A DNA stretch of 64,000 bases from NCBI GenBank assembly GCA_965205945.1, contig CBDBIB010000001.1, positions 480,001 through 544,000 of the forward strand. The letters run 5' to 3'. Below, piece after piece: positions 1 to 64,000 of the stretch. How positions within the stretch are numbered: position 1 is the stretch's first letter; each line of letters starts with the position of its first letter. A program made the position numbers and the translations under genes. Source of the DNA: Bdellovibrionales bacterium (GTDB lineage: Bacteria > Bdellovibrionota > Bdellovibrionia > Bdellovibrionales > UBA1609). A model generated the notes under the pieces. That model saw only the letters and a program-made list of their open reading frames with translations. It was not told the origin of the DNA and did no database searches.

Positions 1-570
1 TGCATAAAAGTCATACTCAATATTTACCTTATCCTCTAACAAAAGCTGAGAAAGGTTTGTTTTCTTTAAAGTTTCTGGAACTATGCAGACTGAAAATCCT
101 TTTAAAAAAACATCATTTATGGTAAGGCTCACACCATTAATTGCTATACAACCCTTAGGCCAAATAAATTCTGGTTTAGTCTCCTTAAAAATTGACATTA
201 CAGTGCACCCATTTTTAATGGCCTTAATGGCCCTAACCTGACAAACTTCATCTATGTGCCCGGTGACTAAATGACCATGAAAACGCTCACCCATCATCAA
301 AGGGCGCTCTAAATTTAATACATCCCCACTTTTAATATTTAAAAACGTTGTTGCTTTTAAAGTTTCAAGACCTAAATCATAGGTTAGCTGACTTAAATCT
401 TTAGGGGATTCATCTTTTATAGTAAGGCAAACACCGTTATGAGCAATAGAGTGACCTTTCTTTAAATCCTTAAAGACACTAGGTTTTTCAACAGTAATTT
501 CAACATTTCCTGACGGCTCATGGTTAACTTTTAAAACCTTTGCCATTGCCTCCGCTAAGCCTGTAAACAT
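1..570 (-). CDS. ribE: Riboflavin synthase (alpha chain), 3' end outside window
   Basis: Manual translation from ATG at 570: MFTGLAEAMAKV...SIAHNGVCLT...VGDVLNLERPL...GHLVTGHID...KGCIAINGVSLT...PETLKKTNL...VNIEYD; hallmark MFTG start and two lumazine-binding repeats. Confidence 0.95.
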   Translation of the reverse strand, partial: MFTGLAEAMAKVLKVNHEPSGNVEITVEKPSVFKDLKKGHSIAHNGVCLTIKDESPKDLSQLTYDLGLETLKATTFLNIKSGDVLNLERPLMMGERFHGHLVTGHIDEVCQVRAIKAIKNGCTVMSIFKETKPEFIWPKGCIAINGVSLTINDVFLKGFSVCIVPETLKKTNLSQLLLEDKVNIEYDFYA

Positions 571-580
571 TTTTACCTAT

Positions 581-703
581 TTAGAAAAAAGTGACTTTTA
601 TACGTAGAATCAAATCTGTTACTTTAATACTCGTACTTACACCAACAACCAGCGTACACATTAAAAATATAAATGTGAAAATATATTCGTACCCTAAAAA
701 CAT
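581..703 (-). CDS. Putative 40-aa hydrophobic small protein
   Basis: ATG at 703 preceded by AAAGAGGTAGAGG (SD-like). Translates MFLGYEYIFTFIFLMCTLVVGVSTSIKVTDLILRIKVTFF*; stop lies 10 bp before the ribE start. Confidence 0.45.
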   Translation of the reverse strand: MFLGYEYIFTFIFLMCTLVVGVSTSIKVTDLILRIKVTFF

Positions 704-996
704 AAGCCTCTACCTCTTTATATTTTTCACCCTAGCTAAGCCTGAGCCTAAGAACAAGGCAGAATAATATTCTCATATAGCTTTTTGCGGCGCGTCTTTT
801 TTAAATGTAAAAGTACCTGCACTTACTCCTAAAAAATATTGATAATATGTAGGTTTAAAACTTTGAACAAAATTTAAGGGTTTAGAATAACAAAATAAAC
901 TTGGTTCAAAAAAAATTTAAATCTTGCAAATAAGATCCCCCTTAAATAAGTAAAAAATCTTAAAAAGAGTTTTAACAATAAATACCTTTATATAGT

Positions 997-2388
997 TTAA
1001 AATAAATTATGATCTACAGCTTTAGAATGGTCAGCCATATAGGACTCTTCTTTATAAAAATAAGCTGGAATCATAAATAAAACTCCTACAACCAGAATTA
1101 AAATAGCAAAAAACCAGTAATATAAAGCACCTTCAAGCAATAAGGTTCCATCATCATTTTGAATAAATGAGTTCACAGCTGATGTAAATAGGTTTCCCAT
1201 TGAAACGGACAATAAAAAAACTGCCATAATAAAAGATTTCATACTATTTGGAGCTTGAGTGTAGGAAAATTCCAGTGCTGTAATTGAAATCAAAACTTCA
1301 GCTGCCGTGATAATTACATAGGCTGCAAACTGCCACATAATTGATGGTGTTAAACCGGATTGAATCATCTTTTCTGTGTAAGCAACTAAAGCAAACGATA
1401 AACCTGTTATAAAAAACCCTGCTCCAATTTTTCTAAGTGGTGTGACTTTTGTAAATTTTGCAGCAAACGGATAAATTCCAAAACTAAAAATAGGAATAAA
1501 AAGCATTACCAATATAGGATTAATAGTTTGAATCTGAGACGGTAAAAGCTCAAAAGATGCAAACCCTAGGTTTACAAATTTATCCATTTTATCTGCCTGC
1601 AATACCCATGAAGATCCTGTTTGATCATATAAAGACCAGAAAAATGCAATAAAAACATAAATAATACCAAGCCCACCTAAGGTTTTTAAACCTTTAGGGC
1701 TAAACATGTCTTTTTTATATGTTTGCCAACCTGCAGGAGGCATGGATACAAACTCATGTCTACCTTGATAAAAAACAAATGTTGCAATAAACATCAAAAT
1801 ACCTGGCAGCCCAAAAGCCACAGAAGGCCCATACCACTCAAGCATTTTAGGAATGATTGCAGTTGCAAACATAGAGCCAAAATTAATTGAAAAATAAAAA
1901 AGACTAAACACCTTATCTAATAACGTTTTTTGACTCGCCTTAAACTGATCCCCCACATGGGCCGACACACAAGGTTTAATTCCCCCTGAACCTACAGCAA
2001 TAAGACCTAAACCTAAAGCAAGCCACGTTTTAGGCTCAAGAATTGTTGCCATCATATGAATGTCCATAAAAGCTAAGCTTAAATGACCTAAGCAATACAC
2101 CACCGAAAGCAAAAGTATCGTTTTATACTTACCCCAAAAAATATCAGAAATTAAAGCACCTATTAGTGGAAAAAAGTAAACAGCAGATGCAAAATTATGA
2201 TACCAAACCAAAGATTGTGCTTGATTTAAAAAAGCCTCATCCCCTGTTGAATTTAAAAGATACTTTGTCATAAAAATAACAAGTATCCCCCTCATGCCAT
2301 AATAACTAAATCTTTCAGCCGCCTCATTTCCGATAATATAAAAAATTGCCTTAGGCATTTTTTGTACACTCACATTAGACACCGGCAC
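997..2388 (-). CDS. POT/PTR2 family proton-dependent oligopeptide transporter
   Basis: EAAERFSYYG (ExxERFxYYG) motif, GSGGIKPCVSAHVGDQF, FYFSINFGS PTR2 signature, multiple TM helices. Confidence 0.95.
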   Translation of the reverse strand: MPVSNVSVQKMPKAIFYIIGNEAAERFSYYGMRGILVIFMTKYLLNSTGDEAFLNQAQSLVWYHNFASAVYFFPLIGALISDIFWGKYKTILLLSVVYCLGHLSLAFMDIHMMATILEPKTWLALGLGLIAVGSGGIKPCVSAHVGDQFKASQKTLLDKVFSLFYFSINFGSMFATAIIPKMLEWYGPSVAFGLPGILMFIATFVFYQGRHEFVSMPPAGWQTYKKDMFSPKGLKTLGGLGIIYVFIAFFWSLYDQTGSSWVLQADKMDKFVNLGFASFELLPSQIQTINPILVMLFIPIFSFGIYPFAAKFTKVTPLRKIGAGFFITGLSFALVAYTEKMIQSGLTPSIMWQFAAYVIITAAEVLISITALEFSYTQAPNSMKSFIMAVFLLSVSMGNLFTSAVNSFIQNDDGTLLLEGALYYWFFAILILVVGVLFMIPAYFYKEESYMADHSKAVDHNLF

Positions 2389-2488
2389 TCCCTTTAAAAA
2401 TGATTAGCAATTAAATCTAGCTCAGTGCATCTGCTAAATCAAAGTAAACTAGAGTATACAAAAAATTATATTAATTAAAGGAATTTAT

Positions 2489-3114
2489 ATGCCATTTTTA
2501 TCAAAAAAAAACAGTCTTAATAAGAAAATTATGTTGCTCGGTTCAGGTGAACTTGTCTAAGAGTTTATTATTGCAGCCAAACACATGGGCCTTAAAACTG
2601 TTGCCGTCGACAATTATAAAGGGGCTCCTGCCATGCAAGTTTCTGATGATTTTAAAGTCATCTCAATGCTAAACAGTGAGGCACTTAAAAGGATTGTAAA
2701 AAAACACAAACCCAACATCATTGTTCCTGAAATTAAGGCTCTTAAAACTTTTTAAAGTTATATGATTTTAAAGAAAAAGGCATCCAAGTCGTTCCAACAA
2801 CATTTGCAGCTAATATTACAATGGATAGGAAAAAAATTCGAGATCTTGCATCTAAAGATTTAAAAATAAAAACGGCCAAATACTTATACACTTTAACTAA
2901 AAAAGAACTCATTAATGCTGTTAAAGAAATTGGCACTCCTTGTGTTGTTAAACCTCTTATGTCTAGTATTGAAATTCGTATTTTTGCAAAACCTTGCACT
3001 AAAAAGAATAGACGAATGGGAGTGATTCTAGCTGTTGATAATAACATTAAAGCTGCAGTTAGAAAAGCTAAATTAGCTTCTAAAAAAAAATCTACTAGAA
3101 AAGATTACCCTTAA
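2489..3114 (+). pseudogene. purT: Disrupted formate-dependent GAR transformylase
   Basis: KIMLLGSGELV*EFIIAAKHMG..AVDNYKGAPAMQV..PNIIVPEI. In-frame TAA at 2558-2560, frameshift at ~2750, then [23 protein letters not shown] fused directly to the C-terminal [15 protein letters not shown] (large internal deletion). Confidence 0.9.
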
Positions 3115-3183
3115 GATTTTTAATCCGCAGCTTTAGGCCTGCATGCACAATAACTTTATTTTAAATATTATACCAAAAAAAAC

Positions 3184-4266
3184 TTAATCTAATTCAATCC
3201 ACTCCTCAGGATTTGGCATTTCAGGCACTGGATCTTTAGAGTCTTTTGAACCTTTTAAATAATAAATATAAACTCGTGCTCCCTCTTGAATATCAATTCC
3301 ATTTGATTCAAAAACTCTTGCCACTGAAATATCAACACTTGGAGTAGTTTCAATAATCACTTTTGCAATAGCATTTACCTCATCTTGAAGATTGACCTGT
3401 TTATCTAAACTTGAAACACATGGCTCTGCATCCCAAATATACTTCATATTAGAAACATAAAGAGTGTCTCCCTTTTTAAGACCATGCCTTAAACCTGCGT
3501 TTATCATTATATGTGAATCATTGTCTTTGTATACCCTCGCAGACCAAGGCTCCAACTCCTCAAGCCTTTTACCAACATCAACCAGTGCAGATCTTAATGT
3601 TTTTCTAATGACATCTACAACAGGCTCTCTAAAAACAGCTCTTGGATTAAGCACAATACTTCCTAAATTCAAACCCAAACCCACTCCAAAATCAGTTTTA
3701 ACTCCACTTTTATTTGTGCTCACTAAGGCTGTGCCACTTAAGGGTTGAAATGAGTGCATATCTAAGCTCATTTTCATTTTACTTAAATTAAAATCTACAC
3801 CTGTAACAACATCATCTAAAACTCCACCAGGATTAAAACCTACTCCTAAACCAAACTCATTTCCTAATTCAAAACCTGTAACATTTCCCATTAATACCGC
3901 CTCTGGAAGATCTTTTGTACAAGAACCCACTGTTGTATTAATAGACAAGGCTTGAAAACTCATTCCACTTTGTTTTGCCTGTATACGCTCTTGAAAACTT
4001 AAGCTTTGAATATTTAATCTATCTACTGAAACAAAATACTCACTATTTTGAAGCTCTGTTAAATATTGACCATTTATAACCTCTTGAATATCTATATTAA
4101 TATTGTTTTGGAGTTGAACACTTGCAGATCTAATTCCCATTGAGGTGACGCTTTTTTTTAAAATACGCCCTCTTCTTTTTGCCTCTATTGAATCACACCC
4201 TTTATTGCCCATAAAAAATAAAAGGCTAAATACCAACAATAGTATTTTTCCAATCCTCTTAATCAT
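3184..4266 (-). CDS. Lipoprotein, CsgG/HfaB-like with FlgT-like C-terminal domain
   Basis: Lipobox-like FFMGNKG-C; C-terminal WSARVYK..IMINAGLRHGLKKGDTLYV resembles FlgT-C. Confidence 0.55.
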   Translation of the reverse strand: MIKRIGKILLLVFSLLFFMGNKGCDSIEAKRRGRILKKSVTSMGIRSASVQLQNNINIDIQEVINGQYLTELQNSEYFVSVDRLNIQSLSFQERIQAKQSGMSFQALSINTTVGSCTKDLPEAVLMGNVTGFELGNEFGLGVGFNPGGVLDDVVTGVDFNLSKMKMSLDMHSFQPLSGTALVSTNKSGVKTDFGVGLGLNLGSIVLNPRAVFREPVVDVIRKTLRSALVDVGKRLEELEPWSARVYKDNDSHIMINAGLRHGLKKGDTLYVSNMKYIWDAEPCVSSLDKQVNLQDEVNAIAKVIIETTPSVDISVARVFESNGIDIQEGARVYIYYLKGSKDSKDPVPEMPNPEEWIELD

Positions 4267-4298
4267 ATAAACTCCTTTTATCCAGTTTCATTATAAGG

Positions 4299-4325
4299 AC
4301 ATCGGACAATGATCTTAAGTCCTTA
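4299..4325 (-). promoter_or_regulatory. Putative sigma28 (FliA) promoter
   Basis: Minus strand TAAG-N15-TCCGATGT, upstream of the AAGGAG SD and ATG at 4266. Confidence 0.5.
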
Positions 4326-4675
4326 GGTCTAGTCCAGGAATACTTATATATTTAAAGAATCTATCTAAGATTTAAACGATTTTAAAAAGAAAGACGGGCT
4401 ATTATACATACAAGCTTAATCTAGATCAGGAATTTAAAATCCTTATGCACCCTACTAAAACATTTTTATTTAAAAATAACTACGGACAGTTAAAATTAAC
4501 GCTGATGATAGGTAAAAATACCTAAGAATTTTAAAGTGAAAATAAGGTCAATCTCTTTAATACCGTTTAAAAAGCTGAATCAATTTTTCACAGCAGCAAG
4601 CATCAAATTGAATTTAAACTTTTATAAGTAAGCACTTCTATACTCAAGCTTTATTTAAAATCCGTACTTTCTTAC

Positions 4676-6709
4676 TTAATCCCTAAAAACCGTAATACCA
4701 TGAACTTTCCAACCATCTTCATGCACAGAAGTATCTGAGGCAATTCTAAATCTTAATTTAAAAGATTCAGCTCCAGCAATGGCGTCTGAGATATCAATAA
4801 TTGAAGAAGCTATACCCTCAGTCCAGCCGCTGTATTTAGCAACTTGGATCCAAGTTGTTTCATCTGTAGAAACCTCTACATACCCGTAATCATACTTATT
4901 TTCTAGCTCATATTCATTTTGTAATTTTAAAAAAATCTTATCTCCAAAAGCGACTATAGGCTCCGCTATTGTTAATGAAAAATCTGCATTTTTATCATAA
5001 TTTTTACCTGGAGAATCTGAGAACACAGTTGATCCATTTTCTAATGTCTCTAGCCCCCAAGTTCCCGTAACTATAATTCCGCTTAAAGAGTCAGTACTGT
5101 ATTCATGTAAAACTTCAACTCGAAGAGTTGCAAACTCAATAGACTCAGAAATTTCACTAATGTTTCCAAGATCATCTAATGCTTTTACAGCAACATAGCC
5201 TGTCGAGTTAATACCTAAATCATCTAATATGACTGTTGCTATACCACGTTGAATCGACACATCACTTAAAACTGTTGTTGCTAAAGCCCAATTCTCATCA
5301 GTAATTGGTTTATCTAAAATTCTTATTTCATACTCACTAGCTTTACCCTTAAAACCATCATCCCCGCTTACGTTAAAACCAATTTGAATTGAATCCACTT
5401 GATTTTGAACAACTTCTAATCCATTAACTTTTGCTGGAGCTATTTTATCATCTTGAAGAGATAATAAAGCGTTTGCTCTTTTACCAGAAACTAATTTAGA
5501 AGATAAACTGCTTAGAGCATCGCCTGTATAAATAATTCTCTTTCTAATTCTATCCATAGATTCGTTAGGGTATCTAGCTTTAATAAAAGCTGCTAAGCCT
5601 GCTATATGAGGAGCGGCCATAGAGGTTCCACTCATCATCTGATACCCACCACCTGGTTTAGTGGAATAAACATCTACTCCTGGCGCTGCAATATGCACCT
5701 TCTTTTTGCCATAGTTTGAAAAAATTGCTAGTTCATCTAATGAATTTACTGCTGCAACAGAAATAATATTTTCTAAGTCATGATTTGCTGGAAAAAATGA
5801 GCTTCTATCATTATTTTTTGAAGAGTTTCCAGCTGCAGCAATAAATAAAATTTGATAATCTCTTGCTTCCATGATTGCTGCTTTAATTGTTTCTGAAGGC
5901 CCCCCCCCTCCCCATGAATTATTTGTAATATCAACGCCAATTTTTGTTGAATACTCAATGGCTTCAACAAGTGCTTCTGTTGTTGTTCTGCCTGTATCAC
6001 TAAAAACTTTAAGCCCCACTAATGAAACTTCCCAGTTCACTCCAACAACACCTACACCGTTATTCCCAGTAGCCCCAATAGAACCTGCACAATGAGTTCC
6101 ATGTCCGTCGTTATCCATAGGATCATTATCATCATTTATAAAATCCCAACCCCTATGATCATCAATATATCCATTTTCATCATCATCAATACCATTAGTA
6201 GCTTTTTCATTGCCCTCAGAGTCTAAACCTGTTTCACCAGGATTAGCCCAGTAGTTATCCTTTAAATCAGGATGATTATAATCAACACCTGAATCAATAA
6301 TGCCTACTAAAACTCTTCTTGAGCCTATATTTGTTTCCCAAGCCTCTGGCATAGACATACTTTCCATCCCATATAATTTAAAATATTCAGGATCGTTTGG
6401 AGCAGCTAATAGTTTATATATTGCGTTCTTCTCTACATACTCAACATTAGAGTCTTGCCTTAAATCTTTCATTACTTTTTTAAGATCAACTACACTTGAA
6501 AATTTTAAAAGTTTTGCTCCACTGGCTCTGAATTCTTTTTTTTCTTGAGCACTGTATTTCATTATTGTTGTTTTAAAACTTGAATTATGAAATTTAACAA
6601 TCAACTCATGAGGGACAAAGTCTTGAGTTTCTTGATTTTTTTCCTCTGCGGAATTAACATTAGTCATATTTATAAAAAACATTAAAATAAAAAATAACCC
6701 TCTAAACAT
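4676..6709 (-). CDS. Secreted subtilisin-like S8 serine protease with FN3-like and jelly-roll C-terminal domains
   Basis: Signal peptide and prodomain; catalytic triad IIDSGVD / HGTHCAG / GTSMAAP; oxyanion AAAGN; SGDDGFKGKASEYEIR FN3-like segment. Confidence 0.93.
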   Translation of the reverse strand: MFRGLFFILMFFINMTNVNSAEEKNQETQDFVPHELIVKFHNSSFKTTIMKYSAQEKKEFRASGAKLLKFSSVVDLKKVMKDLRQDSNVEYVEKNAIYKLLAAPNDPEYFKLYGMESMSMPEAWETNIGSRRVLVGIIDSGVDYNHPDLKDNYWANPGETGLDSEGNEKATNGIDDDENGYIDDHRGWDFINDDNDPMDNDGHGTHCAGSIGATGNNGVGVVGVNWEVSLVGLKVFSDTGRTTTEALVEAIEYSTKIGVDITNNSWGGGGPSETIKAAIMEARDYQILFIAAAGNSSKNNDRSSFFPANHDLENIISVAAVNSLDELAIFSNYGKKKVHIAAPGVDVYSTKPGGGYQMMSGTSMAAPHIAGLAAFIKARYPNESMDRIRKRIIYTGDALSSLSSKLVSGKRANALLSLQDDKIAPAKVNGLEVVQNQVDSIQIGFNVSGDDGFKGKASEYEIRILDKPITDENWALATTVLSDVSIQRGIATVILDDLGINSTGYVAVKALDDLGNISEISESIEFATLRVEVLHEYSTDSLSGIIVTGTWGLETLENGSTVFSDSPGKNYDKNADFSLTIAEPIVAFGDKIFLKLQNEYELENKYDYGYVEVSTDETTWIQVAKYSGWTEGIASSIIDISDAIAGAESFKLRFRIASDTSVHEDGWKVHGITVFRD

Positions 6710-6741
6710 AAATCCCCCACAATTTTCTTTTAATAAAAAGA

Positions 6742-6768
6742 TTATCGCATTATAAATACATAGATTAA
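6742..6768 (-). promoter_or_regulatory. Possible sigma28 promoter of the subtilase
   Basis: Minus strand TTAA-N15-TGCGATAA. Confidence 0.35.
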
Positions 6769-6824
6769 AAATCTTTTCTTAATGAAACTAGCCCTATGTC
6801 TCTAAAAAAAAATTTTAAATAAAA

Positions 6825-7134
6825 CTAGGGCATGTCCTCAATTAGTTTCAAGGTGTTAATCTGCGTTTCTAAGGGGGCACAGATGCTAAAAAGATAAGAG
6901 TTAAAAGATTATCAGTGAAAACAAATCAAGAACTTACCTCCTGGAAGATCAACAACAGTGAGTGTTACAGCTAAAAACAATCGCAACTTTGTTAATGAAG
7001 TTTTGTGGATTTTAAGATCTGGAGCTTCATGGAGATTTCTGCCAAAACAATACGGTCCATAGAAAAATACTTACAATCATTTTTCTAAATGGAAGGAATC
7101 AGGTATTTGGTCGAGTATATTTAACCCGAAATAA
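6825..7134 (+). mobile_element. IS5-family transposase relic (N-terminal DUF4096-type domain)
   Basis: From ATG 6883: MLKR*ELKDYQ*KQIKNLPPGR..NNRNFVNEVLWILRSGASWRFLPKQYGP*KNTYNHFSKWKESGIWSSIF, with three internal stops. Candidate left end CTAGGGCATGTCCTCAATTAG at 6825. Confidence 0.85.
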
Positions 7135-7485
7135 GAGCTTTAGGGAATATGCTTTTAAAAAACTTTGAGCATAGCCTATGTAGATGACCTTGAAATTTCT
7201 GAACCCAGAAAATTAGAATAATAGACATATGGTGATCACTTCTTATTCTAATAACGCAGGGGGGAAACCTTTCTTCTTCTTGCTGCATATAAGCTTACGC
7301 TGCTCTTTATAAAGCCCTAAAGCAAAGTCGCCAACAAGAACAAAAACTTCTATAATTTGATTCTCTTTAATCATTCCCAGCTCCTTTTGCAGATTAGTTA
7401 AAAACAAAAAATAAATCTTACAAAAGACTGAAGTGATCTTTTATTTATTCAGGACTTAGGTCCTTAATAAATCCGAATTCGGTTT
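7123..7485 (-). mobile_element. IS982-family relic, probably internally deleted
   Basis: ATG 7374 with AAGGAG SD: MIKENQIIEVFVLVGDF..., then after a frameshift EVITICLLF*FSGFRNFKVIYIGY..FPKAL, matching the IS982 N-terminus. Ends AAACCGAATTCGG (minus strand from 7485) and AACCCGAA (7123) resemble IS982 termini. Confidence 0.75.
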
Positions 7486-8092
7486 AGCTATTGTGATTTA
7501 GAAACTAAGCGAGAACGAAGAAAAAACAAAATCACAAAAAATAAAAGACTTAAGAATCTTTTGCAACGGACTATATACAAGTAACAGATAAAGTTTAAGG
7601 CTTTAAGCTAAAACTTTATGAAAAATACGTAACATGAATATTTAATATAAAAAATCTATAACCGACCTAAGCACCTTGTTTAAACCAAAACCAATGCTAA
7701 ATAGAAGAAAAAACTCTTTATGTTTATAAACAAAAAAAGACATTTCATAAAAATTTTCTAATGCAATAAAATAAGTTTTATTCTTTTAAATAAAATGTTT
7801 TAAAGAGACTCCATTTTCTTAGAAAAAAGATTTTTAAAAACCCTGTGTCTTTTATAAGAAGATCCAACTTAAAACCCTTATTAAGTGATGTAAATATTTT
7901 TAAAAATATGAAGAAAAATTTTATGAAACTGTTGTATAAGTAAAATTATTTTTTAAATACGAATAAAATTAAAATTCAATCAATACGACTCTTTACCTAT
8001 AGCAGAGCAAAATTTACTTCCCAAAAAAAGAATAACTAAAGGATATGCTGAAAAATAAATTTTAAATATTTTTTTACTTGATTAATAATAAT

Positions 8093-9136
8093 CTATTTTA
8101 CCATATTCATTATCACCTTAAATTCTGGACTCTTAAAAGTTTGCAACTCTAAATCCTCTCCTTTAAAAATAAAATAGGCTGCAAGCTTGTTATTAAGAGC
8201 ATATTCTTTTGCTTTTTTAAACCCTAAAGACATTAAAGCTGTAGCTAACGCATCAGCTTTCATACACTCTTTATTTAATACACTAACAGAGATAAGGCTG
8301 TTTTCAACCGGCTCACCTGTTTTAACATTTAGAATATGAGAGTAGCTCTTCTTACCAGAAAGAAAAAAATTTCGATAGTTTCCCGAGGTAGCAATACTCA
8401 TATTTTCTAAAGGAAAACTCATTTCAAGAATTCTTAAATCAGAGTTTGGTTTTTCTATGGCCACTTTCCAAATTCTTTTATTTTTTTTACCTGATGCTTT
8501 AAGTTCTCCACCAATTTCAACTAAATAGTTTTTATATCCTTCTTTAATTAGTAACTCTGATAAAATATCTACTCCAAAACCTTTAGCTAAAGATGAAAGA
8601 TCAACATAAACTTCATCTAAATCTTTTTTTACAAAATATTCTCCTCGATTTTTTATTAAACTAAGCCTTTGATATCCAACAACTGCTAATGCTTTTTGAA
8701 TTTCTTTTTTTTGAGGAATTTTTTTATACCCGCCAGGGCCAAAACCCCAAAGATTAACTAATGGCCCTAGTGTAGGATCATATGATCCATCTGTATTCTT
8801 CGCTAAATCCAAAGAGTAAGTTAATACTTTTTTAAACCATGGACTGATTTTAACATGTTCATTTTTTAAAGAATCATTAACTTTAGAAATTTCAGAAGTT
8901 AGAATATAAGTAGACATTTGTTTATTTATTTTTTTTAACGATTTTTCAATTTTAATTTTTAAGGCCGGAGTGTTCACCCTAGTAGACGCAATTTTTATTG
9001 TATAAGTAGTTCCCATTGTTTGACCACTTATTAAAAAAACTTTTCTCCTATAAAGGCACGAAGAAAAACTTACTAAAAAACTAATAAAGAGGACTAAAAA
9101 AAATACTCTTTTTACTTTCTTATCCACCAAAATCAT
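8093..9136 (-). CDS. apbE: FAD:protein FMN transferase
   Basis: [45 protein letters not shown]; follows nqrF. Confidence 0.95.
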
Positions 9137-10343
9137 CTAGCATAATATCTTCAGCTTCAACACCGAGATTTAATAACATCTTTGTAACACATTTATTCAT
9201 CATAGGAGGTCCACATAAGTAGTATTCACAATCTTCTGGATTCGAGTGATCTTTTAAATACTCTTTAAACAATACGTTATGAATAAATCCTTTATAACCA
9301 TCCCAGTTATCCTCAGGAAGAGCATTTGATAAAGCACAATACCATTTAAAATTAGGGTTTTCTTTTTGAATATCGTTAAAATCTTGAATATAAAACATTT
9401 CTCTTTTTGAGCGAGCACCGTACCAAAAACTCACCTTTCTACGAGTGTGAATTCTTCTAAATTGATCAAAAATATGAGACCGCATTGGAGCCATACCTGC
9501 ACCTCCACCAACAAAGATCATTTCTTTTTTAGTATCTCTTGCAAAAAATTCACCAAAAGGCCCTGAGATTACACACTCATCTCCTGGCTTTAAATCAAAA
9601 ATATATGAAGACATTAAACCTGTAGGAAGATCATCTCTATCTGGAGGGGGAAATGCAATACGCACGTTAAGCATAATAATCCCTTTTTCTTCAGGATAAT
9701 TTGCCATAGAATAAGCTCTCACTGTTTCTTTAGAACAAAAAGATTTTAATTTCCAAAAATTAAATTTATCCCAATCCTCTCTGTACTCTTCTTCAATATT
9801 AAAATTCTTATAGTCAATGTCTAAACCTGCCGGACGTTCAATCTGAATAAAACCACCAGCTTTAAAGGGCACGGATTCTCCTTGAGGAAGTTCTAATACA
9901 AGTTCTTTAATAAATGTTGCAACATTATGATTAGATCTAACCTTACAAGTCCATTTTTTTACACCAAAAACTTCTTCTTCAACATAAATTTTCATATCTT
10001 GTTTAACTGTTACCTGGCAAGCAAGCCTACAGCCTTTCTTTGCTTCACGTTTTGTTATATGAGAAACTTCTGTTTGAAGAATTTCACCACCACCTTCATG
10101 AATATCTACTTTACACTGAGCACAAGTACCACCACCACCACATGCTGAAGAAACAAAAAGCTTATTATCAGCTAAAATATTTAAAAGTTTTCCACCTGCA
10201 AGAACAACAATATTTTTTTTACCGTTTACATTAATTGTAATATTTCCAGAAGAAACCAACCTTGATTTAGCAAACAAAATCACAATGACTAATAACAAAA
10301 CCACCGTGGTAAACATTGTAACACCTAATATTATTAAAAACAT
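9120..10343 (-). CDS. nqrF: Na+-translocating NADH:quinone reductase subunit F
   Basis: [12 protein letters not shown] 2Fe-2S motif, [22 protein letters not shown]-terminal DDFGG. Confidence 0.98.
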
Positions 10344-10361
10344 ACTCTACCTTCTTTGATC

Positions 10362-10973
10362 TTATAGCTGAATACCTGAGAAAGCTAAAAACCCTAATGA
10401 CATTAAACCCACTGTAATAAAAATAATTCCAAGTCCTCTTAACCCTTTTGGAATGTCTGCATACTTTAATTTTTCATTAATACCGGCAAGAGCTGCAATT
10501 GCCAAAGCCCAACCAAACCCTGAACCTAAACCAAAAACAACAGATTCTACAAAAGTGTAATCTCTTTCAACCATAAATAAAGATCCACCTAAGATTGCGC
10601 AATTCACTGTTATAAGAGGCAAAAAGATTCCTAAAGCATTATACAGTGCAGGAACATACTTATCTAAAACCATTTCTAAAATCTGTACACTTGCTGCAAT
10701 TACTCCAATATAGCAAATTAAACCTAAAAAACTTAGATCCACACCCTTAATGCCCATCCATAAAAGAGCATCCTCTTTTAATAAATAATTAAATAAAAGA
10801 TTGTTTATAGGAATTGTAATTACTTGAACAACAATAACAGCTACACCCAGACCGATTGCTGTTTTTACTTTTTTAGAAACTGCTAAAAAAGTACACATTC
10901 CTAAAAAAAACGCCAATGCTAAATTTTCAATAAAAACAGCTTTAATAAATAAACTTAAGTAGTGTTCTAACAT
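10362..10973 (-). CDS. nqrE: Na+-NQR subunit E
   Basis: [45 protein letters not shown]. Confidence 0.98.
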
Positions 10974-10982
10974 AACTGCCTC

Positions 10983-11600
10983 TTACGCCTCTACCTGGTC
11001 GGTTTTCCACTGCCTAAGGACCCAGATAAATAAACCTATTAAAAAAAATGCACTTGGTGCAAGTAAAGCTACGCCATTTGGTTCATACCAACCACCTTCA
11101 CTTATAGGTTTTAATACTGTAAGGCCCATAATCTTTCCTGTACCAAAGATCTCTCTAAAAAAGGCTACAAAGATTAATACAATGCTGTAGCCCAAACCAT
11201 TTCCAATACCATCAAAAAAAGAAATAATAGGAGGATTTTTCATAGCAAAACCTTCAGCTCTCCCCATTACAATACAGTTTGTAATAATCAAACCGATAAA
11301 CACTGCCATTTCTTTTGCTACATCATAGACAAAAGCTTTTAGAATCTGATCTGTCACAATAACTAGTGAGGCAATCACTGTCATTTGAACAATAATTCTA
11401 ATACTTAAAGGAATATAGTTTCTAATCAAACTTACAAAAAAATTTGAAAACCCTGTAACTAATATTACAGCTACACACATAACAAGTGCTTTCTCCATTT
11501 TAGTTGTCACAGCAAGAGCTGAGCATATTCCTAAAATTTGTAACGCAATTGGGTTGTTGTTAAATAATGGATCAAATAAAGATTTCTTAATTTTATTCAT
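10983..11600 (-). CDS. nqrD: Na+-NQR subunit D
   Basis: [32 protein letters not shown]. Confidence 0.98.
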
Positions 11601-12405
11601 TACTACTCCCCCCCGCTGCTGATTTTAACATAGCTCGTCTTTGTAACTCTAAGTATGGACCAAAGCCCTCTTTGCCAAACCAATACTTTAAAAGACCTGT
11701 AACACCATTACTTGTAATAGTGGCTCCTGAAAGACCATCAATTTTATAAGCAAATTTTGGATCTGCACTGTCCACTAAACCTTTAACTACTTTTAAGCTT
11801 ACATTAAAATTTTCATCATAAAGTCTTTTTCCTACCCACTTTGCCTTCCAATTTGGATTATCAATTTCAGCACCTAGGCCTGGAGTTTCTCCATGACTAT
11901 AAAACCCAATGCCCTTAACAGTATCAAAATCCACATCTAAAGCTAAAAACCCATACATTGTAGACCATAAACCTTTTCCATGAACGGGAAGAATAAGCAT
12001 TTTTATAACATCATCGGCCATATATTTATAAACAAATGCATATTTAGAAGCCCTCTTAATCCGAGCAGTGTCTTTATTTGAATCAATAAGTTTACCCATA
12101 TCATGAGTCTTACTTGCTTTTTTTTGATCAAAAGTCTTTGGGTCTATATCCACGGCTTTTTCACCCGTTTTAAGATTTATAACTTCAGCTGTAATTGAGG
12201 AGTAAGCAGCTTTAATCTCATCTTTTAAAGCTTTTGAATTTTTTAAAAGCCCTGAGGCTAACAAAAGATTTTTCTTAATATCCAGCGCTTTATTAATATC
12301 TTGCCTATCCTTAAGTAAAGCAACAGATATGGATACAAGTAACGAGCATACAACACATAAAACTACTGCAACAACTAACGTTTTTAAAACACTATCCTTT
12401 TGCAT
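11593..12405 (-). CDS. nqrC: Na+-NQR subunit C
   Basis: [21 protein letters not shown]-binding [10 protein letters not shown]. Confidence 0.98.
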
Positions 12406-13600
12406 ACTTTAACTTTCGTCTTTTAATATTTGAATTCACAACAAAGTAATCAATCAATGGTGCAAATACGTTACCAAATAAAATTGCTAACATTACACCT
12501 TCTGGAAATGCAGGATTTATAACTCTTACTAAAATAACCATAAAGCCAATAAGAACACCATAAAAAAACTGACCTTTAAAAGTCATGGCAGAACTAACAG
12601 GGTCTGTGGCCATAAAAACTGTGCCAAATGCAAAACCGCCCACCACAAGATGCCACAAAGGAGACATAGCAAACATTAAATTAGTACTGCTTCCTATATA
12701 GTTAAATAGTGCTGCAAAAGCTACAGTCGACACCACCATTGAAAAGATTATTCTCCATGAACCAATTCCTGTAAAAATTAAAAGACCTGCACCTAACAAA
12801 CAAGCTAGGGTTGATGTTTCCCCCATTGATCCTGGAATTAAACCTATAAAAGCATCCATCCAAGAATAAGTTATTGAGGCCATCCCGTCTAAAGCTACTT
12901 GGCCTAAGATTGTAGCCCCTGTAAAACCATCTACTGGAGTCCACACCATATTTCCAGAAATTTGAGCCGGATATGCAAAGAATAAAAAAGCTCTTCCAGT
13001 TAACGCTGGGTTTAAGAAGTTCTTCCCTGTTCCACCAAAAATTTCCTTAGCAATGACAACACCAAAGGTGATACCTACAGCAACCTGCCACAAAGGAATT
13101 GAGGCAGGTAAAGTTAAAGGAAAAAGCAAACCTGTTACTAAAAACCCCTCATTAATCTCATGCCCTCTAATAGAGGCAAAGACGCCTTCCCATAAACCAC
13201 CCACTAAATTGGTCACTAAAAATATGGGTATAAAAAATAAAGCCCCTAAAGCAAAGCAAGATAAAAAATTTGATGAATCTAGAACAAAACCCAGAGCATG
13301 AAAGATTTCGCCCCTCACTCCTGCAACTTGATTAAGCCCCATTGATGTTACAGCTAATTGAGCCTGATAACCTGTATTATACATCGCCATGATAATACAA
13401 GGCATAAGAGCTATTGCTACAGTTACCATTGTTCTTTTAAGATCCATGCCATCTCTTACATGAACTCTTCCTGTGGTAGTTTCACCTGGAGTATACAAAA
13501 ACGTATCAATAGCCTCATATAAAGGATAAAAAATCTTTAACTTTCCATCACCTACAAAGTGTTTATGTTGAGAGTCTAAAAAATTACGTAATACTTTCAT
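12392..13600 (-). CDS. nqrB: Na+-NQR subunit B
   Basis: [38 protein letters not shown] site. Confidence 0.98.
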
Positions 13601-13606
13601 TTTTAA

Positions 13607-14950
13607 TTATCCCTCTACCTCTATTATATTTAAATTCTTTCTAAGCATAAGTCCAAAATCTACTTTCCCAGGAGATGCAAATGTAAGAAGAGCCATGTCT
13701 TCTTCTGTAAGTTCTAAGCAGCCTAAATCCTGTGCTTGATTCGTATCATTTGATGCTAAGGCTCTTAAAAGCTGAGTTGGTAAAATATCAAGTGGCATAA
13801 CTTTTTCAAATGCGCCCGTTGGAACCATAGCTCTAACGGAGCCATGAGTAGACGAGCCTAGATTAAAAACTTTTCCTGGAATAAATTTTGATAAAAATGT
13901 ATTTCTAATTGAAAACTTATTAAAACCTGGTGAATGCCAACCTAAAAATTCTCTTTTATCGTCTTCTTTAATTAAGGTAATTTGATTAGAATAAGCCCCT
14001 AAGTAATCAAAAGCACCTTCTGCTTTGTGACCATTAAACACCGAACCTGAAATTGCTCTTAAAGCTCTACCCTCTTTAGCTTCTCCACTTATAAGTTCTG
14101 ATATTTGAGCCCCTTTTCTAACTTTTAAATACCTTGGATTAGAAGCCAAAGGACCACCGATTGTAATCATCTTATCAGTTAAAAGACTACCTGTAAGAAT
14201 AAGTCTACCTACAGCTATGACATCTTGATAACCTATGTGCCAAACAAGTCTAGTTGGGTTTACAGGATTAATAAAATGAATATGAGTTCCTGGGTTTCCA
14301 GCTGGATGAGGCCCGGAAAACTCAGCAATATCTGTACCATACCCTTTAAGATTTGAACCAACAGATTTACAAAAATAAGTTTTATTTTTTGAAAGCTTAG
14401 ATAAAGCCTGAATACCAGCTTTAAATTCATCTTGGAATTGACCAACTACAAATTCTGGTTTTGGAGCTAATGGGTTTGTATCTATTACTGTAATAAAAAG
14501 TGATTCAGGCTTAGCTGCCACATCTGCTACTTTACCAAAGGGCCTTTGAATTAAACCTTTCCACTCACCGGATTCAATTAATAACTTTGTGATCTCTTCA
14601 CTTGTATAGTCTTTTACAGGTTTAGAAATATAAGTTTTAAAAGACACAGCTTCTTCTTGTTTTGAGAGTTGAATTTCTACTGATTGAAACAAGCGCCTAT
14701 CACCACGATTTATAGCCGTAACTTTACCTGCAGCTGGAGATGTAAAAACCAATCCAATATTTTTTTTACATGAAAAAAGAGGCTCGCCGATTCTAACATC
14801 ATCTCCTACCTGAACTTGCATAGTAGGCTTCATACCAATAAAATCAGAACCTATAATTGCAATTTTTTTAAATTCTTTACTTAAATCTAAGCTTTCTTGA
14901 GGTTCACCTGATATAGGCAGTTTTAAACCTTTTTTAATGCAAAATTTCAT
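13607..14950 (-). CDS. nqrA: Na+-NQR subunit A
   Basis: IKKGLKLPISGEP, GPHPAGNPGTHIH, PLDILPTQLLRAL; first gene of the nqr operon. Confidence 0.97.
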   Translation of the reverse strand: MKFCIKKGLKLPISGEPQESLDLSKEFKKIAIIGSDFIGMKPTMQVQVGDDVRIGEPLFSCKKNIGLVFTSPAAGKVTAINRGDRRLFQSVEIQLSKQEEAVSFKTYISKPVKDYTSEEITKLLIESGEWKGLIQRPFGKVADVAAKPESLFITVIDTNPLAPKPEFVVGQFQDEFKAGIQALSKLSKNKTYFCKSVGSNLKGYGTDIAEFSGPHPAGNPGTHIHFINPVNPTRLVWHIGYQDVIAVGRLILTGSLLTDKMITIGGPLASNPRYLKVRKGAQISELISGEAKEGRALRAISGSVFNGHKAEGAFDYLGAYSNQITLIKEDDKREFLGWHSPGFNKFSIRNTFLSKFIPGKVFNLGSSTHGSVRAMVPTGAFEKVMPLDILPTQLLRALASNDTNQAQDLGCLELTEEDMALLTFASPGKVDFGLMLRKNLNIIEVEG

Positions 14951-15333
14951 TAGCCTGCTTCCTAAGAGTTTTAACTAGTTATAAAAAAAATTAGTGGAAT
15001 CAAGGAATATAATCAATAAGAATTCATTTTAGAACCTTATATTGTATTTTTATTGTGCACTTTATTTGCTCACCGTAGTATCTGAGTTTTCTAATAATCC
15101 TAGTTTGAACTTTTTTAAAGGATTTAAGTTTTTAGGATAGGATTTTTTGTAAGAAAGTTTTATCTTAAGCACACAAGGCGTTAGAGTCTAAAAAAACTTT
15201 ATAGCGAATCTACTCTTGGGCACTTATAACATATTGTTTGCACCCCTTAAAACCTTTAATTCCTATTAAAACCTATAATAGCCGCTTGCTACAAGAATTT
15301 TAAAAAGTTTTAAATTCAAGTTAAAACAAAAAA

Positions 15334-15361
15334 TAAACCCTTTTTTAAACAAGAGGGTTTA
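15334..15361 (-). terminator. Rho-independent terminator of the AAA+/CUB gene
   Basis: Minus strand TAAACCCT...AGGGTTTA hairpin followed by a T-tract, ~45 bp after the stop at 15408. Confidence 0.7.
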
Positions 15362-15407
15362 CTTTAAAATTAAACTTTAAAAATATATTTAAGTAAGACT
15401 GTTTTTA

Positions 15408-17654
15408 TTATTTTAAATAAGCCCTAAAAGGAACTTTATCTCTGGGCCCTATTCTTCTTAAAAACTTATTATCATCAGTTAAAAACCCATGCCCATTATT
15501 ATTTCTAATGTCTGCTTCAAACTCTAAAGAAACTTCATCAACATTAATTGTAAACATTAAATTGTCCCCTGGGTTTTTAGTAAAATTAATCTCAGCTTGA
15601 TGATTATTCAAATTACCATACTCTAATTGAAATTCTGCAATTCCACCAATAATAATGTTTTCCATAAGCCTTTCAATGGGACGAGAGCCATAAAGTGGAC
15701 TTTGTCCATTTATAGCTATAAATTCTAAACTCTGAGCATCCATTGTTAGTGTCCAGCCAAAACGTTTTTTTACTTTACCTGCTTTTTTTAAATAAAGGGT
15801 ATTAGACATTTGTCTGTATTGATCTAAAGTAAATGGCCTAGAAATCACCACATCATTAAATCTATTTAAAAAGCTAAGTCTAAAAGTCTGTTGCAGCGCT
15901 TCATTTGCAAGTCTTTCTAGCTCTGGATGATTAGGGTTTTCAAGGATCACTTCATGGCCTGCGTTTGTTGTCATAAATATAAATGCTCCACGGGCAGAAA
16001 GGGGTCTTTGAAATTTATCATAGAACAATCCATCATCCATTAAAAAAAACAACTGATCTAAAATTGAAGGATTTGCTTTATCTATTTCTTCAAAAAGATA
16101 AATTGCAAAAGGATAAAGGGTTAAACTTCTTGCCATGGTTTCTACAAACCGTTCAAAACTTGCATCTGTTTGATACCCTGTCATGTCAAACGTTACAATT
16201 CTCATGTCTAAAGCACTTGCTGTTGATTTTGCCAAATGTGATTTTCCAGTTCCTGTAGGGCCTGCAAGAAGTAAATTTGCAACTGGTTTTTTAGTAGTTC
16301 TTCCTACAACATAACCAATTTTTGCCTCTCTTACCACAGCCTGACGACCTTGATCAGCACCAATGACATCTTCACTCAAATATTGCTCTAAATTTTTAAT
16401 TCTCTTAAATTTTTTATCTACAATCCACTCTGGAACTTGAATGAATGAAAAGACAGCATCTCTAACATTTTCAAAGCTCACCCTGTAAGGCTCAACTCTC
16501 TCTCCCTTAACCTGAGTGATTACAAACCCCTCAAACTGAGTCAAACTGTTACTGTTAAAAACCAACCTTAAGCTATTTGTTTTAAACATTTCAGATTCAA
16601 AGGCACCAAGCTCACCGGAATATCTTGCAAGTTCAACACCACTAACAGCATCATAGACTCTTAAAGTATCCAATACTCTTTCCGTATGAAAAGAATCAAA
16701 AACTATAGCTAGGCTGACCACTTCAGGCCTATTTATTATAAACTCTAAATTTGAATTTGGTTCATACTCATGAGGAGTCTCTACAGCTGACTCAAGAACA
16801 ATATCTGTACGAGTGGTTACGGTCTTAACTTTTCTAAGAAGAGATTTTAAAACATTCATTGTTCTTTCTGGTTCATTAATATTGGGCTGATAATGTTGTA
16901 AAGTATTAATTAAATATTTTCTATTGCTCTTTGACAATAAAACGTTAGGGTAAAGAACCTTTAAATAGGTTTTAACCATTTTTCTAACGTCATCTTCTAT
17001 AAGAGCCTCTAAGTTAATTTTTTCAGCAAAAGAGTTTACAACATAAGAATGCTCACTATTTCGAATACGCTCATATTCATACTTATTAACAAAGGCTACA
17101 GTCTTCATTCTACCTGCTAGTATATTGGCTGAATACTCTGTCTCTATTCCCGATGCATCGTTTGAATGAGAACCTATTCCAATTAAAGACCATAAACTTC
17201 TAAAATACAAAATAGCATCTTTCCCATCAACTGGGTTTAAAATACTCTCTAACCAATACTCATCAACTTCACCAACATACTTATGCCCAGCTTCAATCTT
17301 ATTAATATCCACTTCAATATGCCAATCTTTAACGCAACCTTTAGGCTTTTGCATTTGTGCAAGTCTTGCAAAAACATACCTATAAGCATCACTAGCTTCA
17401 CCTACTAATAAGACCGATCTATTCTGATCATCACTACAAAAAACATCAATCATTCTACTTACAACATCATCATAGATATTTAACTCCCCCATAACTTTAA
17501 TATAATTAGTCCAGGACTTATGTACTGGATACTGATTCGATCCAGGCCCAACTATATAACCAGACTTTAAAAGTTTTTTTAAATCTGGCTCTTCTTGCGC
17601 CACGGCAGAAAATACAAATATAGAACAAAGCAATACTTCCACTATTAATTTCAT
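15408..17654 (-). CDS. Exported ClpA/ClpB-derived AAA+ protein: dead D1, CUB insertion, D2 ATPase
   Basis: Sec signal (AVA|QEE). D1 alignable by eye to ClpB but with degenerate Walker A and B. CUB motif ETPHEY..FDSFHTERVLDTLRVYD..YSG..LRLVFNSN..FEGF. D2 GPTGTGKS, IYLFEEIDKA, MTTNAG, FLNRF, YGSRPIER. Confidence 0.85.
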   Translation of the reverse strand: MKLIVEVLLCSIFVFSAVAQEEPDLKKLLKSGYIVGPGSNQYPVHKSWTNYIKVMGELNIYDDVVSRMIDVFCSDDQNRSVLLVGEASDAYRYVFARLAQMQKPKGCVKDWHIEVDINKIEAGHKYVGEVDEYWLESILNPVDGKDAILYFRSLWSLIGIGSHSNDASGIETEYSANILAGRMKTVAFVNKYEYERIRNSEHSYVVNSFAEKINLEALIEDDVRKMVKTYLKVLYPNVLLSKSNRKYLINTLQHYQPNINEPERTMNVLKSLLRKVKTVTTRTDIVLESAVETPHEYEPNSNLEFIINRPEVVSLAIVFDSFHTERVLDTLRVYDAVSGVELARYSGELGAFESEMFKTNSLRLVFNSNSLTQFEGFVITQVKGERVEPYRVSFENVRDAVFSFIQVPEWIVDKKFKRIKNLEQYLSEDVIGADQGRQAVVREAKIGYVVGRTTKKPVANLLLAGPTGTGKSHLAKSTASALDMRIVTFDMTGYQTDASFERFVETMARSLTLYPFAIYLFEEIDKANPSILDQLFFLMDDGLFYDKFQRPLSARGAFIFMTTNAGHEVILENPNHPELERLANEALQQTFRLSFLNRFNDVVISRPFTLDQYRQMSNTLYLKKAGKVKKRFGWTLTMDAQSLEFIAINGQSPLYGSRPIERLMENIIIGGIAEFQLEYGNLNNHQAEINFTKNPGDNLMFTINVDEVSLEFEADIRNNNGHGFLTDDNKFLRRIGPRDKVPFRAYLK

Positions 17655-17952
17655 CTACGCCCCCTTTTATTTATGAAATAGTTTATACTAAATGCTATCC
17701 CAAACTAATAGCCAAGTAAAGCCTGCAAACCATCATTATTTTAATTAGCTCTAAAAAGGTTAACTTAATTAGCTATCAACGGTATTCTTATATTATAAAG
17801 CTTTTTCTACGCAGTTTTAATAACCATTTTTTATAAAGAGCTATATTTTAAAGAAATCTATAACTTAACAATACATTATCTCTTCATCTAAAGGTTTCAT
17901 TATTTCTACATGTTTATTGATAAGTTTAATGAAATTTTCTCTAAGTACCCTT

Positions 17953-18032
17953 AGCAGTTTTTAACTTCTAACTTTGGATTTTAAAAATCTTAAGACTATA
18001 GTTTAAACAAAATAATTTACAGACTCTAAAAA
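17953..18032 (+). repeat. ~80-bp dispersed intergenic repeat, copy 1 (copy 2 at 62552-62630)
   Basis: tttttaacttctaactttggattttaaaaatcttaagactatagtttaaacaaaataatttacagactc aligns with copy 2 with a few substitutions and indels. Confidence 0.8.
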
Positions 18033-18036
18033 CAGT

Positions 18037-21000
18037 TTAACCATATCCACCAGCAGTTGGTGTTTTAATAGTTACAGCTTCACCCGCTTTTAATTTTGCG
18101 TGCGCACACCCAGGTAGCACTTCAATCTTACCGTTAAGCCTACGTATAAAAGCCCGGCCTACTTCACCAAAACCGCCTCCATATAATCCTTCTGGTGGGC
18201 GTTGACGGTGAGATGATAATATTGTCATTTCCATACTTTCTAAAAAACGAATGGTTCTCTCTGTTCCATCACCTGCAGACCACTTTCCTGACCCACCGGA
18301 GCCCTTTCTAATAAAGAAATTCTCTAATAAAACAGGGTACTTAAATTCTAATATTTCTGGATCAGTCATACTAGAATTAGTCATATGAACCTGGACTGCG
18401 TCCGTCCCATTAAACCCCTTCCCTGCAGGTGAGCCAGAGCAAATCGTTTCATAATATTGATAAACCTCATTTCCAAAGGTGAAGTTATTCATAGTTCCTT
18501 GTGAGTTTGCCATAGCCCCGAGGGCACCAAACAGTGTATTTGTAATATGTTGTGATGTTTCAACATTACCTGCCACAACAGCCGCTGGATAACTTGGTTT
18601 TAACATACAGCCCTGAGGTATAATAATGTTAATAGGGCGCAAACACCCTGCATTAATGGGAATACTTCCTTCTACCATCATACGGAATGCATATAAAACT
18701 GCTGCACGTGTTACAGGTTCAGGTGCGTTAAAATTATTCTTTTGCTCCTTAGTTGTACCTGTGAAATCTACAATCGCAGTGCGATTTTCCTTATTTACTA
18801 AAATCTGAACTTTAATAATAGCCCCTTGATCTGTTTTATATGAATAACAACTGTTATGCAGCACGCTGATAACACGACGTACACTTTCTTCAGCGTTATC
18901 TTGAACATACTCCATATAAGATTGAACAACACATAAACCAAATTGATCTATCATTTTGTGCAACTCTCCAATGCCCATTTTATTTGCTGCAACTTGTGCT
19001 TTTAAATCCGCAATGTTTTGCATAGGATTTCGGCATGGGAATGGATGATCTGTTAACAATTTATAAAGCGCATTTTCTTGAAAAACACCTTTACTCACTA
19101 TTCGAAAGTTATCGATTAAAATACCTTCTTCATCTACCGTTGTTGCTAAAGGGGTCATTGACCCTGGAGTTGTTCCTCCTACATCTGCATGGTGCCCACG
19201 TGAAGCTGTATAAAAAAGTATTTCTTTTTTTGTATCATTAAAAACAGGAGTAACAACGGTAATATCCGGCAAATGCGTTCCACCATTATAAGGTGCATTT
19301 AATGCAAAAACATCCCCTGGATAAATGTCACCTTTATTAAGGTTTAAGATGACTTCAACGGATCGGTCCATTGATCCTAAATGAATGGGCATATGCGGAG
19401 CATTGGCTACTAGTGAACCATTAGCAGTAAAAACGGCACAAGAAAAATCTAAACGCTCTTTGATGTTTATAGAATGTGCCGTTTTTTGCAAAACAACACC
19501 CATTTGTTCAGCAATAGACATAAATAAATTATTAAATACTTCTAAAAGAATAGGATCGGCTTTCGTCCCCATAGCGTATTTAGTTTTCTTAGCTTTAATA
19601 CGCTCTAACACAATATCATTTTGTTTAGTCACCGTAGCTTGCCAGCCTGGTTCAATGACAATTGTTTGATGCGGCTCCACAATCAATGCTGGCCCGTTAA
19701 TCTTTAAACCAGATTTAAATGCTTTACGTGTCTTATAAATATTTGCTTTATGCCACTCACCATTAGTGTAAATCAACGTAGTCTCATCGCTATTTAGTTT
19801 ATCCTTAGCATCTAATAGATTCATTGTTTGAATTCCAGCACTGCCTCCAAAACTTTCAATGTGAACAGATTCAACAAAGATTTTTTTATTTTCAAAGGCA
19901 AATCCAAATCGTTTTTTGTGAAGTTTGATAAAATCAGATCTCATTTGGTTAATTCTAGATATACTTATAGATAACGTTGTATCTGCCCCATCATAGCGTA
20001 AGTCTAACCATTTAACAGTTTGTATATCCATAACTCCTTGCTTAATTAAATCTTTCTCATTCTCATCTTTAAAGGCGTCTAGAATAGATTCAATATCAAC
20101 TAAAAGTGCTTGATTTAAAAGTTTAGCAACGGATGCAAAGCGTGATGCGCGGATATCTGCAAGACCCATTCCATAAGCAGATAAAACTCCAGAGTAAGAG
20201 TGTATATAAATAGTTTTTATGGCTAGCTTATCTGCAACTAAGCAAGCGTGTTGACCACCGGCACCACCAAAACATGTTAATGTATAATCAGACACATCGT
20301 AACCACGTTGAACAGATATTTTTTTAATTGCATTGGCCATATTTTCAACGGCAATACTTAAAAAACCTTCAGCCACATGATAGATATTTTTTTCATTACC
20401 GATTTTTTTTACCAATTCTTTAAATTTTTCTTTAACAATATGAGCATCCAAATATTGATCTTGGTTGGGGCCAAAAATCTTTGGAAAATTTTCCGGCTTT
20501 AATTTACCCAGCATAACATTGGCATCTGTAAGTGTTAGAGGACCTCCACGAAGATAACTTGCAGGACCCGGATTTGCACCTGCACTGTCTGGGCCTACTG
20601 AAAACTTTGACCCATCGTAATGTAGAATAGACCCCCCGCCTGCAGCAACCGTATGAATATTCATCATAGGCGCACGTACGCGAACACCTGCAACTTCAGT
20701 TTCAAAAGATCGCTCAAATACTCCACTATAATGAGAAACATCTGTAGATGTGCCCCCCATATCAAAGGCAATAATTTTATTAAACCCTGCTAATTTGCTA
20801 GTTTTTACTGCCCCCACAACACCGCCAGCAGGACCAGACAAAATAGCGTCTTTACCTTTAAAACGATCTGCAGATGTTAACCCCCCGTTTGACATCATGA
20901 ACATAAGTTTTGTTCCAGCACGCTCTAGTCCATCAAGCTCATGAGCAACCTGTGCTACATAACGCGATAAAATAGGAGTAAGATAAGCATCCACAACTGT

Positions 21001-21630
21001 CGTATCACCACGCCCAACAAACTTCATTAAAGGAGAGACTTTATGACTAACAGATATTTGTGTGAAACCGATTTCTACGGCAATTTTTTCTGCTAACAAT
21101 TCGTGATCTGGATAGGCATAAGCATGCATAAAAACAATTGCAATAGATCTATGACCTGCTTGATATAATCCTAATAATGCAGTTTCAACTTCACTTATGT
21201 CTAAAGGTTTTTCAATGGTTCCTTCTGCGCGCATGCGCTCATTTATTTCAATAACATTAGAATATAGTTGTTCTAGTTTTTTTATTTCTTTTGCAAATAT
21301 CTCTTTACGAGCCTGATAACCAATTAAAAGTGCATCACGAAAACCTTGAGTTATTAACAAGGCTGTTTTTTCACCTTTACGCTCTAACAGTGCATTAGTG
21401 GCAACAGTTGTACCCATTTTTATGGAGGCAATTTTTGACGCAGGAATAAGCTTGTTTTTTGCAATACCCATAAGATCTCGAATACCCTGGAGTACTGCGT
21501 CGTTATAGGCCTCCTGATTTTCAGATAAAAGCTTATGGATAAGAATATTACCTTTAGGCGTCTTTGCCACAATATCGGTAAAAGTGCCGCCCCGATCGAT
21601 CCAAAAGTCCCAATTCTTCATTTTTATCAC
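18037..21630 (-). CDS. 5-oxoprolinase (fused hydantoinase A/B, OplA-type)
   Basis: [76 protein letters not shown]. Confidence 0.95.
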
Positions 21631-22060
21631 CCTTTTTAATATAACTGTTAAAAATGAACAGCTTTAACAAAAAAGATCAATATCATTATTTAAGTATAAA
21701 TTACAGTTTAGAAAAAAATCTAGCAAAGATATCAAAAAAACTTTAGATGAAAGCTTAACATTTAAATTTAATGAATTTAATTTTTAAAAACACACATTCT
21801 AAGAAAAATTTGTGAAGATAAGAAAGTTTAAGATAAAAAAACTTAACGTGCCCATACCGAAAAAGCCCTTTAGTAATTACACCATCAATTCCCCTTAATA
21901 ATAACACTTATACAGTAAAATCTAAATCCCTAAAAATTCTATGAATAAGCCACCTACTTTAAAGGTATTATAAAAAGGCTAAATTTTTATAATAAATTTG
22001 AATAAATTTCAATTCTACCTTAGCTTGCTTTTAAGGCTTAGCAAGTGTTTAATACTCCTC

Positions 22061-22993
22061 ATGAATAATACACTTTGGTTTGATCAGTTTTACCTAGAAA
22101 ATTTTGCTTTTGTTGCGACTTTTTTAATTTGCTTAGGCCTTCCTCTTTTTATTTTTAGAAATTCAAAAACTCATATCCAAATTTCATGGGTCAGTGTTAA
22201 AAGCTGGCTATACATCTTACCTGTACTGTTTTTTTTCATAGGGCTCCCTCAACCAGGCCCCTTTATTTTTATGGTACTTGTAAGTATCTACTCTTCAAAA
22301 CGTTTTTTTCAAATGACAGGAATCTACCACAAAAGACTTTTTGTCTACGCCTGCTACATTGCTATTTTAACAAGTGGATTTTGTATTTATAATCATTATG
22401 ATATAGGGTTTTTCTGCTCCATCTTTGGACTTCTTTTAAGCTTAACAATTATTCCTATAGTAACAAACAAAACACAAAATATGATTCAATATATTAGCTT
22501 AACTTTTATTTGCTTTTGTCTTTTAGGGTGGAATCTTCTTTTCGCCTCTCGTATTTTTGAAATAGAAAAGGGCCTATATATTTTATTTTATCTTTACGTC
22601 CTAGCTGAATTTTCAGGGAACACGTCAAATGGTATAAACTTAATAATACCTAGTTCTTCTATTGCCTCAAACGTCACTCCTAAAGCAAAATGGATGGGCT
22701 TAATATTTTCTTTTATTTTAACGCTTTTTCTTGCTTGGGTTTTTAGAAGACTTCTTTTTGACACATCAGAAATCTACTGGATCAGTGCTGGAATGATTTC
22801 ATTTTTTGGAGCTCACTTTGGTGAATGGACTATCTCAAGCTTTAGAAAAGACCTAGGCTTAAAAGATCACGGGGTCTTTATCATTGGTCGAGGCGATTTA
22901 TTAAGCCGCTCTAATCGAATAATTTATGTTTATCCATTATTCACAATATTCTTATGGCTAAATAAAGATATCTCATTTTTTAGAGCCCTTTAG
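22061..22993 (+). CDS. Phosphatidate cytidylyltransferase-like (CdsA/YnbB family) membrane protein
   Basis: Polytopic protein; TPKAKWMG and FRKDLGLKDHG..GRGDLLSR resemble the CTP_transf_1 signature; upstream of a plsC-like gene. Start taken at ATG 22061 (ORF track starts at TTG 21998). Confidence 0.7.
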   Translation: MNNTLWFDQFYLENFAFVATFLICLGLPLFIFRNSKTHIQISWVSVKSWLYILPVLFFFIGLPQPGPFIFMVLVSIYSSKRFFQMTGIYHKRLFVYACYIAILTSGFCIYNHYDIGFFCSIFGLLLSLTIIPIVTNKTQNMIQYISLTFICFCLLGWNLLFASRIFEIEKGLYILFYLYVLAEFSGNTSNGINLIIPSSSIASNVTPKAKWMGLIFSFILTLFLAWVFRRLLFDTSEIYWISAGMISFFGAHFGEWTISSFRKDLGLKDHGVFIIGRGDLLSRSNRIIYVYPLFTIFLWLNKDISFFRAL

Positions 22994-23002
22994 GTTATAA
23001 AC

Positions 23003-23749
23003 ATGAAAAATTGGAACTATGAAAATGAACAATGGCAAAAACTGCCTACCTATTTAAAACACCTTCCCCTTTTTACAAGGCATTTTGATTTAACATCTTA
23101 CCTTATAAGCTTTATCTGGAACTTTTTATTAAAAACTCTGGGCTTTAAGCTCTATATTCAACTTAAAATCATTGGTGATTTTCATAAGATTTATAAAAAA
23201 CACCCTAAATTACTTTTAATTTCAAACCACTCCTCTCACTTAGATGCCGTATCCATTACTGCATCTATACCATTTAAATATTGGAAAGATCTTTTTATTT
23301 CAGCAGCAAAAGACTATTGGTTTAGAAGCACAATTTTCACCTTTTTCTCACAACATTGTTTAGGCGCTATTCCCATAAACAGAAAAGAAAACAAATCCGA
23401 AGCCATCAACCTTTGCCTTAATTTATTAAATAATCTAGACCGTATTTGGCTCATTCTTTTCCCTGAAGGAACACGATCTCCAGATGGGTACCTTCATAAC
23501 TTTAAAAAAGGTGTTAGCCTATTTTCTCAAGAAACAAACACTCCTGTACTTTTCTTATACATTCAAGGAAACGCTGATCTTTGGCCTAAAGATCGCCTGC
23601 TCCCTAAACCTGGAAAATTAACTTTACATGTTGGTCCAGTTTTCCCCCCCTCCCCCATTAAAGAGATTCAAAAAGCTTATGAAAATTGGTTATTAACAAT
23701 TGATTCTTCAGTTATTTCAAATAGAAAAAAAGATGACGAAAGAATTTAA
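23003..23749 (+). CDS. Lysophospholipid acyltransferase (PlsC family)
   Basis: NHSSHLD (HX4D) and FPEGTRS motifs. Confidence 0.9.
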   Translation: MKNWNYENEQWQKLPTYLKHLPLFTRHFDLTSYLISFIWNFLLKTLGFKLYIQLKIIGDFHKIYKKHPKLLLISNHSSHLDAVSITASIPFKYWKDLFISAAKDYWFRSTIFTFFSQHCLGAIPINRKENKSEAINLCLNLLNNLDRIWLILFPEGTRSPDGYLHNFKKGVSLFSQETNTPVLFLYIQGNADLWPKDRLLPKPGKLTLHVGPVFPPSPIKEIQKAYENWLLTIDSSVISNRKKDDERI

Positions 23750-25451
23750 TATACAAATATCAACTCAAAATGGTACAGGAAGTACAACTGCAAATAAAAT
23801 CTTAGTCCGATCTCTTGTTGCTCAAGGTTTTTTAGTGACTTCTAAAAACTTGTTTCCCTCAAACATCTCAGGACTTCCAACAACATTTAAAATACGGATC
23901 TCTAATTATCATCAAACAAGTATAAATAATCAGACTGACCTATACATTGGTTTTAACAAAAAAACTTTAGAAAAAGATTTAACTCAACTTTTACCTAATA
24001 CCTTTTGTCTTTTAAATGCTGATTTTAAGTTTAAAACCTTCTTAAAAAATCAAATTCAAATTGACTGTAGAAAGACTGTTCGAAATCTTCATAATTCTGC
24101 TTCTGCTAAAAAACTACTGTATAATATGCTCTATGTTGGGAGCACTCTTCACATTATTGGCGGCAACCTTGACTCTGCAAAAAATGTAACAAAAGATTTC
24201 CTTAAAAATATTCCAAAAGATTTAATACAGGCTAATGTAAATGCCCTTGAAGCTGGATTTAATTTAATCAAGAAACCCTTTTTTAAATTAGATAAAAAGA
24301 CTCCTAAAGCTACATATCTTTTTAAAGGAAACTCTTGCTCCGCTCTTGGCTTCTTAGATGGAGGAGCTACGGTTGCCACATGGTATCCTATAACACCCTC
24401 ATCTTCTGTCATTGAGGATTTTAAAAACCTCATAGCTCTTTATAAAAAAGAGCACATATCTATTCTACAGTGTGAAGATGAGATTGCCTCTGCTGTCACT
24501 GCTCTTGGAGCTGGATGGAGTGGGGCTAGATCTTTTACTACAACTTCGGGTCCAGGTTTAAGCCTTATGCAAGAAGCCCTTGGATTAGCATACTTTACAG
24601 AAAGTCCTTTTGTACTTTTAGATGTTCAAAGAGCCGGTCCTTCAACAGGGCTTCCCACAAGAACCGCACAGGGCGATTTGATTCTCGCTCACTTTAGTTC
24701 TCATGGAGATGGCACCCACCCTATTTTTTTACCTGGTACACCACAAGAGTGCTACGATGATGCTTTTGATAGCTTAAATTTAGCTCAATCATTACAAACT
24801 CCAATTCTTATACTCTCTGATCTTGATTTAGGAATGAATGAATGGTCTTCAAAACCTATTCAACAAAAAAAAGCCCCCTTAGATAAAGGCTCTATTCAGA
24901 TTAAAGCTGTTAATAATTTTAAACGCTATTCGAATTTAAAACTTTCTCCAACCAGAAGTATTCCACGAATTAGCGACTCTAAACTTGCATATTTTACACG
25001 AGGGACTGGACATACCGAGGATGGCTCTTACTCTGAAAACCCTATTGTTTATGAAAAAAAACTTACTCGCCTAAAAAATAAGGTAGCTAATTCTTATAAA
25101 TCCCACCATTTTCCAAAAAGTCTTATTCAAGAAAATAAGACTAAAGTTTCTGTTGTTACCTGGGGAAGTACCGGACAAATACATGGGGAGTTAAAAGACC
25201 TGCTTCCTTTTAAATTTTCATACATGCGCATTAGAGCTCTGCCTTTAGGACCAGATGAATTTAAATTTCTTAGTAACCATAAAATTAACTTTATTATTGA
25301 ACAAAACCGAGATGGTCAATTAAACAAAATCATCAAGGCTTTTTCTAAAAATATGAGCCCCTGTATTACTAAATCAATTTGTCAATTTGACGGACAACCA
25401 ATTAATACAAAAAAAATAGCTTTAAAAATTTTAGAGGCCACACATGAATAA
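23733..25451 (+). CDS. korA: 2-oxoacid:ferredoxin oxidoreductase alpha (gamma-alpha fusion)
   Basis: WYPITPSS, QCEDEIAS, TTTSGPGLSLM, VQRAGPSTGLPTRTAQGD; start at ATG 23733. Confidence 0.88.
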   Translation: MTKEFNIQISTQNGTGSTTANKILVRSLVAQGFLVTSKNLFPSNISGLPTTFKIRISNYHQTSINNQTDLYIGFNKKTLEKDLTQLLPNTFCLLNADFKFKTFLKNQIQIDCRKTVRNLHNSASAKKLLYNMLYVGSTLHIIGGNLDSAKNVTKDFLKNIPKDLIQANVNALEAGFNLIKKPFFKLDKKTPKATYLFKGNSCSALGFLDGGATVATWYPITPSSSVIEDFKNLIALYKKEHISILQCEDEIASAVTALGAGWSGARSFTTTSGPGLSLMQEALGLAYFTESPFVLLDVQRAGPSTGLPTRTAQGDLILAHFSSHGDGTHPIFLPGTPQECYDDAFDSLNLAQSLQTPILILSDLDLGMNEWSSKPIQQKKAPLDKGSIQIKAVNNFKRYSNLKLSPTRSIPRISDSKLAYFTRGTGHTEDGSYSENPIVYEKKLTRLKNKVANSYKSHHFPKSLIQENKTKVSVVTWGSTGQIHGELKDLLPFKFSYMRIRALPLGPDEFKFLSNHKINFIIEQNRDGQLNKIIKAFSKNMSPCITKSICQFDGQPINTKKIALKILEATHE

Positions 25452-26421
25452 AATTAATTTAAACAAAGAATCATATAAAGCAAGCCCTTCAACTTTATGT
25501 AAGGGCTGTGGCCATGACTCTATCACTTTAAACCTTATTAATGCTTTATATGAGCTTTGTATAGATCCTGCTCAAGTGATTAAACTTTCAGGCATTGGGT
25601 GCTCATCTAAAATTCCAAACTATTTTCTTAAGTCAAGCTTTGGTTTTAACTCTTTACACGGGCGAATGGCTGCTCTTGCAACAGGTGTTAACTTAAGTCA
25701 ACCTAAGGCAAAGCTTATTGGGATTTCTGGTGATGGAGACACTGCTTCTATTGGGCTTGGAGGGTTTTTACATTTAATACGTAAAAATGTTCCCATTGTT
25801 TACATCGTTGCTAACAACGGTGTTTATGGGCTTACAAAGGGGCAGTTTTCAGCAACAAGCCATAAAAATGATATTTCAAAATTAAATCTTGAGCAGAATT
25901 TACCTGAATTAGATATCCTTCTTCAAGCCTTATCTACAGGTTGCAGTTTTGTTGCAAGGTCTTTTTCTGGTGAAAATAAACAGTTAAAAAATATTTTAAA
26001 ACTTGCTCTAAACCATAATGGCACTGCCGTAATTGATGTTATCTCCCCTTGCATAGTTTACGGAAATCACAAAGATTTTTCTAAAAGCTACACTTATACT
26101 CAAGAAACTAATCACCCTCTTCATGAAATTGATATTATTAATGATGATATTCTAATCTTAAAAGACTCTTTAAAGTATAAACTTATTCCTTTAAAAGAAC
26201 AAAATCACGATACCTCTTCTTTACCTCAAGCCTTAAAGCTTATTTTAAAAGAAAAAACCGATAATATCCTTCACACAGGTTTAATTTATATAGATAAATC
26301 AAAGCCCAATCTTAATCAAGCTTATGGGTTTTCAAACAAAGACAAATTCTGTTTAAAAGAAGAAGATTTAAGGCTTTCAAAAGAAAATTTTAATACTTTT
26401 AACAATGGAGCACTTATTTGA
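25444..26421 (+). CDS. korB: 2-oxoacid:ferredoxin oxidoreductase beta
   Basis: LCKGCGH, SGIGCSSK, LHGR, SGDGD ThDP motif, NNGVYGLTKGQFS. Confidence 0.9.
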   Translation: MNKINLNKESYKASPSTLCKGCGHDSITLNLINALYELCIDPAQVIKLSGIGCSSKIPNYFLKSSFGFNSLHGRMAALATGVNLSQPKAKLIGISGDGDTASIGLGGFLHLIRKNVPIVYIVANNGVYGLTKGQFSATSHKNDISKLNLEQNLPELDILLQALSTGCSFVARSFSGENKQLKNILKLALNHNGTAVIDVISPCIVYGNHKDFSKSYTYTQETNHPLHEIDIINDDILILKDSLKYKLIPLKEQNHDTSSLPQALKLILKEKTDNILHTGLIYIDKSKPNLNQAYGFSNKDKFCLKEEDLRLSKENFNTFNNGALI

Positions 26422-27335
26422 AACAATATCACAATTTAAACATTCAAGACATTATATTAAATATCGGCCCCTATAAAGTTCATAGCCTTAGCACTACTAG
26501 TTTTGGTTTAGATGGTGGGGCTATGTTTGGAACTGTTCCTAAGGTTTTGTGGAGTAAAACCAATCCCTCAGATGATCAAAATAGAATCCTAATGGATTGT
26601 CGATGTTTACTATTAGAATCAACAGATTATAAAATTTTAATAGATACAGGTCTTGGTGGAGATTTTATTGAAAAATACGGATCTTCGTTAGGTCTAAAAT
26701 TTTCTAAAATGTACTCCATCTTAGAAAATAACAAATCTGGAATTGAAAAAGCCTTAAGTAAAATAAACATTAAAACTTCTCAAATCACCCATGTTATTCT
26801 AACCCACCTTCACTTTGATCATGCTGGAGGAGCTACTAAATCAATAAACAAAAAACTTGTTCCCACCTTTAAGAATGCTGAATATTTCATACAAAAAGAC
26901 AATTTAAAAACTGCCCTTTCACCCAATTTAAGAGAAAAAGCCAGCTATTATAAGTGTAATTTTGAAGTGCTTATAAAAAACAAAGTCCTTACAATCCTTA
27001 ACGGAAATGAAGAAATCCTTCCTAACATTTCCTTTTCAATTTCTAATGGACACACTAAAGGACAACAAAATGTTTGGGTTGAAGATGATAAAAACTCTCT
27101 TCTTTACTGTGCTGACTTAATACCTACAGCAACTCATGTAAGGCTCCCATGGATTATGGGCTATGATTTAAATCCTCTTATGATTATTAAAGAAAAAAAA
27201 AGAGAGCTTAAAAAAGCCCTTAAAAAAGAAAGCTTTTTATTTTTTGAACATGATCCTTATTGCTCTACTGCAAAAATAAAAACTTCGGAAAATGGCTTGG
27301 ATTTTAGGCTTAAAGAAATTTTTAAATTGTCATAA
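26418..27335 (+). CDS. MBL-fold metallo-hydrolase (YtnP-like)
   Basis: LDGGAMFGTVPKVLW, THLHFDHAGG, GHTKG, ADLIP, PWIMGYD, FEHDP. Confidence 0.9.
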   Translation: MKQYHNLNIQDIILNIGPYKVHSLSTTSFGLDGGAMFGTVPKVLWSKTNPSDDQNRILMDCRCLLLESTDYKILIDTGLGGDFIEKYGSSLGLKFSKMYSILENNKSGIEKALSKINIKTSQITHVILTHLHFDHAGGATKSINKKLVPTFKNAEYFIQKDNLKTALSPNLREKASYYKCNFEVLIKNKVLTILNGNEEILPNISFSISNGHTKGQQNVWVEDDKNSLLYCADLIPTATHVRLPWIMGYDLNPLMIIKEKKRELKKALKKESFLFFEHDPYCSTAKIKTSENGLDFRLKEIFKLS

Positions 27336-27361
27336 AACGATTTTAAGTTAGAATCCTCATC

Positions 27362-28684
27362 ATGGTTAAAAAAATATTAAATCCAATAGAAAAATTTATG
27401 CATTTAGAAGCCTCAAGCGGAATAATGCTTATTATTGCAACTCTTATGGCTTTAATTATGGTCAACACAGGGATGCAGACTCTATATTATAATATTCTTC
27501 ACTTTCCAATCAATTTAGATATTGGTAGTTTAGTTTTGCATGGCTCTGTTCACCATTGGGTAAACGATGCGCTCATGGTGATCTTCTTTTTTATAGTTGG
27601 ATTAGAGATTAAACGTGAAATGGTTAGTGGAGAGCTTTCTTCTCCCCAAAAAGCTGCACTTCCAATATTTGCTGCTTTTGGCGGGATGGTTGTTCCTGCT
27701 TTATTTTATGTACTACTTAATATGTCTGAAGAACAGGGCACCGCTCTTAATGGCTGGGGAATTCCAATGGCCACTGACATTGCTTTTGCTGTTGGTGTTG
27801 TTGCGCTGTTAGGAAAAAGAGTGCCCTTTTCTTTAAAAATCTTCTTATTAGCATTAGCAATTGTTGATGACCTAGGTGCTGTTTTTGTCATTGCCGCCTT
27901 TTACACTGAACAAATTTCAGCTCCTGCTTTAGGTATAGCAGGCCTTGGGTGCTTAGCTATTCTACTATTTAGATATATTGGTGTAAGGTCAATTTTTGTA
28001 TATATTCTTTTAGGCCTTATTATTTGGCTCGGGTTTTTCACAAGCGGTATTCACGCAACCATTGCTGGTGTTATTATTGGCTTTTTAACCCCTTCAAAAC
28101 CACTTTTTACTAGTGATGAGTTAGGTAAGAAAATCAACACGTTATCCCAAAAAACTTTAAGTACACTTAATCATTTTAAAAATAACATGGAGGCAACATA
28201 TCTAAAGGAAAAGGATAGAAAGAAAATTTTTGAACTTAGAAATATCGCTTTTGAAGGCCTTTCTCCAATAGATAGAATTATTGATATAATGCACCCATGG
28301 GTAAGTTTTTTTATTATGCCCGCTTTTGCCTTTTGTAATGCTGGTGTTGTCATCTCTTCTAAAGCTGCAGAAAGTTTTTTTTCATCTCCAATCTCTTTAG
28401 GCATTTTCTTAGGGCTTGTTGTTGGAAAACCCGTTGGAATTCTTATATTCTCAGCCTTATCAGTTGTTTTTAAACTTGCAGCTCTTCCAAAAAATGTAAC
28501 CTGGACTCATATCATAGGGTTAGGCTTTTTAGGCGGTATTGGATTTACAATGTCGTTATTTGTTACAAGTCTTGCCATCTCTGATCCACTATCAAGTGAC
28601 CTTGCTAAAATGGGAATCCTAACAGCTTCACTAGCAGCTTCTTTTTTTGGAGCAGGAACTCTTATTCTTGCAAGTAAAAAATAA
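27362..28684 (+). CDS. nhaA: Na+/H+ antiporter NhaA
   Basis: HWVNDALM, GLEIKRE, GWGIPMATDIAF, LAIVDDLGA, GIGFTMSLF. Confidence 0.96.
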   Translation: MVKKILNPIEKFMHLEASSGIMLIIATLMALIMVNTGMQTLYYNILHFPINLDIGSLVLHGSVHHWVNDALMVIFFFIVGLEIKREMVSGELSSPQKAALPIFAAFGGMVVPALFYVLLNMSEEQGTALNGWGIPMATDIAFAVGVVALLGKRVPFSLKIFLLALAIVDDLGAVFVIAAFYTEQISAPALGIAGLGCLAILLFRYIGVRSIFVYILLGLIIWLGFFTSGIHATIAGVIIGFLTPSKPLFTSDELGKKINTLSQKTLSTLNHFKNNMEATYLKEKDRKKIFELRNIAFEGLSPIDRIIDIMHPWVSFFIMPAFAFCNAGVVISSKAAESFFSSPISLGIFLGLVVGKPVGILIFSALSVVFKLAALPKNVTWTHIIGLGFLGGIGFTMSLFVTSLAISDPLSSDLAKMGILTASLAASFFGAGTLILASKK

Positions 28685-28756
28685 AAAATTTTAAACAGCT
28701 AATCTTATAAAAAAACCTAAAATTAAAATAAAAAGCTGTCTTGTTCGCTCTTTACT

Positions 28757-30322
28757 TTAAAAACTTTTTTTAGAATTAGTTAAATGTTTTAAGTTTCCTG
28801 CCTCACGCTTTGCTCCACCATATTGCTTAAAACCTCTACCACCATTTTCAAAGGCTTTTTTAAAACAAGATTTCTTTTTAAAACCAGTCTGAGTACGTGA
28901 AAAGCTTGATCTTTTTTCATCACTAGAATTAGTGTTTGATTTTGATCTTTTAGAATAATTTCTTTTTAAACCAGTTTCACTAAATTCACTATGTTTTGAT
29001 TTAGCCCAACGCATACTTGGCCCAGCAGAAGAGCCCCTTTTTTTTCGTCTATCCGGCAACCCATTGTCATCTCTTCTACTACTCTTATGATCCCATTCTC
29101 TACGTCCTACAGCGGTTGAAGCCTTAGTGCGTCGATATTTTTTAAGGCTGTTATTTCTTCCTCCACCTTGACTCCTACTTTTAAAACGTCGTTCTTCACC
29201 GCCACTACTGCTAGTTAAAATATTCTTTAACTCAACACCTTGAATTTTATATCTTTTAGCCAATCTAATCCAAGCACTATGATCTTGACGAGCAACAAAG
29301 CTAAGAGCTTCACCTTCAGCCCCATTACGTGCAGTTCTTCCGATTCTATGAATATAATCTTCTTCTATTATTGGAAGATCATAATTAATAACGTGCCCAA
29401 CTAAAGGAACATCAATGCCACGAGATGCAACATCTGTTGCGCATAAAACTCTAGTTTTCTCAGTTCTAAAATTTTGAATAGAGCGGTTTCTTTTTCCCTG
29501 AGATAAATCTCCATGGATAATACCTACCTTAAAACCAAACTCTTGTAAGTAATCTGCAACTTCATCTGTTCTAAACTTTGTTCTAAAAAATACAATTATA
29601 GAACCCTTTCTTTTATTAAGTTCATCAACTAATTTATCATTTTTCTCTTTATTGTTAACTTGAAGAATTGATTGTTTAATCTTTTCAACTGGCAATGAAA
29701 CTCTTCCAACATCCATTTTAACTGGATCTTGAAGATAAACTTTAGCAAGATTTTTAACTTTAATTGGAAGTGTTGCTGTAAATAAAGAAGTCTGTCTGTT
29801 TTTAGGAAGATACTCTAAAATCTCATCAAGCTGAGGTTGAAAACCCATATCAAGCATTCTATCACCTTCATCTAAAACTAAGATCTTTGTTTTATCTAAT
29901 TTAATTGATCTACGCCTTAAATGATCATTAAGTCTACCAGGTGTTGCTACAAGAATACGTGGTTTATTTTTAAGAGCTCTAAATTGTCTCATCATATCTG
30001 TACCACCAACTAAAGTAGTCACTCTAATATTATCACAGTAACGTGTTAACTCCATCATGACGCCTGCAATTTGTTTTGCAAGTTCTCTTGTTGGTGCAAG
30101 AATTAAAGCATTTCTATTTTTTTCCTCTAAAAGCCTTTGAACTAGTGGAATACCGAAAGCACCTGTTTTACCAGATCCTGTTTCAGCACAAGCCATAATG
30201 TCTTTGCCCTCTAAAGATTGCTCTATTACAGCATTTTGAACCTTTGTGGGCTCTTTAAATTCAAGTTTAACCAACGCCTTTTTAATAGGCTCTGCCAAAG
30301 ACATATCCTGAAACTGCACCAT
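28757..30322 (-). CDS. DEAD-box RNA helicase with basic C-terminal tail
   Basis: Q motif, AETGSGKT, PTRELA, TPGRL, DEGD, TAT, HRIGRTAR; R/K/S-rich tail. Confidence 0.95.
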   Translation of the reverse strand: MVQFQDMSLAEPIKKALVKLEFKEPTKVQNAVIEQSLEGKDIMACAETGSGKTGAFGIPLVQRLLEEKNRNALILAPTRELAKQIAGVMMELTRYCDNIRVTTLVGGTDMMRQFRALKNKPRILVATPGRLNDHLRRRSIKLDKTKILVLDEGDRMLDMGFQPQLDEILEYLPKNRQTSLFTATLPIKVKNLAKVYLQDPVKMDVGRVSLPVEKIKQSILQVNNKEKNDKLVDELNKRKGSIIVFFRTKFRTDEVADYLQEFGFKVGIIHGDLSQGKRNRSIQNFRTEKTRVLCATDVASRGIDVPLVGHVINYDLPIIEEDYIHRIGRTARNGAEGEALSFVARQDHSAWIRLAKRYKIQGVELKNILTSSSGGEERRFKSRSQGGGRNNSLKKYRRTKASTAVGRREWDHKSSRRDDNGLPDRRKKRGSSAGPSMRWAKSKHSEFSETGLKRNYSKRSKSNTNSSDEKRSSFSRTQTGFKKKSCFKKAFENGGRGFKQYGGAKREAGNLKHLTNSKKSF

Positions 30323-30365
30323 ATTTTATTGTCCTCTCTAGATACGCATCATTGCTCTATCTTAT

Positions 30366-30474
30366 CTTAGATTGATATCTAAAGAGGGTTCGGCATAAAC
30401 TTAAGATTATTCGGGTCGATCTCTTAACTTTCAATCTAAGTCTGGTCTTACACTTATTTAAGCAAAGGAGTCAA
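30366..30474 (-). promoter_or_regulatory. sigma70-like promoter and structured 5' leader of the helicase
   Basis: Minus strand TTGACT-N18-TAAGAC; perfect 10-bp inverted repeat CTTAGATTGA (30366) / TCAATCTAAG (30431) enclosing an inner TTAAGA/TCTTAA stem. Confidence 0.45.
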
Positions 30475-30524
30475 CGCATTATCAAAATTAATAATAAGTA
30501 CATTTCTAAAATTCATTAAAAATC

Positions 30525-31529
30525 CTATTTTTTATTTATAAAAGAGCAAACCAAGTGGTTTCTTGCTTTCTCTGAAATCTCACGCCCTCTTGGCCTTCGA
30601 ATCAAATACCCTTCCTTTAATAAATAAGGCTCATACACATCTTCAATAGTCGATCTATCTTCAGATAATGTTGCTGATAAAGCATCAATGCCAACAGGAC
30701 CTCCGTCATAGTAGTCCTTAATGACTCTAAGAATTCTCCTATCCATTTGATCAAGACCTTCTTTATCAATATCCATTAAACTTAATGCTTTTTGAACAAT
30801 GTTATTATTAACAACAGAAAATTCCCCAACTAACGCATAGTCTCTAACTCTTCTTAAAATCCGATTTGCAATTCTTGGAGTTCCCCTTGAGCACTTAGAT
30901 ATAATTTTAATAGCTTCAGCATTTAAATTTAATTTAATCTTCTTCGCATTATTTTCTACAATTCTTGCAAGCTCTAAAGGCTTATAAAATTGAAAATGTA
31001 AATGAGCAATAAACCTCTCACGCAATGGATTTGATAACAGTCCTGACCGAGTTGTAGCGCCAATTAAAGTAAAAGAGTTAAGATCAATTTGCATAGTGCG
31101 CGCAGAAGGCCCCTCACCTAAAACAATATCAAGTTTATAGTCTTCCATTGCAGAATATAACATCTCTTCTATAGAAATATTAATTCTATGAATCTCGTCA
31201 ATAAACAAAACATCATGAGGTTGAAGGTTTGTTAGCAATGAAGCTAAATCTCCTTTTTTCTCCAATGCAGGCCCAGACACAACATGGAGGTTAGTTCTTA
31301 ACTCTTTTGAAATAATCATCGCCAATGAAGTCTTACCTAAACCCGGAGGTCCAGATAAAAGTGCATGATCCATAGCAGCCTCTCTAATTTTAGCAGAGTT
31401 CACCATAAGTTTAATGTTTTCTACAACTTTTAACTGACCTATGTACTCAGAAAAGTTAAGCGGCCGTAAAAAAACTTCTGCTTTTTTTTCAGACGGCTCT
31501 TTAAAATGATCCATTAAACGTTCTGTCAT
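30525..31529 (-). CDS. ruvB: Holliday junction helicase RuvB
   Basis: LRP..EYIGQ, GPPGLGKT, FIDEIHR, GATTRSG, RGTPRIANR, EPYL. Confidence 0.98.
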   Translation of the reverse strand: MTERLMDHFKEPSEKKAEVFLRPLNFSEYIGQLKVVENIKLMVNSAKIREAAMDHALLSGPPGLGKTSLAMIISKELRTNLHVVSGPALEKKGDLASLLTNLQPHDVLFIDEIHRINISIEEMLYSAMEDYKLDIVLGEGPSARTMQIDLNSFTLIGATTRSGLLSNPLRERFIAHLHFQFYKPLELARIVENNAKKIKLNLNAEAIKIISKCSRGTPRIANRILRRVRDYALVGEFSVVNNNIVQKALSLMDIDKEGLDQMDRRILRVIKDYYDGGPVGIDALSATLSEDRSTIEDVYEPYLLKEGYLIRRPRGREISEKARNHLVCSFINKK

Positions 31530-31539
31530 ACAAACCTCT

Positions 31540-32199
31540 TTATATTTCTTTTAAAACTAAATGCACTAACTGTTCAACTTTTTTAATTGTATTTTCCTTT
31601 AAAATCCTTTGTGCAAGGGGAATAACTTTTTCTGTTTGAAATCCTAAATTTTCACAAGCCAATACCGTATCATTTAAAATTCTATCAGAATCTACACTCA
31701 TTTTAATTTTTTCAAGTTTTGTTGTAACCAAATCCCCATTACTAAAAACTCTTTCCTTCTTTAAAGTTTTTAGCTTAAAACTTAAAGGAGCTATAGAGTA
31801 CATTTTTATTTTATGTATTTTTTTACTTAAATCTAAAATAATTTGAGATGCAGCCTTAGTTCCGACTCCACTTACAGTAGTTAAAATACTTTTTTGCTCA
31901 GTCTTTACAGCCATAATAATTTGATCCAAACTAACTTTAGAAACAATATTATATGCTGATTTAGGCCCTACACCCTTTACCGTAGTCATCAATTCAAAAA
32001 GCTTTTTCTCTCTTAAAGTTCTAAATGCAAATAAAACTTCTGCACTCTCTCTAATTATATGGGCTACATAAACGCAGGTTAACTCACCTTCTGGAAATAT
32101 ATAACTACAATAGGCTTGATAACCTACGCCACTAGCCGTTTGAATTAAAGCTTCTTGACCATCACTAAATAAAACAGTCCCTGTTAAAACACCAATCAT
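31540..32199 (-). CDS. ruvA: Holliday junction DNA-binding protein RuvA
   Basis: MIGVLTG, GVGY, VKGVGPKSA, VSGVGTKAA HhH motifs; lies between ruvC and ruvB. Confidence 0.93.
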   Translation of the reverse strand: MIGVLTGTVLFSDGQEALIQTASGVGYQAYCSYIFPEGELTCVYVAHIIRESAEVLFAFRTLREKKLFELMTTVKGVGPKSAYNIVSKVSLDQIIMAVKTEQKSILTTVSGVGTKAASQIILDLSKKIHKIKMYSIAPLSFKLKTLKKERVFSNGDLVTTKLEKIKMSVDSDRILNDTVLACENLGFQTEKVIPLAQRILKENTIKKVEQLVHLVLKEI

Positions 32200-32209
32200 A
32201 AATATCCCT

Positions 32210-32773
32210 CTACTTTAAATGCTTAAAACTTTCCTTTAAACCCATCCCCCTAGTTTTTCTATTTCTAGATTGGCCTATTCTCCCTATAGTTCCCCTTCTA
32301 AGACTATGACACAACGCTATAGCCACGGCATCACTTTCATCATGAGTCTGAGGCTTATAGTTTGGAAATACAAAGCTTAAAGATTTTTCTAAATTTTGTT
32401 TAGAAGATAAGCCATAACCGGAGACTGTAGATTTGATTAAATTAGGAGAGTACTCACAAATAGAAACCATTCCTTTAAACACTGCTGAAATTATAGCGCC
32501 TCTTGCTTGTGCCAGCTTTGCTAGTGAGTTCACATTCTTAACGTGAATAAGCGTCTCTAAAGATAACTCATAAGGAGGTAAGTTTTTAACTAGTTTTTTA
32601 AAATAATTGCTTAAAGTACTAATTCTATTAAAAAAATCATCTTTTTGATTAAGCTTACAAGCGCCAGACTTCACTATTTCAAAATCTCTTCTAACACATT
32701 TAACTAGTGCATAACCAGCACTTATAGAACCTGGGTCAATACCTAAAATAAATACTTCTTCTTTAGAGTGCAC
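32210..32773 (-). CDS. ruvC: Crossover junction endodeoxyribonuclease RuvC
   Basis: ILGIDPG, KLAQARG, EYSPNLIK, HDESDAVAIALCH. Confidence 0.95.
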   Translation of the reverse strand: MHSKEEVFILGIDPGSISAGYALVKCVRRDFEIVKSGACKLNQKDDFFNRISTLSNYFKKLVKNLPPYELSLETLIHVKNVNSLAKLAQARGAIISAVFKGMVSICEYSPNLIKSTVSGYGLSSKQNLEKSLSFVFPNYKPQTHDESDAVAIALCHSLRRGTIGRIGQSRNRKTRGMGLKESFKHLK

Positions 32774-33016
32774 AAAGCCCTCCCTAAACTAAACTCTAAA
32801 CTTATCCATATGCAAGAGCAAAGAAAACCTTTAAACAACATCTATGCCCTTTAAAAGAATCCGTATACTAAGCACTGTTGCCAGTTCATCTAGTCTAATC
32901 ATAGCAACAAATAGACTAAAAGTAATGCTGACTTAAAATTTATTTTTAATTTATTATATCTTACGGCAATAGCCCTTAAACTTTTTATATACCGTTAGTA
33001 ACACCCTCATACAGGC

Positions 33017-33421
33017 TTAATTAACATCTCTCACTCCTGAAGAGTTTACACTCTCACTTTGTGTTGTAACATTCACTAAGAACAAAATCATATAAACAGC
33101 AAAGACTGGAACAAAAGCTGTTAAAATCCAAGAAACTAAAGTTATAAACCGAAGCCATGTTTCATGAATACCCAATTTTGGAGCCAACTTATGACAAACT
33201 CCTAAGAATCTAGGCTGATCCCCGAAGTTAATTGTAAACTCGCTGGGAAAAGAAATCACAACAGAAAGATAAACTAAGAATGTTACCCCAAAAGTAAATA
33301 AAAAAGAAATCAACAGGGCTATTCTTAAAATCAAAACAGGAAAGCCTAATTTTAAAGCTATTCCTCCACAAACACCACCAAAAACACCATTTTTTCGTAT
33401 AAAAATATTTTGATTTTTCAT
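33017..33421 (-). CDS. Tandem PspC-domain membrane protein
   Basis: Two repeats: FGGVCGGIA..LR and FLGVCHKLA..LR, each followed by a TM segment. Confidence 0.85.
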   Translation of the reverse strand: MKNQNIFIRKNGVFGGVCGGIALKLGFPVLILRIALLISFLFTFGVTFLVYLSVVISFPSEFTINFGDQPRFLGVCHKLAPKLGIHETWLRFITLVSWILTAFVPVFAVYMILFLVNVTTQSESVNSSGVRDVN

Positions 33422-33447
33422 AAAACCTTTATAACCTTAAAACAAAA

Positions 33448-33474
33448 AAGAGGCCACTATTAAAGGGACCTCTT
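33448..33474 (-). terminator. Rho-independent terminator
   Basis: Minus strand AAGAGGTCC..GGCCTCTT hairpin followed by a T-run, downstream of the stop at 33510. Confidence 0.6.
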
Positions 33475-33509
33475 AAAAAAAATTAAACTCTTTAATCTAA
33501 AGGTTATGC

Positions 33510-34382
33510 CTACCTACGTCCCCTTCTAACAACTTGAACAAGAACCCTTTTAACCCTTATATTTCCTCTTAAATTAAGTCTTATATGCCCTAGCCCTACA
33601 ACGCCTCCACGCTCTAACTGCTCTCTAACAGTTAGTGGAGCTTGTAAAACTAGACGATGCATAGCGCCTCTTCTAAAAAAATCACCTTGATTTCCCGGAA
33701 TTATTTTCTCCTCAGAATGATACCTCCCAATTTGTAAAGAAACCCTAGCTCTACCAGCTCTAGATTTAGCATCTATAATAACAGATTTAATAGCTTTTCT
33801 GCTTAAATCCACCCCTTGTTCTATTAAACTTTTTCTTATTTGAATTATAGATTCATTTCTTAAAATCTCTCCTGGATTTACAAAAATTGAGTATGTTTGA
33901 ATTACTAATCTTTCTCTTCTAACAACTTGAACAAGAACCCTTTTAACCCTTATATTTCCTCTTAAATTAAGCCTTATATGCCCTAGCCCTACAACGCCTC
34001 CACGTTCTAACTGCTCTCTAACAGTTAGTGGAGCTTGTAAAACTAGACGATGCATAGCGCCTCTTCTAAAAAAATCACCTTGATTTCCCGGAATTATTTT
34101 CTCCTCAGAATGATACCTCCCAATTTGTAAAGAAACCCTAGCTCTACCAGCTCTAGATTTAGCATCTATAATAACAGATTTAATAGCTTTTCTGCTTAAA
34201 TCCACCCCTTGTTCTATTAAACTTTTTCTTATTTGAATTATAGATTCATTTCTTAAAATCTCTCCTGGATTTACAGAAATTGAGTATTTCTCACTTACTA
34301 ATTTTGAACTATCCCTCATTGAGTCTGCAGCAGCTCCAATAGACATAGCCAAAACGATAACTATCATTAACAATTTATTCAT
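33510..34382 (-). CDS. Secreted hypothetical protein of two near-identical ~125-aa beta-rich domains
   Basis: Signal peptide; duplicated YSI.VNPGEILR...KRVLVQVVRR unit. Confidence 0.8.
   Translation of the reverse strand: MNKLLMIVIVLAMSIGAAADSMRDSSKLVSEKYSISVNPGEILRNESIIQIRKSLIEQGVDLSRKAIKSVIIDAKSRAGRARVSLQIGRYHSEEKIIPGNQGDFFRRGAMHRLVLQAPLTVREQLERGGVVGLGHIRLNLRGNIRVKRVLVQVVRRERLVIQTYSIFVNPGEILRNESIIQIRKSLIEQGVDLSRKAIKSVIIDAKSRAGRARVSLQIGRYHSEEKIIPGNQGDFFRRGAMHRLVLQAPLTVREQLERGGVVGLGHIRLNLRGNIRVKRVLVQVVRRGRR
33523..34287. repeat. Intragenic tandem duplication, 372-bp copies, period 393 bp
   Basis: 33523-33894 vs 33916-34287; only about 3 differences found by eye. Confidence 0.95.
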
Positions 34383-34757
34383 ATCCCCACCCCTTTTTCC
34401 ATTGACCCTTTAACATTAAAAAATCAAACTAGAACTAAATCTTAAACTAATGAAAAAATTACAACAAATTATATATTTTAATTTCTAATAAATAAAATTT
34501 TTATAACTTTCTTATTTAATTTAATATAAAATATATTCTTATGGGATTTAATCTTAATTTCACTTAAAATACGGCTAGATCTGTAAAATATTTTAGTTAA
34601 TCCCCTTAAGGCCTACACCTATTAAAAGCATGGTAAAAACTTTTAACACTCTTATCCAAACTCGGAGGTAAAATTATATTCAAACCCCTTTATAAGAACA
34701 TAGCGCCATTTTTTATAATTCTTTTATGTGCTGTTTTACCTTATAGTTAAAGTAGCT

Positions 34758-37259
34758 TTAAAGACCTGTTGAATAACTTTTCACACTAAAATTTTTGTAT
34801 TCAGTATCATCAAAATCATTTACTTGAATAACGTCCCAACAAGCTTTAATTGACTTTACAATTATAGTTTTTTCCTCTTGAGTAATCACGTTCTTTTCAA
34901 CTGCAAGCTTAACTAAATCTGAAACTTTTTTCTTTGGAAGTATTTTTGTTCTAACTGCTTTTTTAATTTTTCGTTCAATACCTGATGCTTGCTTTGAAAG
35001 CTTAAATGCCCACTCAAGCTTCCCTAAGCCATCTTCAGTTTCTTCAGGAATATAAATTCCAGCAGTAAGCCTCTTTCTTTGTTCAGACAAAGCCATCATC
35101 TTCGTACAAACCATATGACCCAAATCATCAGAAGGGCCAGACCCAATAGAATTTAAACGAGCCCATCTTCCAACAACACCTTTAAAAAACCATGTTAATC
35201 CTGGGATTTGAAGATTTAAACAAATACCTTCAAATCCTTTTTGAATTTCTCTATTACCATACTCTAAAGCATAATTTACAAAAGAAAGATCTTCCTTTCT
35301 AGCTCCTTCTGATTCAAACCTTCTTATAACAGCATAATTTAAGTACATCCAAGAAAGAATATCAGCAAATCTTCCTGTGATTTTTTCTTTAAACTTTAAA
35401 CTTCCACCCAAAGAACCCATAGCAACATCTGCCATGATCGCAAAACTTGCAGATGCCCAAGATAACTTTCTATAATGTGAATTAAGTACTCCACCACCAA
35501 ATCCAACAGCCAAGAATCCTCTAGTCCAACTAAGCAATATAGATCTAAAGATATTTCTTACAATATGACCTATATGCCCCCAGAAAGACAAATCAAAACC
35601 ATTTAAATCTCCTTCTTTAGCAGTTTTAATTTCCTGATAAGCATATGGATGAGCACGCAAAGCACCCTGTCCAAAAATCATAAGAGTTCTTGTTAAAATA
35701 TTTGCGCCTTCAACCGTAATTGCAATTGGAGCTGATTTATACGCATGAGCTAATGTGTTTCTAGGCCCTTCAGAAATTGCAGAACCTCCAACAATATCCA
35801 TTGCTCCATTAATTACTTTTCTAAAAGCCTCTGTAGTTTGATATTTTCCAATTGCTGTTATAATAGGAGGACTTAACCCTCTATCAATTGCACCACATGT
35901 AAAAGTACGACAAGCCTCTAGAATATAGGTAAAACCACCAATTTCAGCTAAAGGCTCTTCAACACCTTCAAATTTACCAATTGATAAACCAAATTGTTTT
36001 CTCACAGTTGCGTGAGCTGACGCAACTCTAAAGGCCATCTTAACTCCACCCGTACTTTGAGATGGAAGTGAAATTCCACGTCCAGCACCTAAACAATCCA
36101 TCAACATACTCCAGCCTCTACCAACCCCTAAAATTCCACCCACTACACACTCTTCAAGGTCTACAACAACATCTTTACCCTGTGTCGGACAATTATAAAA
36201 AGGAGCCCCTAATGGACTGTGTCTGTTTCCTTTAACAACGCCCTTAGTAGAAGATGGAATCAATGCACAAGTAATTCCCCTATCATCACCTAAAGCCTCA
36301 TCATTTTGTTTTAATAAGTTCTCAGGATCTTTTACTCTAAAGGCCAAACCAATTGTTGTTGCCACTGCCGCTAAAGTGATCCAACGCTTATTCCAATTTA
36401 TACGAAGCTTTAACCTTCCATCATCTCCTTTAAAAACAACACCTTCTGAAATTATTGACCCCGCATCACTTCCTGCTTGAGGCTCTGTAAGACCAAAACA
36501 AGGAAGCTCTTCACCAATAGCAAGCTTTGGAAGAAGCCTGTCTTTTTGTTCCTGAGTTCCATAATGATTTAAAAGTTCAGCAGGCCCTAATGAGTTTGGA
36601 ACCATTACACTAACACCTGGAACAATTGAACGTGAGGCTATTTTTTCAATAACTGCTCCATGGGCAAGAGCAGAAAAACCTAAACCCCCATAAGATTTTG
36701 GAATAATCATTCCAAAAAACTTTTCTTTTTTTAAAAATGTCCAAACTTCTTCAGGCATTTCTCTTTTTTGCCAAATCTCCCAATCATTAATCATCTTACA
36801 AACTTCTTCAACAGGGCCATCTAAAAACTCTTGCTCTTCAATTTTAAGTTTTGGGTATGGCTCTTTACTTAATTTTTTAAAATCAGGTTTTCCTGAGAAC
36901 AAGTCTTTTTCAACCCAAACAACACCTGCTTCTAATGCCGTTTTTTCTGTATCTGAAATCTCTGGCAAAGCTCTTTTCATAAGGGCCATAATAACAGATG
37001 AAACTAATATCCTTCTAATAGGCTTAATTACGAAAACTAAAAACACACCCATTAAAATATAAAGAGGCGTACCCATAAGACCACTCACTATTGCTAATAG
37101 TATAATAGTTAAAGCCCATAGAATAAATGGAGCCCCTAAGTATCCAAAGACTACAAGTAAAAACACTGATCCGAAAATAACAGCACATCTGTACTCGCTA
37201 AATAATTCAAGCACCATGTTTAAATCCACTAAACCTCTCCTTGCATTACATTCTGACAC
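34758..37259 (-). CDS. fadE: Membrane-bound acyl-CoA dehydrogenase (FadE type)
   Basis: VPNSLGPAELL, PCFGLTEPQAGSDAG, NWNKRWITLA, RKQFGLSIGKFEGVEE, ITVEGANILTR. The true start may be GTG 37229, after an AGGAGAGG SD. Confidence 0.93.
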   Translation of the reverse strand: MSECNARRGLVDLNMVLELFSEYRCAVIFGSVFLLVVFGYLGAPFILWALTIILLAIVSGLMGTPLYILMGVFLVFVIKPIRRILVSSVIMALMKRALPEISDTEKTALEAGVVWVEKDLFSGKPDFKKLSKEPYPKLKIEEQEFLDGPVEEVCKMINDWEIWQKREMPEEVWTFLKKEKFFGMIIPKSYGGLGFSALAHGAVIEKIASRSIVPGVSVMVPNSLGPAELLNHYGTQEQKDRLLPKLAIGEELPCFGLTEPQAGSDAGSIISEGVVFKGDDGRLKLRINWNKRWITLAAVATTIGLAFRVKDPENLLKQNDEALGDDRGITCALIPSSTKGVVKGNRHSPLGAPFYNCPTQGKDVVVDLEECVVGGILGVGRGWSMLMDCLGAGRGISLPSQSTGGVKMAFRVASAHATVRKQFGLSIGKFEGVEEPLAEIGGFTYILEACRTFTCGAIDRGLSPPIITAIGKYQTTEAFRKVINGAMDIVGGSAISEGPRNTLAHAYKSAPIAITVEGANILTRTLMIFGQGALRAHPYAYQEIKTAKEGDLNGFDLSFWGHIGHIVRNIFRSILLSWTRGFLAVGFGGGVLNSHYRKLSWASASFAIMADVAMGSLGGSLKFKEKITGRFADILSWMYLNYAVIRRFESEGARKEDLSFVNYALEYGNREIQKGFEGICLNLQIPGLTWFFKGVVGRWARLNSIGSGPSDDLGHMVCTKMMALSEQRKRLTAGIYIPEETEDGLGKLEWAFKLSKQASGIERKIKKAVRTKILPKKKVSDLVKLAVEKNVITQEEKTIIVKSIKACWDVIQVNDFDDTEYKNFSVKSYSTGL

Positions 37260-37703
37260 TGTACTAGGTAAGCTTTATTTTTTCAATCTGTGTTACTTAT
37301 TACACAGAAACTAGACTAACGCATGATTTAGTGGTGTCTTTTAAGAATATTGCAGTCAAAGTCTTGTAACAAATACCAAAGATTTAGCCTATGTTAATAA
37401 TATTCTAGTTTAAAATAGTCACCTTTATAAAAAATCCATAACACCTTAAATTCGAACTCTTCATATAAAGGAACTACCGTGTAAGAGAAAAGATTTTAAA
37501 GCTTTAGTTATACAATTTATTTAAAACTTATCAAATCGTAAGATCAGATAAATTGTACCCCAAAAAACCTCTTCTAAAGAAGTTTGTACTTTTAACTATA
37601 TTATAAATATTCTAAAAAAACAAAGGCTATACAATAACTGTGTTATAAGGCCCTCATAAAAAAATTGTTCTTAAATTTGAGAAACTCTAAGTCTATTTTG
37701 GTA

Positions 37704-40700
37704 TTAATTACCTTCACCTCCACTATCCGGATTTAAATAAAAACTATAATAAAAACTTAAATCAGCTCCACGAGAAAGGTTTCCGGCTGCATCTTGTGCA
37801 ACACCAGAGGCAATGCTAATTGAAGCATATTTACTAGTACTAGTACTACAGCTCCGAAGTATAATCCTTGGATTAATAGTTGTTCCATTTGTTACTGAAA
37901 CTCTACAACTTGTAGCACCTCCAGTAAAGCTGACATCGCTGCTTCGTAGGTTTATACGACTACTAGGGTTTCCAATTACAATTATGGAAAAGTTTATAGA
38001 CATTGATCTACTTTCTACAGGGATTCCAATACTAACAATAGGGGGCTCAGTATCTTTTATTAGGTTTAAAACACCTGAAGTTTTAGAGTTTCCAGCAGTG
38101 TTTGTGATGCTAGCAGTTAGTGAAAGTGGGCCATCACTTAAGCTTGAAAAATCAATATCACCACTAAAGCTTTTATTAGAACAGGTAATAACGCTTGTAC
38201 CATGTGAGAATGTAACCAGCTCACCATCTTCAGAACATGTTCCTGAAACTCTAAAGGCCCCTTGGTTACTAGAGTTAATGTAATTTCCTCGTACAGGATT
38301 TGTAATAGAAATTGTTGAATCATTGTTACTTAAAACATTTATCCACGTCCACACTGTTCCATTGCAAAACTCCAGTTTTTTTTCTAAAGAATTATACCTT
38401 AAAGTACCCTCAGTTAAACTGTCACAAGGGGTTGTAACTGTTCCAATTTTTATTCCGTTTAAAAGCGTAACAGTAGATGTACTAATAGACCCTGGAGCAG
38501 AAAAGTTTCTAGAGACAAAGACATCACCACTATTATCAATAGTGATTCCCTCATCATCGCCGTCTCCACTTAAATAATTTTGATTAAGACTTATATTTAA
38601 TCGAGCTATACTATCTCCCATATTATCAGCACTGCTTGGTAAGTTTATAAGCCGACTTCCATCAACAGCAGGCAGTCTTAAAGAGCTATCAAGCTTAATA
38701 AGCTGATTGCTCCCTGTGCCAACATCTAATCTAGCTGTGCTAATGGTTCCTGAAGTGATCTTTTCTCCATTTAAATCTGGTATATCAGATTTTAATAAAC
38801 TTAAACCCTCAACCACTCTTCCTTTAACATCAACTCTAACTTTTGGGTACGTCCCTGGGGTTACACCCGTTGATGTAAGACTAGGGTTTGGGTAGGTTCC
38901 TGTAAGATCCCCTTGAGCCTGGCTTCCTAAAAGACTTGTGTCTGTCACACATGACCATAAATAAATAGGACCTTCACTCATTTGAAGTTTTTCATTGGCT
39001 TCACAACTAGGCACCCCACCAGCATCCATTGCGTTGCCTCGACTTGTGCCTAAAGAAGCTTTTAAATAACCGTTTAAAAAGTTTGAATGTGTTATTTTTT
39101 TAAGACCACTTTGAGAAACATCATACATTAAAACACTGTCTAAAGAATCAGCCGTAGTTTTTTCTGTAGTTTTGTTAATGTCTACACTTAAACTTCTATC
39201 AGTTGATAAATCTCCGCCTCCACTTAATCCACTGTTTAAAGCCGTTCTAATAGTTCTAGTTATTGGAGCTTTTCTAGATTCAAGTTCATTAAGTGCACCT
39301 TCTACATCTGTAGCCTGAATGTTTCCAAATGGAGTGTAGGTCACCGTGTTTGCCGCCAGACTTGCTAAACTCCAACCTTCAGACACATCCTTACAATTTG
39401 CTCCTCTTTCATCACAAATTTGTGTTATTCTTGCTGTTCCAGCAACGTCTAATAAAGCCTCAGGACTAGCCTTACCAACCCCAACCCTTCCACTAGCATC
39501 AATAATAATTCCCTCATTATCACCGTCTCCACTTAAATAATTTTGGTTAAGATTTATATTTAATCGAGCTATACCATCTCCCATATTATCAGCACTACTT
39601 GGTAAGTTTATAAGCCGACTTCCATCAACAGCAGGCAGTCTTAAAGAGCTATCAAGCTTAATAAGCTGATTGCTCCCTGTGCCAACATCTAATCTAGCTG
39701 TGCTAATGATTCCTGAAGTGATCTTTTCTCCATTTAAATCTGGTATATCAGATTTTAATAAACTTAAACCCTCAACCACTCTTCCTTTAACATCAACTCT
39801 AACTTTTGGGTACGCCCCTTGGGTTACACCCGTTGGTGTAAGACTAGGGTTTGGGTAGGTTCCTGTAAGATCCCCTTGAGCCTGGCTTCCTAAAAGACTT
39901 GTGTCTGTGTCCGTATCAATATCAGCCACGCAAGAATAGCTTATTATAGTACCAGGGTTTCGTTGAATCTTTTCCCCACTAGTACACACAGGAAGAGTGT
40001 CCACTTGCATGAGCTGTCCTAAACCACTTCCTATATCTGCTTCTAAACCCCTTGGCGTAATTTTTAAACCACTTCCTACTTTTACTTTTAATTTATTTAT
40101 ATTAAACTCTAAACCCCCAGAAGAATCTAAATCTAAATCTATGTTTCCACTGTTGTTGTATAAACCCCTACCAAGGTTGATGCTTATTGTTGGGTTGCTA
40201 CCACCTGAAGAAGTTAAAGGAGCATTGACTAAAACACTTAATGCACTACTTAAGGTGCTTAAAACTTCTAAGCTAACACCATTCCAATACTTAAGCGCTC
40301 CAGAGTCACTATTGTACCAAGTAGCCCCAGCATTGCTCATGTTCATAGACCCTAAAAGACTAACTTCTTCTAAATTCGTATAAGAACCTAAGGTCATGGT
40401 ACTTCCTGGGTTTTGCATAATATGACTTGTGTTTAGAATCTGATTATTATTAAAGTTAAGGTCACCTAATAAAACCCCTCCTGTAAGAGGAAGTTTTGTA
40501 TTGTCAGTTCCTGTGGGAACCACTGAGCTTGGTAGAATTCCACTTGTGATTTTATTTGCATGAATACCACTTGCAAGATGACTGTTTAAAACACCCCCTG
40601 GTGCAATTAAAATTGTACCACTGTTTGTAATGGTTCCACCACTTAAGCCACTTCCTGCTGTAATACTGGTTACAGTTCCACTACCTTTACCAACAACAGT

Positions 40701-41474
40701 GGCTGCTGATCCATTGTAGTACATGATTTGATTATTTGTAGAGTTATACCAAATATCTCCTGCCTGAGAATTAGGTGGTGGATGAGAGCTTGAAAAACTC
40801 GGTAAAGAGCTAGCTCCACTGATGCTTAATGGGGAGTATTGATTAGAGCTGCCATTAATTAAAGCCATAAGCTCCCTTTGATTGGCATCATTATCAAACA
40901 CGGTCTCTAAATTGCTTTGAGTAACACCACGACTTACTTGAATAAAATCATTAACAGCTTTTCCACCAAGTTTGCCGGCATACTGAGCATAGGGCACACT
41001 GTGAATTATATGATCATTTGTTAAAGTAAGAGGGCCGCTGCCATGATCAAAAGTTACTCTAAGCCTTCTTGTATCGTTTAAGGTTGGAGTGTATGAAGAC
41101 CCAAAGGCACAACTAAGACTTTTATTGTTTAAAAAAGAATTGTCTAAAGCTTTAGATAAATTTGTTAAGCCTCCATTTCCTGTGTTTATTCCAGACCCAA
41201 CGTTTAAGTTAAAAACTCCCTTTGATCCTATCATATTAAGATTAAAACTTTCTTCGTAAAGAAGACAATGATCCATGGAGGATAAAACTTGAACAAGAAA
41301 GCTGACATTATTTTCTTCTAAAGCGTCTCCATTGGGTTTTACAATTTGACCTTGAAAAACAAAAGAACTTGGGGTGGCTAGAGAATGGGGAGTTAATAGT
41401 AAAATTGTGAAGAAAGTTAGAGCTTTCACACCTATTTCTATGAAATTTTTTAATAAGTCATATACTCTATACAT
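37704..41474 (-). CDS. Bdellovibrio-type MAT/tail-fibre-like trimeric adhesin with Ig-like C-terminal head
   Basis: N-terminal FQGQIVKPNG..LE..VSF......CLLYEE..GVFNLNVGSG..SVPYA; fibre repeats (GTVTSITAGSGLSGGTIT, KVRVDVKGRV, LPAVDGSRL); GTLRYN..LEFCNG..W neck; Ig-like repeats. Likely start is GTG 41429. Confidence 0.85.
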   Translation of the reverse strand: MYRVYDLLKNFIEIGVKALTFFTILLLTPHSLATPSSFVFQGQIVKPNGDALEENNVSFLVQVLSSMDHCLLYEESFNLNMIGSKGVFNLNVGSGINTGNGGLTNLSKALDNSFLNNKSLSCAFGSSYTPTLNDTRRLRVTFDHGSGPLTLTNDHIIHSVPYAQYAGKLGGKAVNDFIQVSRGVTQSNLETVFDNDANQRELMALINGSSNQYSPLSISGASSLPSFSSSHPPPNSQAGDIWYNSTNNQIMYYNGSAATVVGKGSGTVTSITAGSGLSGGTITNSGTILIAPGGVLNSHLASGIHANKITSGILPSSVVPTGTDNTKLPLTGGVLLGDLNFNNNQILNTSHIMQNPGSTMTLGSYTNLEEVSLLGSMNMSNAGATWYNSDSGALKYWNGVSLEVLSTLSSALSVLVNAPLTSSGGSNPTISINLGRGLYNNSGNIDLDLDSSGGLEFNINKLKVKVGSGLKITPRGLEADIGSGLGQLMQVDTLPVCTSGEKIQRNPGTIISYSCVADIDTDTDTSLLGSQAQGDLTGTYPNPSLTPTGVTQGAYPKVRVDVKGRVVEGLSLLKSDIPDLNGEKITSGIISTARLDVGTGSNQLIKLDSSLRLPAVDGSRLINLPSSADNMGDGIARLNINLNQNYLSGDGDNEGIIIDASGRVGVGKASPEALLDVAGTARITQICDERGANCKDVSEGWSLASLAANTVTYTPFGNIQATDVEGALNELESRKAPITRTIRTALNSGLSGGGDLSTDRSLSVDINKTTEKTTADSLDSVLMYDVSQSGLKKITHSNFLNGYLKASLGTSRGNAMDAGGVPSCEANEKLQMSEGPIYLWSCVTDTSLLGSQAQGDLTGTYPNPSLTSTGVTPGTYPKVRVDVKGRVVEGLSLLKSDIPDLNGEKITSGTISTARLDVGTGSNQLIKLDSSLRLPAVDGSRLINLPSSADNMGDSIARLNISLNQNYLSGDGDDEGITIDNSGDVFVSRNFSAPGSISTSTVTLLNGIKIGTVTTPCDSLTEGTLRYNSLEKKLEFCNGTVWTWINVLSNNDSTISITNPVRGNYINSSNQGAFRVSGTCSEDGELVTFSHGTSVITCSNKSFSGDIDFSSLSDGPLSLTASITNTAGNSKTSGVLNLIKDTEPPIVSIGIPVESRSMSINFSIIVIGNPSSRINLRSSDVSFTGGATSCRVSVTNGTTINPRIILRSCSTSTSKYASISIASGVAQDAAGNLSRGADLSFYYSFYLNPDSGGEGN
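38535..39908. repeat. Intragenic ~410-bp direct repeat in the fibre gene (period 963 bp)
   Basis: ~38535-38945 vs ~39498-39908, encoding DTSLLGSQAQGDLTGTYPNP...NQNYLSGDGD twice; near-identical at DNA level. Confidence 0.93.
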
Positions 41475-41481
41475 ATTGTAT

Positions 41482-41508
41482 ATTTCGGATGAAAAGCTTA
41501 ATAATTAG
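41482..41508 (-). promoter_or_regulatory. Putative sigma28 promoter of the fibre adhesin
   Basis: Minus strand CTAA-N15-TCCGAAAT. Confidence 0.45.
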
Positions 41509-41579
41509 AGGGAATTAAATAGTTTTTTAGCTCTAATTCTACATTTTTATTTTCATTTAAAATCTGTGCTTTTGTATGA

Positions 41580-41607
41580 GATGCCGATAAGGAGGATTAT
41601 GTTACTA
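41580..41607 (+). other. XerC/D dif-like recombination site 1
   Basis: GATGCCGATAA-GGAGGA-TTATGTTACTA; 11-6-11 architecture like E. coli dif GGTGCGCATAA-TGTATA-TTATGTTAAAT. Confidence 0.75.
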
Positions 41608-42062
41608 CGTCTATTTTAAAATTATATTTAAGTTTAAAAGTATTTAATTATAAAAGTTTAGACTTTATTTTTTTAAAATTATTATTTTCAATAAAATTTT
41701 TATTATTAAAAATAAGGACTGCTTTAGAATTTACTTTAAAAATATTTAATATTTAATATTCTTTTTTTAAAGCTTAGATTTAAATATCTTTATTTATCAT
41801 AGCTGTTATTTTAACCAGCATCTAAGTTTAAAAGTTATTAAGATACAGCATATGTATTATATAAAATTAAATAATATTTAAAGCGATATTCTTTAAGGTT
41901 TTTTTAATATTTATTTGTATAGAGATATTATTTAAACAAGAAAATCTTGTTAATTAAACGTAACTATTTTGCAACATTTTTATGTCACAAAGAAATTTAC
42001 ACTTAAGCACCATAGTTAAAATCAGCAGGTCAAATCAAAAATAATGTGGTTTTAAGCAGAAA

Positions 42063-42090
42063 TAGTAACATAATCCCCCTTATCGGCATG
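42063..42090 (-). other. XerC/D dif-like recombination site 2 (inverted relative to site 1)
   Basis: Minus strand CATGCCGATAA-GGGGGA-TTATGTTACTA; 26/28 identical to site 1. Confidence 0.75.
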
Positions 42091-42094
42091 TTTT

Positions 42095-42240
42095 GTAAAA
42101 GTACACCATCCATATTAATAACTTTAAAAGTATTCCAACCAGAGATGTTAGGGAGTTACTAAAGCTTCATTACTCAATGCATATGGCTCATATTAGTAAC
42201 ATGTGTAGTTAAGTCGCCATTAACAAGAGTTAAGTTCTTT
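42095..42240 (-). pseudogene. DUF285/BspA-type surface repeat protein fragment
   Basis: KNLTLVNGDLTTHVTNMSHM / (frameshift) SNEALVT / PNISGWNTFKVINMDGV matches the DUF285 repeat 'PDTSGWDTSxVTNMxxMF'; contains stops and frameshifts. Confidence 0.7.
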
Positions 42241-42430
42241 TACCTATTTCTTATATATTTATTCTGCTTAATCCTATCTCATTGTTAAGCAGTGACACAA
42301 TTTAATTTACAGGCCCGATTTTTTCAGAAAAATCTAACTATTTAAACGCTCTAATTCCTAAGATTACCTAGTTTTATCTGCAAAATAGATAAGACTAGAC
42401 CCTTTAAACCTAATATGCTCAAATTATCAC

Positions 42431-43897
42431 GTGTTTATAAAATCTTTTTTATTTTTATCTCTATTATATTTCACTTTAGCAAATGCTGATGTTTCCATTA
42501 AACAAGTGAACGGAGCCTCAAAAATTATCGGAATAGACCCTCCAACAGAAGTCTGGGGTGTTTTTGTGGGAACCTATAAGATTAGTGAGACTAGTACCTA
42601 TAGCAACTGTCCATTTTCCCTCCTAGATGACACCACTAATGGAACAACTGGAACACCCGACCCCCAAAACCCTAACGTTGGAACTTTTCACGGTTGTCAT
42701 GAAAATAGAGTAAACGGCAGTTCCGTTATCTCAATTCAATTTACAGAAAGCGATGAAATTTCAAACTTAAGGGCATATGCTGTTATCAACCCTCCTTTAG
42801 AAAGCACAGGCGCTACAAATAAAAAAATTAGTGAAAGCCTTAATACTGTTTCAGGCTTTAACCAAACTGAGACTGTTACTTTTACATGGAGAGAACTTTG
42901 TCAACAAATAAAAATAAACTCCTTAACATATGCAACTTTTAGAGAAGATACTCAAACTTGCAACGCAAATGGCTCTTTAACTATTGCTGTTGGGTTTGGA
43001 ACTTCACATACAGATTTAATCTCAACAAAATCTATCACCTTTAACCTATACTCCCCAAATCCTGCTCTTGGAGTTATAATAAAGCCTGCTGTTTGTGGAA
43101 GCCCTGTGGGTAATGAGTTTGGCTTTTGTGATTTAGCTATCGTACCTGGGGATGAAGGTGGGTACCTTTATGCAGATACAGACGCTGTTCATCAAAACAA
43201 GCTTCATCAAGCAAGTTTTTCTATTAATACTTTTGACTCTTATGGAAATAGCCTCACTCTTACAAATAATGTTGAAGGCATGAGAATTTTTGTCTCACCG
43301 ACTAGCTTCATAGATGCCCAGCCTAATGTTCCTTCCACCACCACTCATGATTTTACCATTTCAAATATATCTTTAAATATTGCGTCCTTTGAAAATAATA
43401 AGTTTAGTGGCCTTAAAAATAGCACTATAGAAAAACCCTTATCTTATTACGTCAGAGCTTCCACTATAGATTCAAGTGGCACTATCTCTCAACTAATGGG
43501 TGATAGCTACTGCCCAGGGGGAATTTGCAACGAATTTAAAATCTCTCCAAGTCAAGTTGCAGGAATCATCTCTGAAAACTCTTGTTTTATAACCACTGCA
43601 ACTTATGGCTCTGACCAAGCTTACCAGGTTAATTTTTTTAAAGCCTTTAGAAAGAAATTTTTGTTTACTAATAGCTTTGGTCGTAAGATTATTCTTCTTT
43701 ACAACACTTACGGCCCCATAGGAGCTGATTGGATCCGGACACACCCTTTCAGTCAAAAGTATATTCGTATACTTCTTTACCCTTTTTACGGTTTTGCTTA
43801 TTTAAGTGTTCGTTTTAGTATTTTTTTAGCACTCTTAATTTATTTGAATCTAGCTTTCCTCCTCTTTAGTTTGATAAAACGCAAGGTCTTTGAGTAA
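42431..43897 (+). CDS. Exported Cys-containing protein with CFI-box-CTERM domain
   Basis: Signal peptide (ANA|DV); C-terminal SCFITTATYGS..V..FKAFR..L...FGR.....Y..YGP..A..I followed by TM helix and KRK. Confidence 0.85.
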   Translation: MFIKSFLFLSLLYFTLANADVSIKQVNGASKIIGIDPPTEVWGVFVGTYKISETSTYSNCPFSLLDDTTNGTTGTPDPQNPNVGTFHGCHENRVNGSSVISIQFTESDEISNLRAYAVINPPLESTGATNKKISESLNTVSGFNQTETVTFTWRELCQQIKINSLTYATFREDTQTCNANGSLTIAVGFGTSHTDLISTKSITFNLYSPNPALGVIIKPAVCGSPVGNEFGFCDLAIVPGDEGGYLYADTDAVHQNKLHQASFSINTFDSYGNSLTLTNNVEGMRIFVSPTSFIDAQPNVPSTTTHDFTISNISLNIASFENNKFSGLKNSTIEKPLSYYVRASTIDSSGTISQLMGDSYCPGGICNEFKISPSQVAGIISENSCFITTATYGSDQAYQVNFFKAFRKKFLFTNSFGRKIILLYNTYGPIGADWIRTHPFSQKYIRILLYPFYGFAYLSVRFSIFLALLIYLNLAFLLFSLIKRKVFE

Positions 43898-43904
43898 AAT
43901 ATAA

Positions 43905-44828
43905 ATGTCTATAAAACTACTACTTATTATTTTTAACGCTTACTTAGTTTTTTCTAGTGATCTTGTTAAACCTAAAAAAGTTAGTTTGGCTAACGATAAT
44001 TTTCTAATAAAAGCTAGCAATAATAATAAATTTAAGCCCCAAAAACCTATAACTACACCCCTTAGTATAAATACCTATCTTAAAAAAACACAAAAACTAA
44101 ACACTAACACTCAAATCATCATCGCTAGAAATGAAAAATACATCTACCATCCTAATCAAGAAAAAGGCCTTTATAAAATCACTCGCGAAAATGAATACAA
44201 ATACAAGTACAAAAAGTCTCCTCTTAATGGCTTTATTCACATAAAAGGCGGAAGCCTTAGCCTTGCAAACTTTCCGGCTAAAAGTTCTAAAATAAAATTT
44301 AATGACCTTTATAATTCAAACTCTATAGCAACAGCTTACTTTGAATATGAGTGGCAGCCCTTTAAAAAACACCGTTCTTTAAGCTTAAATACCGGCCTTG
44401 GCGTTTCATACGCTCAAGGACAAGGCCGCTTTATTGGCGCAGAAAACGTTAATATTAACCATAAGGCTCAAGAAGAATACACCTTTATACTTTTTCCCCT
44501 AAGTGTGGGCTTAGTTTACAAATTTAAGTTTACAAACGATCAATTATTTCTCCCTTTTGCAATTGGAGCTATTGATTATAATTTAGCAGCTGAATTTAGA
44601 AAGAACTTTAACGCCTTTAAGTATGCTGGAATACTTGGAGCTCACTGGGGAGGAGGTGTTTTATTAAACCTAGGTTGGCTTGAAAAAGCTTCTGCACTAG
44701 AGCTCGATAAAGAGTTTGGTATCAATAACACTTACATCTCTTTAGAAGGACGATACGTTATAAGTTTTTATGATGATAAAGACATCAATGGTTTTATACT
44801 TCTTGCAGGGTTAAGCTTTGAGTACTAA
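43905..44828 (+). CDS. Putative outer-membrane beta-barrel protein
   Basis: Alternating amphipathic strands, C-terminal GLSFEY beta-signal, LDKEFGINNTY motif; follows the CFI-box-CTERM gene. Confidence 0.65.
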   Translation: MSIKLLLIIFNAYLVFSSDLVKPKKVSLANDNFLIKASNNNKFKPQKPITTPLSINTYLKKTQKLNTNTQIIIARNEKYIYHPNQEKGLYKITRENEYKYKYKKSPLNGFIHIKGGSLSLANFPAKSSKIKFNDLYNSNSIATAYFEYEWQPFKKHRSLSLNTGLGVSYAQGQGRFIGAENVNINHKAQEEYTFILFPLSVGLVYKFKFTNDQLFLPFAIGAIDYNLAAEFRKNFNAFKYAGILGAHWGGGVLLNLGWLEKASALELDKEFGINNTYISLEGRYVISFYDDKDINGFILLAGLSFEY

Positions 44829-44837
44829 GTAAGTTTT

Positions 44838-45617
44838 ATGATACGAATAAGGCTTCACATTTCATATGATGGCACTAATTACCTTGGTTGGCAGAAACAA
44901 AATAAACAAGAAGGCCTCACCATTCAAGGAGAGCTTGAAAAAGCGATAATAAGCCTTACAGGAGAAACCTCTTTAACAACTGGCGCAGGAAGAACTGATG
45001 CCGGAGCCCACGCCGATGAGCAAGTTGTTCATTTTGACATTAAAAATAATCTTAACCGCTTTGACTGGGTTAGGGGTTTAAATAGATTTTTACCAGAACC
45101 CATAAGAGTTCAAACAGCTTTTTATGCCCCCCCCCATTTTCATGCTTTACATGACAGTATTTCAAAAACTTATATCTACAGCCTTCAAGACGGCTCCTCT
45201 AAAAACCCATTAACTTCAAAGTATTCCCACTGGATTTCAAGTTCTGTAAATATAACTTACTTAAATACTCTTAGCGCCTGCTTCGTTGGTGAGCATGATT
45301 TTAAATCTTTTCAAACAACAGGAACTCCTATGGCTACAACTATTCGAGAAATTTATAAATTTAAATGGACTCAAACTTCTAAAACAAGCCTTCAAGCACA
45401 TATTGTAGGAAATGGATTTTTAAAGCAGATGATTCGAAATATGGTTGGAACTCTTTTACACCAGTATTGGCTTAAACCCCTATCTCAGAAGCAAATTAAG
45501 GGGATTTTGGAAAAAAAAGACCGATCCAAAGCTTTTGGCACTGCTCCAGCCCATGGACTTCGCCTTCATAAAGTTAAATACCCTGTAGAACTTGACAAAA
45601 AGTGTATCAAATCATAA
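44838..45617 (+). CDS. truA: tRNA pseudouridine(38-40) synthase
   Basis: SYDGTNYLGWQKQ, GAGRTDAGAHA, GEHDF, GNGFLKQMIRNMVG, TAPAHGL. Confidence 0.96.
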   Translation: MIRIRLHISYDGTNYLGWQKQNKQEGLTIQGELEKAIISLTGETSLTTGAGRTDAGAHADEQVVHFDIKNNLNRFDWVRGLNRFLPEPIRVQTAFYAPPHFHALHDSISKTYIYSLQDGSSKNPLTSKYSHWISSSVNITYLNTLSACFVGEHDFKSFQTTGTPMATTIREIYKFKWTQTSKTSLQAHIVGNGFLKQMIRNMVGTLLHQYWLKPLSQKQIKGILEKKDRSKAFGTAPAHGLRLHKVKYPVELDKKCIKS

Positions 45618-45692
45618 ATCATAACTTAATTTTAACTTACAAATTTAGACTTTAAAACTATGTGTTTTAAAGCTATATAATGACAGGAACAT

Positions 45693-46130
45693 ATGAAAAC
45701 TTGGACCGCAAAACCAAATGAAATAAAAAGAAAGTGGTGGGTTGTTGATGCCACAGGAAAAACTCTAGGTAGACTTTCAACAGAAATAGCACAAACTCTT
45801 AGAGGAAAGAATAAACCTGAGTTTACACCCCATGTTGATGTAGGTGATTTTGTTGTGGTTATTAATTCTAAAAAAGTTAAAATTAATGGAAATAAGGCTG
45901 AACAAAAAACTTATTTCAGGCATACAGGATATTTTGGTGGGATTAAAGAAACTTCTTATAAAGAAATGCTTAAAAATCACCCTGATAGGATCATTATAAA
46001 CGCCGTTAAAGGCATGCTTCCAAAGAATATTCTTTCTTCACAGGTCATTAAAAAACTAAAGGTTTATGCTGACTCTAAACACCCACACTCAGCTCAAAAG
46101 CCTGAATTACTTACACTTAAGGAGCTTTAA
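45693..46130 (+). CDS. rplM: 50S ribosomal protein L13
   Basis: WWVVDATGKTLGRL, LRGKNKPEFTPHVDVGD, AVKGMLPKN, HPHSAQKP. Confidence 0.99.
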   Translation: MKTWTAKPNEIKRKWWVVDATGKTLGRLSTEIAQTLRGKNKPEFTPHVDVGDFVVVINSKKVKINGNKAEQKTYFRHTGYFGGIKETSYKEMLKNHPDRIIINAVKGMLPKNILSSQVIKKLKVYADSKHPHSAQKPELLTLKEL

Positions 46131-46133
46131 TTT

Positions 46134-46523
46134 ATGTCTGAAGTTTTTTACGCAACAGGAAGAAGAAAGACTAGTGCTGCAAGAGTTTTCTTGAAAACAG
46201 GAACTGGAAAAATTACCATTAATGGCAAAAAATTAGAAGATTACGTGGTTGATCCAGTTAAAAGACAACTTGTTCTTCAGCCATTTCAAGTCACTAGCAC
46301 TAAAGATCAATTTGATGCTTTTATAACTGTTAACGGTGGTGGACTTACTGGACAAGCTGGTGCTGTAAGACACGGTATATCAAGAGCACTTTCTGGAGCT
46401 GATAAAACTCATAGACCTTCTCTTAAAGCTGTTGGTCTTCTTACTCGTGACCCAAGAATGGTTGAAAGAAAAAAGTACGGTTTACATAAGGCAAGAAAGG
46501 CCACTCAATTTTCAAAACGTTAG
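46134..46523 (+). CDS. rpsI: 30S ribosomal protein S9
   Basis: [45 protein letters not shown]. Confidence 0.99.
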
Positions 46524-46596
46524 CCTTACCCACATTTTATAAAACTGTAATGTTACACAAAATAAATATTAATAAAATATCAACTAAGGATGAAAA

Positions 46597-47598
46597 ATGT
46601 TAAATACAATAAAAATAGCAGCAATCACAATATTATTTTGCACCGGGTGCACAGACAACAGCTCAAAGGAACCTATTTTTACCATCGGCACTGGTGGAGT
46701 TTCTGCAACCTATTACCCAATTGGTGGGGTGATTGCAAATGCAATTTCTAACCCACCTGACTCTCGCCCCTGTAAGGAAGGTGGATCTTGTGGTGTACCC
46801 AACCTAATTGCATCAGCCGTATCCTCGCGTGGTTCAGTTGATAACATTAATGCCATTAGTTCCGGCCTTCGAAACTCAGGTTTTGTCCAATCAGACGTAA
46901 CCTTTTGGGCCTATACTGGAACTGGCACAATGCAAGATCAACCTCCCTCTAAAAATCTACGCGCCATTGCTTCCTTGTTTCTAGAGCACATCCACCTTAT
47001 TACCCTTAATAATAGTGGCATCGATACAATTGCTGATCTTGCAGGCAAACGTGTATCATTAGATGAACCTGGTTCAGGCACCCGAGTTGATGCTAACCTC
47101 ATCCTTAAAGCAAATAATCTAGCTGCTGATAGCTTTATTCCAAAAGCCCTAAACTCCAGTGACGCAATTAAAGCTTTAATAAACGATGAAATCGATGCTT
47201 TCTTCTTCGTTGGTGGTTATCCCATCAACTCAATTACAGAACTAGCAGAAAACAACTCCATCAAGCTTGTTCCCATTGATGGTGAAGGAGCTAATACACT
47301 GATTGATGAATATGGCTTTTTCTCAATCTCTAATATACCAGCAAATACTTATCAGGGAATTACTACTTCCACCGCTACCGTTGCCGTTGGCGCGCAATGG
47401 ATTACTAGTGACAAAGAATCTGAAGAACTCATCTATAATATCACTAAAGCTCTGTGGAATAATAATACCCGCCTACTTTTGGATAATGGCCATATTAAAG
47501 GTCGATCCATCACTCTTCAAACTGCATTAGAAGGCATCTCCATTCCTCTACACCCAGGTGCTAAAAAGTTTTACCTTGAAGTTGGTGTAACCCAATAA
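46597..47598 (+). CDS. TAXI-family TRAP solute-binding lipoprotein (orphan)
   Basis: TIGTGGVSATYYPIGG, GSVDN, QSDV, DLAGKRVSLDEPGSGT, PLHPGAKKFY; lipobox CTG-C. Confidence 0.92.
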   Translation: MLNTIKIAAITILFCTGCTDNSSKEPIFTIGTGGVSATYYPIGGVIANAISNPPDSRPCKEGGSCGVPNLIASAVSSRGSVDNINAISSGLRNSGFVQSDVTFWAYTGTGTMQDQPPSKNLRAIASLFLEHIHLITLNNSGIDTIADLAGKRVSLDEPGSGTRVDANLILKANNLAADSFIPKALNSSDAIKALINDEIDAFFFVGGYPINSITELAENNSIKLVPIDGEGANTLIDEYGFFSISNIPANTYQGITTSTATVAVGAQWITSDKESEELIYNITKALWNNNTRLLLDNGHIKGRSITLQTALEGISIPLHPGAKKFYLEVGVTQ

Positions 47599-48008
47599 CT
47601 CCTTCTTAACGCCTACTTTTAAAAAAACTATTAGTTTTTAATAATACGTTTATAATGTTCATAGCCAGTTAACTTTGAGGAGAGTTAGCTTAAAGCATAA
47701 CGAACTAAAAAAATATTGCAAAAAATGTTAGAAAGCCACTAGGGGTTTATGACAATTCTGGTAGTTATAAAACTAGCTCACGCTTACCTTTTACTAAAAC
47801 TATTCTAAATGGGATTTTTATACAACGGGAAGTACGATAAACTATAAATCAAAAGATTTTAAAATAAACAGTATAGCTGCGAATTTTGGCTTGAATTATA
47901 TTTGGCAATTGTTAAACAATTACTCTTTAAGCTTTTCTAAAATAAATATTAAATTAAAAAGAATGCCCTAAATAATCACAAAACCAAAGTTTATAAAATA
48001 AAATTTGG

Positions 48009-49013
48009 TTAATTTGATAAAATATATTTTTCTGGGTTCACAGGGATACCGTTTAAACGAACTTCATAATGTAGATGAGGACCAGAAGATCTTCCTGTAT
48101 TCCCCACTTCCGCAATCTTATCCCATCTAGAAATTTTTTGCCCAGTCTTAACATGCAACCTTGATGTATGTGCAAAGCGAGTGACTAAACCATAACCATG
48201 ATCAATAGAAACAATTTTACCGTAACCACCCTCTCTACCTGCAAAAGAAACTACCCCATCTGCAGGAGCATAAATGGGAGTTCCTATATTTGCAGCAAAA
48301 TCTAAGCCTCTATGAAATTTCCTATTTTTGGTAAATGGATCTATTCTATAGCCGAAACCTGAAGACAGCCAACCACCTGTAGGCCGTACACTTGGTGTTG
48401 CTCCCAGCAAATCCCTTTGTGATGCAATTCTTTCAAATAAAAGCATTATTTCTCTTTCAACTTTTCTCGCCCTAATAGAAGTTTTTTCAAAGCTTAATGT
48501 TAAATCAGCTTGATCTAAAGGATTCATAAATGAATACGTTGTTTTACTTGTTTTAAATACCGGAAACCATGATTTCTTTCTTTTTTTCTTTAAAACCCTA
48601 TCTTCCAAATTCTGAGTAGTCAGACTAGAAGGGTTTCGCTCATCAACTTCTTGAATCAGTGGTGTGCCTAGACTTAACTCAAGTTGATTCTTATTTTTTT
48701 CACCTGTTGCTGTAATAGCGTGAAGCTTTCTTGAAAATCTATTGATTTTTTCTAAATCAACTTGAACTGCCTCCATTTTCTCAGCATAACTCTTTACTTG
48801 GCTCTTTAGATCTTCATTTTGAACTTTTAAAAATTTACCCCTAGATTCTTTAAGCAGTAACTGAGAATAGTCAAAAACCACAAAACTTAAAAGCCCACCT
48901 CCAAGAAAACTAAGTCCTATTAGAAAAGACAACCAGACCTTAGAAAATGTAAATGAATGTGTTTGTAGCTTGTTATCTGATGTGATTACTACTGTAATTT
49001 GCTCTTGTGACAT
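48009..49013 (-). CDS. M23 family peptidoglycan endopeptidase
   Basis: TM helix plus coiled coil; HRGLD (HxxxD), GRSSGPHLHYEV (HxH). Confidence 0.93.
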   Translation of the reverse strand: MSQEQITVVITSDNKLQTHSFTFSKVWLSFLIGLSFLGGGLLSFVVFDYSQLLLKESRGKFLKVQNEDLKSQVKSYAEKMEAVQVDLEKINRFSRKLHAITATGEKNKNQLELSLGTPLIQEVDERNPSSLTTQNLEDRVLKKKRKKSWFPVFKTSKTTYSFMNPLDQADLTLSFEKTSIRARKVEREIMLLFERIASQRDLLGATPSVRPTGGWLSSGFGYRIDPFTKNRKFHRGLDFAANIGTPIYAPADGVVSFAGREGGYGKIVSIDHGYGLVTRFAHTSRLHVKTGQKISRWDKIAEVGNTGRSSGPHLHYEVRLNGIPVNPEKYILSN

Positions 49014-49033
49014 GTGCTTCTACCCTGCGCCAA

Positions 49034-49765
49034 TCATGATTCAACCTCGATAAAAAGGCAAGTCACATTGTCATCTCCCCCATTCTTATTGGCTTCTAAG
49101 ATAGCTTCATCTACAAAAGTACCTGTTGGTCTAGTCAAAAGACAATTCTGAATCCATTCATTTTTGACCAAACCATAAAGCCCATCTGAACAAAGTATAT
49201 ATTTCTCACCCACTTCAAGGTGCTTACAAAAAATATCTACATTAACCTCTAAAGCAAAGCCAATACTTCTTGTAATAACATTCTTACCCGATATGCTCTC
49301 TAAATCAACCTCTTGAATAAGCCCCGCCCTTAACTGCTCATTAACCCAAGAGTGATCTTCAGTGATCTGCCATAAGAATTCCTTTTTAAAAACATAGGCT
49401 CTAGAATCTCCAACATTTGCAATATATGCGGTTTTTTCATAAATAAAAAGAGCTACCATAGTAGTTCCCATATCATTAAGATCATCTTCACCAGGCTTAT
49501 TAGCCTCTAAATAAACAGATTTTGTTGCTTCCTTAAAACCCTTCCTTAAAAGCTCCATTGGATTACGAACACCTGAAGCTACACCCTCTTTAACTACGCT
49601 CTGAATGACCTGACAGGCTATTCTAGAGGCCACCTCTCCCCCTTTGTGTCCACCCATACCATCTGCCACAACAAAAAGCTTATTTTTTGAGTCAATCAAA
49701 ATGTTATCTTGATTGATTTTTCGTTTTTGACCAATATCAGTTTTTCCAAATACTTTTAAACGCAT
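49034..49765 (-). CDS. PP2C-type Ser/Thr phosphatase (Stp1/IreP family)
   Basis: TDIG..RKINQD, VADGMGGH, MGTT, NVGDSR, TEDHS, LCSDGL, GGDDNVT. Start taken at ATG 49765 because the longer ORF overlaps the divergent gene. Confidence 0.93.
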   Translation of the reverse strand: MRLKVFGKTDIGQKRKINQDNILIDSKNKLFVVADGMGGHKGGEVASRIACQVIQSVVKEGVASGVRNPMELLRKGFKEATKSVYLEANKPGEDDLNDMGTTMVALFIYEKTAYIANVGDSRAYVFKKEFLWQITEDHSWVNEQLRAGLIQEVDLESISGKNVITRSIGFALEVNVDIFCKHLEVGEKYILCSDGLYGLVKNEWIQNCLLTRPTGTFVDEAILEANKNGGDDNVTCLFIEVES

Positions 49766-49818
49766 AGTGTAAAGATTAGAGGAATATTGTAACCTTTCCA
49801 AGTGAGAAAAACTCGCCT

Positions 49819-49845
49819 TTAAAAGAGTTCTATTGTATCCGATAC
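49819..49845 (+). promoter_or_regulatory. Putative sigma28 promoter, near-leaderless TonB-domain gene
   Basis: TTAA-N15-TCCGATAC, 8 nt before ATG 49854. Confidence 0.4.
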
Positions 49846-49853
49846 TATAATTG

Positions 49854-50804
49854 ATGAAAAAAGATGCCAAAAAACTGTTTTTATTAATACTAGCCTCAAT
49901 AACTCTGCATTTAAGCGTTTTCTACACTCTTGTTTTTTTAAGTGATTTTATTCTCTATAAAGAAATAAACAGGCTTCTTAATCATAAAATTGTAGATAAA
50001 ACTAAAGACCTTTCCACACAAATTCAGCTTGTAGATATAGATAAAAAACAAGTTGTCGACCAAAGCAAAAATTCTATTAATAACACCCCTCCTCTAAAAG
50101 ATACAAAGTTTTTAAGTATTAATGATCAAACTGTACAAAAAGAATCTCAAGCTCGTCAAAACGGAGCCTTTCAAAATAGCAGGCAACGACCTTTGAGTGC
50201 ATCAATAAAGAACACTGCTTTAATGATTTCAGCAGAAGAGCTTTTATTAAACTCAACTTTTTTTAAAACAACAGACACCATAAAAAAAGACCTCGCCTTA
50301 AAGGGACTTAAAAGCTCATTAAATAAAAACACCCTTGCACAACACAAAATGAAATTTATAAAAAAACTCTCCTCCCAAGACACCACTAAAGCTCTACAGA
50401 CTACAGGTCCAAGTCAAACCGATGATTTTTTAGAAAATATTAAAAAATCTGAATTTACCTTTTTAAATACTCGTAGAACACAGTATTTTTCTTTTTATTC
50501 TAGAATTAAAACTCAACTACGAAGTCATTGGAATCCGTTAATACGTGAGGAGGTCTCTTTTATTTATACAACTAAACAAAACCCTTCTTCCATTGGTAAA
50601 AAGAAAACTTCTGTGCAAATTACTCTTGATAAAGACGGCTACTTAGAAGAAATTGCTCTTTTAAAAACCTCTGGTAGCAAAGCTATTGATACCGCAGCCA
50701 TTAAAGCCCTTCGATTAGCAGCCCCTTTTCCAAACCCACCAAAAGGAATGCTTGAAAAAGATAAGAAAATTCGCATTTTTTGGGATTTCGTGTTAGAAAC
50801 ATAA
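49854..50804 (+). CDS. TonB C-terminal domain protein
   Basis: N-terminal TM SITLH (SxxxH); C-terminal YFSFYSRIK..W..TSGSKAIDTAA..AAPFPNPP. Confidence 0.85.
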   Translation: MKKDAKKLFLLILASITLHLSVFYTLVFLSDFILYKEINRLLNHKIVDKTKDLSTQIQLVDIDKKQVVDQSKNSINNTPPLKDTKFLSINDQTVQKESQARQNGAFQNSRQRPLSASIKNTALMISAEELLLNSTFFKTTDTIKKDLALKGLKSSLNKNTLAQHKMKFIKKLSSQDTTKALQTTGPSQTDDFLENIKKSEFTFLNTRRTQYFSFYSRIKTQLRSHWNPLIREEVSFIYTTKQNPSSIGKKKTSVQITLDKDGYLEEIALLKTSGSKAIDTAAIKALRLAAPFPNPPKGMLEKDKKIRIFWDFVLET

Positions 50805-50931
50805 ACAGTGTTTTAAACCTTAAACTCATATAACCTTTTTTAAAAATTTTAAAGAAAAATACAAAGATTGACTTCACTACCACTTACCGTTTGGATACTT
50901 TCTTACTGGTGAAAAACATGGAGAATATAAT

Positions 50932-53700
50932 ATGGCAGCGCTAGATTTTAAAAATTCTGAGTCTATTTTAAAAAGAGTTCATTACCTTACAAACCAAATG
51001 ATTTTTATGGCCAATAATGATCGTAAAAAATCTAAAGGTGACCCTAAGGTTGGCGGTCATTCTTCTGGTAGTTCAAGTGCTCTGCATATTATGGGAGCTT
51101 TACACCTTTATGTAAAATCTGGCTTTGACCACATTGCCAACAAACCCCATGCCTCCCCAGTAGACCACTCATTCAACTATCTTTTAAATTTATTCTTAAA
51201 AGACGATCTAAGCAAAATGCCACTTTGCGACTGCAATATAGCTATGTCAAATCTTAGGGCTTTTTCACAAAAAGAAGAGCCCGTTTTTCAATCTTATCAC
51301 TCCATATTTGACCCTGATCATCATAACTTTTTTCCTTCAGGTACTGTTGGAATACCTCCAGTAAATGCTGGCTATTTAGCTCTTGCCTACAGATATGCTA
51401 AAAGTCATGGCTACAATGTGCCTGATGCACATTTTTGGTCCTTAATTGGAGATGCTGAATTTAGAGAAGGCTCTTTGTTTGAAGCCGTTCCTGATTTTGC
51501 AGAAAGAGAACTTGGAAACTTAACTTGGATTGTTGACTACAACAGACAAAGTCTTGATGGGCATAGAATAATCAACAAAGAAGTCCTTGGTGGAACAGAC
51601 GCAGCCCGTATTTCACAAACAATGAGCACTAACGGCTGGGAGGTAATTCAACTTCAACACGGCACTAAAAGACTAGAGCTTTTTAAAACAAAAAATGGCA
51701 AATCTTTTAAAGAATTCTTAGAAAATTCTTTAGATGACTACTCTTTACAATCTTTACTTTTAATTAAAGAACCAAAAAAACTTACTTCAAACTTAGAAAA
51801 AGATTTTCCAAAGCTTAAGCCTTTCTTAAAAGAAAATAACGCTAAACTTATTTGGAAAGCTCTTCGCTCCTTTGGTGGTCACGATTTAAAACAACTTACA
51901 AGTGCTCTGTTAAAGTCAAAAGCATCTACAAACCGACCTACTATAATCATTGCCCACACCCTTAAAGGCTGGGGGCTAGAGATGCAAGCACAAGCTGGAA
52001 ACCACTCAGCACTTCCATTAAGAGATGAAATGAAAACCCTTCGTATAAATTCAGGGCTAAAAGAAGATGAACTTTTTAAAAAATTTGAGGACAGTTCTCC
52101 TGAAGGAATTTTTTTAAAAAAAAGAAGTGATCAGCTCTATAAAAATATTAAAAAACAACATGAAATCAAAGAGGCAAACACTTTAAAGTTTAGAAAAGAA
52201 ATTGGTGAAAATATTCCTCATTCTTTAAATATCAACTTAAAAATGGCAAGTTACCCTCACACACAGTGGATGCTTGGACAGCTCACCTCAAAACTTACAA
52301 GAATTGCAAACACCCCTAAAAAAGATTTAAATGATTCAGAAAAACTTTGGAAAACAGCTTCTGAGTTAATGGTTTCTATGGCGCCCGATGTTGGAACCAG
52401 TACAAACCTAAGCACTTTAATGAATGGTAAAATTTTTGAAGCCTTAAACCTAACAGATAAAGAAACTGACTACGGTGTGAAAGATCAAAAATCTCCAAAT
52501 TTAATTCCAGGACAGAGCATATCCCACAGGTTTTTAAGGTTTGAAATTGCTGAAGCTAACGCTATGTCGTGCCAAGGTTCTTTTGGAAAGATAAGAGATA
52601 TTTTAGGAATACCATTGATACCTTTAATGACTATTTATGATTTTTTCTTAAAGCGCGCACATGATCAGTTTTTTTATAACCTTTATTGGAAATCTAGCTT
52701 TATAGCTGTTGGAACACCTTCTGGCGTTACACTTTCTCCTGAAGGCGCCCAGCACGGATGGAAATCTGATTTTCAAATTCCAAACCAAACAACATGGGAG
52801 CCCTTCTTCTGCCAAGAGCTTGATTGGATTCTCTGCCACTCACTTAAAGAACATTTTAACAATACAAACCATGAAAAAACTGGTGTTCTTATTAGAGGTG
52901 TTACAAGAGGAGTCGAACAAAAAGATCTTCTTAAGTACCTTAAAAAACAAAAAAGATTTAAAACTGATCAAAGCGGAGAGCTAAATTTTAAAGACTCTGG
53001 AATAAACGGCGGCCTTGATGAGGCTAAAGTTTCAACATTATCTGAAACTGAAATATTTAAAACTTTAAGACAAGAGGTTTTAGCTGGAGCATACAAACTA
53101 ATAGACTACAGTGGTTACAAAGGTTATGAGCCTGGAGATAATGTTGTAAATATCTTTTCTCTAGGCTCTTTAACAACTGAGACCATTAAAGCTTCTAACA
53201 AACTCCTTAAAAAAGGTATTTATGCAAACGTTATTGTCACCACAAACACTGACTTACTAGCAGGAAACCTTGCCCATAAAAATAACTATTATTATTTAAA
53301 ACAATACCTTAAAATCAATGGTGATCTTCACCTAACTTTAAAAAATTCAACCCTTAAAGATGACGACACTTTTACAGTTTCTGGAAGGCGTATTCCAATA
53401 GTAAGTGTTCATGACGGTGAGCCTGGTTTATTAGACAACTTAGGCTCTATCGTAGGTGTGAAGCATGAAGCTCTTGCAGTAAGAAAGCACTCTAAGTGTG
53501 GTCAGCCGGAAGATATCTACGCTTACCATGGAATTAACTCTCATTCAGTTGTTAAAGCCTGTGGAAAAGTTTTAGGAGAAACAGCACTAGAAGATGTGAA
53601 AGTTTCTAAAGAAATTTTAAAAACATTAAAAACATCTAGTGTGACAAGTGTTAAAGAAAATTGGGAAAATTTGTGGCCAAACAACACTAATAAGCATTAA
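50932..53700 (+). CDS. aceE: Pyruvate dehydrogenase E1, homodimeric AceE-like
   Basis: KVGGHSS, KPHASP, GDAEFREG..NRQSLD ThDP motif, IIAHTLKGW, TPSGVTLSPEGAQH. Confidence 0.85.
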   Translation: MAALDFKNSESILKRVHYLTNQMIFMANNDRKKSKGDPKVGGHSSGSSSALHIMGALHLYVKSGFDHIANKPHASPVDHSFNYLLNLFLKDDLSKMPLCDCNIAMSNLRAFSQKEEPVFQSYHSIFDPDHHNFFPSGTVGIPPVNAGYLALAYRYAKSHGYNVPDAHFWSLIGDAEFREGSLFEAVPDFAERELGNLTWIVDYNRQSLDGHRIINKEVLGGTDAARISQTMSTNGWEVIQLQHGTKRLELFKTKNGKSFKEFLENSLDDYSLQSLLLIKEPKKLTSNLEKDFPKLKPFLKENNAKLIWKALRSFGGHDLKQLTSALLKSKASTNRPTIIIAHTLKGWGLEMQAQAGNHSALPLRDEMKTLRINSGLKEDELFKKFEDSSPEGIFLKKRSDQLYKNIKKQHEIKEANTLKFRKEIGENIPHSLNINLKMASYPHTQWMLGQLTSKLTRIANTPKKDLNDSEKLWKTASELMVSMAPDVGTSTNLSTLMNGKIFEALNLTDKETDYGVKDQKSPNLIPGQSISHRFLRFEIAEANAMSCQGSFGKIRDILGIPLIPLMTIYDFFLKRAHDQFFYNLYWKSSFIAVGTPSGVTLSPEGAQHGWKSDFQIPNQTTWEPFFCQELDWILCHSLKEHFNNTNHEKTGVLIRGVTRGVEQKDLLKYLKKQKRFKTDQSGELNFKDSGINGGLDEAKVSTLSETEIFKTLRQEVLAGAYKLIDYSGYKGYEPGDNVVNIFSLGSLTTETIKASNKLLKKGIYANVIVTTNTDLLAGNLAHKNNYYYLKQYLKINGDLHLTLKNSTLKDDDTFTVSGRRIPIVSVHDGEPGLLDNLGSIVGVKHEALAVRKHSKCGQPEDIYAYHGINSHSVVKACGKVLGETALEDVKVSKEILKTLKTSSVTSVKENWENLWPNNTNKH

Positions 53701-53709
53701 AACCTAAAG

Positions 53710-54366
53710 CTAATTTTTAATCCCAATACTCATACCTTGAAGTGTTGGAAGCATCATACCTGTATACTCGCCACTTGCACCCCCTAAAATCAAATTAAAC
53801 TCTTTCATTTTAAGCCAAGTATTTTTAGAATAATTTTCCGGAGGTTTATCACTTAAAACATGGTCAAACAAAAATGTATTATCACCAACTACAACCGCTC
53901 CTTTTGATAAATAAGGCCCCGCTAATTTTAAATACTTTAAGTAGTTTCCTTTATCAGCATCTATGAATAAAAAATCTATTTTTTTTTTCTTATTCCAATT
54001 TTCTAAAAAACATGAACCACTTAAATGAACCAATTCAACTTGCCCACACTTATTGTGAGCACTAATATTATTTCTAGCTTTATCAAAGTTTTCCTTAGAG
54101 TTTTCTACAGACCAAATCTTAGTTTTAGAGCCCACTCCTTCTAAAAGCCAGTTTAAAGAATAACCGTAAAGAGTGCCTAGTTCTACAATATTTAATGGTT
54201 TAGCTAAACGTACAAGTTGACTAAGAATTTTTCCTTCATAAGAACTTACCTGTATGGCTTTATTATCCATTTCAAGTTGTTTTGCTATGTTCTTCATCAT
54301 TTCTGTTTCTATAGCAAATATATCTTCTATGTACCTAATTCTTGCTGAAACCTCAATAGACTTCAC
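53710..54366 (-). CDS. SAM-dependent O-methyltransferase (Methyltransf_3)
   Basis: VELGTLYGYS, FLFIDADKGNY, VVGDN. Confidence 0.88.
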   Translation of the reverse strand: MKSIEVSARIRYIEDIFAIETEMMKNIAKQLEMDNKAIQVSSYEGKILSQLVRLAKPLNIVELGTLYGYSLNWLLEGVGSKTKIWSVENSKENFDKARNNISAHNKCGQVELVHLSGSCFLENWNKKKKIDFLFIDADKGNYLKYLKLAGPYLSKGAVVVGDNTFLFDHVLSDKPPENYSKNTWLKMKEFNLILGGASGEYTGMMLPTLQGMSIGIKN

Positions 54367-54467
54367 AGCTCTCCTTACATGATAAGCTTTGTATTTTATA
54401 ATATTTTTGAATATAAAGAAACTTATTATATAAAGTTAAAATACTGCTTTAAAAAAGGGGTTAAACC

Positions 54468-56195
54468 ATGAGTGCTCAATTAGAAGTCAGAGATTTAGTG
54501 GTGAGCTTTAAAACTGATGAAACCACTATAAATGCTGTAAAAAAAATCTCATTCAATATCCCAAAAGGTAAAACAGTTGGGCTTGTTGGAGAGTCTGGCT
54601 CTGGTAAAAGCGTCACCTCATTAGCAACCATGAGACTTATCCCCACACCTCCGGGTAAAATAACAGGGGGCAAGATTTTTTTTAACGGTACAGACCTTTT
54701 AAAGCTTTCAGAGCCTGAGATGAGAAAAATTCGTGGAAAAAAGATTTCAATGATTTTCCAAGAACCTATGACAAGTTTAAACCCTGTGTTTACAGTTGGT
54801 GATCAAGTTGCAGAAACCCTCATGCTCCATGAAAACTTAAACAAAGAAGACGCTTTAAAACAAACAGCAAAACTTTTTAATCAAGTTGGAATACCTGACC
54901 CCCAAATGCGTATTGCTAGCTATCCCCATCAAATGAGTGGTGGACAAAGACAACGTGTAATGATCGCAATGGCCATTGCATGCTCTCCAGATATTCTCAT
55001 TGCTGATGAGCCCACAACAGCATTAGATGTTACGATTCAAAAACAAATTCTAGACTTAATGGCTAATATTCAAAAGAAATTTAATATGAGTATTTTATTC
55101 ATCACTCATGATCTTGGTGTAATTGCAGACATTGCTGATGAGGTGATTGTCATGTATAAAGGTGATCTTGTTGAGAAAGGAACTACTGAACAAATCTTTA
55201 CAAATCCTCAACACCCCTACACAAAGGGGCTTTTAGCCTGCCGCCCATCTTTAGAATCTAACCCTAAAAGACTTCCCATGGTTTCTGACTTCATGAATCC
55301 TGATGGCAGTGAGATTAAAAATTCTATAACCGCTAAAAAAATTGAAAAATTCACACGATCAATTAGTGAAGAAAAAAACCCTGTACTTTTAGAAGTTAAA
55401 AACCTTGAAAAACACTTTCCATTGAAAAAAAATTTTTTTGGAAAACCTCTAACATTTATAAAAGCTGTAGACGATGTGACCCTTAATGTTAGAAAAGGTC
55501 GAACACTCGGTTTAGTTGGTGAATCAGGTTGTGGAAAAACCACTTTAGGAAGAACAATCCTTAAGCTTATTGAGCCCACGTCTGGAGATATAATCTATAA
55601 AGGAAGAAATCTTGTAAACCTTCCTAAAAAAGAAATGCGTGACTTAAGACGTGACCTACAAATTATCTTTCAAGATCCCTATGCCTCCTTAAACCCGAGA
55701 ATGACCATAGGCTCTGCAATCATGGAACCTATGATTATCCACAAACTTTCTAAAAATAAAGAAGAACGAGTTCAAAGAACTAAAGAGCTTCTTGTTAAGG
55801 TTGGTCTAGATGAATCATTTATCAATAGATACCCCCACGAGTTTTCAGGAGGTCAAAGGCAAAGAATCTGTATTGCCAGGGCTTTAGCAGTTAACCCTGA
55901 ATTCATAATTTGTGATGAATCTGTTTCCGCGCTTGATGTTTCCGTACAATCACAGATTTTAAACCTTTTTTTAGATCTTCAAGAAGAAATGGGACTTACA
56001 TATATCTTTATCTCCCATGATTTAGCCGTAGTTAAATTTATTGCTGATGAGATTGCTGTTATGAACAATGGTAAGGTTGTTGAACTTGCTGATTGCATTT
56101 CAATTTATGAAAACCCACAAGAAGAATATACAAAAAAATTATTATCTGCCATTCCTAAAGGAGTTCCAAAAACTCTCACTCAGCCACATATTTAA
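54468..56195 (+). CDS. Peptide ABC transporter, fused double ATPase (YejF/GsiA type)
   Basis: Two cassettes: GESGSGKS/SGGQRQR and GESGCGKT/SGGQRQR; HPYT motif. Confidence 0.93.
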   Translation: MSAQLEVRDLVVSFKTDETTINAVKKISFNIPKGKTVGLVGESGSGKSVTSLATMRLIPTPPGKITGGKIFFNGTDLLKLSEPEMRKIRGKKISMIFQEPMTSLNPVFTVGDQVAETLMLHENLNKEDALKQTAKLFNQVGIPDPQMRIASYPHQMSGGQRQRVMIAMAIACSPDILIADEPTTALDVTIQKQILDLMANIQKKFNMSILFITHDLGVIADIADEVIVMYKGDLVEKGTTEQIFTNPQHPYTKGLLACRPSLESNPKRLPMVSDFMNPDGSEIKNSITAKKIEKFTRSISEEKNPVLLEVKNLEKHFPLKKNFFGKPLTFIKAVDDVTLNVRKGRTLGLVGESGCGKTTLGRTILKLIEPTSGDIIYKGRNLVNLPKKEMRDLRRDLQIIFQDPYASLNPRMTIGSAIMEPMIIHKLSKNKEERVQRTKELLVKVGLDESFINRYPHEFSGGQRQRICIARALAVNPEFIICDESVSALDVSVQSQILNLFLDLQEEMGLTYIFISHDLAVVKFIADEIAVMNNGKVVELADCISIYENPQEEYTKKLLSAIPKGVPKTLTQPHI

Positions 56196-56196
56196 A

Positions 56197-56685
56197 CTAG
56201 AGCAGCCGTTTAAGCTTCTTTCTTAAAACACTAAGCTCAAAAGGTTTTGTAAGGTAATCACTAGCACCAACTTTCTTACCTTTTGCAATATCAAGCTCGC
56301 TATTTCTACCTGATATAAAAATCAATGGAATATCTTTTAAATCTTCATTTTTCTTTAAAATTTGTGCAAGCTCATAACCATCAATCCATGGCAAGCCTAC
56401 ATCTAAAAGTATCACATCTATTGGATCTGAACCTAAAACTTCACTCAACTGTGTTCCATCTAAGGAGGCTGTAACCTTATAGCCTTCACGCTTTAAAAAT
56501 TTAACCATGGCATATCTAAAAGAATCATCATCATCAATTAAAAGAATATGAAACAGCGTTTTATTTTTTTTTATTCTTTGAAACTCACTTAAGGAAATAA
56601 CTTTTTTAGATTTTACTCTTTCTTTCGTTATTTTTTCAATTTCATCAACTAAACTTTCTACGTTAATTTTTTTTCGATCACTCAT
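56197..56685 (-). CDS. Single-domain response regulator with N-terminal extension
   Basis: LLIDDD, LLDVGLP, DGYE, FISG, KPF. Confidence 0.92.
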   Translation of the reverse strand: MSDRKKINVESLVDEIEKITKERVKSKKVISLSEFQRIKKNKTLFHILLIDDDDSFRYAMVKFLKREGYKVTASLDGTQLSEVLGSDPIDVILLDVGLPWIDGYELAQILKKNEDLKDIPLIFISGRNSELDIAKGKKVGASDYLTKPFELSVLRKKLKRLL

Positions 56686-56765
56686 TTACAGTGCCCTCGC
56701 TAAAGCACATACAGTCTTATATACTTTTAAGAAAAAAACTACTTAGACCAGACCCAAGGAGTGCT

Positions 56766-57704
56766 TTAAAGGCCTTGATCCTCTAACCAACGCTCTGACT
56801 CAATTGCCGCCATACAACCAGTTCCTGCAGCCGTAACCGCCTGTCTATAATAACGATCCTGGACATCACCACAAGCGTAAACTCCCTTGACGTTAGTTTT
56901 AGTTGTCCCCGGTTTTATTACAAGATATCCAAGCTCATCTGTATCTAACTGCTTATTAAGAAAACCAGTATTGGGCTTATGCCCAATGGCAATAAAAATT
57001 CCCTCTAAAGCAATCTCTGAGTCTTTATTAGTTTTACTATTATACAGTTTTGCATGAGTAACCCCATGGTCATTACCTAAAATCTCTTTAAGCTCTGAAT
57101 TCCAATGAATTTTAATTTTTTTATGAGCCTTCACACGGCCAGCCATAATCTTTGATGCCCTAAACTCCTCCCTTCTATGAACCACATGAACTTTTGTGGC
57201 AAATCTTGTTAAAAAAAGAGCTTCCTCCATTGCCGTGTCACCACCACCAATTACAGCAACTTCTACATTTTGAAAAAAAGCTCCATCACACGTTGCACAA
57301 GCTGAAACACCTTTATTCATAAATTTTTTCTCAGACTCTAAGCCTAAATATTTTGCACTTGCCCCTGTACTAATTATCAAAACTCTAGCAAGATACTGCT
57401 CCTCATCAACCCACACTTTAAACGGCTGAGCAGATAAATCTACTTTTGTAACATTCTTTGAAATAAAACGAGTGCCAAACCTTGCAGCTTGTTTTTTTGT
57501 AACATCCATTAACTCAGGACCTGAAATTCCATTTGTAAATCCAGGATAATTTTCAACCTCTGTAGTGGTCATCAACTGACCACCTACTTCTTCACCTTCA
57601 ATCATAAGAGGGTTTAGATTTGCACGAGCTGAATAAATAGCTGCTGTTAAGCCTGCTGGCCCAGATCCAATAATTATAACATTTTCTACTTTAGCATCAT
57701 TCAT
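56766..57704 (-). CDS. trxB: Thioredoxin reductase
   Basis: IGSGPAG, GGQL, SACATCDG, GGGDTAMEE, HRR, GDV, RQAVTAAGTG. Confidence 0.98.
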   Translation of the reverse strand: MNDAKVENVIIIGSGPAGLTAAIYSARANLNPLMIEGEEVGGQLMTTTEVENYPGFTNGISGPELMDVTKKQAARFGTRFISKNVTKVDLSAQPFKVWVDEEQYLARVLIISTGASAKYLGLESEKKFMNKGVSACATCDGAFFQNVEVAVIGGGDTAMEEALFLTRFATKVHVVHRREEFRASKIMAGRVKAHKKIKIHWNSELKEILGNDHGVTHAKLYNSKTNKDSEIALEGIFIAIGHKPNTGFLNKQLDTDELGYLVIKPGTTKTNVKGVYACGDVQDRYYRQAVTAAGTGCMAAIESERWLEDQGL

Positions 57705-58435
57705 AAAGTTTCCTTTTACTTAAAGTTTTTCATTTTAAATCAATATCATATTTAAAATTCTTCAATCAATGAAAATCACTTCATATTAAATTTTCCTTTT
57801 AAACTCTCTAGTTTTTTTTAAAGCCACTTTATAAGCTTATATGCAACCTCTCTAGACTTAAGTACTAGACTTAAAACCTCTTAGCCCTAGGCTAAGTTCA
57901 TATATAAAGAGCTAAATATTTAAATTTCAAGACTTTTCTTCTCCATTGATAAAAGACTTTTTTTGCCTATGAATCACTAATACTTCTGGTTAAGTGTTGA
58001 TCTTTCTAAAATGGCAAGACTAATGTAAATAAAAAATTCATTATATTTTCTTACAATCAACTCAATAGGCTTGCACCGTAGGGGTAAAATAATTTACTTA
58101 ATAAGCCCATTTATGACTTAAAAAAAAATTACCGTAAGGCCTGTCACCAGAAATATAAAATATGGCATCAGCCTTATGACCATAAATAAGCCCCATTACC
58201 TTTTTAACAGTGTCCTTTTACCCCCACTAAATTTTTAAGACTTTTTAAATATCCTAAAATATCCGGATATTGGGTTAAAAACCCAAAGCCCCAACCCTTA
58301 AAAAAACTCCTAGAGCAAAGGTTTAAAGATTGCTAAATTGCTATACAAATATGTAGTCATTTCAAAAGCTTTTTAAATGTTTGAAATTTTATAAAATTTT
58401 AACTTAATCTGAATTAAAATTATAGGGATTATATT

Positions 58436-60091
58436 ATGTATACTAAATTATTAATGTTTATCATACTGGCTCTTTTTACAGCCTGCGCGCCATCTAACTC
58501 AATAAAAGATACTTGGCCTGGAATAGATGATGAAAGCTTTAAACTAAAAAATAATATCTCTACTCTATCTAATAATAACCTCGATGTCTTTTCTTTTACA
58601 ACCCAGATTCTTTTACCGAAAATGGGTGCTGATGTCAGCTACACTATCACATCAACGTGTACACGCATTCTGCCCATAGCGTCCACAAAAAAAATGCTTT
58701 ATAGCAAAACTACTGTTTATCCTGCTACTAAATTTAAAAACCCTTTACATTTACAAACCTTTGAACATCTTCCAGAAGAAATGATTATTTTTCCAAAACA
58801 TTTTTCAAAATGTGACTTTAAATTAAATGCTAAAAATCAAAACAGCTCCACGGACTCTGCTCTTTTAAAAAACCAAGTTTTTAAAATTCTACCTAATGAG
58901 CATCATCTTTCTATAGCTAGAACTAGAAAACAACAAACTCAAAAAAAAACCGCTCTGCCTTTAAAAACAGAACTTTTTAAATTCATAGTCAGATCCTTAG
59001 ATTCTAAGCGTATAAAGAACCTAGAAACTATCTGTTATACAAACAAAATTAAGTTTAAAAAAACGCCTAAAATAAATCATTCCCAACTTAATGCCAATAG
59101 AATTTTATTTCCCAAAGAAACTAAAGATTTTCCTTTAGAGTACTGTAGGCTTAAGGCTGTCTTAATAAATACCAAAAAAATTGTGTTCTCACCTGTCTTT
59201 AAATTTATTAATAGAGAGCATCTGCCTATTATTAAAACCTCTGAAAATTTAAAAATTCCTCCCTCCCCCTCATCAAAAGTAGGAATTTCTTATAATAGCA
59301 GTTCATTTATTGACATCTTAGCATTATTTAAAATTAACTTCATAAACACTTCTAATAAAGATAGTCTTCAAATACGCATCCACGCAGAAGACAGTATACA
59401 AAATATTTTTCTAATCAATACTCTTAAATACATATCAAACACTTATAATAGATCCGTAACTAAATACTTTTACCGCCCTAACTTTAAACCCGTAAGTACT
59501 TACTTTGCCTGGGTAGTTCCTAAAACTGGAAATACAACGTCCATTATAAAACTTAAACCAAAAAAAATGCAAACATTAGAATTTAAAGCTTTTCCATCTT
59601 TTAAATGTTCGAATAACCACAAGGAGCTTGGATTTGTAATTGCCCCTGAAAAGAATAATCCTCTTTTTAATTACTCTTTAATAAACAAAAATGATTTCAT
59701 ATCAGAGGCTATATACACTAAAAACATTTTATTCAACACCAACCTTAAAATCAATGTTAATAACATACCAATTCAAATTTTAAAACCGTTCTTAAACTCC
59801 TCAGAATTTCAACTGTATTTTAGAAATCAAAACGTTCTACCTAATCGAAATATTGATTTTGTATCGACACGTCACCAATCCTATGAAAAAGTGAAAAGGG
59901 TTATATTTACAGGCCCTTTGAAAGACTATAATCTATATCCTCCACCTAAAGAATATCCTCTTGTTTTTAATGCCTATGTTAAAAAAGATACCACAAAATG
60001 CACACCTTTAAGAACCATTCAAAAAGATGGTGTATCCCCAGATGGAGAACCTATTTTACAGCCTTTAGAAAACAGATCCGTTGATCTTTAG
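58436..60091 (+). CDS. Hypothetical lipoprotein
   Basis: Lipobox FTA-C; 551-aa ORF with scattered Cys; no recognisable domain. Confidence 0.7.
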   Translation: MYTKLLMFIILALFTACAPSNSIKDTWPGIDDESFKLKNNISTLSNNNLDVFSFTTQILLPKMGADVSYTITSTCTRILPIASTKKMLYSKTTVYPATKFKNPLHLQTFEHLPEEMIIFPKHFSKCDFKLNAKNQNSSTDSALLKNQVFKILPNEHHLSIARTRKQQTQKKTALPLKTELFKFIVRSLDSKRIKNLETICYTNKIKFKKTPKINHSQLNANRILFPKETKDFPLEYCRLKAVLINTKKIVFSPVFKFINREHLPIIKTSENLKIPPSPSSKVGISYNSSSFIDILALFKINFINTSNKDSLQIRIHAEDSIQNIFLINTLKYISNTYNRSVTKYFYRPNFKPVSTYFAWVVPKTGNTTSIIKLKPKKMQTLEFKAFPSFKCSNNHKELGFVIAPEKNNPLFNYSLINKNDFISEAIYTKNILFNTNLKINVNNIPIQILKPFLNSSEFQLYFRNQNVLPNRNIDFVSTRHQSYEKVKRVIFTGPLKDYNLYPPPKEYPLVFNAYVKKDTTKCTPLRTIQKDGVSPDGEPILQPLENRSVDL

Positions 60092-60743
60092 ATAAGGCTA
60101 CTTCTTCAAAATGAGTCACAAAATTTGTAATTATTTTTTCTGAATTATGTAAATCTCTTGTTACAAAGTTTACTTTAAATCTTGAATTATTAAATAAAAC
60201 CTGTGACCAATCAAAATAGTTCCTATCATCTGTTTTAAATTCTACAAATGATTCTGACTTCATAAGAGTATAAAGCTCGTCTAAAAATTGTGTTTGTATC
60301 AACCTATGTTTCCAATGTTTTTTTTTAGGCCATGGGTCTGGATGATGAATATAAACATTATTAATTTCTTCTGAATTAAAAATATCTATTATCCCACTAG
60401 CATTAAACCTGCACATGTATGCATTATTTTTAGCACCTGCCTGTAACGCTCTATTAATAGACTGAATCAAGGGTTTATACTTAATTTCAAAACCTAGAAG
60501 GCCTCTATGTAAATTTTTAGAAGAACGGTCTGCAAAGTGATAACCATTGCCTGTGCCTATTTCAATATCTAAAGGGTAATTTTCCTCCTTTTTAAACACC
60601 TTAGATCTCCATAAACCTTTAAATTCTAAAGCTTTTTCTTGATCAAAAGCTTTATCAGACATCTTTCCAAGTAGCATTTGCGCATACATATTAGGTTTTA
60701 AAAGATCCGATGTTTTAGTTAATCTTGCTCTACAACCTTTCAC
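60051..60743 (-). CDS. trmB: tRNA (guanine-N7)-methyltransferase
   Basis: IEIGTGNG, GFEI, HPDPWPKKKHWKHRL, FKTD, THFE. Confidence 0.95.
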   Translation of the reverse strand: MKGCRARLTKTSDLLKPNMYAQMLLGKMSDKAFDQEKALEFKGLWRSKVFKKEENYPLDIEIGTGNGYHFADRSSKNLHRGLLGFEIKYKPLIQSINRALQAGAKNNAYMCRFNASGIIDIFNSEEINNVYIHHPDPWPKKKHWKHRLIQTQFLDELYTLMKSESFVEFKTDDRNYFDWSQVLFNNSRFKVNFVTRDLHNSEKIITNFVTHFEEVALSKDQRICFLKAVK

Positions 60744-60834
60744 ACACCTTACTCCTTAACGCAGACTAGATAGCCTATACTTAAGCGATTTAACAAATTA
60801 CTTTTGAATAAACAAACTTAAATAAGGGTATTTT

Positions 60835-62487
60835 ATGAAATTTATTATTTTTTTAATCTTAACTTTAGTCTCCGCCTTAAGCTTTGCCATTCCAGAGCTT
60901 TCACAACATCTAATGGTTACCGGCCCTTCTAAGCTTGCATTAAAATCAGCTCTACGAGTGGGACGTGAACATGGTAACCCTGTTGATATTACTGTTGCTT
61001 ATGTACTTACCCTTTCTGTTACTCACCCTTACTTTGGGTCTCTTGGCGGCGGAGGCTTTGCTATGGTAAATATGAACGGCACCCCTGAGGCTCTTGATTT
61101 TAGAGAGCAGGCTCCTTTAAAAACTCACAAAAACTATTATTTAAAGGACAAAAATACTCTAAACGCCTCTTGGACCGGTGGTGCTTCAGTTGGAGTACCT
61201 GGTGTGCCCATGGGTTTATGGGCACTTCATAAAAAATATGGCTCAAAACCATGGAAGTCACTCTTTAAAGAAGCTCTTTATTATTCAAAAAAAGGATTTC
61301 CTGTATCTAGTGAGTGGCACAGAATTACAAAAAAAGAAAGTCCTCGTTTTTGGAAGCCCGGATTAAAGCACCTTCTAATCAACAATAAAACTCCGCTCCC
61401 TAAAGATTTATTAAAACAACCAGGTCTTTATAAAGCCCTTAAAAAATTACAAAAATATGGCCCTAAAGGCTTTTACCACGGTGACGTTGCAAAAGACATT
61501 GTTTCATCAGTTCAATCTACAAATGGAGATATGTCTTTAAAAGATTTAAAAACCTACTCTGTTAAATGGAGAACTCCTTTAACCACTGAGTTTAAAGGTT
61601 ATAAGATTTTTTTAATGCCTCCCCCATCTTCTGGAGGAGTTGTAATCAAAACAGCTCTTAAGCTTGTTGAAAAACAAAACTTAAAAAAATACAAACTTTT
61701 AAGTTTAACTGAACTCCACTTACTTGGCGAAATTATGTCTGCATCTTTTAAAGGTAGAGCTTTGTTAGGTGATCCTAGTTTTCATAAAAATCCATTAGAT
61801 TTTCTTTTTAGCAAAAATTATATCAACACCTTAAATAAAAGTATTTCTAAACACAAAGCAAGATACAGAAAACCTTTAGTTGAAAAAAATCTCTTTAAAG
61901 AAAGCACACAAACAACTCATTTAATTGTAATGAATAAAAGCGGCCAAGCAGTTTCTATGACTATTACTTTAAATGGAAATTATGGATCCGGTGTTATTTC
62001 AAAAAAATACGGCTTAGCTTTAAATAATGAAATGGATGACTTTACAACAAAACCTGGAAAACCTAACTTTTTTGGACTGATTCAAGGAAGTGGAAATGTG
62101 GTTGAAGCAGAAAAAAGACCTCTAAGTTCAATGTCTCCAACTATTGTATTAAATAATAAGAATGAGACCTTTTTAGCTCTAGGCGCCCCTGGAGGACCAA
62201 GAATTATTAATAGTGTTTTTCAAACTCTTTATAGAGTAATAGTTAATAATTTAAACATTGAGCAAGCTATTTTTACTCCAAGACTTCATCATCAATTTTT
62301 ACCAAGAGTTTTAAGATTTGAAACAAATAGATTCAGCCCAGAAATATTAAATGGCTTAAGAAAAAAAGGACATAAGTTAAAACCTATTCCAAGAGTAGCT
62401 GTTTCTTATGGTATTAGAAAAAACAAGCAAGGTCTTTTAGAAGGAGCTGCAGACTATCGAGGCGAAGGCCACACTGAAGGTTTATAA
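60835..62487 (+). CDS. ggt: Exported gamma-glutamyltranspeptidase
   Basis: Signal peptide; SLGGGGF, LDFREQAP, PPPSSGG, catalytic QTTH, LNNEMDDF, KRPLSSMSP, GAPGGPRI. Confidence 0.95.
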   Translation: MKFIIFLILTLVSALSFAIPELSQHLMVTGPSKLALKSALRVGREHGNPVDITVAYVLTLSVTHPYFGSLGGGGFAMVNMNGTPEALDFREQAPLKTHKNYYLKDKNTLNASWTGGASVGVPGVPMGLWALHKKYGSKPWKSLFKEALYYSKKGFPVSSEWHRITKKESPRFWKPGLKHLLINNKTPLPKDLLKQPGLYKALKKLQKYGPKGFYHGDVAKDIVSSVQSTNGDMSLKDLKTYSVKWRTPLTTEFKGYKIFLMPPPSSGGVVIKTALKLVEKQNLKKYKLLSLTELHLLGEIMSASFKGRALLGDPSFHKNPLDFLFSKNYINTLNKSISKHKARYRKPLVEKNLFKESTQTTHLIVMNKSGQAVSMTITLNGNYGSGVISKKYGLALNNEMDDFTTKPGKPNFFGLIQGSGNVVEAEKRPLSSMSPTIVLNNKNETFLALGAPGGPRIINSVFQTLYRVIVNNLNIEQAIFTPRLHHQFLPRVLRFETNRFSPEILNGLRKKGHKLKPIPRVAVSYGIRKNKQGLLEGAADYRGEGHTEGL

Positions 62488-62551
62488 GATTAGATCTTTA
62501 TACTTTTTAAAAATTTGACTTTAAAGCAAGAGTACGTGGTAAAGGAATACC

Positions 62552-62630
62552 AGTAATTTTTAACTTCTAATTTTGGATTTTAAAAATCTTAAAAACCATA
62601 GTTACACAAAATAAATTACAAACTCAAAAA
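62552..62630 (+). repeat. ~80-bp dispersed intergenic repeat, copy 2
   Basis: tttttaacttctaattttggattttaaaaatcttaaaaaccatagttacacaaaataaattacaaactc; same orientation as copy 1 at 17953. Confidence 0.8.
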
Positions 62631-62660
62631 TTTATGCAATCAAGAATAGACTTTTAACTT

Positions 62661-62945
62661 TTAAATCTGGGTAGATTTTAATGCCCCCTCATGAAAATCA
62701 TATGCTTTAAGGTATTCTTCTTTTTTTAGATCTATATACTCCTTTAAAAAAAGTTCAACTAAATTTTCTTTTTCAAGATTAAAAAGAAGTGATATTTTTG
62801 CAAGCCTATCCATTGGAGGATAACTCTCACCTCTTTCCCAATTTGATACAAACTGACCCGAAGAATAACCTAGAGCCTTTGCCAGACTTACTTGACTATA
62901 TTTTTTTTCAATCCTTTTTGTTTTAATAATTTCTCTTAATTTCAT
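62661..62945 (-). CDS. XRE-family HTH regulator
   Basis: KR...YSQVSLAKALGYSSGQFVSNWERGESYPP. Confidence 0.9.
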   Translation of the reverse strand: MKLREIIKTKRIEKKYSQVSLAKALGYSSGQFVSNWERGESYPPMDRLAKISLLFNLEKENLVELFLKEYIDLKKEEYLKAYDFHEGALKSTQI

Positions 62946-62949
62946 AAAT

Positions 62950-63951
62950 TCACACCATACTCAACGCTGTTTTTCTTCTTGTTCCTATATCAAAATGATT
63001 ACCTTTAAACTCTTCATAAATGCAATCAATACTATTTTTTTTAAAAATTTTATGGATTTTTCTAACCCCGTACTGCAAAAGAAACTGATCAAACTCTCCC
63101 ACAGACAAAAAAATTGTTTTTAACTTCTTTAAATTCTCAGTCCTTTTTAAAAGAAAGTAGAGCGGATCTTTTTGCAACCATTTCTCCCACAAATCATTCT
63201 TAAACTCACCTTCTTTGTCAAGTGGCAGTAAGGGCATCAGGTCACTATCTACATCTGAATAACAAGCTGCCATAGCTAAAACATTAACCATTTGATGAAA
63301 GCTTTTTTGACTTGTGTTTATTTCATATTTTTTAATCGCCTTAAAAATCTCTATAGGCCCACCTTGATTAAAAATATTTGAAAATGCTTGATAAATTTCT
63401 GGCTTTAAACTAATCTCAAAGTCACAATCTGGAGCAATGGCTAGACAATGATGAAATACTTCTGGAAATTTAGAGCACAGATGTAGCGCTCCATAACCCC
63501 CACTAGAACCACCAAAAACCACATTATCAAACACTTTATAGTTAAGTTTTTTTAAAGCTTGATGCACCATAGGAACCAACTCTTTTACAATATAGTCTTC
63601 ATAACTACCACAGCCTTTACTATTGATAAACTGACTCCCTCCCCAAGTTGTCCATGCATCAACAAAAACATAAACTTTTAAACCTATAGCCTCTTGAACA
63701 GTCCATTCATCAATTTCTTGTATTAAGCTCTTACCATAAGGTTTAAAATTAAAACTCTTTTGAGCATTCCCTGTAAAGCCAGAAAGATAGAACACACAAT
63801 TGTACTCTCCGGATTCCCTAGGCAGCAAAATTGGAATATTTCTTTTAAAAGAATCCCTTAAAGAATTAGATTTTAAAAATTCACTCTTAATCTGTAAGGT
63901 TTTCATCTCAAAATTTTTAAGCATGTAGGGTTTTAAATTATCTATTAACAT
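62950..63951 (-). CDS. Alpha/beta hydrolase (putative esterase, Fes-like)
   Basis: GGSQFINS..GSYEDYI..ELVP, nucleophile GGSSGGYGAL, C-terminal EEFKGNH. Confidence 0.85.
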   Translation of the reverse strand: MLIDNLKPYMLKNFEMKTLQIKSEFLKSNSLRDSFKRNIPILLPRESGEYNCVFYLSGFTGNAQKSFNFKPYGKSLIQEIDEWTVQEAIGLKVYVFVDAWTTWGGSQFINSKGCGSYEDYIVKELVPMVHQALKKLNYKVFDNVVFGGSSGGYGALHLCSKFPEVFHHCLAIAPDCDFEISLKPEIYQAFSNIFNQGGPIEIFKAIKKYEINTSQKSFHQMVNVLAMAACYSDVDSDLMPLLPLDKEGEFKNDLWEKWLQKDPLYFLLKRTENLKKLKTIFLSVGEFDQFLLQYGVRKIHKIFKKNSIDCIYEEFKGNHFDIGTRRKTALSMV

Positions 63952-64000
63952 TATTATGCTACTTTTTTCTTGTTCATTATTTTTTGATTTAAATTAAAAC

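Follow-up and report, generated by a model that had tools for sequence, protein, structure and literature searches.

A constrained, apparently exported Clp/Hsp100-like protein with an inserted CUB domain in a member of the Bdellovibrionota

Analysis of a 64,000-nucleotide stretch of DNA (the window) revealed a minus-strand gene whose 748-residue product belongs to an unnamed family that is derived from the two-ring (class I) Clp/Hsp100 ATPases. The observations of the original prediction for this gene were borne out almost point for point. It had described a Sec signal followed by QEE in place of the Clp N-domain, a first AAA+ module (D1) without its nucleotide motifs and with its pore tyrosine kept, a CUB insert at the position of the M-domain, a second module (D2) that retained Walker A, FEEIDKA, TTN, NRF and GSR, a clean deletion of the D2 pore loop, and no ClpP-docking IGF loop. 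All of these were recovered here, and none of the three grounds for refutation it had named (homologues lacking a signal peptide, an insert that did not fold as CUB, D2 motifs without selective constraint) was borne out by the relatives and models described below. Of its interpretation, the core stood, namely that the protein derives from Clp/Hsp100, is under constraint, is apparently exported and carries a true CUB domain, whereas the relation to torsins, the stand-alone gene and the history of the CUB domain had to be changed. The coordinates of all features are collected in Table 1.

Table 1. Features of the gene and its flanks, in window coordinates
Feature	Position	Strand	Basis
Whole gene, Clp/Hsp100-like protein (apparently exported)	15408..17654	-	748 aa plus stop, ATG start; ORF list
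Promoter-like TTAAAA-17-TATAAT (17820-17792) and ribosome-binding site (17666-17660)	17660..17820	-	Weak, pattern-level
Putative signal peptide, residues 1-19 MKLIVEVLLCSIFVFSAVA, predicted cut before QEE	17598..17654	-	Read from sequence
Conserved mature N-terminal segment, residues 20-61, motif PDLxxLxxSGxIxGPG...W, replacing the Clp N-domain	17472..17597	-	Consensus of 62+9 and 50 relatives
D1, residues 62-275, AAA+ fold that lacks Walker A, Walker B, sensor-1 and Arg fingers	16830..17471	-	Alignment to own ClpB/ClpA and 1qvr
Cys73 (17436-17438) to Cys107 (17334-17336); no other cysteine is conserved	17334..17438	-	Alignment of relatives
D1 pore-loop-1 equivalent, residues 122-134 AGHKYVGEVDEYW	17253..17291	-	Alignment with AGAKYKGEFEERL in ClpB of the same genome
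CUB domain, residues 276-392, at the ClpB M-domain site	16479..16829	-	Pfam, profile, model
D2 large subdomain, residues 393-605	15840..16478	-	Pfam AAA_2 1.4e-18; invariant columns
Position of the D2 pore-loop deletion, T506/M507	16134..16139	-	Gap of 12 residues against IGSPPGYVGYKEGG in ClpB of the same genome
D2 small subdomain, residues 606-685, sensor-2 GSRP 656-659	15600..15839	-	Pfam ClpB_D2-small 1e-4
C-terminal beta strands 686-720 and tail 721-748, plus stop	15408..15599	-	Model, conservation
Intrinsic-terminator-like hairpin (15330-15365) and T-run (15318-15329)	15318..15365	-	RNA fold

Architecture of the encoded protein

The AF2 model of the full-length protein (pLDDT 88.7, pTM 0.72) had two-ring ClpC/ClpA/ClpB chains as its best Foldseek matches (E ~1e-34 over 670-800 columns), and Thermus thermophilus ClpB (1qvr) was collinear with residues 62-668 (E = 1e-35). 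The tandem AAA+ modules with a D2-small domain, collinear with solved members, place the protein within the class-I Clp/Hsp100 fold, and Pfam AAA_2 and ClpB_D2-small both scored above their cut-offs. In NCBIfam, the best match was ClpA (TIGR02639), with 124.4 bits against a cut-off of 993, followed by ClpB (TIGR03346), with 119.4 bits against a cut-off of 1232 and a match that covered D2 only (residues 392-684). The protein had been called ClpB-derived, and D2 alone was nearest to the D2 of ClpB (E = 3e-33), but with these two NCBIfam scores the derivation is weakly resolved. The same genome retains canonical ClpB and ClpA, so the gene is an extra paralogue.

The N-terminus of the window protein showed the pattern of a Sec signal cut by signal peptidase I, with K2, an h-region VLLCSIFVF and A-V-A ahead of Q20; E6 places a Glu within the h-region. 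A charged n-region with a hydrophobic h-region was found in 61 of 65 full-length relatives by our own hydropathy and charge heuristic, not SignalP. We infer that the protein is exported by Sec and cleaved by signal peptidase I. Residues Cys73 and Cys107 were each present in 50/50 relatives, 43 of which had exactly two cysteines past residue 35, and the pair would form a single disulfide.

Alignment of D1 with the genome's own ClpB and ClpA and with 1qvr showed that Walker A GEPGVGKT was replaced by GEASDAYR, Walker B FIDELH by YFRSLW, sensor-1 GATT by AFVN, and ERRF in the Arg-finger region by VNSF. The pore loop was retained (AGAKYKGE to AGHKYVGE), and its position 126 was aromatic in 47 of 50 relatives (Tyr in 39, Phe in 6, Trp in 2). 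A single P-loop was found in 109/109 family proteins, and two in 97 of 143 canonical Clp matches. As predicted from these replacements, D1 is no longer able to bind ATP and retains an aromatic pore loop.

The opposite pattern was found in D2. Walker A GPTGTGKS (465-472), Walker B FEEIDKA (521-527), sensor-1 TTN (562-564) and the Arg finger R598 in FLNRF were all present, and residues K471, E522-E523, N564, R598 and R658 were invariant in 50/50 relatives, as were G656 and P659 of sensor-2 among the relatives. This is the residue set of active AAA+ modules, and judged from the alignments D2 keeps every residue needed for ATP binding and for hydrolysis between subunits. The large subdomain was the most conserved part of the protein, with 77 of 213 columns at ≥0.9. 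The pore loop, in contrast to that of D1, was deleted, and the spacing from P-loop to Walker B was fixed at 49 residues in 109/109 family proteins, compared with 52-66 in canonical Clp proteins (143 examined, 136 with both motifs found); a regular expression for the D2 pore loop was uninformative, matching 60/143 canonical proteins, and the spacing count was used instead. Walker B began with EE in 108 of 109 family proteins and with DE in 136/136 canonical Clp proteins in which the motif was found. No IGF/IGL-type ClpP-docking motif ([ILVM]G[FLM]) was present between sensor-1 and the Arg finger in any of 50 relatives. Behind D2, the model showed strands at 688-713, with pLDDT below 50 from residue 723; conservation was 0.44 in the C-terminal strands and 0.23 in the tail 721-748.

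The junction of D1 and D2 was occupied by a beta-sandwich CUB domain, not by a coiled-coil M-domain. Within the whole protein, Pfam CUB (PF00431) reached 20.9 bits at residues 290-380, just under its cut-off of 21.4, and the excised domain reached 25.4 bits; the domains of 19/20 relatives also matched CUB. A profile of the domain matched PDB sequences of cubilin (1.5e-25), PCPE (1.6e-13), neuropilin (1.5e-11) and C1r. The domain model (pLDDT 90.7) had CUB structures in all of its top 44 Foldseek PDB rows (TMq 0.51-0.70). The domain thus shares fold and sequence family with the CUB domains of cubilin, C1r/C1s/MASP, PCPE, neuropilin and enteropeptidase, but it lacks their disulfides and sits inside a bacterial AAA+ protein. 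Positions 297, 325, 329 and 369, which we take to be the CUB Ca2+ site, were largely conserved among 50 relatives (Y297 in 46, E325 in 37, D329 in 47, and Asp in 35 or Asn in 9 at 369); in the window protein the third putative ligand was Asn, not Asp.

Compared with ClpB/Hsp104 (TIGR03346; 1qvr, 4ciu), the protein is alike in its two AAA+ modules, in having an insert at the M-domain site and in having no ClpP-docking loop. However, the N-domain, the active D1 and the coiled-coil M-domain of ClpB/Hsp104 correspond here to a signal peptide, a dead D1 and a CUB domain, the D2 pore loop is gone, DE of Walker B is replaced by EE, and the family forms a separate clade. With ClpA/ClpC (TIGR02639) it has the class-I two-ring fold in common, and in its CUB-less relatives D1 runs straight into D2, which is also the case in ClpA; the IGF/IGL loop, N-domain, active D1 and D2 pore loop of ClpA/ClpC are missing.

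Two eukaryotic systems were compared as AAA+ proteins of extracytoplasmic compartments. Torsins (PF06309; 5j1s, 6oif) are likewise Clp-D2-like ATPases with a signal sequence and without aromatic pore loops. According to excerpts of PMC5425593 and PMC7175109, they are AAA+ proteins of the lumen of the ER and nuclear envelope that are paired with a LAP1/LULL1 scaffold. A degenerate AAA+ scaffold that does not bind ATP is thus supplied in trans by LAP1/LULL1 and in cis by D1 of the present protein. Torsins had been offered as the precedent, and they hold as an analogy; special kinship or ancestry was rejected, since torsinA matched D2 at E = 0.0037 compared with 3e-33 for ClpB. Pfam Torsin gave 18.1 bits (0.003), under the 27-bit cut-off, and the protein falls outside that family also in having two modules with a CUB domain, in being bacterial and in keeping its own Arg finger, which torsins do not. 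The second system is HSP101 (ClpB2) of the Plasmodium translocon PTEX (6e10), a class-I Clp/Hsp100 protein like the present one that matched D2 at 3.9e-12. As described in excerpts of PMC7355975, it works beyond the plasma membrane of its producer, in the vacuole around the intracellular organism, and threads cargo; both of its modules are active, and it has an N-domain, an M-domain and pore loops with tyrosine. Of the features so described, the pair of active modules, the M-domain, the N-domain and the pore loops, except that of D1, are lost in the present protein.

Distribution, constraint and neighbouring genes

The family comprised about 110 protein clusters with a common architecture, in which the same losses were fixed. 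About 98 clusters scored above 365 bits, after which the score fell to 128 bits, that of a canonical ClpA, and 38 representatives were found at E ≤ 1e-30 in a 50%-identity library. Together the members formed one clade with a support of 100 against 8 canonical Clp rows. The family was rare and patchy, being present in 10 of the 401 genomes, and in 7 of the 203 genera, sampled from the Bdellovibrionota. None of 40 other genomes searched from the genus, family and order of the window genome contained the gene, which implies that bacteria of that life style can do without it. Six pairs were tried for dN/dS, and dS was saturated in four; the two unsaturated pairs gave 0.064 and 0.087 overall, and by domain 0.027 and 0.050 for D1, 0.087 and 0.158 for CUB, and 0.029 and 0.069 for D2. 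Relatives without CUB, in which D1 and D2 are joined directly, branched basally, so the CUB domain seems to have been added later, to a protein that by then was exported and had a dead D1, and its insertion between the modules belongs to the Bdellovibrionota branch. The CUB domain had been said to replace the M-domain, which is true of the position but not of the history. No description of an exported Clp protein with CUB was found in the literature searched, whose coverage ends short of subscription journals, and no AAA+ protein labelled periplasmic, secreted, extracytoplasmic or exported was found in the literature library searched.

The gene had been described as standing alone. This holds in the window, but in 18 of 22 loci of relatives it was adjoined by a dedicated gene for a 212-aa membrane protein, polytopic by hydropathy sketch. 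In a collection of 5.8 billion proteins the partner family counted only 33 clusters, several of them on contigs equal in length to contigs with the ATPase gene. It matched no Pfam or NCBIfam family; its best Atlas score was 0.85, which serves as a lead only, and hhalign gave a probability of 0.2% against the TLC-like carrier described below. A complex prediction for one locus (L021, ATPase residues 24-745 with the 212-aa neighbour) scored 0.00 in two runs without controls and carries no weight either way. The clade of the window, which includes locus L009, lacks the partner gene, and a search of the window genome (97% completeness) for the partner gave no match at E ≤ 10. Secreted S8 subtilases adjoined the gene in two partner-less loci.

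A different neighbour was found in the marine, CUB-less sister lineage, which belongs to the Verrucomicrobiota and in which a TLC-like gene lay 30-37 bp downstream in 37/37 loci. Its assignment to the TLC type was made by Atlas (0.99) and Pfam (6 of 10 members, best 1.2e-9), and its homologues carry PF03219, with the source name "AAA family ATP:ADP antiporter". A PF03219 search matched beside the ATPase gene in G418, the positive control, and found no TLC gene in the window genome at its 97% completeness. The marine form was present in 1 of 401 genomes sampled from its phylum, and its ATPases were 79-98% identical among the loci; the link is thus that of one shallow lineage, roughly one evolutionary event. 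As far as gene order can indicate, the pairing points to a supply of nucleotide across the inner membrane of the cell itself, instead of activity confined to a prey compartment that holds ATP, as had been suggested for the protein.

Proposed function and alternative readings

The periplasm is generally held to be free of ATP, and the machines of the envelope to draw their power from the cytoplasm or the proton gradient. From the sequences and models, we see about an even chance that the protein is a Sec-exported, ring-forming machine that is driven by D2 and works outside the cytoplasm. After export, the cut by signal peptidase I and locking by the C73-C107 disulfide, the protein would assemble into a ring, as would be needed because the Arg finger works in trans, and D2 would be the sole motor outside the cytoplasm. 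The target would be bound by the CUB domains, probably in a Ca2+-dependent manner, and by the D1 pore loops, and the protein would act as a nucleotide-driven clamp or remodeller and not by ClpB-style threading through both rings. ATP would have to reach the exported protein. In the marine lineage the adjacent TLC-type antiporter is its likely supplier, and in most Bdellovibrionota relatives the 212-aa membrane protein is a likely anchor or conduit; in the present genome, in which neither gene was found, the candidate sources are nucleotide derived from prey or another carrier. A more far-reaching form of this proposal, which we put forward tentatively, is that some Gram-negative bacteria run, and purposely feed, a periplasmic AAA+ motor by means of a co-encoded inner-membrane protein that exchanges ATP of the cytoplasm for ADP of the periplasm, of the TLC type in the marine lineage and possibly the 212-aa protein in the Bdellovibrionota, with D1 gripping, D2 driving and, in predators, CUB aiming the machine at a component of the envelope or of the prey. 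If true, these bacteria would have their own equivalent of the ER lumen, which holds torsins and has an ATP importer.

The protein might instead be a secreted weapon or tool that passes out of the predator, across the outer membrane or where it touches the prey, and acts in the periplasm or cytoplasm of prey or in the bdelloplast, where prey ATP would drive D2 and CUB would bind a prey molecule. The host phylum, the patchy, accessory-like spread, the missing membrane partner in the clade of the window, where the gene stands alone, and the neighbouring subtilases are in keeping with such a role. However, the polytopic protein encoded beside most relatives points to the membrane of the cell itself, the CUB-less marine relatives are paired with an inner-membrane nucleotide carrier, and the surroundings of the gene showed neither a signal for secretion across the outer membrane nor genes of a secretion system; we consider this reading unlikely. 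It is also quite unlikely that the protein is an exported scaffold independent of nucleotide, a ring or protomer that only presents CUB domains, serves as adhesin or receptor and keeps its P-loop for folding or for another phosphate ligand. D1 is itself an AAA+ fold kept without nucleotide in the same lineage, Asp of the D2 Walker B has been exchanged for Glu in nearly the whole family, and the present genome yielded no nucleotide carrier; on the other hand, the residues for hydrolysis and trans-activation (E523, N564, R598, R658) are invariant, D2 is the best conserved part with the low dN/dS given above, and the sister lineage is operon-linked to a carrier of the ATP:ADP antiporter type.

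A protein that stays in the cytoplasm, with the hydrophobic stretch either untranslated or an uncleaved anchor and the ATPase at the inner face of the inner membrane, would remove the ATP problem and could dock from inside on the partner membrane protein, and our signal-peptide calls are heuristic. We consider this very unlikely, since the positive charge, the h-region of ~9-15 residues and the small residues (AVA) that follow have the topology of an export signal and not of an N-out anchor, a ribosome-binding site precedes the first ATG, and the hydrophobic N-terminus recurs in the relatives, as do exactly two invariant cysteines. CUB domains are, moreover, extracellular modules, and an adjacent ATP:ADP antiporter would make no sense as supplier to a cytoplasmic ATPase. 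Decay of a clpB copy without function, suggested by the lost D1 motifs and D2 pore loop and by scores far under the ClpA and ClpB cut-offs, has next to no probability and was rejected: the 748-aa frame is intact, the model is confident, the same losses are fixed across the family, the D2 motifs are invariant, and dN/dS of 0.03-0.16 in every domain indicates purifying selection.

The preferred reading, an exported machine driven by D2, would make the family a concrete, testable case of bacteria spending ATP on work beyond their cytoplasm. It would also divide the labour of a two-ring AAA+ protein, in an unusual way, between a D1 with a pore loop and no motor and a D2 with a motor and no pore loop, and it places CUB, best known from extracellular proteins of animals, inside a bacterial ATPase. 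Even as a scaffold only, the protein would illustrate clearly how a motor of the cytoplasm can be put to new use as an exported structural part.

Expression signals and flanking genes

The ribosome-binding site, AAGGGGG, lies 5 nt ahead of the ATG. The promoter-like element upstream had 10/12 consensus matches, in a region where the consensus scan counted no more sites than in shuffles. The genes at 12392-14950 and 18037-21630 in the window were not conserved beside the relatives and were treated as unrelated. The gene had been credited with its own terminator. A pattern scan reported no terminator for the minus strand, having missed the hairpin that was shown by RNA folding; this hairpin had a free energy of -12.9 kcal/mol (z = -3.04, 0/200 shuffles as good) and was followed by the T-run.

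Clp/Hsp100 architecture and the CUB domain

The protein aligned collinearly with T. thermophilus ClpB (1qvr) over residues 62-668 (E = 1e-35), and Pfam located AAA_2 at residues 456-601 (1.4e-18) and ClpB_D2-small at residues 630-677 (1e-4). The NCBIfam models for ClpA and ClpB matched the C-terminal half alone, with 124 and 119 bits, far below their cut-offs of 993 and 1232 bits. The full-length AlphaFold model (pLDDT 88.7, pTM 0.72) had its best PDB matches among the two-ring chains of ClpC, ClpA and ClpB (E about 1e-34). Alignment with ClpB and ClpA of the same genome revealed that the first AAA+ module (D1) had lost Walker A (GEASDAYR for GEPGVGKT), Walker B (YFRSLW for FIDELH), sensor-1 (AFVN for GATT) and the Arg fingers (VNSF for ERRF), and had kept the pore loop (AGHKYVGE for AGAKYKGE). 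The second module (D2) retained GPTGTGKS, FEEIDKA, MTTN, FLNRF and GSRP, and showed a gap of 12 residues opposite IGSPPGYVGYKEGG. The D1 losses, the preserved D1 pore tyrosine, the D2 motifs and the D2 pore-loop deletion of the original prediction were all reproduced.

The whole-protein Pfam CUB match (residues 290-380) fell just short of the threshold, with 20.9 against 21.4 bits. The excised residues 276-392 scored 25.4 bits, and 19 of 20 domains excised from relatives matched as well (best 2.5e-10). A profile of 20 such domains retrieved cubilin (1.5e-25), PCPE-1 (1.6e-13), neuropilin-1 (1.5e-11), enteropeptidase and C1r from the PDB sequences; some WD-repeat designs also scored, owing to a short stretch that resembles a repeat. 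The domain model had a pLDDT of 90.7, and its first 44 Foldseek rows were CUB structures (TMq 0.51-0.70). Judged by Pfam, the profile search and Foldseek on the predicted model, the domain proposed between D1 and D2 is a genuine CUB. Residues of the putative CUB Ca2+ site were mostly conserved: Y297 was kept in 46, E325 in 37 and D329 in 47 of 50 members, and position 369 was Asp in 35 and Asn in 9, the window protein having Asn.

Constraint, distribution and history of the family

The word-indexed search yielded about 98 clusters scoring from 1686 down to 365 bits, followed by canonical ClpA at 128 bits, and 38 proteins at E <= 1e-30 came from an exhaustive search among representatives at 50% identity. 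K471, E522, E523, N564, R598 and R658 were invariant across 50 aligned full-length members, where the original prediction would have expected unconstrained D2 motifs had the gene been decaying. D2 was the best conserved part, with 77 of 213 columns conserved at >= 0.9, followed by D1 (35/214) and the CUB (7/117). Six pairs were tried for dN/dS, four of which were saturated; in the remaining two, both of close relatives, dS was unsaturated and the ratio was 0.064 and 0.087 for the whole protein, 0.027 and 0.050 for the dead D1, 0.087 and 0.158 for the CUB, and 0.029 and 0.069 for D2. All 109 family proteins contained a single P-loop, and in every one of them Walker B was separated from the D2 P-loop by exactly 49 residues, compared with 52-66 in canonical Clp. 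Walker B started with Glu-Glu in 108 of the 109, and with Asp-Glu in all 136 canonical Clp matches in which the motif was found (143 examined). The D1 loop was aromatic in 47 of 50 members, and an IGF/IGL-type loop for ClpP docking, not seen in the window protein by the original prediction either, was absent family-wide (0/50). By these comparisons the exported Clp-like proteins are a constrained family and not decaying clpB.

Loci of relatives came from MAGs labelled Bacteriovoracaceae, Halobacteriovorax, Bdellovibrio sp., Pseudobdellovibrio and Oligoflexales. The distribution is rare and patchy: a search of 40 other genomes of the window's genus, family and order (E <= 1e-50) did not find the gene, and it occurred in 10 of 401 genomes and 7 of 203 genera in a phylum-wide sample, the window's own genome counted. 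One locus on a 2.0-Mb contig labelled Sulfitobacter sp. (L024) may be mislabelled, because its gene order was near-identical to that of the Halobacteriovorax loci L013 and L023.

A set of shorter relatives (588-841 aa) had no CUB. In common with the CUB-bearing proteins, they carried a signal peptide, a dead D1 that had kept its pore loop, the FEEIDKA motif and the deletion in D2. In a quick IQ-TREE analysis of 50 rows rooted on eight canonical Clp proteins, the exported family formed a single clade (support 100, starred). CUB-less lineages branched first, and the CUB-bearing proteins came together in a derived group (33 rows; support 92, unstarred) with three CUB-less rows nested inside. The most likely history under this branching order is that an exported ancestor, without an M-domain and with D1 already dead, later gained the CUB at its D1/D2 junction, which argues against the CUB as a replacement of the M-domain as originally proposed; the order of events is tentative because the branch that carries the root is long.

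The gene, its export-type N-terminus and its neighbours

The ATPase gene looked monocistronic, in line with the original prediction of a gene standing alone with its own terminator, because a promoter-like site lay upstream and a hairpin with a T-run downstream. None of 200 shuffles was as stable as this hairpin (-12.9 kcal/mol, z = -3.0), which was absent from the list of the consensus terminator scan. The genome also encodes canonical ClpB (847 aa) and ClpA (725 aa), and the ATPase gene is therefore an extra paralogue. A third Clp-like stretch of this genome, outside the window (G000:C3:402332-403661, minus strand; loci L004, L005 and L007), matched ClpB positions 332-497, 556-721 and 740-853. 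Since these matches lay in separate frames with one internal TAA, the stretch may represent a Clp gene that is broken or split. The flanking minus-strand ORFs at 12392-14950 and 18037-21630 (402, 447 and 1197 aa) resembled, by eye, Na+-NQR subunits and a fused hydantoinase/oxoprolinase, and their adjacency to the ATPase gene was not conserved in other genomes.

Features of the ATPase gene and of genes adjoining its relatives
Feature	Position	Strand	Remark
ATPase ORF	15408-17654	-	748 codons, intact
AAGGGGG	5 nt before ATG	-	pattern-level basis only
Promoter-like TTAAAA-17-TATAAT	17820-17792	-	pattern-level basis only
Hairpin then T-run 3' of ATPase gene	15330-15365	-	RNA folding
212-aa partner gene (example)	L021:7326-7961	+	equivalents in 17 other loci
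TLC/NTT-type carrier gene	L033:9846-11183	+	3' neighbour of CUB-less ATPase gene

The N-terminus, as read from its sequence, was of the export type. In all relatives, a short charged stretch was followed by a hydrophobic run, small residues and the mature motif PDLxxLxxSGxIxGPG. Homologues lacking a signal peptide would have spoken against export; 61 of 65 full-length members had one by our own hydropathy/charge heuristic, used in place of a dedicated predictor, and the other four were apparently 5'-truncated or lacked Lys/Arg. Cysteine occupied only two alignment columns, C73 and C107, each in 50 of 50 members, and these were the sole cysteines of the mature protein in 43 of 50; the pair therefore reads as a putative structural disulfide. 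Structural disulfides are typical of exported proteins. The CUB is an extracellular module and was thus counted toward export.

ORF clustering around 24 relatives' loci revealed one conserved neighbour, a hydrophobic protein of about 212 aa. By HMM search of six-frame translations, its gene adjoined the ATPase gene in 18 of 22 loci with an intact flank and was absent at the other four (L009, L010, L017 and L018). It lay directly upstream on the same strand, or downstream in one locus (L030), and among the loci fetched it was always beside a CUB-bearing ATPase gene. The protein matched no Pfam or NCBIfam family, and many invariant charged residues lay inside its hydrophobic segments, the invariant residues including W, N, E, R, Q, D and K. 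Only 33 clusters of this family were found among 5.8 billion proteins, several of them on contigs equal in length to ATPase-bearing contigs. From this linkage it looks like a dedicated partner of the ATPase. The window's genome, which is 97% complete, gave no match to the partner at E <= 10, and the window protein clustered in the tree with that of L009, likewise without the partner. One Bacteriovoracaceae MAG had two loci without the partner, and in both the ATPase gene directly adjoined a gene for an S8 subtilase (L010:6530-7693 and L017:10154-11434, both plus strand). An ORF homologous to these genes, as judged by BLAST clustering only, lay about 9 kb from the ATPase gene in the window (about 5001-6709, minus strand).

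Proposed mechanism and ATP supply

With D2 alone as the query, the nearest match was ClpB D2 (3e-33), followed by Hsp104, ClpC and ClpA (about 1e-21), human CLPB and Plasmodium HSP101 (3.9e-12). TorsinA reached only E = 0.0037, so the torsin precedent of the original prediction stands as an analogy and fails as close kinship. Torsins lack aromatic pore loops and act with degenerate AAA+ scaffolds, according to passages of PMC5425593; the exported family would resemble them in combining a D2-type module lacking this loop with a degenerate AAA+ scaffold. Neither an exported Clp protein with a CUB nor the terms periplasmic, secreted, extracytoplasmic or exported AAA+ occurred in the literature searched, which excluded subscription journals; within it, the family appears to be a variant of Clp/Hsp100 AAA+ whose architecture lacks a prior description.

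The architecture, selective constraint, export-type N-terminus, CUB and partners are shown by the analysis. On the preferred reading, the protein would most likely act as a clamp or remodeller that is driven by nucleotide, and not as a machine that threads its target through two rings. It would be exported from the cytoplasm and would assemble into a ring, because the Arg finger acts on the neighbouring subunit. D2 would be the sole motor and the nucleotide-free D1 a scaffold, and the D1 aromatic loop and the CUB domains would hold the target. As precedents, PMC7355975 describes Plasmodium HSP101 as a ClpB-type motor able to act beyond its producer's own membrane, and a periplasmic domain of P. 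aeruginosa is reported to sense extracellular ATP (PMC12625894). A secreted tool running on prey ATP is conceivable but unlikely. A nucleotide-independent scaffold seems rather doubtful, and an anchored cytoplasmic protein quite improbable. Decay of a clpB gene is ruled out for practical purposes by losses fixed across the family, the invariant D2 residues and low dN/dS in every domain (0.027-0.158).

A periplasmic ATPase, as the preferred clamp or remodeller would be, would need precisely an antiporter that exchanges ATP for ADP across the inner membrane. In a Limisphaerales MAG (L033), belonging to the CUB-less sister lineage, the gene for a 617-aa ATPase lay 34 bp ahead of the next gene, which encodes a polytopic protein of 446 aa. 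The Atlas grouped this protein (0.99) with clusters named 'TLC ATP/ADP transporter' or 'Npt1/Npt2 nucleotide transporter'. On Pfam it matched MFS_1 only, below that model's cut-off; Pfam TLC was matched by 6 of 10 aligned carrier members (best 1.2e-9), and close homologues were annotated with PF03219 and named 'AAA family ATP:ADP antiporter' by JGI. When the genome of L033 was searched with PF03219, a match fell exactly beside the ATPase gene (23.4 bits; cut-off 21); the window's genome gave none. On marine metagenome contigs, the carrier gene lay 30-37 bp downstream of the ATPase gene on the same strand in 37 of 37 loci having the ATPase 3' end and at least 300 bp beyond; the remaining 20 of 57 lacked that flank. 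The linkage represents about one evolutionary event because the lineage is shallow: the ATPases of the marine loci (L075-L128) were 79-98% identical, and the two-gene lineage, of marine Verrucomicrobiota type, occurred in 1 of 401 genomes sampled of its phylum. The carrier diverged faster, with 50-99% identity.

Follow-up and report, generated by a model that had tools for sequence, protein, structure and literature searches.

Where phase variation works through promoter inversion, the flipping is normally done by dedicated invertases, such as FimB and FimE, which operate the fimS switch of Escherichia coli, and the serine invertases of phages Mu (Gin) and P1 (Cin) act together with an enhancer to flip coding segments and thereby swap C-terminal fibre exons. 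XerC and XerD are regarded as enzymes of chromosome and plasmid maintenance that have been hijacked by mobile elements, and the Xer enzymes of mollicutes are encoded within or near a variable locus and act on short repeats of their own. Among the latter, XerC of Mycoplasma agalactiae inverts DNA that varies the Vpma surface proteins (PMC11868660) and XerC of Ureaplasma parvum is a Xer-family recombinase involved in surface-protein variation (PMC3599477); we are aware of no description of their sites as copies of the chromosomal dif. Close to the present case are the Rep_3 plasmids of Acinetobacter, for which PMC9947245 describes reversible, PCR-supported inversions mediated by XerC/D between oppositely oriented pXerC/D (pdif) sites. 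These plasmid sites have a common centre, GGTGTA, as opposed to the chromosomal TGTATA, and pairs with differing centres displayed no detectable reversibility (PMC9947245). Here, a dif-type site is defined by its 11-6-11 layout (PMC5357621), and arms are assigned from the chromosomal dif given in PMC9947245, AGTTCGCATAA-TGTATA-TTATGTTAAAT, read from C to D.

The window that we analysed (64,000 nucleotides, C1:480001-544000, from contig 1 of a 1.87-Mb genome in 5 contigs with 32.5% G+C) holds what we read, with a probability of roughly 0.58, as a site-specific inversion switch, in which Xer recombinases would flip a segment upstream of fibre genes and render their expression phase-variable. The fibre-proximal core site (41580-41607, + strand) consists of an XerC-type arm GATGCCGATAA, the centre GGAGGA and an XerD-type arm TTATGTTACTA, the latter facing the segment, and the distal core site (42063-42090, - strand) is inverted and reads CATGCCGATAA-GGGGGA-TTATGTTACTA. 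The two are identical at 26/28 positions, with one mismatch at base 1 and the other at the third position in the centre of 6 bp, so that one centre mismatch separates the distal site from the proximal one. Both are laid out as 11-6-11 with an inner ATAA / TTAT dyad, and both XerD-type arms point inward. A 27-nt site pattern searched across the window with up to three mismatches finds two matches, against 0.00 expected from 100 shuffles, and thus the inverted pair claimed in a preliminary description of this DNA, with its 26/28 identity and inward XerD-type arms, is borne out by the sequence as well as the pattern search. That description also had the similarity fall off within a few bases outside the sites, which does not hold, as ~15 further outer bases (TGTGCTTTTAYAAAA) match beyond the 28 bp and extend the inverted repeat in this genome to ~43 bp. 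The sites in this genome are flanked on both sides by TTTTAYAAAA.

Between the sites lies the putative invertible segment (41608-42062), 455 bp in length, in which the A end (CGTCTATTTT...) adjoins the fibre gene and the B end (...GGTTTTAAGCAGAAA) is distal. It was earlier described as ORF-less and AT-rich, and indeed it has no ORF of at least 40 aa and a G+C content of 17.6% compared with 33.7% for the window; furthermore, Rfam gave no match at E up to 1 over 41300-42500. The B-end block (41930-42062) is the best-conserved part of the segment in the between-species alignment and the sole part kept at the solo locus described below. On the proximal side, the leader from the first site to the annotated ATG (41475-41579, - strand) is conserved at 9/9 loci, and its outer 15 bp fall within the extended inverted repeat. 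This leader separates the site by 105 bp from the start codon of an ORF of 1256 aa (37704-41474, - strand), a surface fibre/adhesin-like gene that is one of nine paralogues, in agreement with the ~105 bp given before. A distal flank of what we call type 1 (42091-42280) is conserved beside the distal site at 6/8 paired loci, and the divergent gene start noted at 42431 is that of a 488-aa ORF on the + strand. The observation that the window encodes no recombinase likewise stands, with none of the five PF00589 matches of the genome falling within it.

The same arrangement recurs in this genome, each time beside the same gene family. The pattern GATAA-N6-TTATGTTA occurs exactly 18 times, as 17 switch-type sites and one dif, and the 17 sites resolve into eight inverted pairs (480-540 bp apart) and one solo site. 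All nine switch loci adjoin a fibre paralogue, ~105 bp upstream of it; whether site copies cluster at adhesin loci had been raised as a check, and the eight pairs and the solo site do so without exception. None of the nine lies at an unrelated position, and all share the conserved flanks. The solo locus (C1:289299-289432) keeps 134 bp of the B end beside an intact fibre ORF of 1694 aa. Six other segment copies are 97.6-98.7% identical to that of the window, and the copy at locus C3_99k is 85% identical. The nine fibre ORFs range from 1256 to 2838 aa, one being truncated by a contig end. The first ~2 kb of the paralogues are 98-99% identical, as are their N-terminal ~930 aa in protein sequence, whereas the C-terminal tips differ, the last 300 residues forming two groups within which identity is only 74-92%. 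The window fibre has neither a Pfam family match nor a sequence relative in the PDB. Language-model features, and these only, liken its N-terminal half to phage-tail-fibre-like clusters, an observation that we treat as a lead.

Comparison of these paralogous loci, each drawn with the fibre gene at left, reveals the segment in both orientations relative to fixed flanks. The two segment ends are readily told apart when read inward from the site (A, CGTCTATTTT...; B, TTTCTGCTTAAAACCAC...). The A end is proximal to the fibre gene at five loci (C1_68k, the window, C1_651k, C2_116k and C3_589k), and the B end is proximal at C2_62k, at C2_176k, by best fit at the diverged C3_99k, and at the solo site. 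For C1_68k, alignment to C2_62k gives a collinear proximal stretch of 428 bp (99.5% identity), an inverted inner stretch of 553 bp (98.2%) and a collinear distal stretch of 146 bp (98.6%). Alignment of C1_68k to C2_176k yields the same pattern, with 428 bp (99.8%) collinear, 554 bp (98.0%) inverted and 169 bp (100%) collinear. These three loci have a common 10-bp duplication at the A end, indicating that one segment variant occurs in opposite orientations. Logan contigs from three runs of one study, none of them an RNA run, were compared with 40800-43300; they end at the sites (e.g., 41581-42076 and 41581-42089) and contain no joints. Such ends are as expected of a repeat graph when eight paralogous copies occur in both orientations, so that contigs of this kind do not assign an orientation to a single locus. 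The two orientations are seen in comparisons between paralogous loci and between species only.

The second species is a sister of the first, G029, which was found when four other genomes of the genus were searched for close fibre homologues. It carries eleven fibre paralogues with ~70% protein identity to the family of the window, and an inverted site pair stands before two of the eleven, both intact ORFs (1248 and 1074 aa), the remaining nine being without the module. The sites, GGTGCTGATAA-TATGGA-TTATGTTACTA and CGTGCTGATAA-TATGGA-TTATGTTACTA, are 27/28 identical. Aligned with each other, these two loci are collinear over the proximal flank (584 bp, 99.8%) and a distal stretch (188 bp, 95.7%), and the inner segment of 502 bp is 99.2% identical and inverted. 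The repeat in G029 comprises the 28-bp site and nothing more, with no resemblance between the two sites in their outer or inner flanks, and there is no duplication of flank or target site (TCTTTAACAA vs TCGTAGGAAG). A repeat so limited indicates that the crossover was confined to the site, and makes homologous recombination and MITE insertion poor explanations. We read the collinear flanks around an inverted inner segment as showing that inversion took place at these sites, and in both species the breakpoints fall within the sites. Taking both genomes together, we consider it highly probable that site-specific inversion occurs here. The G029 segment is homologous to that of the window (67% over 463 bp), the best-conserved part being ~130 bp at the B end.

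Beyond these two species the module was not encountered. The other three genomes of the genus have no close fibre homologue, and each has a single dif-like site and no inverted pair. The 27-nt site, allowing two mismatches, is absent from 100 other genomes of the family, four of them of the same genus, and an exact 22-base pattern gave no match in a collection of species-genome contigs. Two patterns searched in metagenome contigs returned zero and two matches, both of the latter attributable to chance and without a dif-like site, and a fibre-protein scan of species-genome contigs gave 95 pattern matches, none of which was confirmed by tblastn. Finally, 18 loci with fibre homologues (18 genomes of other genera), together with one switch-less G029 locus, have no inverted dif-like pair and no inverted 14-mer within ~1.5 kb on each side.

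The eighteenth site in the genome of the window, AATGCTGATAA-GGTATA-TTATGTTACAA at C1:58571-58598, differs from the other 17 in its centre. The GC skew of contig 1 turns from positive to negative at this site, with the cumulative maximum at 50-60 kb, and the site is matched at 28/28 positions in G029 and is almost unchanged in the three remaining genomes of the genus; from the position of the skew switch and the conservation across the genus we identify it as the chromosomal dif. Skew analysis had been put forward as a way to locate the true dif, and it thus returns a single canonical site at C1:58.6 kb, ~463 kb from the locus. Across the window itself skew is negative in 32/32 bins of 2 kb, so that no terminus lies within it, as the preliminary description had judged by eye. 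In both species the switch sites mimic the dif of their own genome, sharing 9/11 bases with its XerC-type arm and 10/11 with its XerD-type arm (19/22 arm positions), and match its centre at only 3/6 positions in the genome of the window and 2/6 in G029. The two species have an identical dif and an identical switch XerD-type arm, and differ in the switch centre (GGAGGA vs TATGGA) and in the XerC-type arm. Despite this divergence between species, the site pairs within each species stay matched. Because the centre changed between species and dif did not, switch families appear able to re-code their specificity. If the rule seen for Acinetobacter centres applies here, a private centre would keep the switches from recombining with dif. 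By the same analogy the one-base centre mismatch of the window may slow its copy or lock it.

Flipping need not imply function, and the segment could instead be a relic with no regulatory role, a MITE-like element or a remnant of an IMEX or dif module that was taken up ahead of an ancestral fibre gene and then duplicated with it, with occasional flips as a by-product of Xer acting on dif look-alikes. This would fit the lack of an ORF or Rfam match in the segment, its promoter matches at background level (see below), and the nine of eleven G029 fibre genes that do without the module; in addition, the TTTTAYAAAA on both sides of the sites in the genome of the window can be read as a target duplication. 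That last point is ambiguous, as TTTTATAAAA is palindromic and may equally be an extension of the inverted repeat, and G029 has no flank repeat. Against a relic stand the nine of nine loci that occupy an equivalent position before a single gene family, with both flanks conserved and no copy elsewhere, and the conservation of the segment, including a 130-bp block that is its best-conserved part, between species whose fibres are only ~70% identical in protein sequence. Both sites are also intact and pairwise near-identical in each species in spite of the divergence between species, which points to selection on a working pair. We thus consider a relic unlikely.

The specific forms that such a relic might take fare no better. 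A MITE would account for the terminal repeats, but nine loci with conserved flanks beside one gene family, and the absence of a flank duplication in G029, argue against it, with the palindromic TTTTAYAAAA remaining ambiguous; of the two signs of a MITE that had been named beforehand, recurrence is found, albeit with conserved flanks and within duplicated fibre genes, and a target-site duplication is absent in the sister species. The suggestion of an emptied dif module does not find support either, the locus being chromosomal, devoid of cargo and always at the 5' end of one fibre family, and a dif module of the Acinetobacter type was likewise rejected, there being no ORF of at least 40 aa between the sites and the pairs being chromosomal and always placed before a fibre paralogue. 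An IMEX, or integrative element exploiting Xer, was set aside on the grounds that the sites are inverted and not direct, and lie ~463 kb from dif on the same contig.

If the switch is a working one, which recombinase drives it has to be considered. The genome of the window has five tyrosine-recombinase (PF00589) matches, none near any switch. Two of these are an XerD-like gene of 302 aa (C2:242734-243642), which scores best against the XerD model at 263 bits, and an XerC-like gene of 305 aa (C3:142843-143760), which scores best against the XerC model at 160 bits; the other three are an integrase (430 aa) and short ORFs of 198 and 265 aa. The scores of the first two are below the NCBIfam equivalog cut-offs, and we label them Xer-like for this reason. 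G029 has only two PF00589 matches, which are the orthologues of the XerD-like (87.8% aa identity) and the XerC-like (86.9%) genes, with synteny kept on one side. Each genome carries one serine recombinase, of 238 aa in the genome of the window and 576 aa in G029; the two are not orthologous (33% identical over 100 aa), and transposase-like ORFs adjoin both. No gene of IS110/Piv type scored above the cut-off, and both genomes encode an FtsK that has a gamma domain. One of the two fibre genes with a switch in G029 has the xerC-like gene ~1 kb past it, a linkage that is not conserved. Elimination of the other recombinases, combined with the mimicry of dif, makes XerC and XerD the best candidates, and we think it probable that they perform the inversion. 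The proposal in the preliminary description that host XerCD flips the segment for phase variation of adhesins gains support in this way from the two orientations, the near-copies of dif and a sister genome in which the tyrosine recombinases are of Xer type only.

Several points count against the Xer reading. No recombinase is encoded near any switch in the genome of the window, and the centres of the window pair differ (GGAGGA vs GGGGGA). Furthermore, FtsK is the usual activator of XerD, and with the XerD-type arms inward it would have to act from within the 455-bp segment, so that activation would need to proceed otherwise than at dif. One may envisage a genuine invertible switch that is run by another agent, either an unrecognised dedicated recombinase acting in trans or RecA, with the likeness to dif owing to ancestry or convergence. 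Candidates are at hand in the 430-aa integrase, the ORFs of 198 and 265 aa and the 238-aa serine recombinase, and switches at multiple loci run by a single tyrosine recombinase in trans are known, e.g., Clostridioides difficile RecV. The ~43-bp repeat in the genome of the window may also permit a RecA-dependent inversion, which is unlikely for the 28-bp repeat of G029. We regard another agent as improbable, given that G029 bears the inversion signature with only two tyrosine recombinases, both of Xer type, that the serine recombinases of the two genomes are not orthologous and the G029 repeat spans only 28 bp, and that 19/22 arm positions of the respective dif are kept in both species though the centres diverged. 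Lastly, that the window pair marks the replication terminus, as the chromosomal dif itself or a duplicate of it, which its 11-6-11 architecture and XerD-type arm would allow, has next to no probability in view of the negative skew throughout the window, the 17 switch-type copies, and the skew switch and single real dif at C1:58.6 kb.

How inversion would act on the fibre gene is a separate matter, and here our reading is that it probably does control fibre expression. A candidate outward-facing promoter lies in the B end (TTAAAA-18-AATAAT, 42016-42045, + strand, 9/12 consensus positions), directed away from the fibre gene in the window. An alternative candidate near the A end (TTAAAA-18-TATAAT, 41647-41676, - strand, 10/12) faces the fibre gene and is the best-scoring one, but it is not among the promoter-like matches that are conserved in position. 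The TTAAAA-N16-18-AAWAAT hexamers at the B end, on the other hand, fall in the same alignment columns in G029. A scan of the segment as a whole is at background, with 11 promoter matches against 8.5 +/- 3.0 expected for DNA this AT-rich, and with no terminator-like site. Since the B end contains the best-conserved block and the positioned hexamers, and is the sole part kept at the solo locus beside the 1694-aa ORF, we infer, more weakly than the inversion itself, that an outward-facing promoter is most likely located there. Under this candidate assignment the assembly might, on a weak reading, have the window fibre in the OFF state and four of the nine fibres in the ON state. A conserved TCCGAWA is also found ~12 nt upstream of the fibre start, outside the segment, and could form part of a fixed promoter, in which case the segment would modulate expression and not supply the promoter.

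The last motif bears on an earlier proposal, namely that the fibre gene has a candidate sigma-28 promoter. Motifs resembling the sigma-28 -10 consensus are present both inside the XerC-type arm (GCCGATAA) and near the start codon (TCCGAWA). We have nonetheless dropped the sigma-28 promoter as a main reading, as no flagellin (PF00669) was found in the genome, -35 elements fit poorly by eye, and the motif in the arm reads into the segment. A conserved small ORF in the B end was also considered and rejected, the reading frame differing between the two species by eye on the alignment.

The mechanism that we favour, a switch operated by the Xer recombinases, might work as follows. Two inverted 28-bp sites bracket the 455-bp, AT-rich, non-coding segment ~105 bp upstream of the fibre gene, the sites having copied the 11-6-11 architecture of dif and nearly all of its arm sequence while adopting a different 6-bp centre. 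The housekeeping XerC-like/XerD-like pair would bind both arms, exchange strands across the centre and flip the segment, and the altered centre would prevent recombination of the switches with dif. With every fibre gene independently ON or OFF, the display of fibres and their different tips would become phase-variable and combinatorial. Should FtsK still be needed to activate Xer, each flip would be coupled to cell division. In its widest form, which we advance only tentatively, the dimer resolvase XerC/XerD would have been co-opted as a genome-wide invertase, with dif-mimic sites insulated by a private centre and promoters flipping at nine fibre genes. Such co-option would let fibres for prey or surface recognition be displayed as a stochastic, combinatorial repertoire with no need for a dedicated invertase. 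Long fibres are the kind of protein that Bdellovibrio uses for prey recognition (PMC10769870), and a term search of the main text of that paper gives no mention of phase variation or inversion. Within the limited set of literature searched, we found no report of phase variation in Bdellovibrio-like bacteria or in fibres of the Bdellovibrio type, and none of a chromosomal switch that mimics dif or of a dif-like invertible promoter before surface genes. A chromosomal regulatory switch built from dif look-alikes would, if true, constitute a third role for Xer, and offer a natural example of a private centre that insulates new sites from dif. It would also reveal bet-hedging as the way in which a small bacterium that has a long-fibre family diversifies its surface.

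The locus behaves as an invertible promoter switch would, with sites akin to the pdif sites of Acinetobacter, and has features in common with several known inversion systems. With phages Mu and P1 it has in common DNA inversion and variants of receptor-binding fibres, the fibre resemblance here being one of features only and thus a lead; unlike in those phages, the part that flips is a non-coding segment upstream of complete genes. The mollicute systems also employ a Xer-family tyrosine recombinase as the inverter in surface-protein variation. A similarity is also seen to invertons such as fimS (FimB/FimE) and the RecV switches of C. difficile, in which a short non-coding segment between inverted repeats precedes a gene for a surface structure, several loci per genome have a common repeat, a tyrosine recombinase is likely and ON/OFF heterogeneity is expected. 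However, fimS and the RecV switches have dedicated invertases and repeats unrelated to dif, whereas the repeats here are near-copies of dif and G029 has the Xer-type pair only. A further comparison is with the pdif sites of Acinetobacter (PMC9947245), which are also inverted 28-bp 11-6-11 pairs that resemble the host dif in both arms, have a common non-dif centre (GGTGTA there; GGAGGA or TATGGA here), enclose DNA found in both orientations, and are presumed to be served by host XerC/XerD with no dedicated recombinase. The pdif modules are plasmid-borne and of kilobase size, with resistance or toxin-antitoxin cargo that is shuffled between replicons. The switches described here are instead chromosomal, 455 bp long in the window, ORF-less and fixed upstream of a fibre family, in the arrangement of a promoter switch.

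The inverted repeat formed by the two dif-like sites of the window switch does not stop at their outer edges. A further 15 bp on each side (window 41565-41579 and 42091-42105), with the sequence TGTGCTTTTAYAAAA, lengthens it to about 43 bp, an extension seen in G000, the genome that carries the window, only. Within these outer flanks TTTTATAAAA is a palindrome, so that reading it as a direct repeat of the flanks is another option. At three proximal flanks, including that of the window, the usual outer sequence is replaced by a variant (...TTTTGTATGA). The conserved distal flank additionally contains TAGTAACATGT (window 42194-42204), a half-site resembling a XerD arm that lies about 105 bp outward of site 2, the fibre-distal site, and whose partner arm is absent.

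Turning to the fibre gene itself (window 37704-41474, minus strand), the DNA of the sister species G029 that aligns with codons 1-15 of the annotated ORF (window 41427-41474) is non-coding and contains a TAA. The GTG at 41429 is the likelier start, and translation from this codon would give MKALTFF..., with a typical signal peptide. This gene and its paralogues contain long internal tandem repeats, seen as matches of about 320 bp at intervals of 963-969 bp, and arrays of a 75-bp unit are found near the 3' part of the fibre genes, for example at C1:59600-62000. Contig ends are located within these repeats. A search for flagellin (PF00669) across the whole G000 genome, which is 97% complete, gave no match.

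Three loci in G000 depart from the usual arrangement. At two of them, the fibre leader occurs a second time, on the distal side of the switch (C1:651554-651729 and C3:590445-590554), and the former copy includes the ATG and 13 codons. These additional leaders may have been left behind by fibre genes arranged head to head, or by switch sites of different loci recombining with each other. The third is a solo site (C1:289271-289432), at which only the 134-bp B end, the segment end distal to the fibre gene in the window, is kept, followed by unrelated AT-rich DNA. It adjoins an intact fibre ORF of 1694 aa and may represent a locked copy.

The GC-skew switch of G000 is outside the window and coincides with the true dif of this genome, AATGCTGATAA-GGTATA-TTATGTTACAA (C1:58571-58598). 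The largest fibre gene (C1:59483-67999) has its 3' end about 0.9 kb from this dif; in the compared genome G051, the dif candidate likewise has a weak fibre-repeat match (C5:69009-69218) about 0.5 kb away.

Two fibre genes of G029 bear a switch, and about 1 kb past the 3' end of one of them there is a xerC-like gene (C5:535346-536320; 5692-6666 of L092), a linkage that is not kept in G000. G062, of the same genus, has a second dif-like site, TGATAATTAAACTTATGTTACAA, at a contig end (C94:5-27), with a tyrosine-recombinase gene 5.7 kb away, and this site may be part of an integrated element that exploits Xer.
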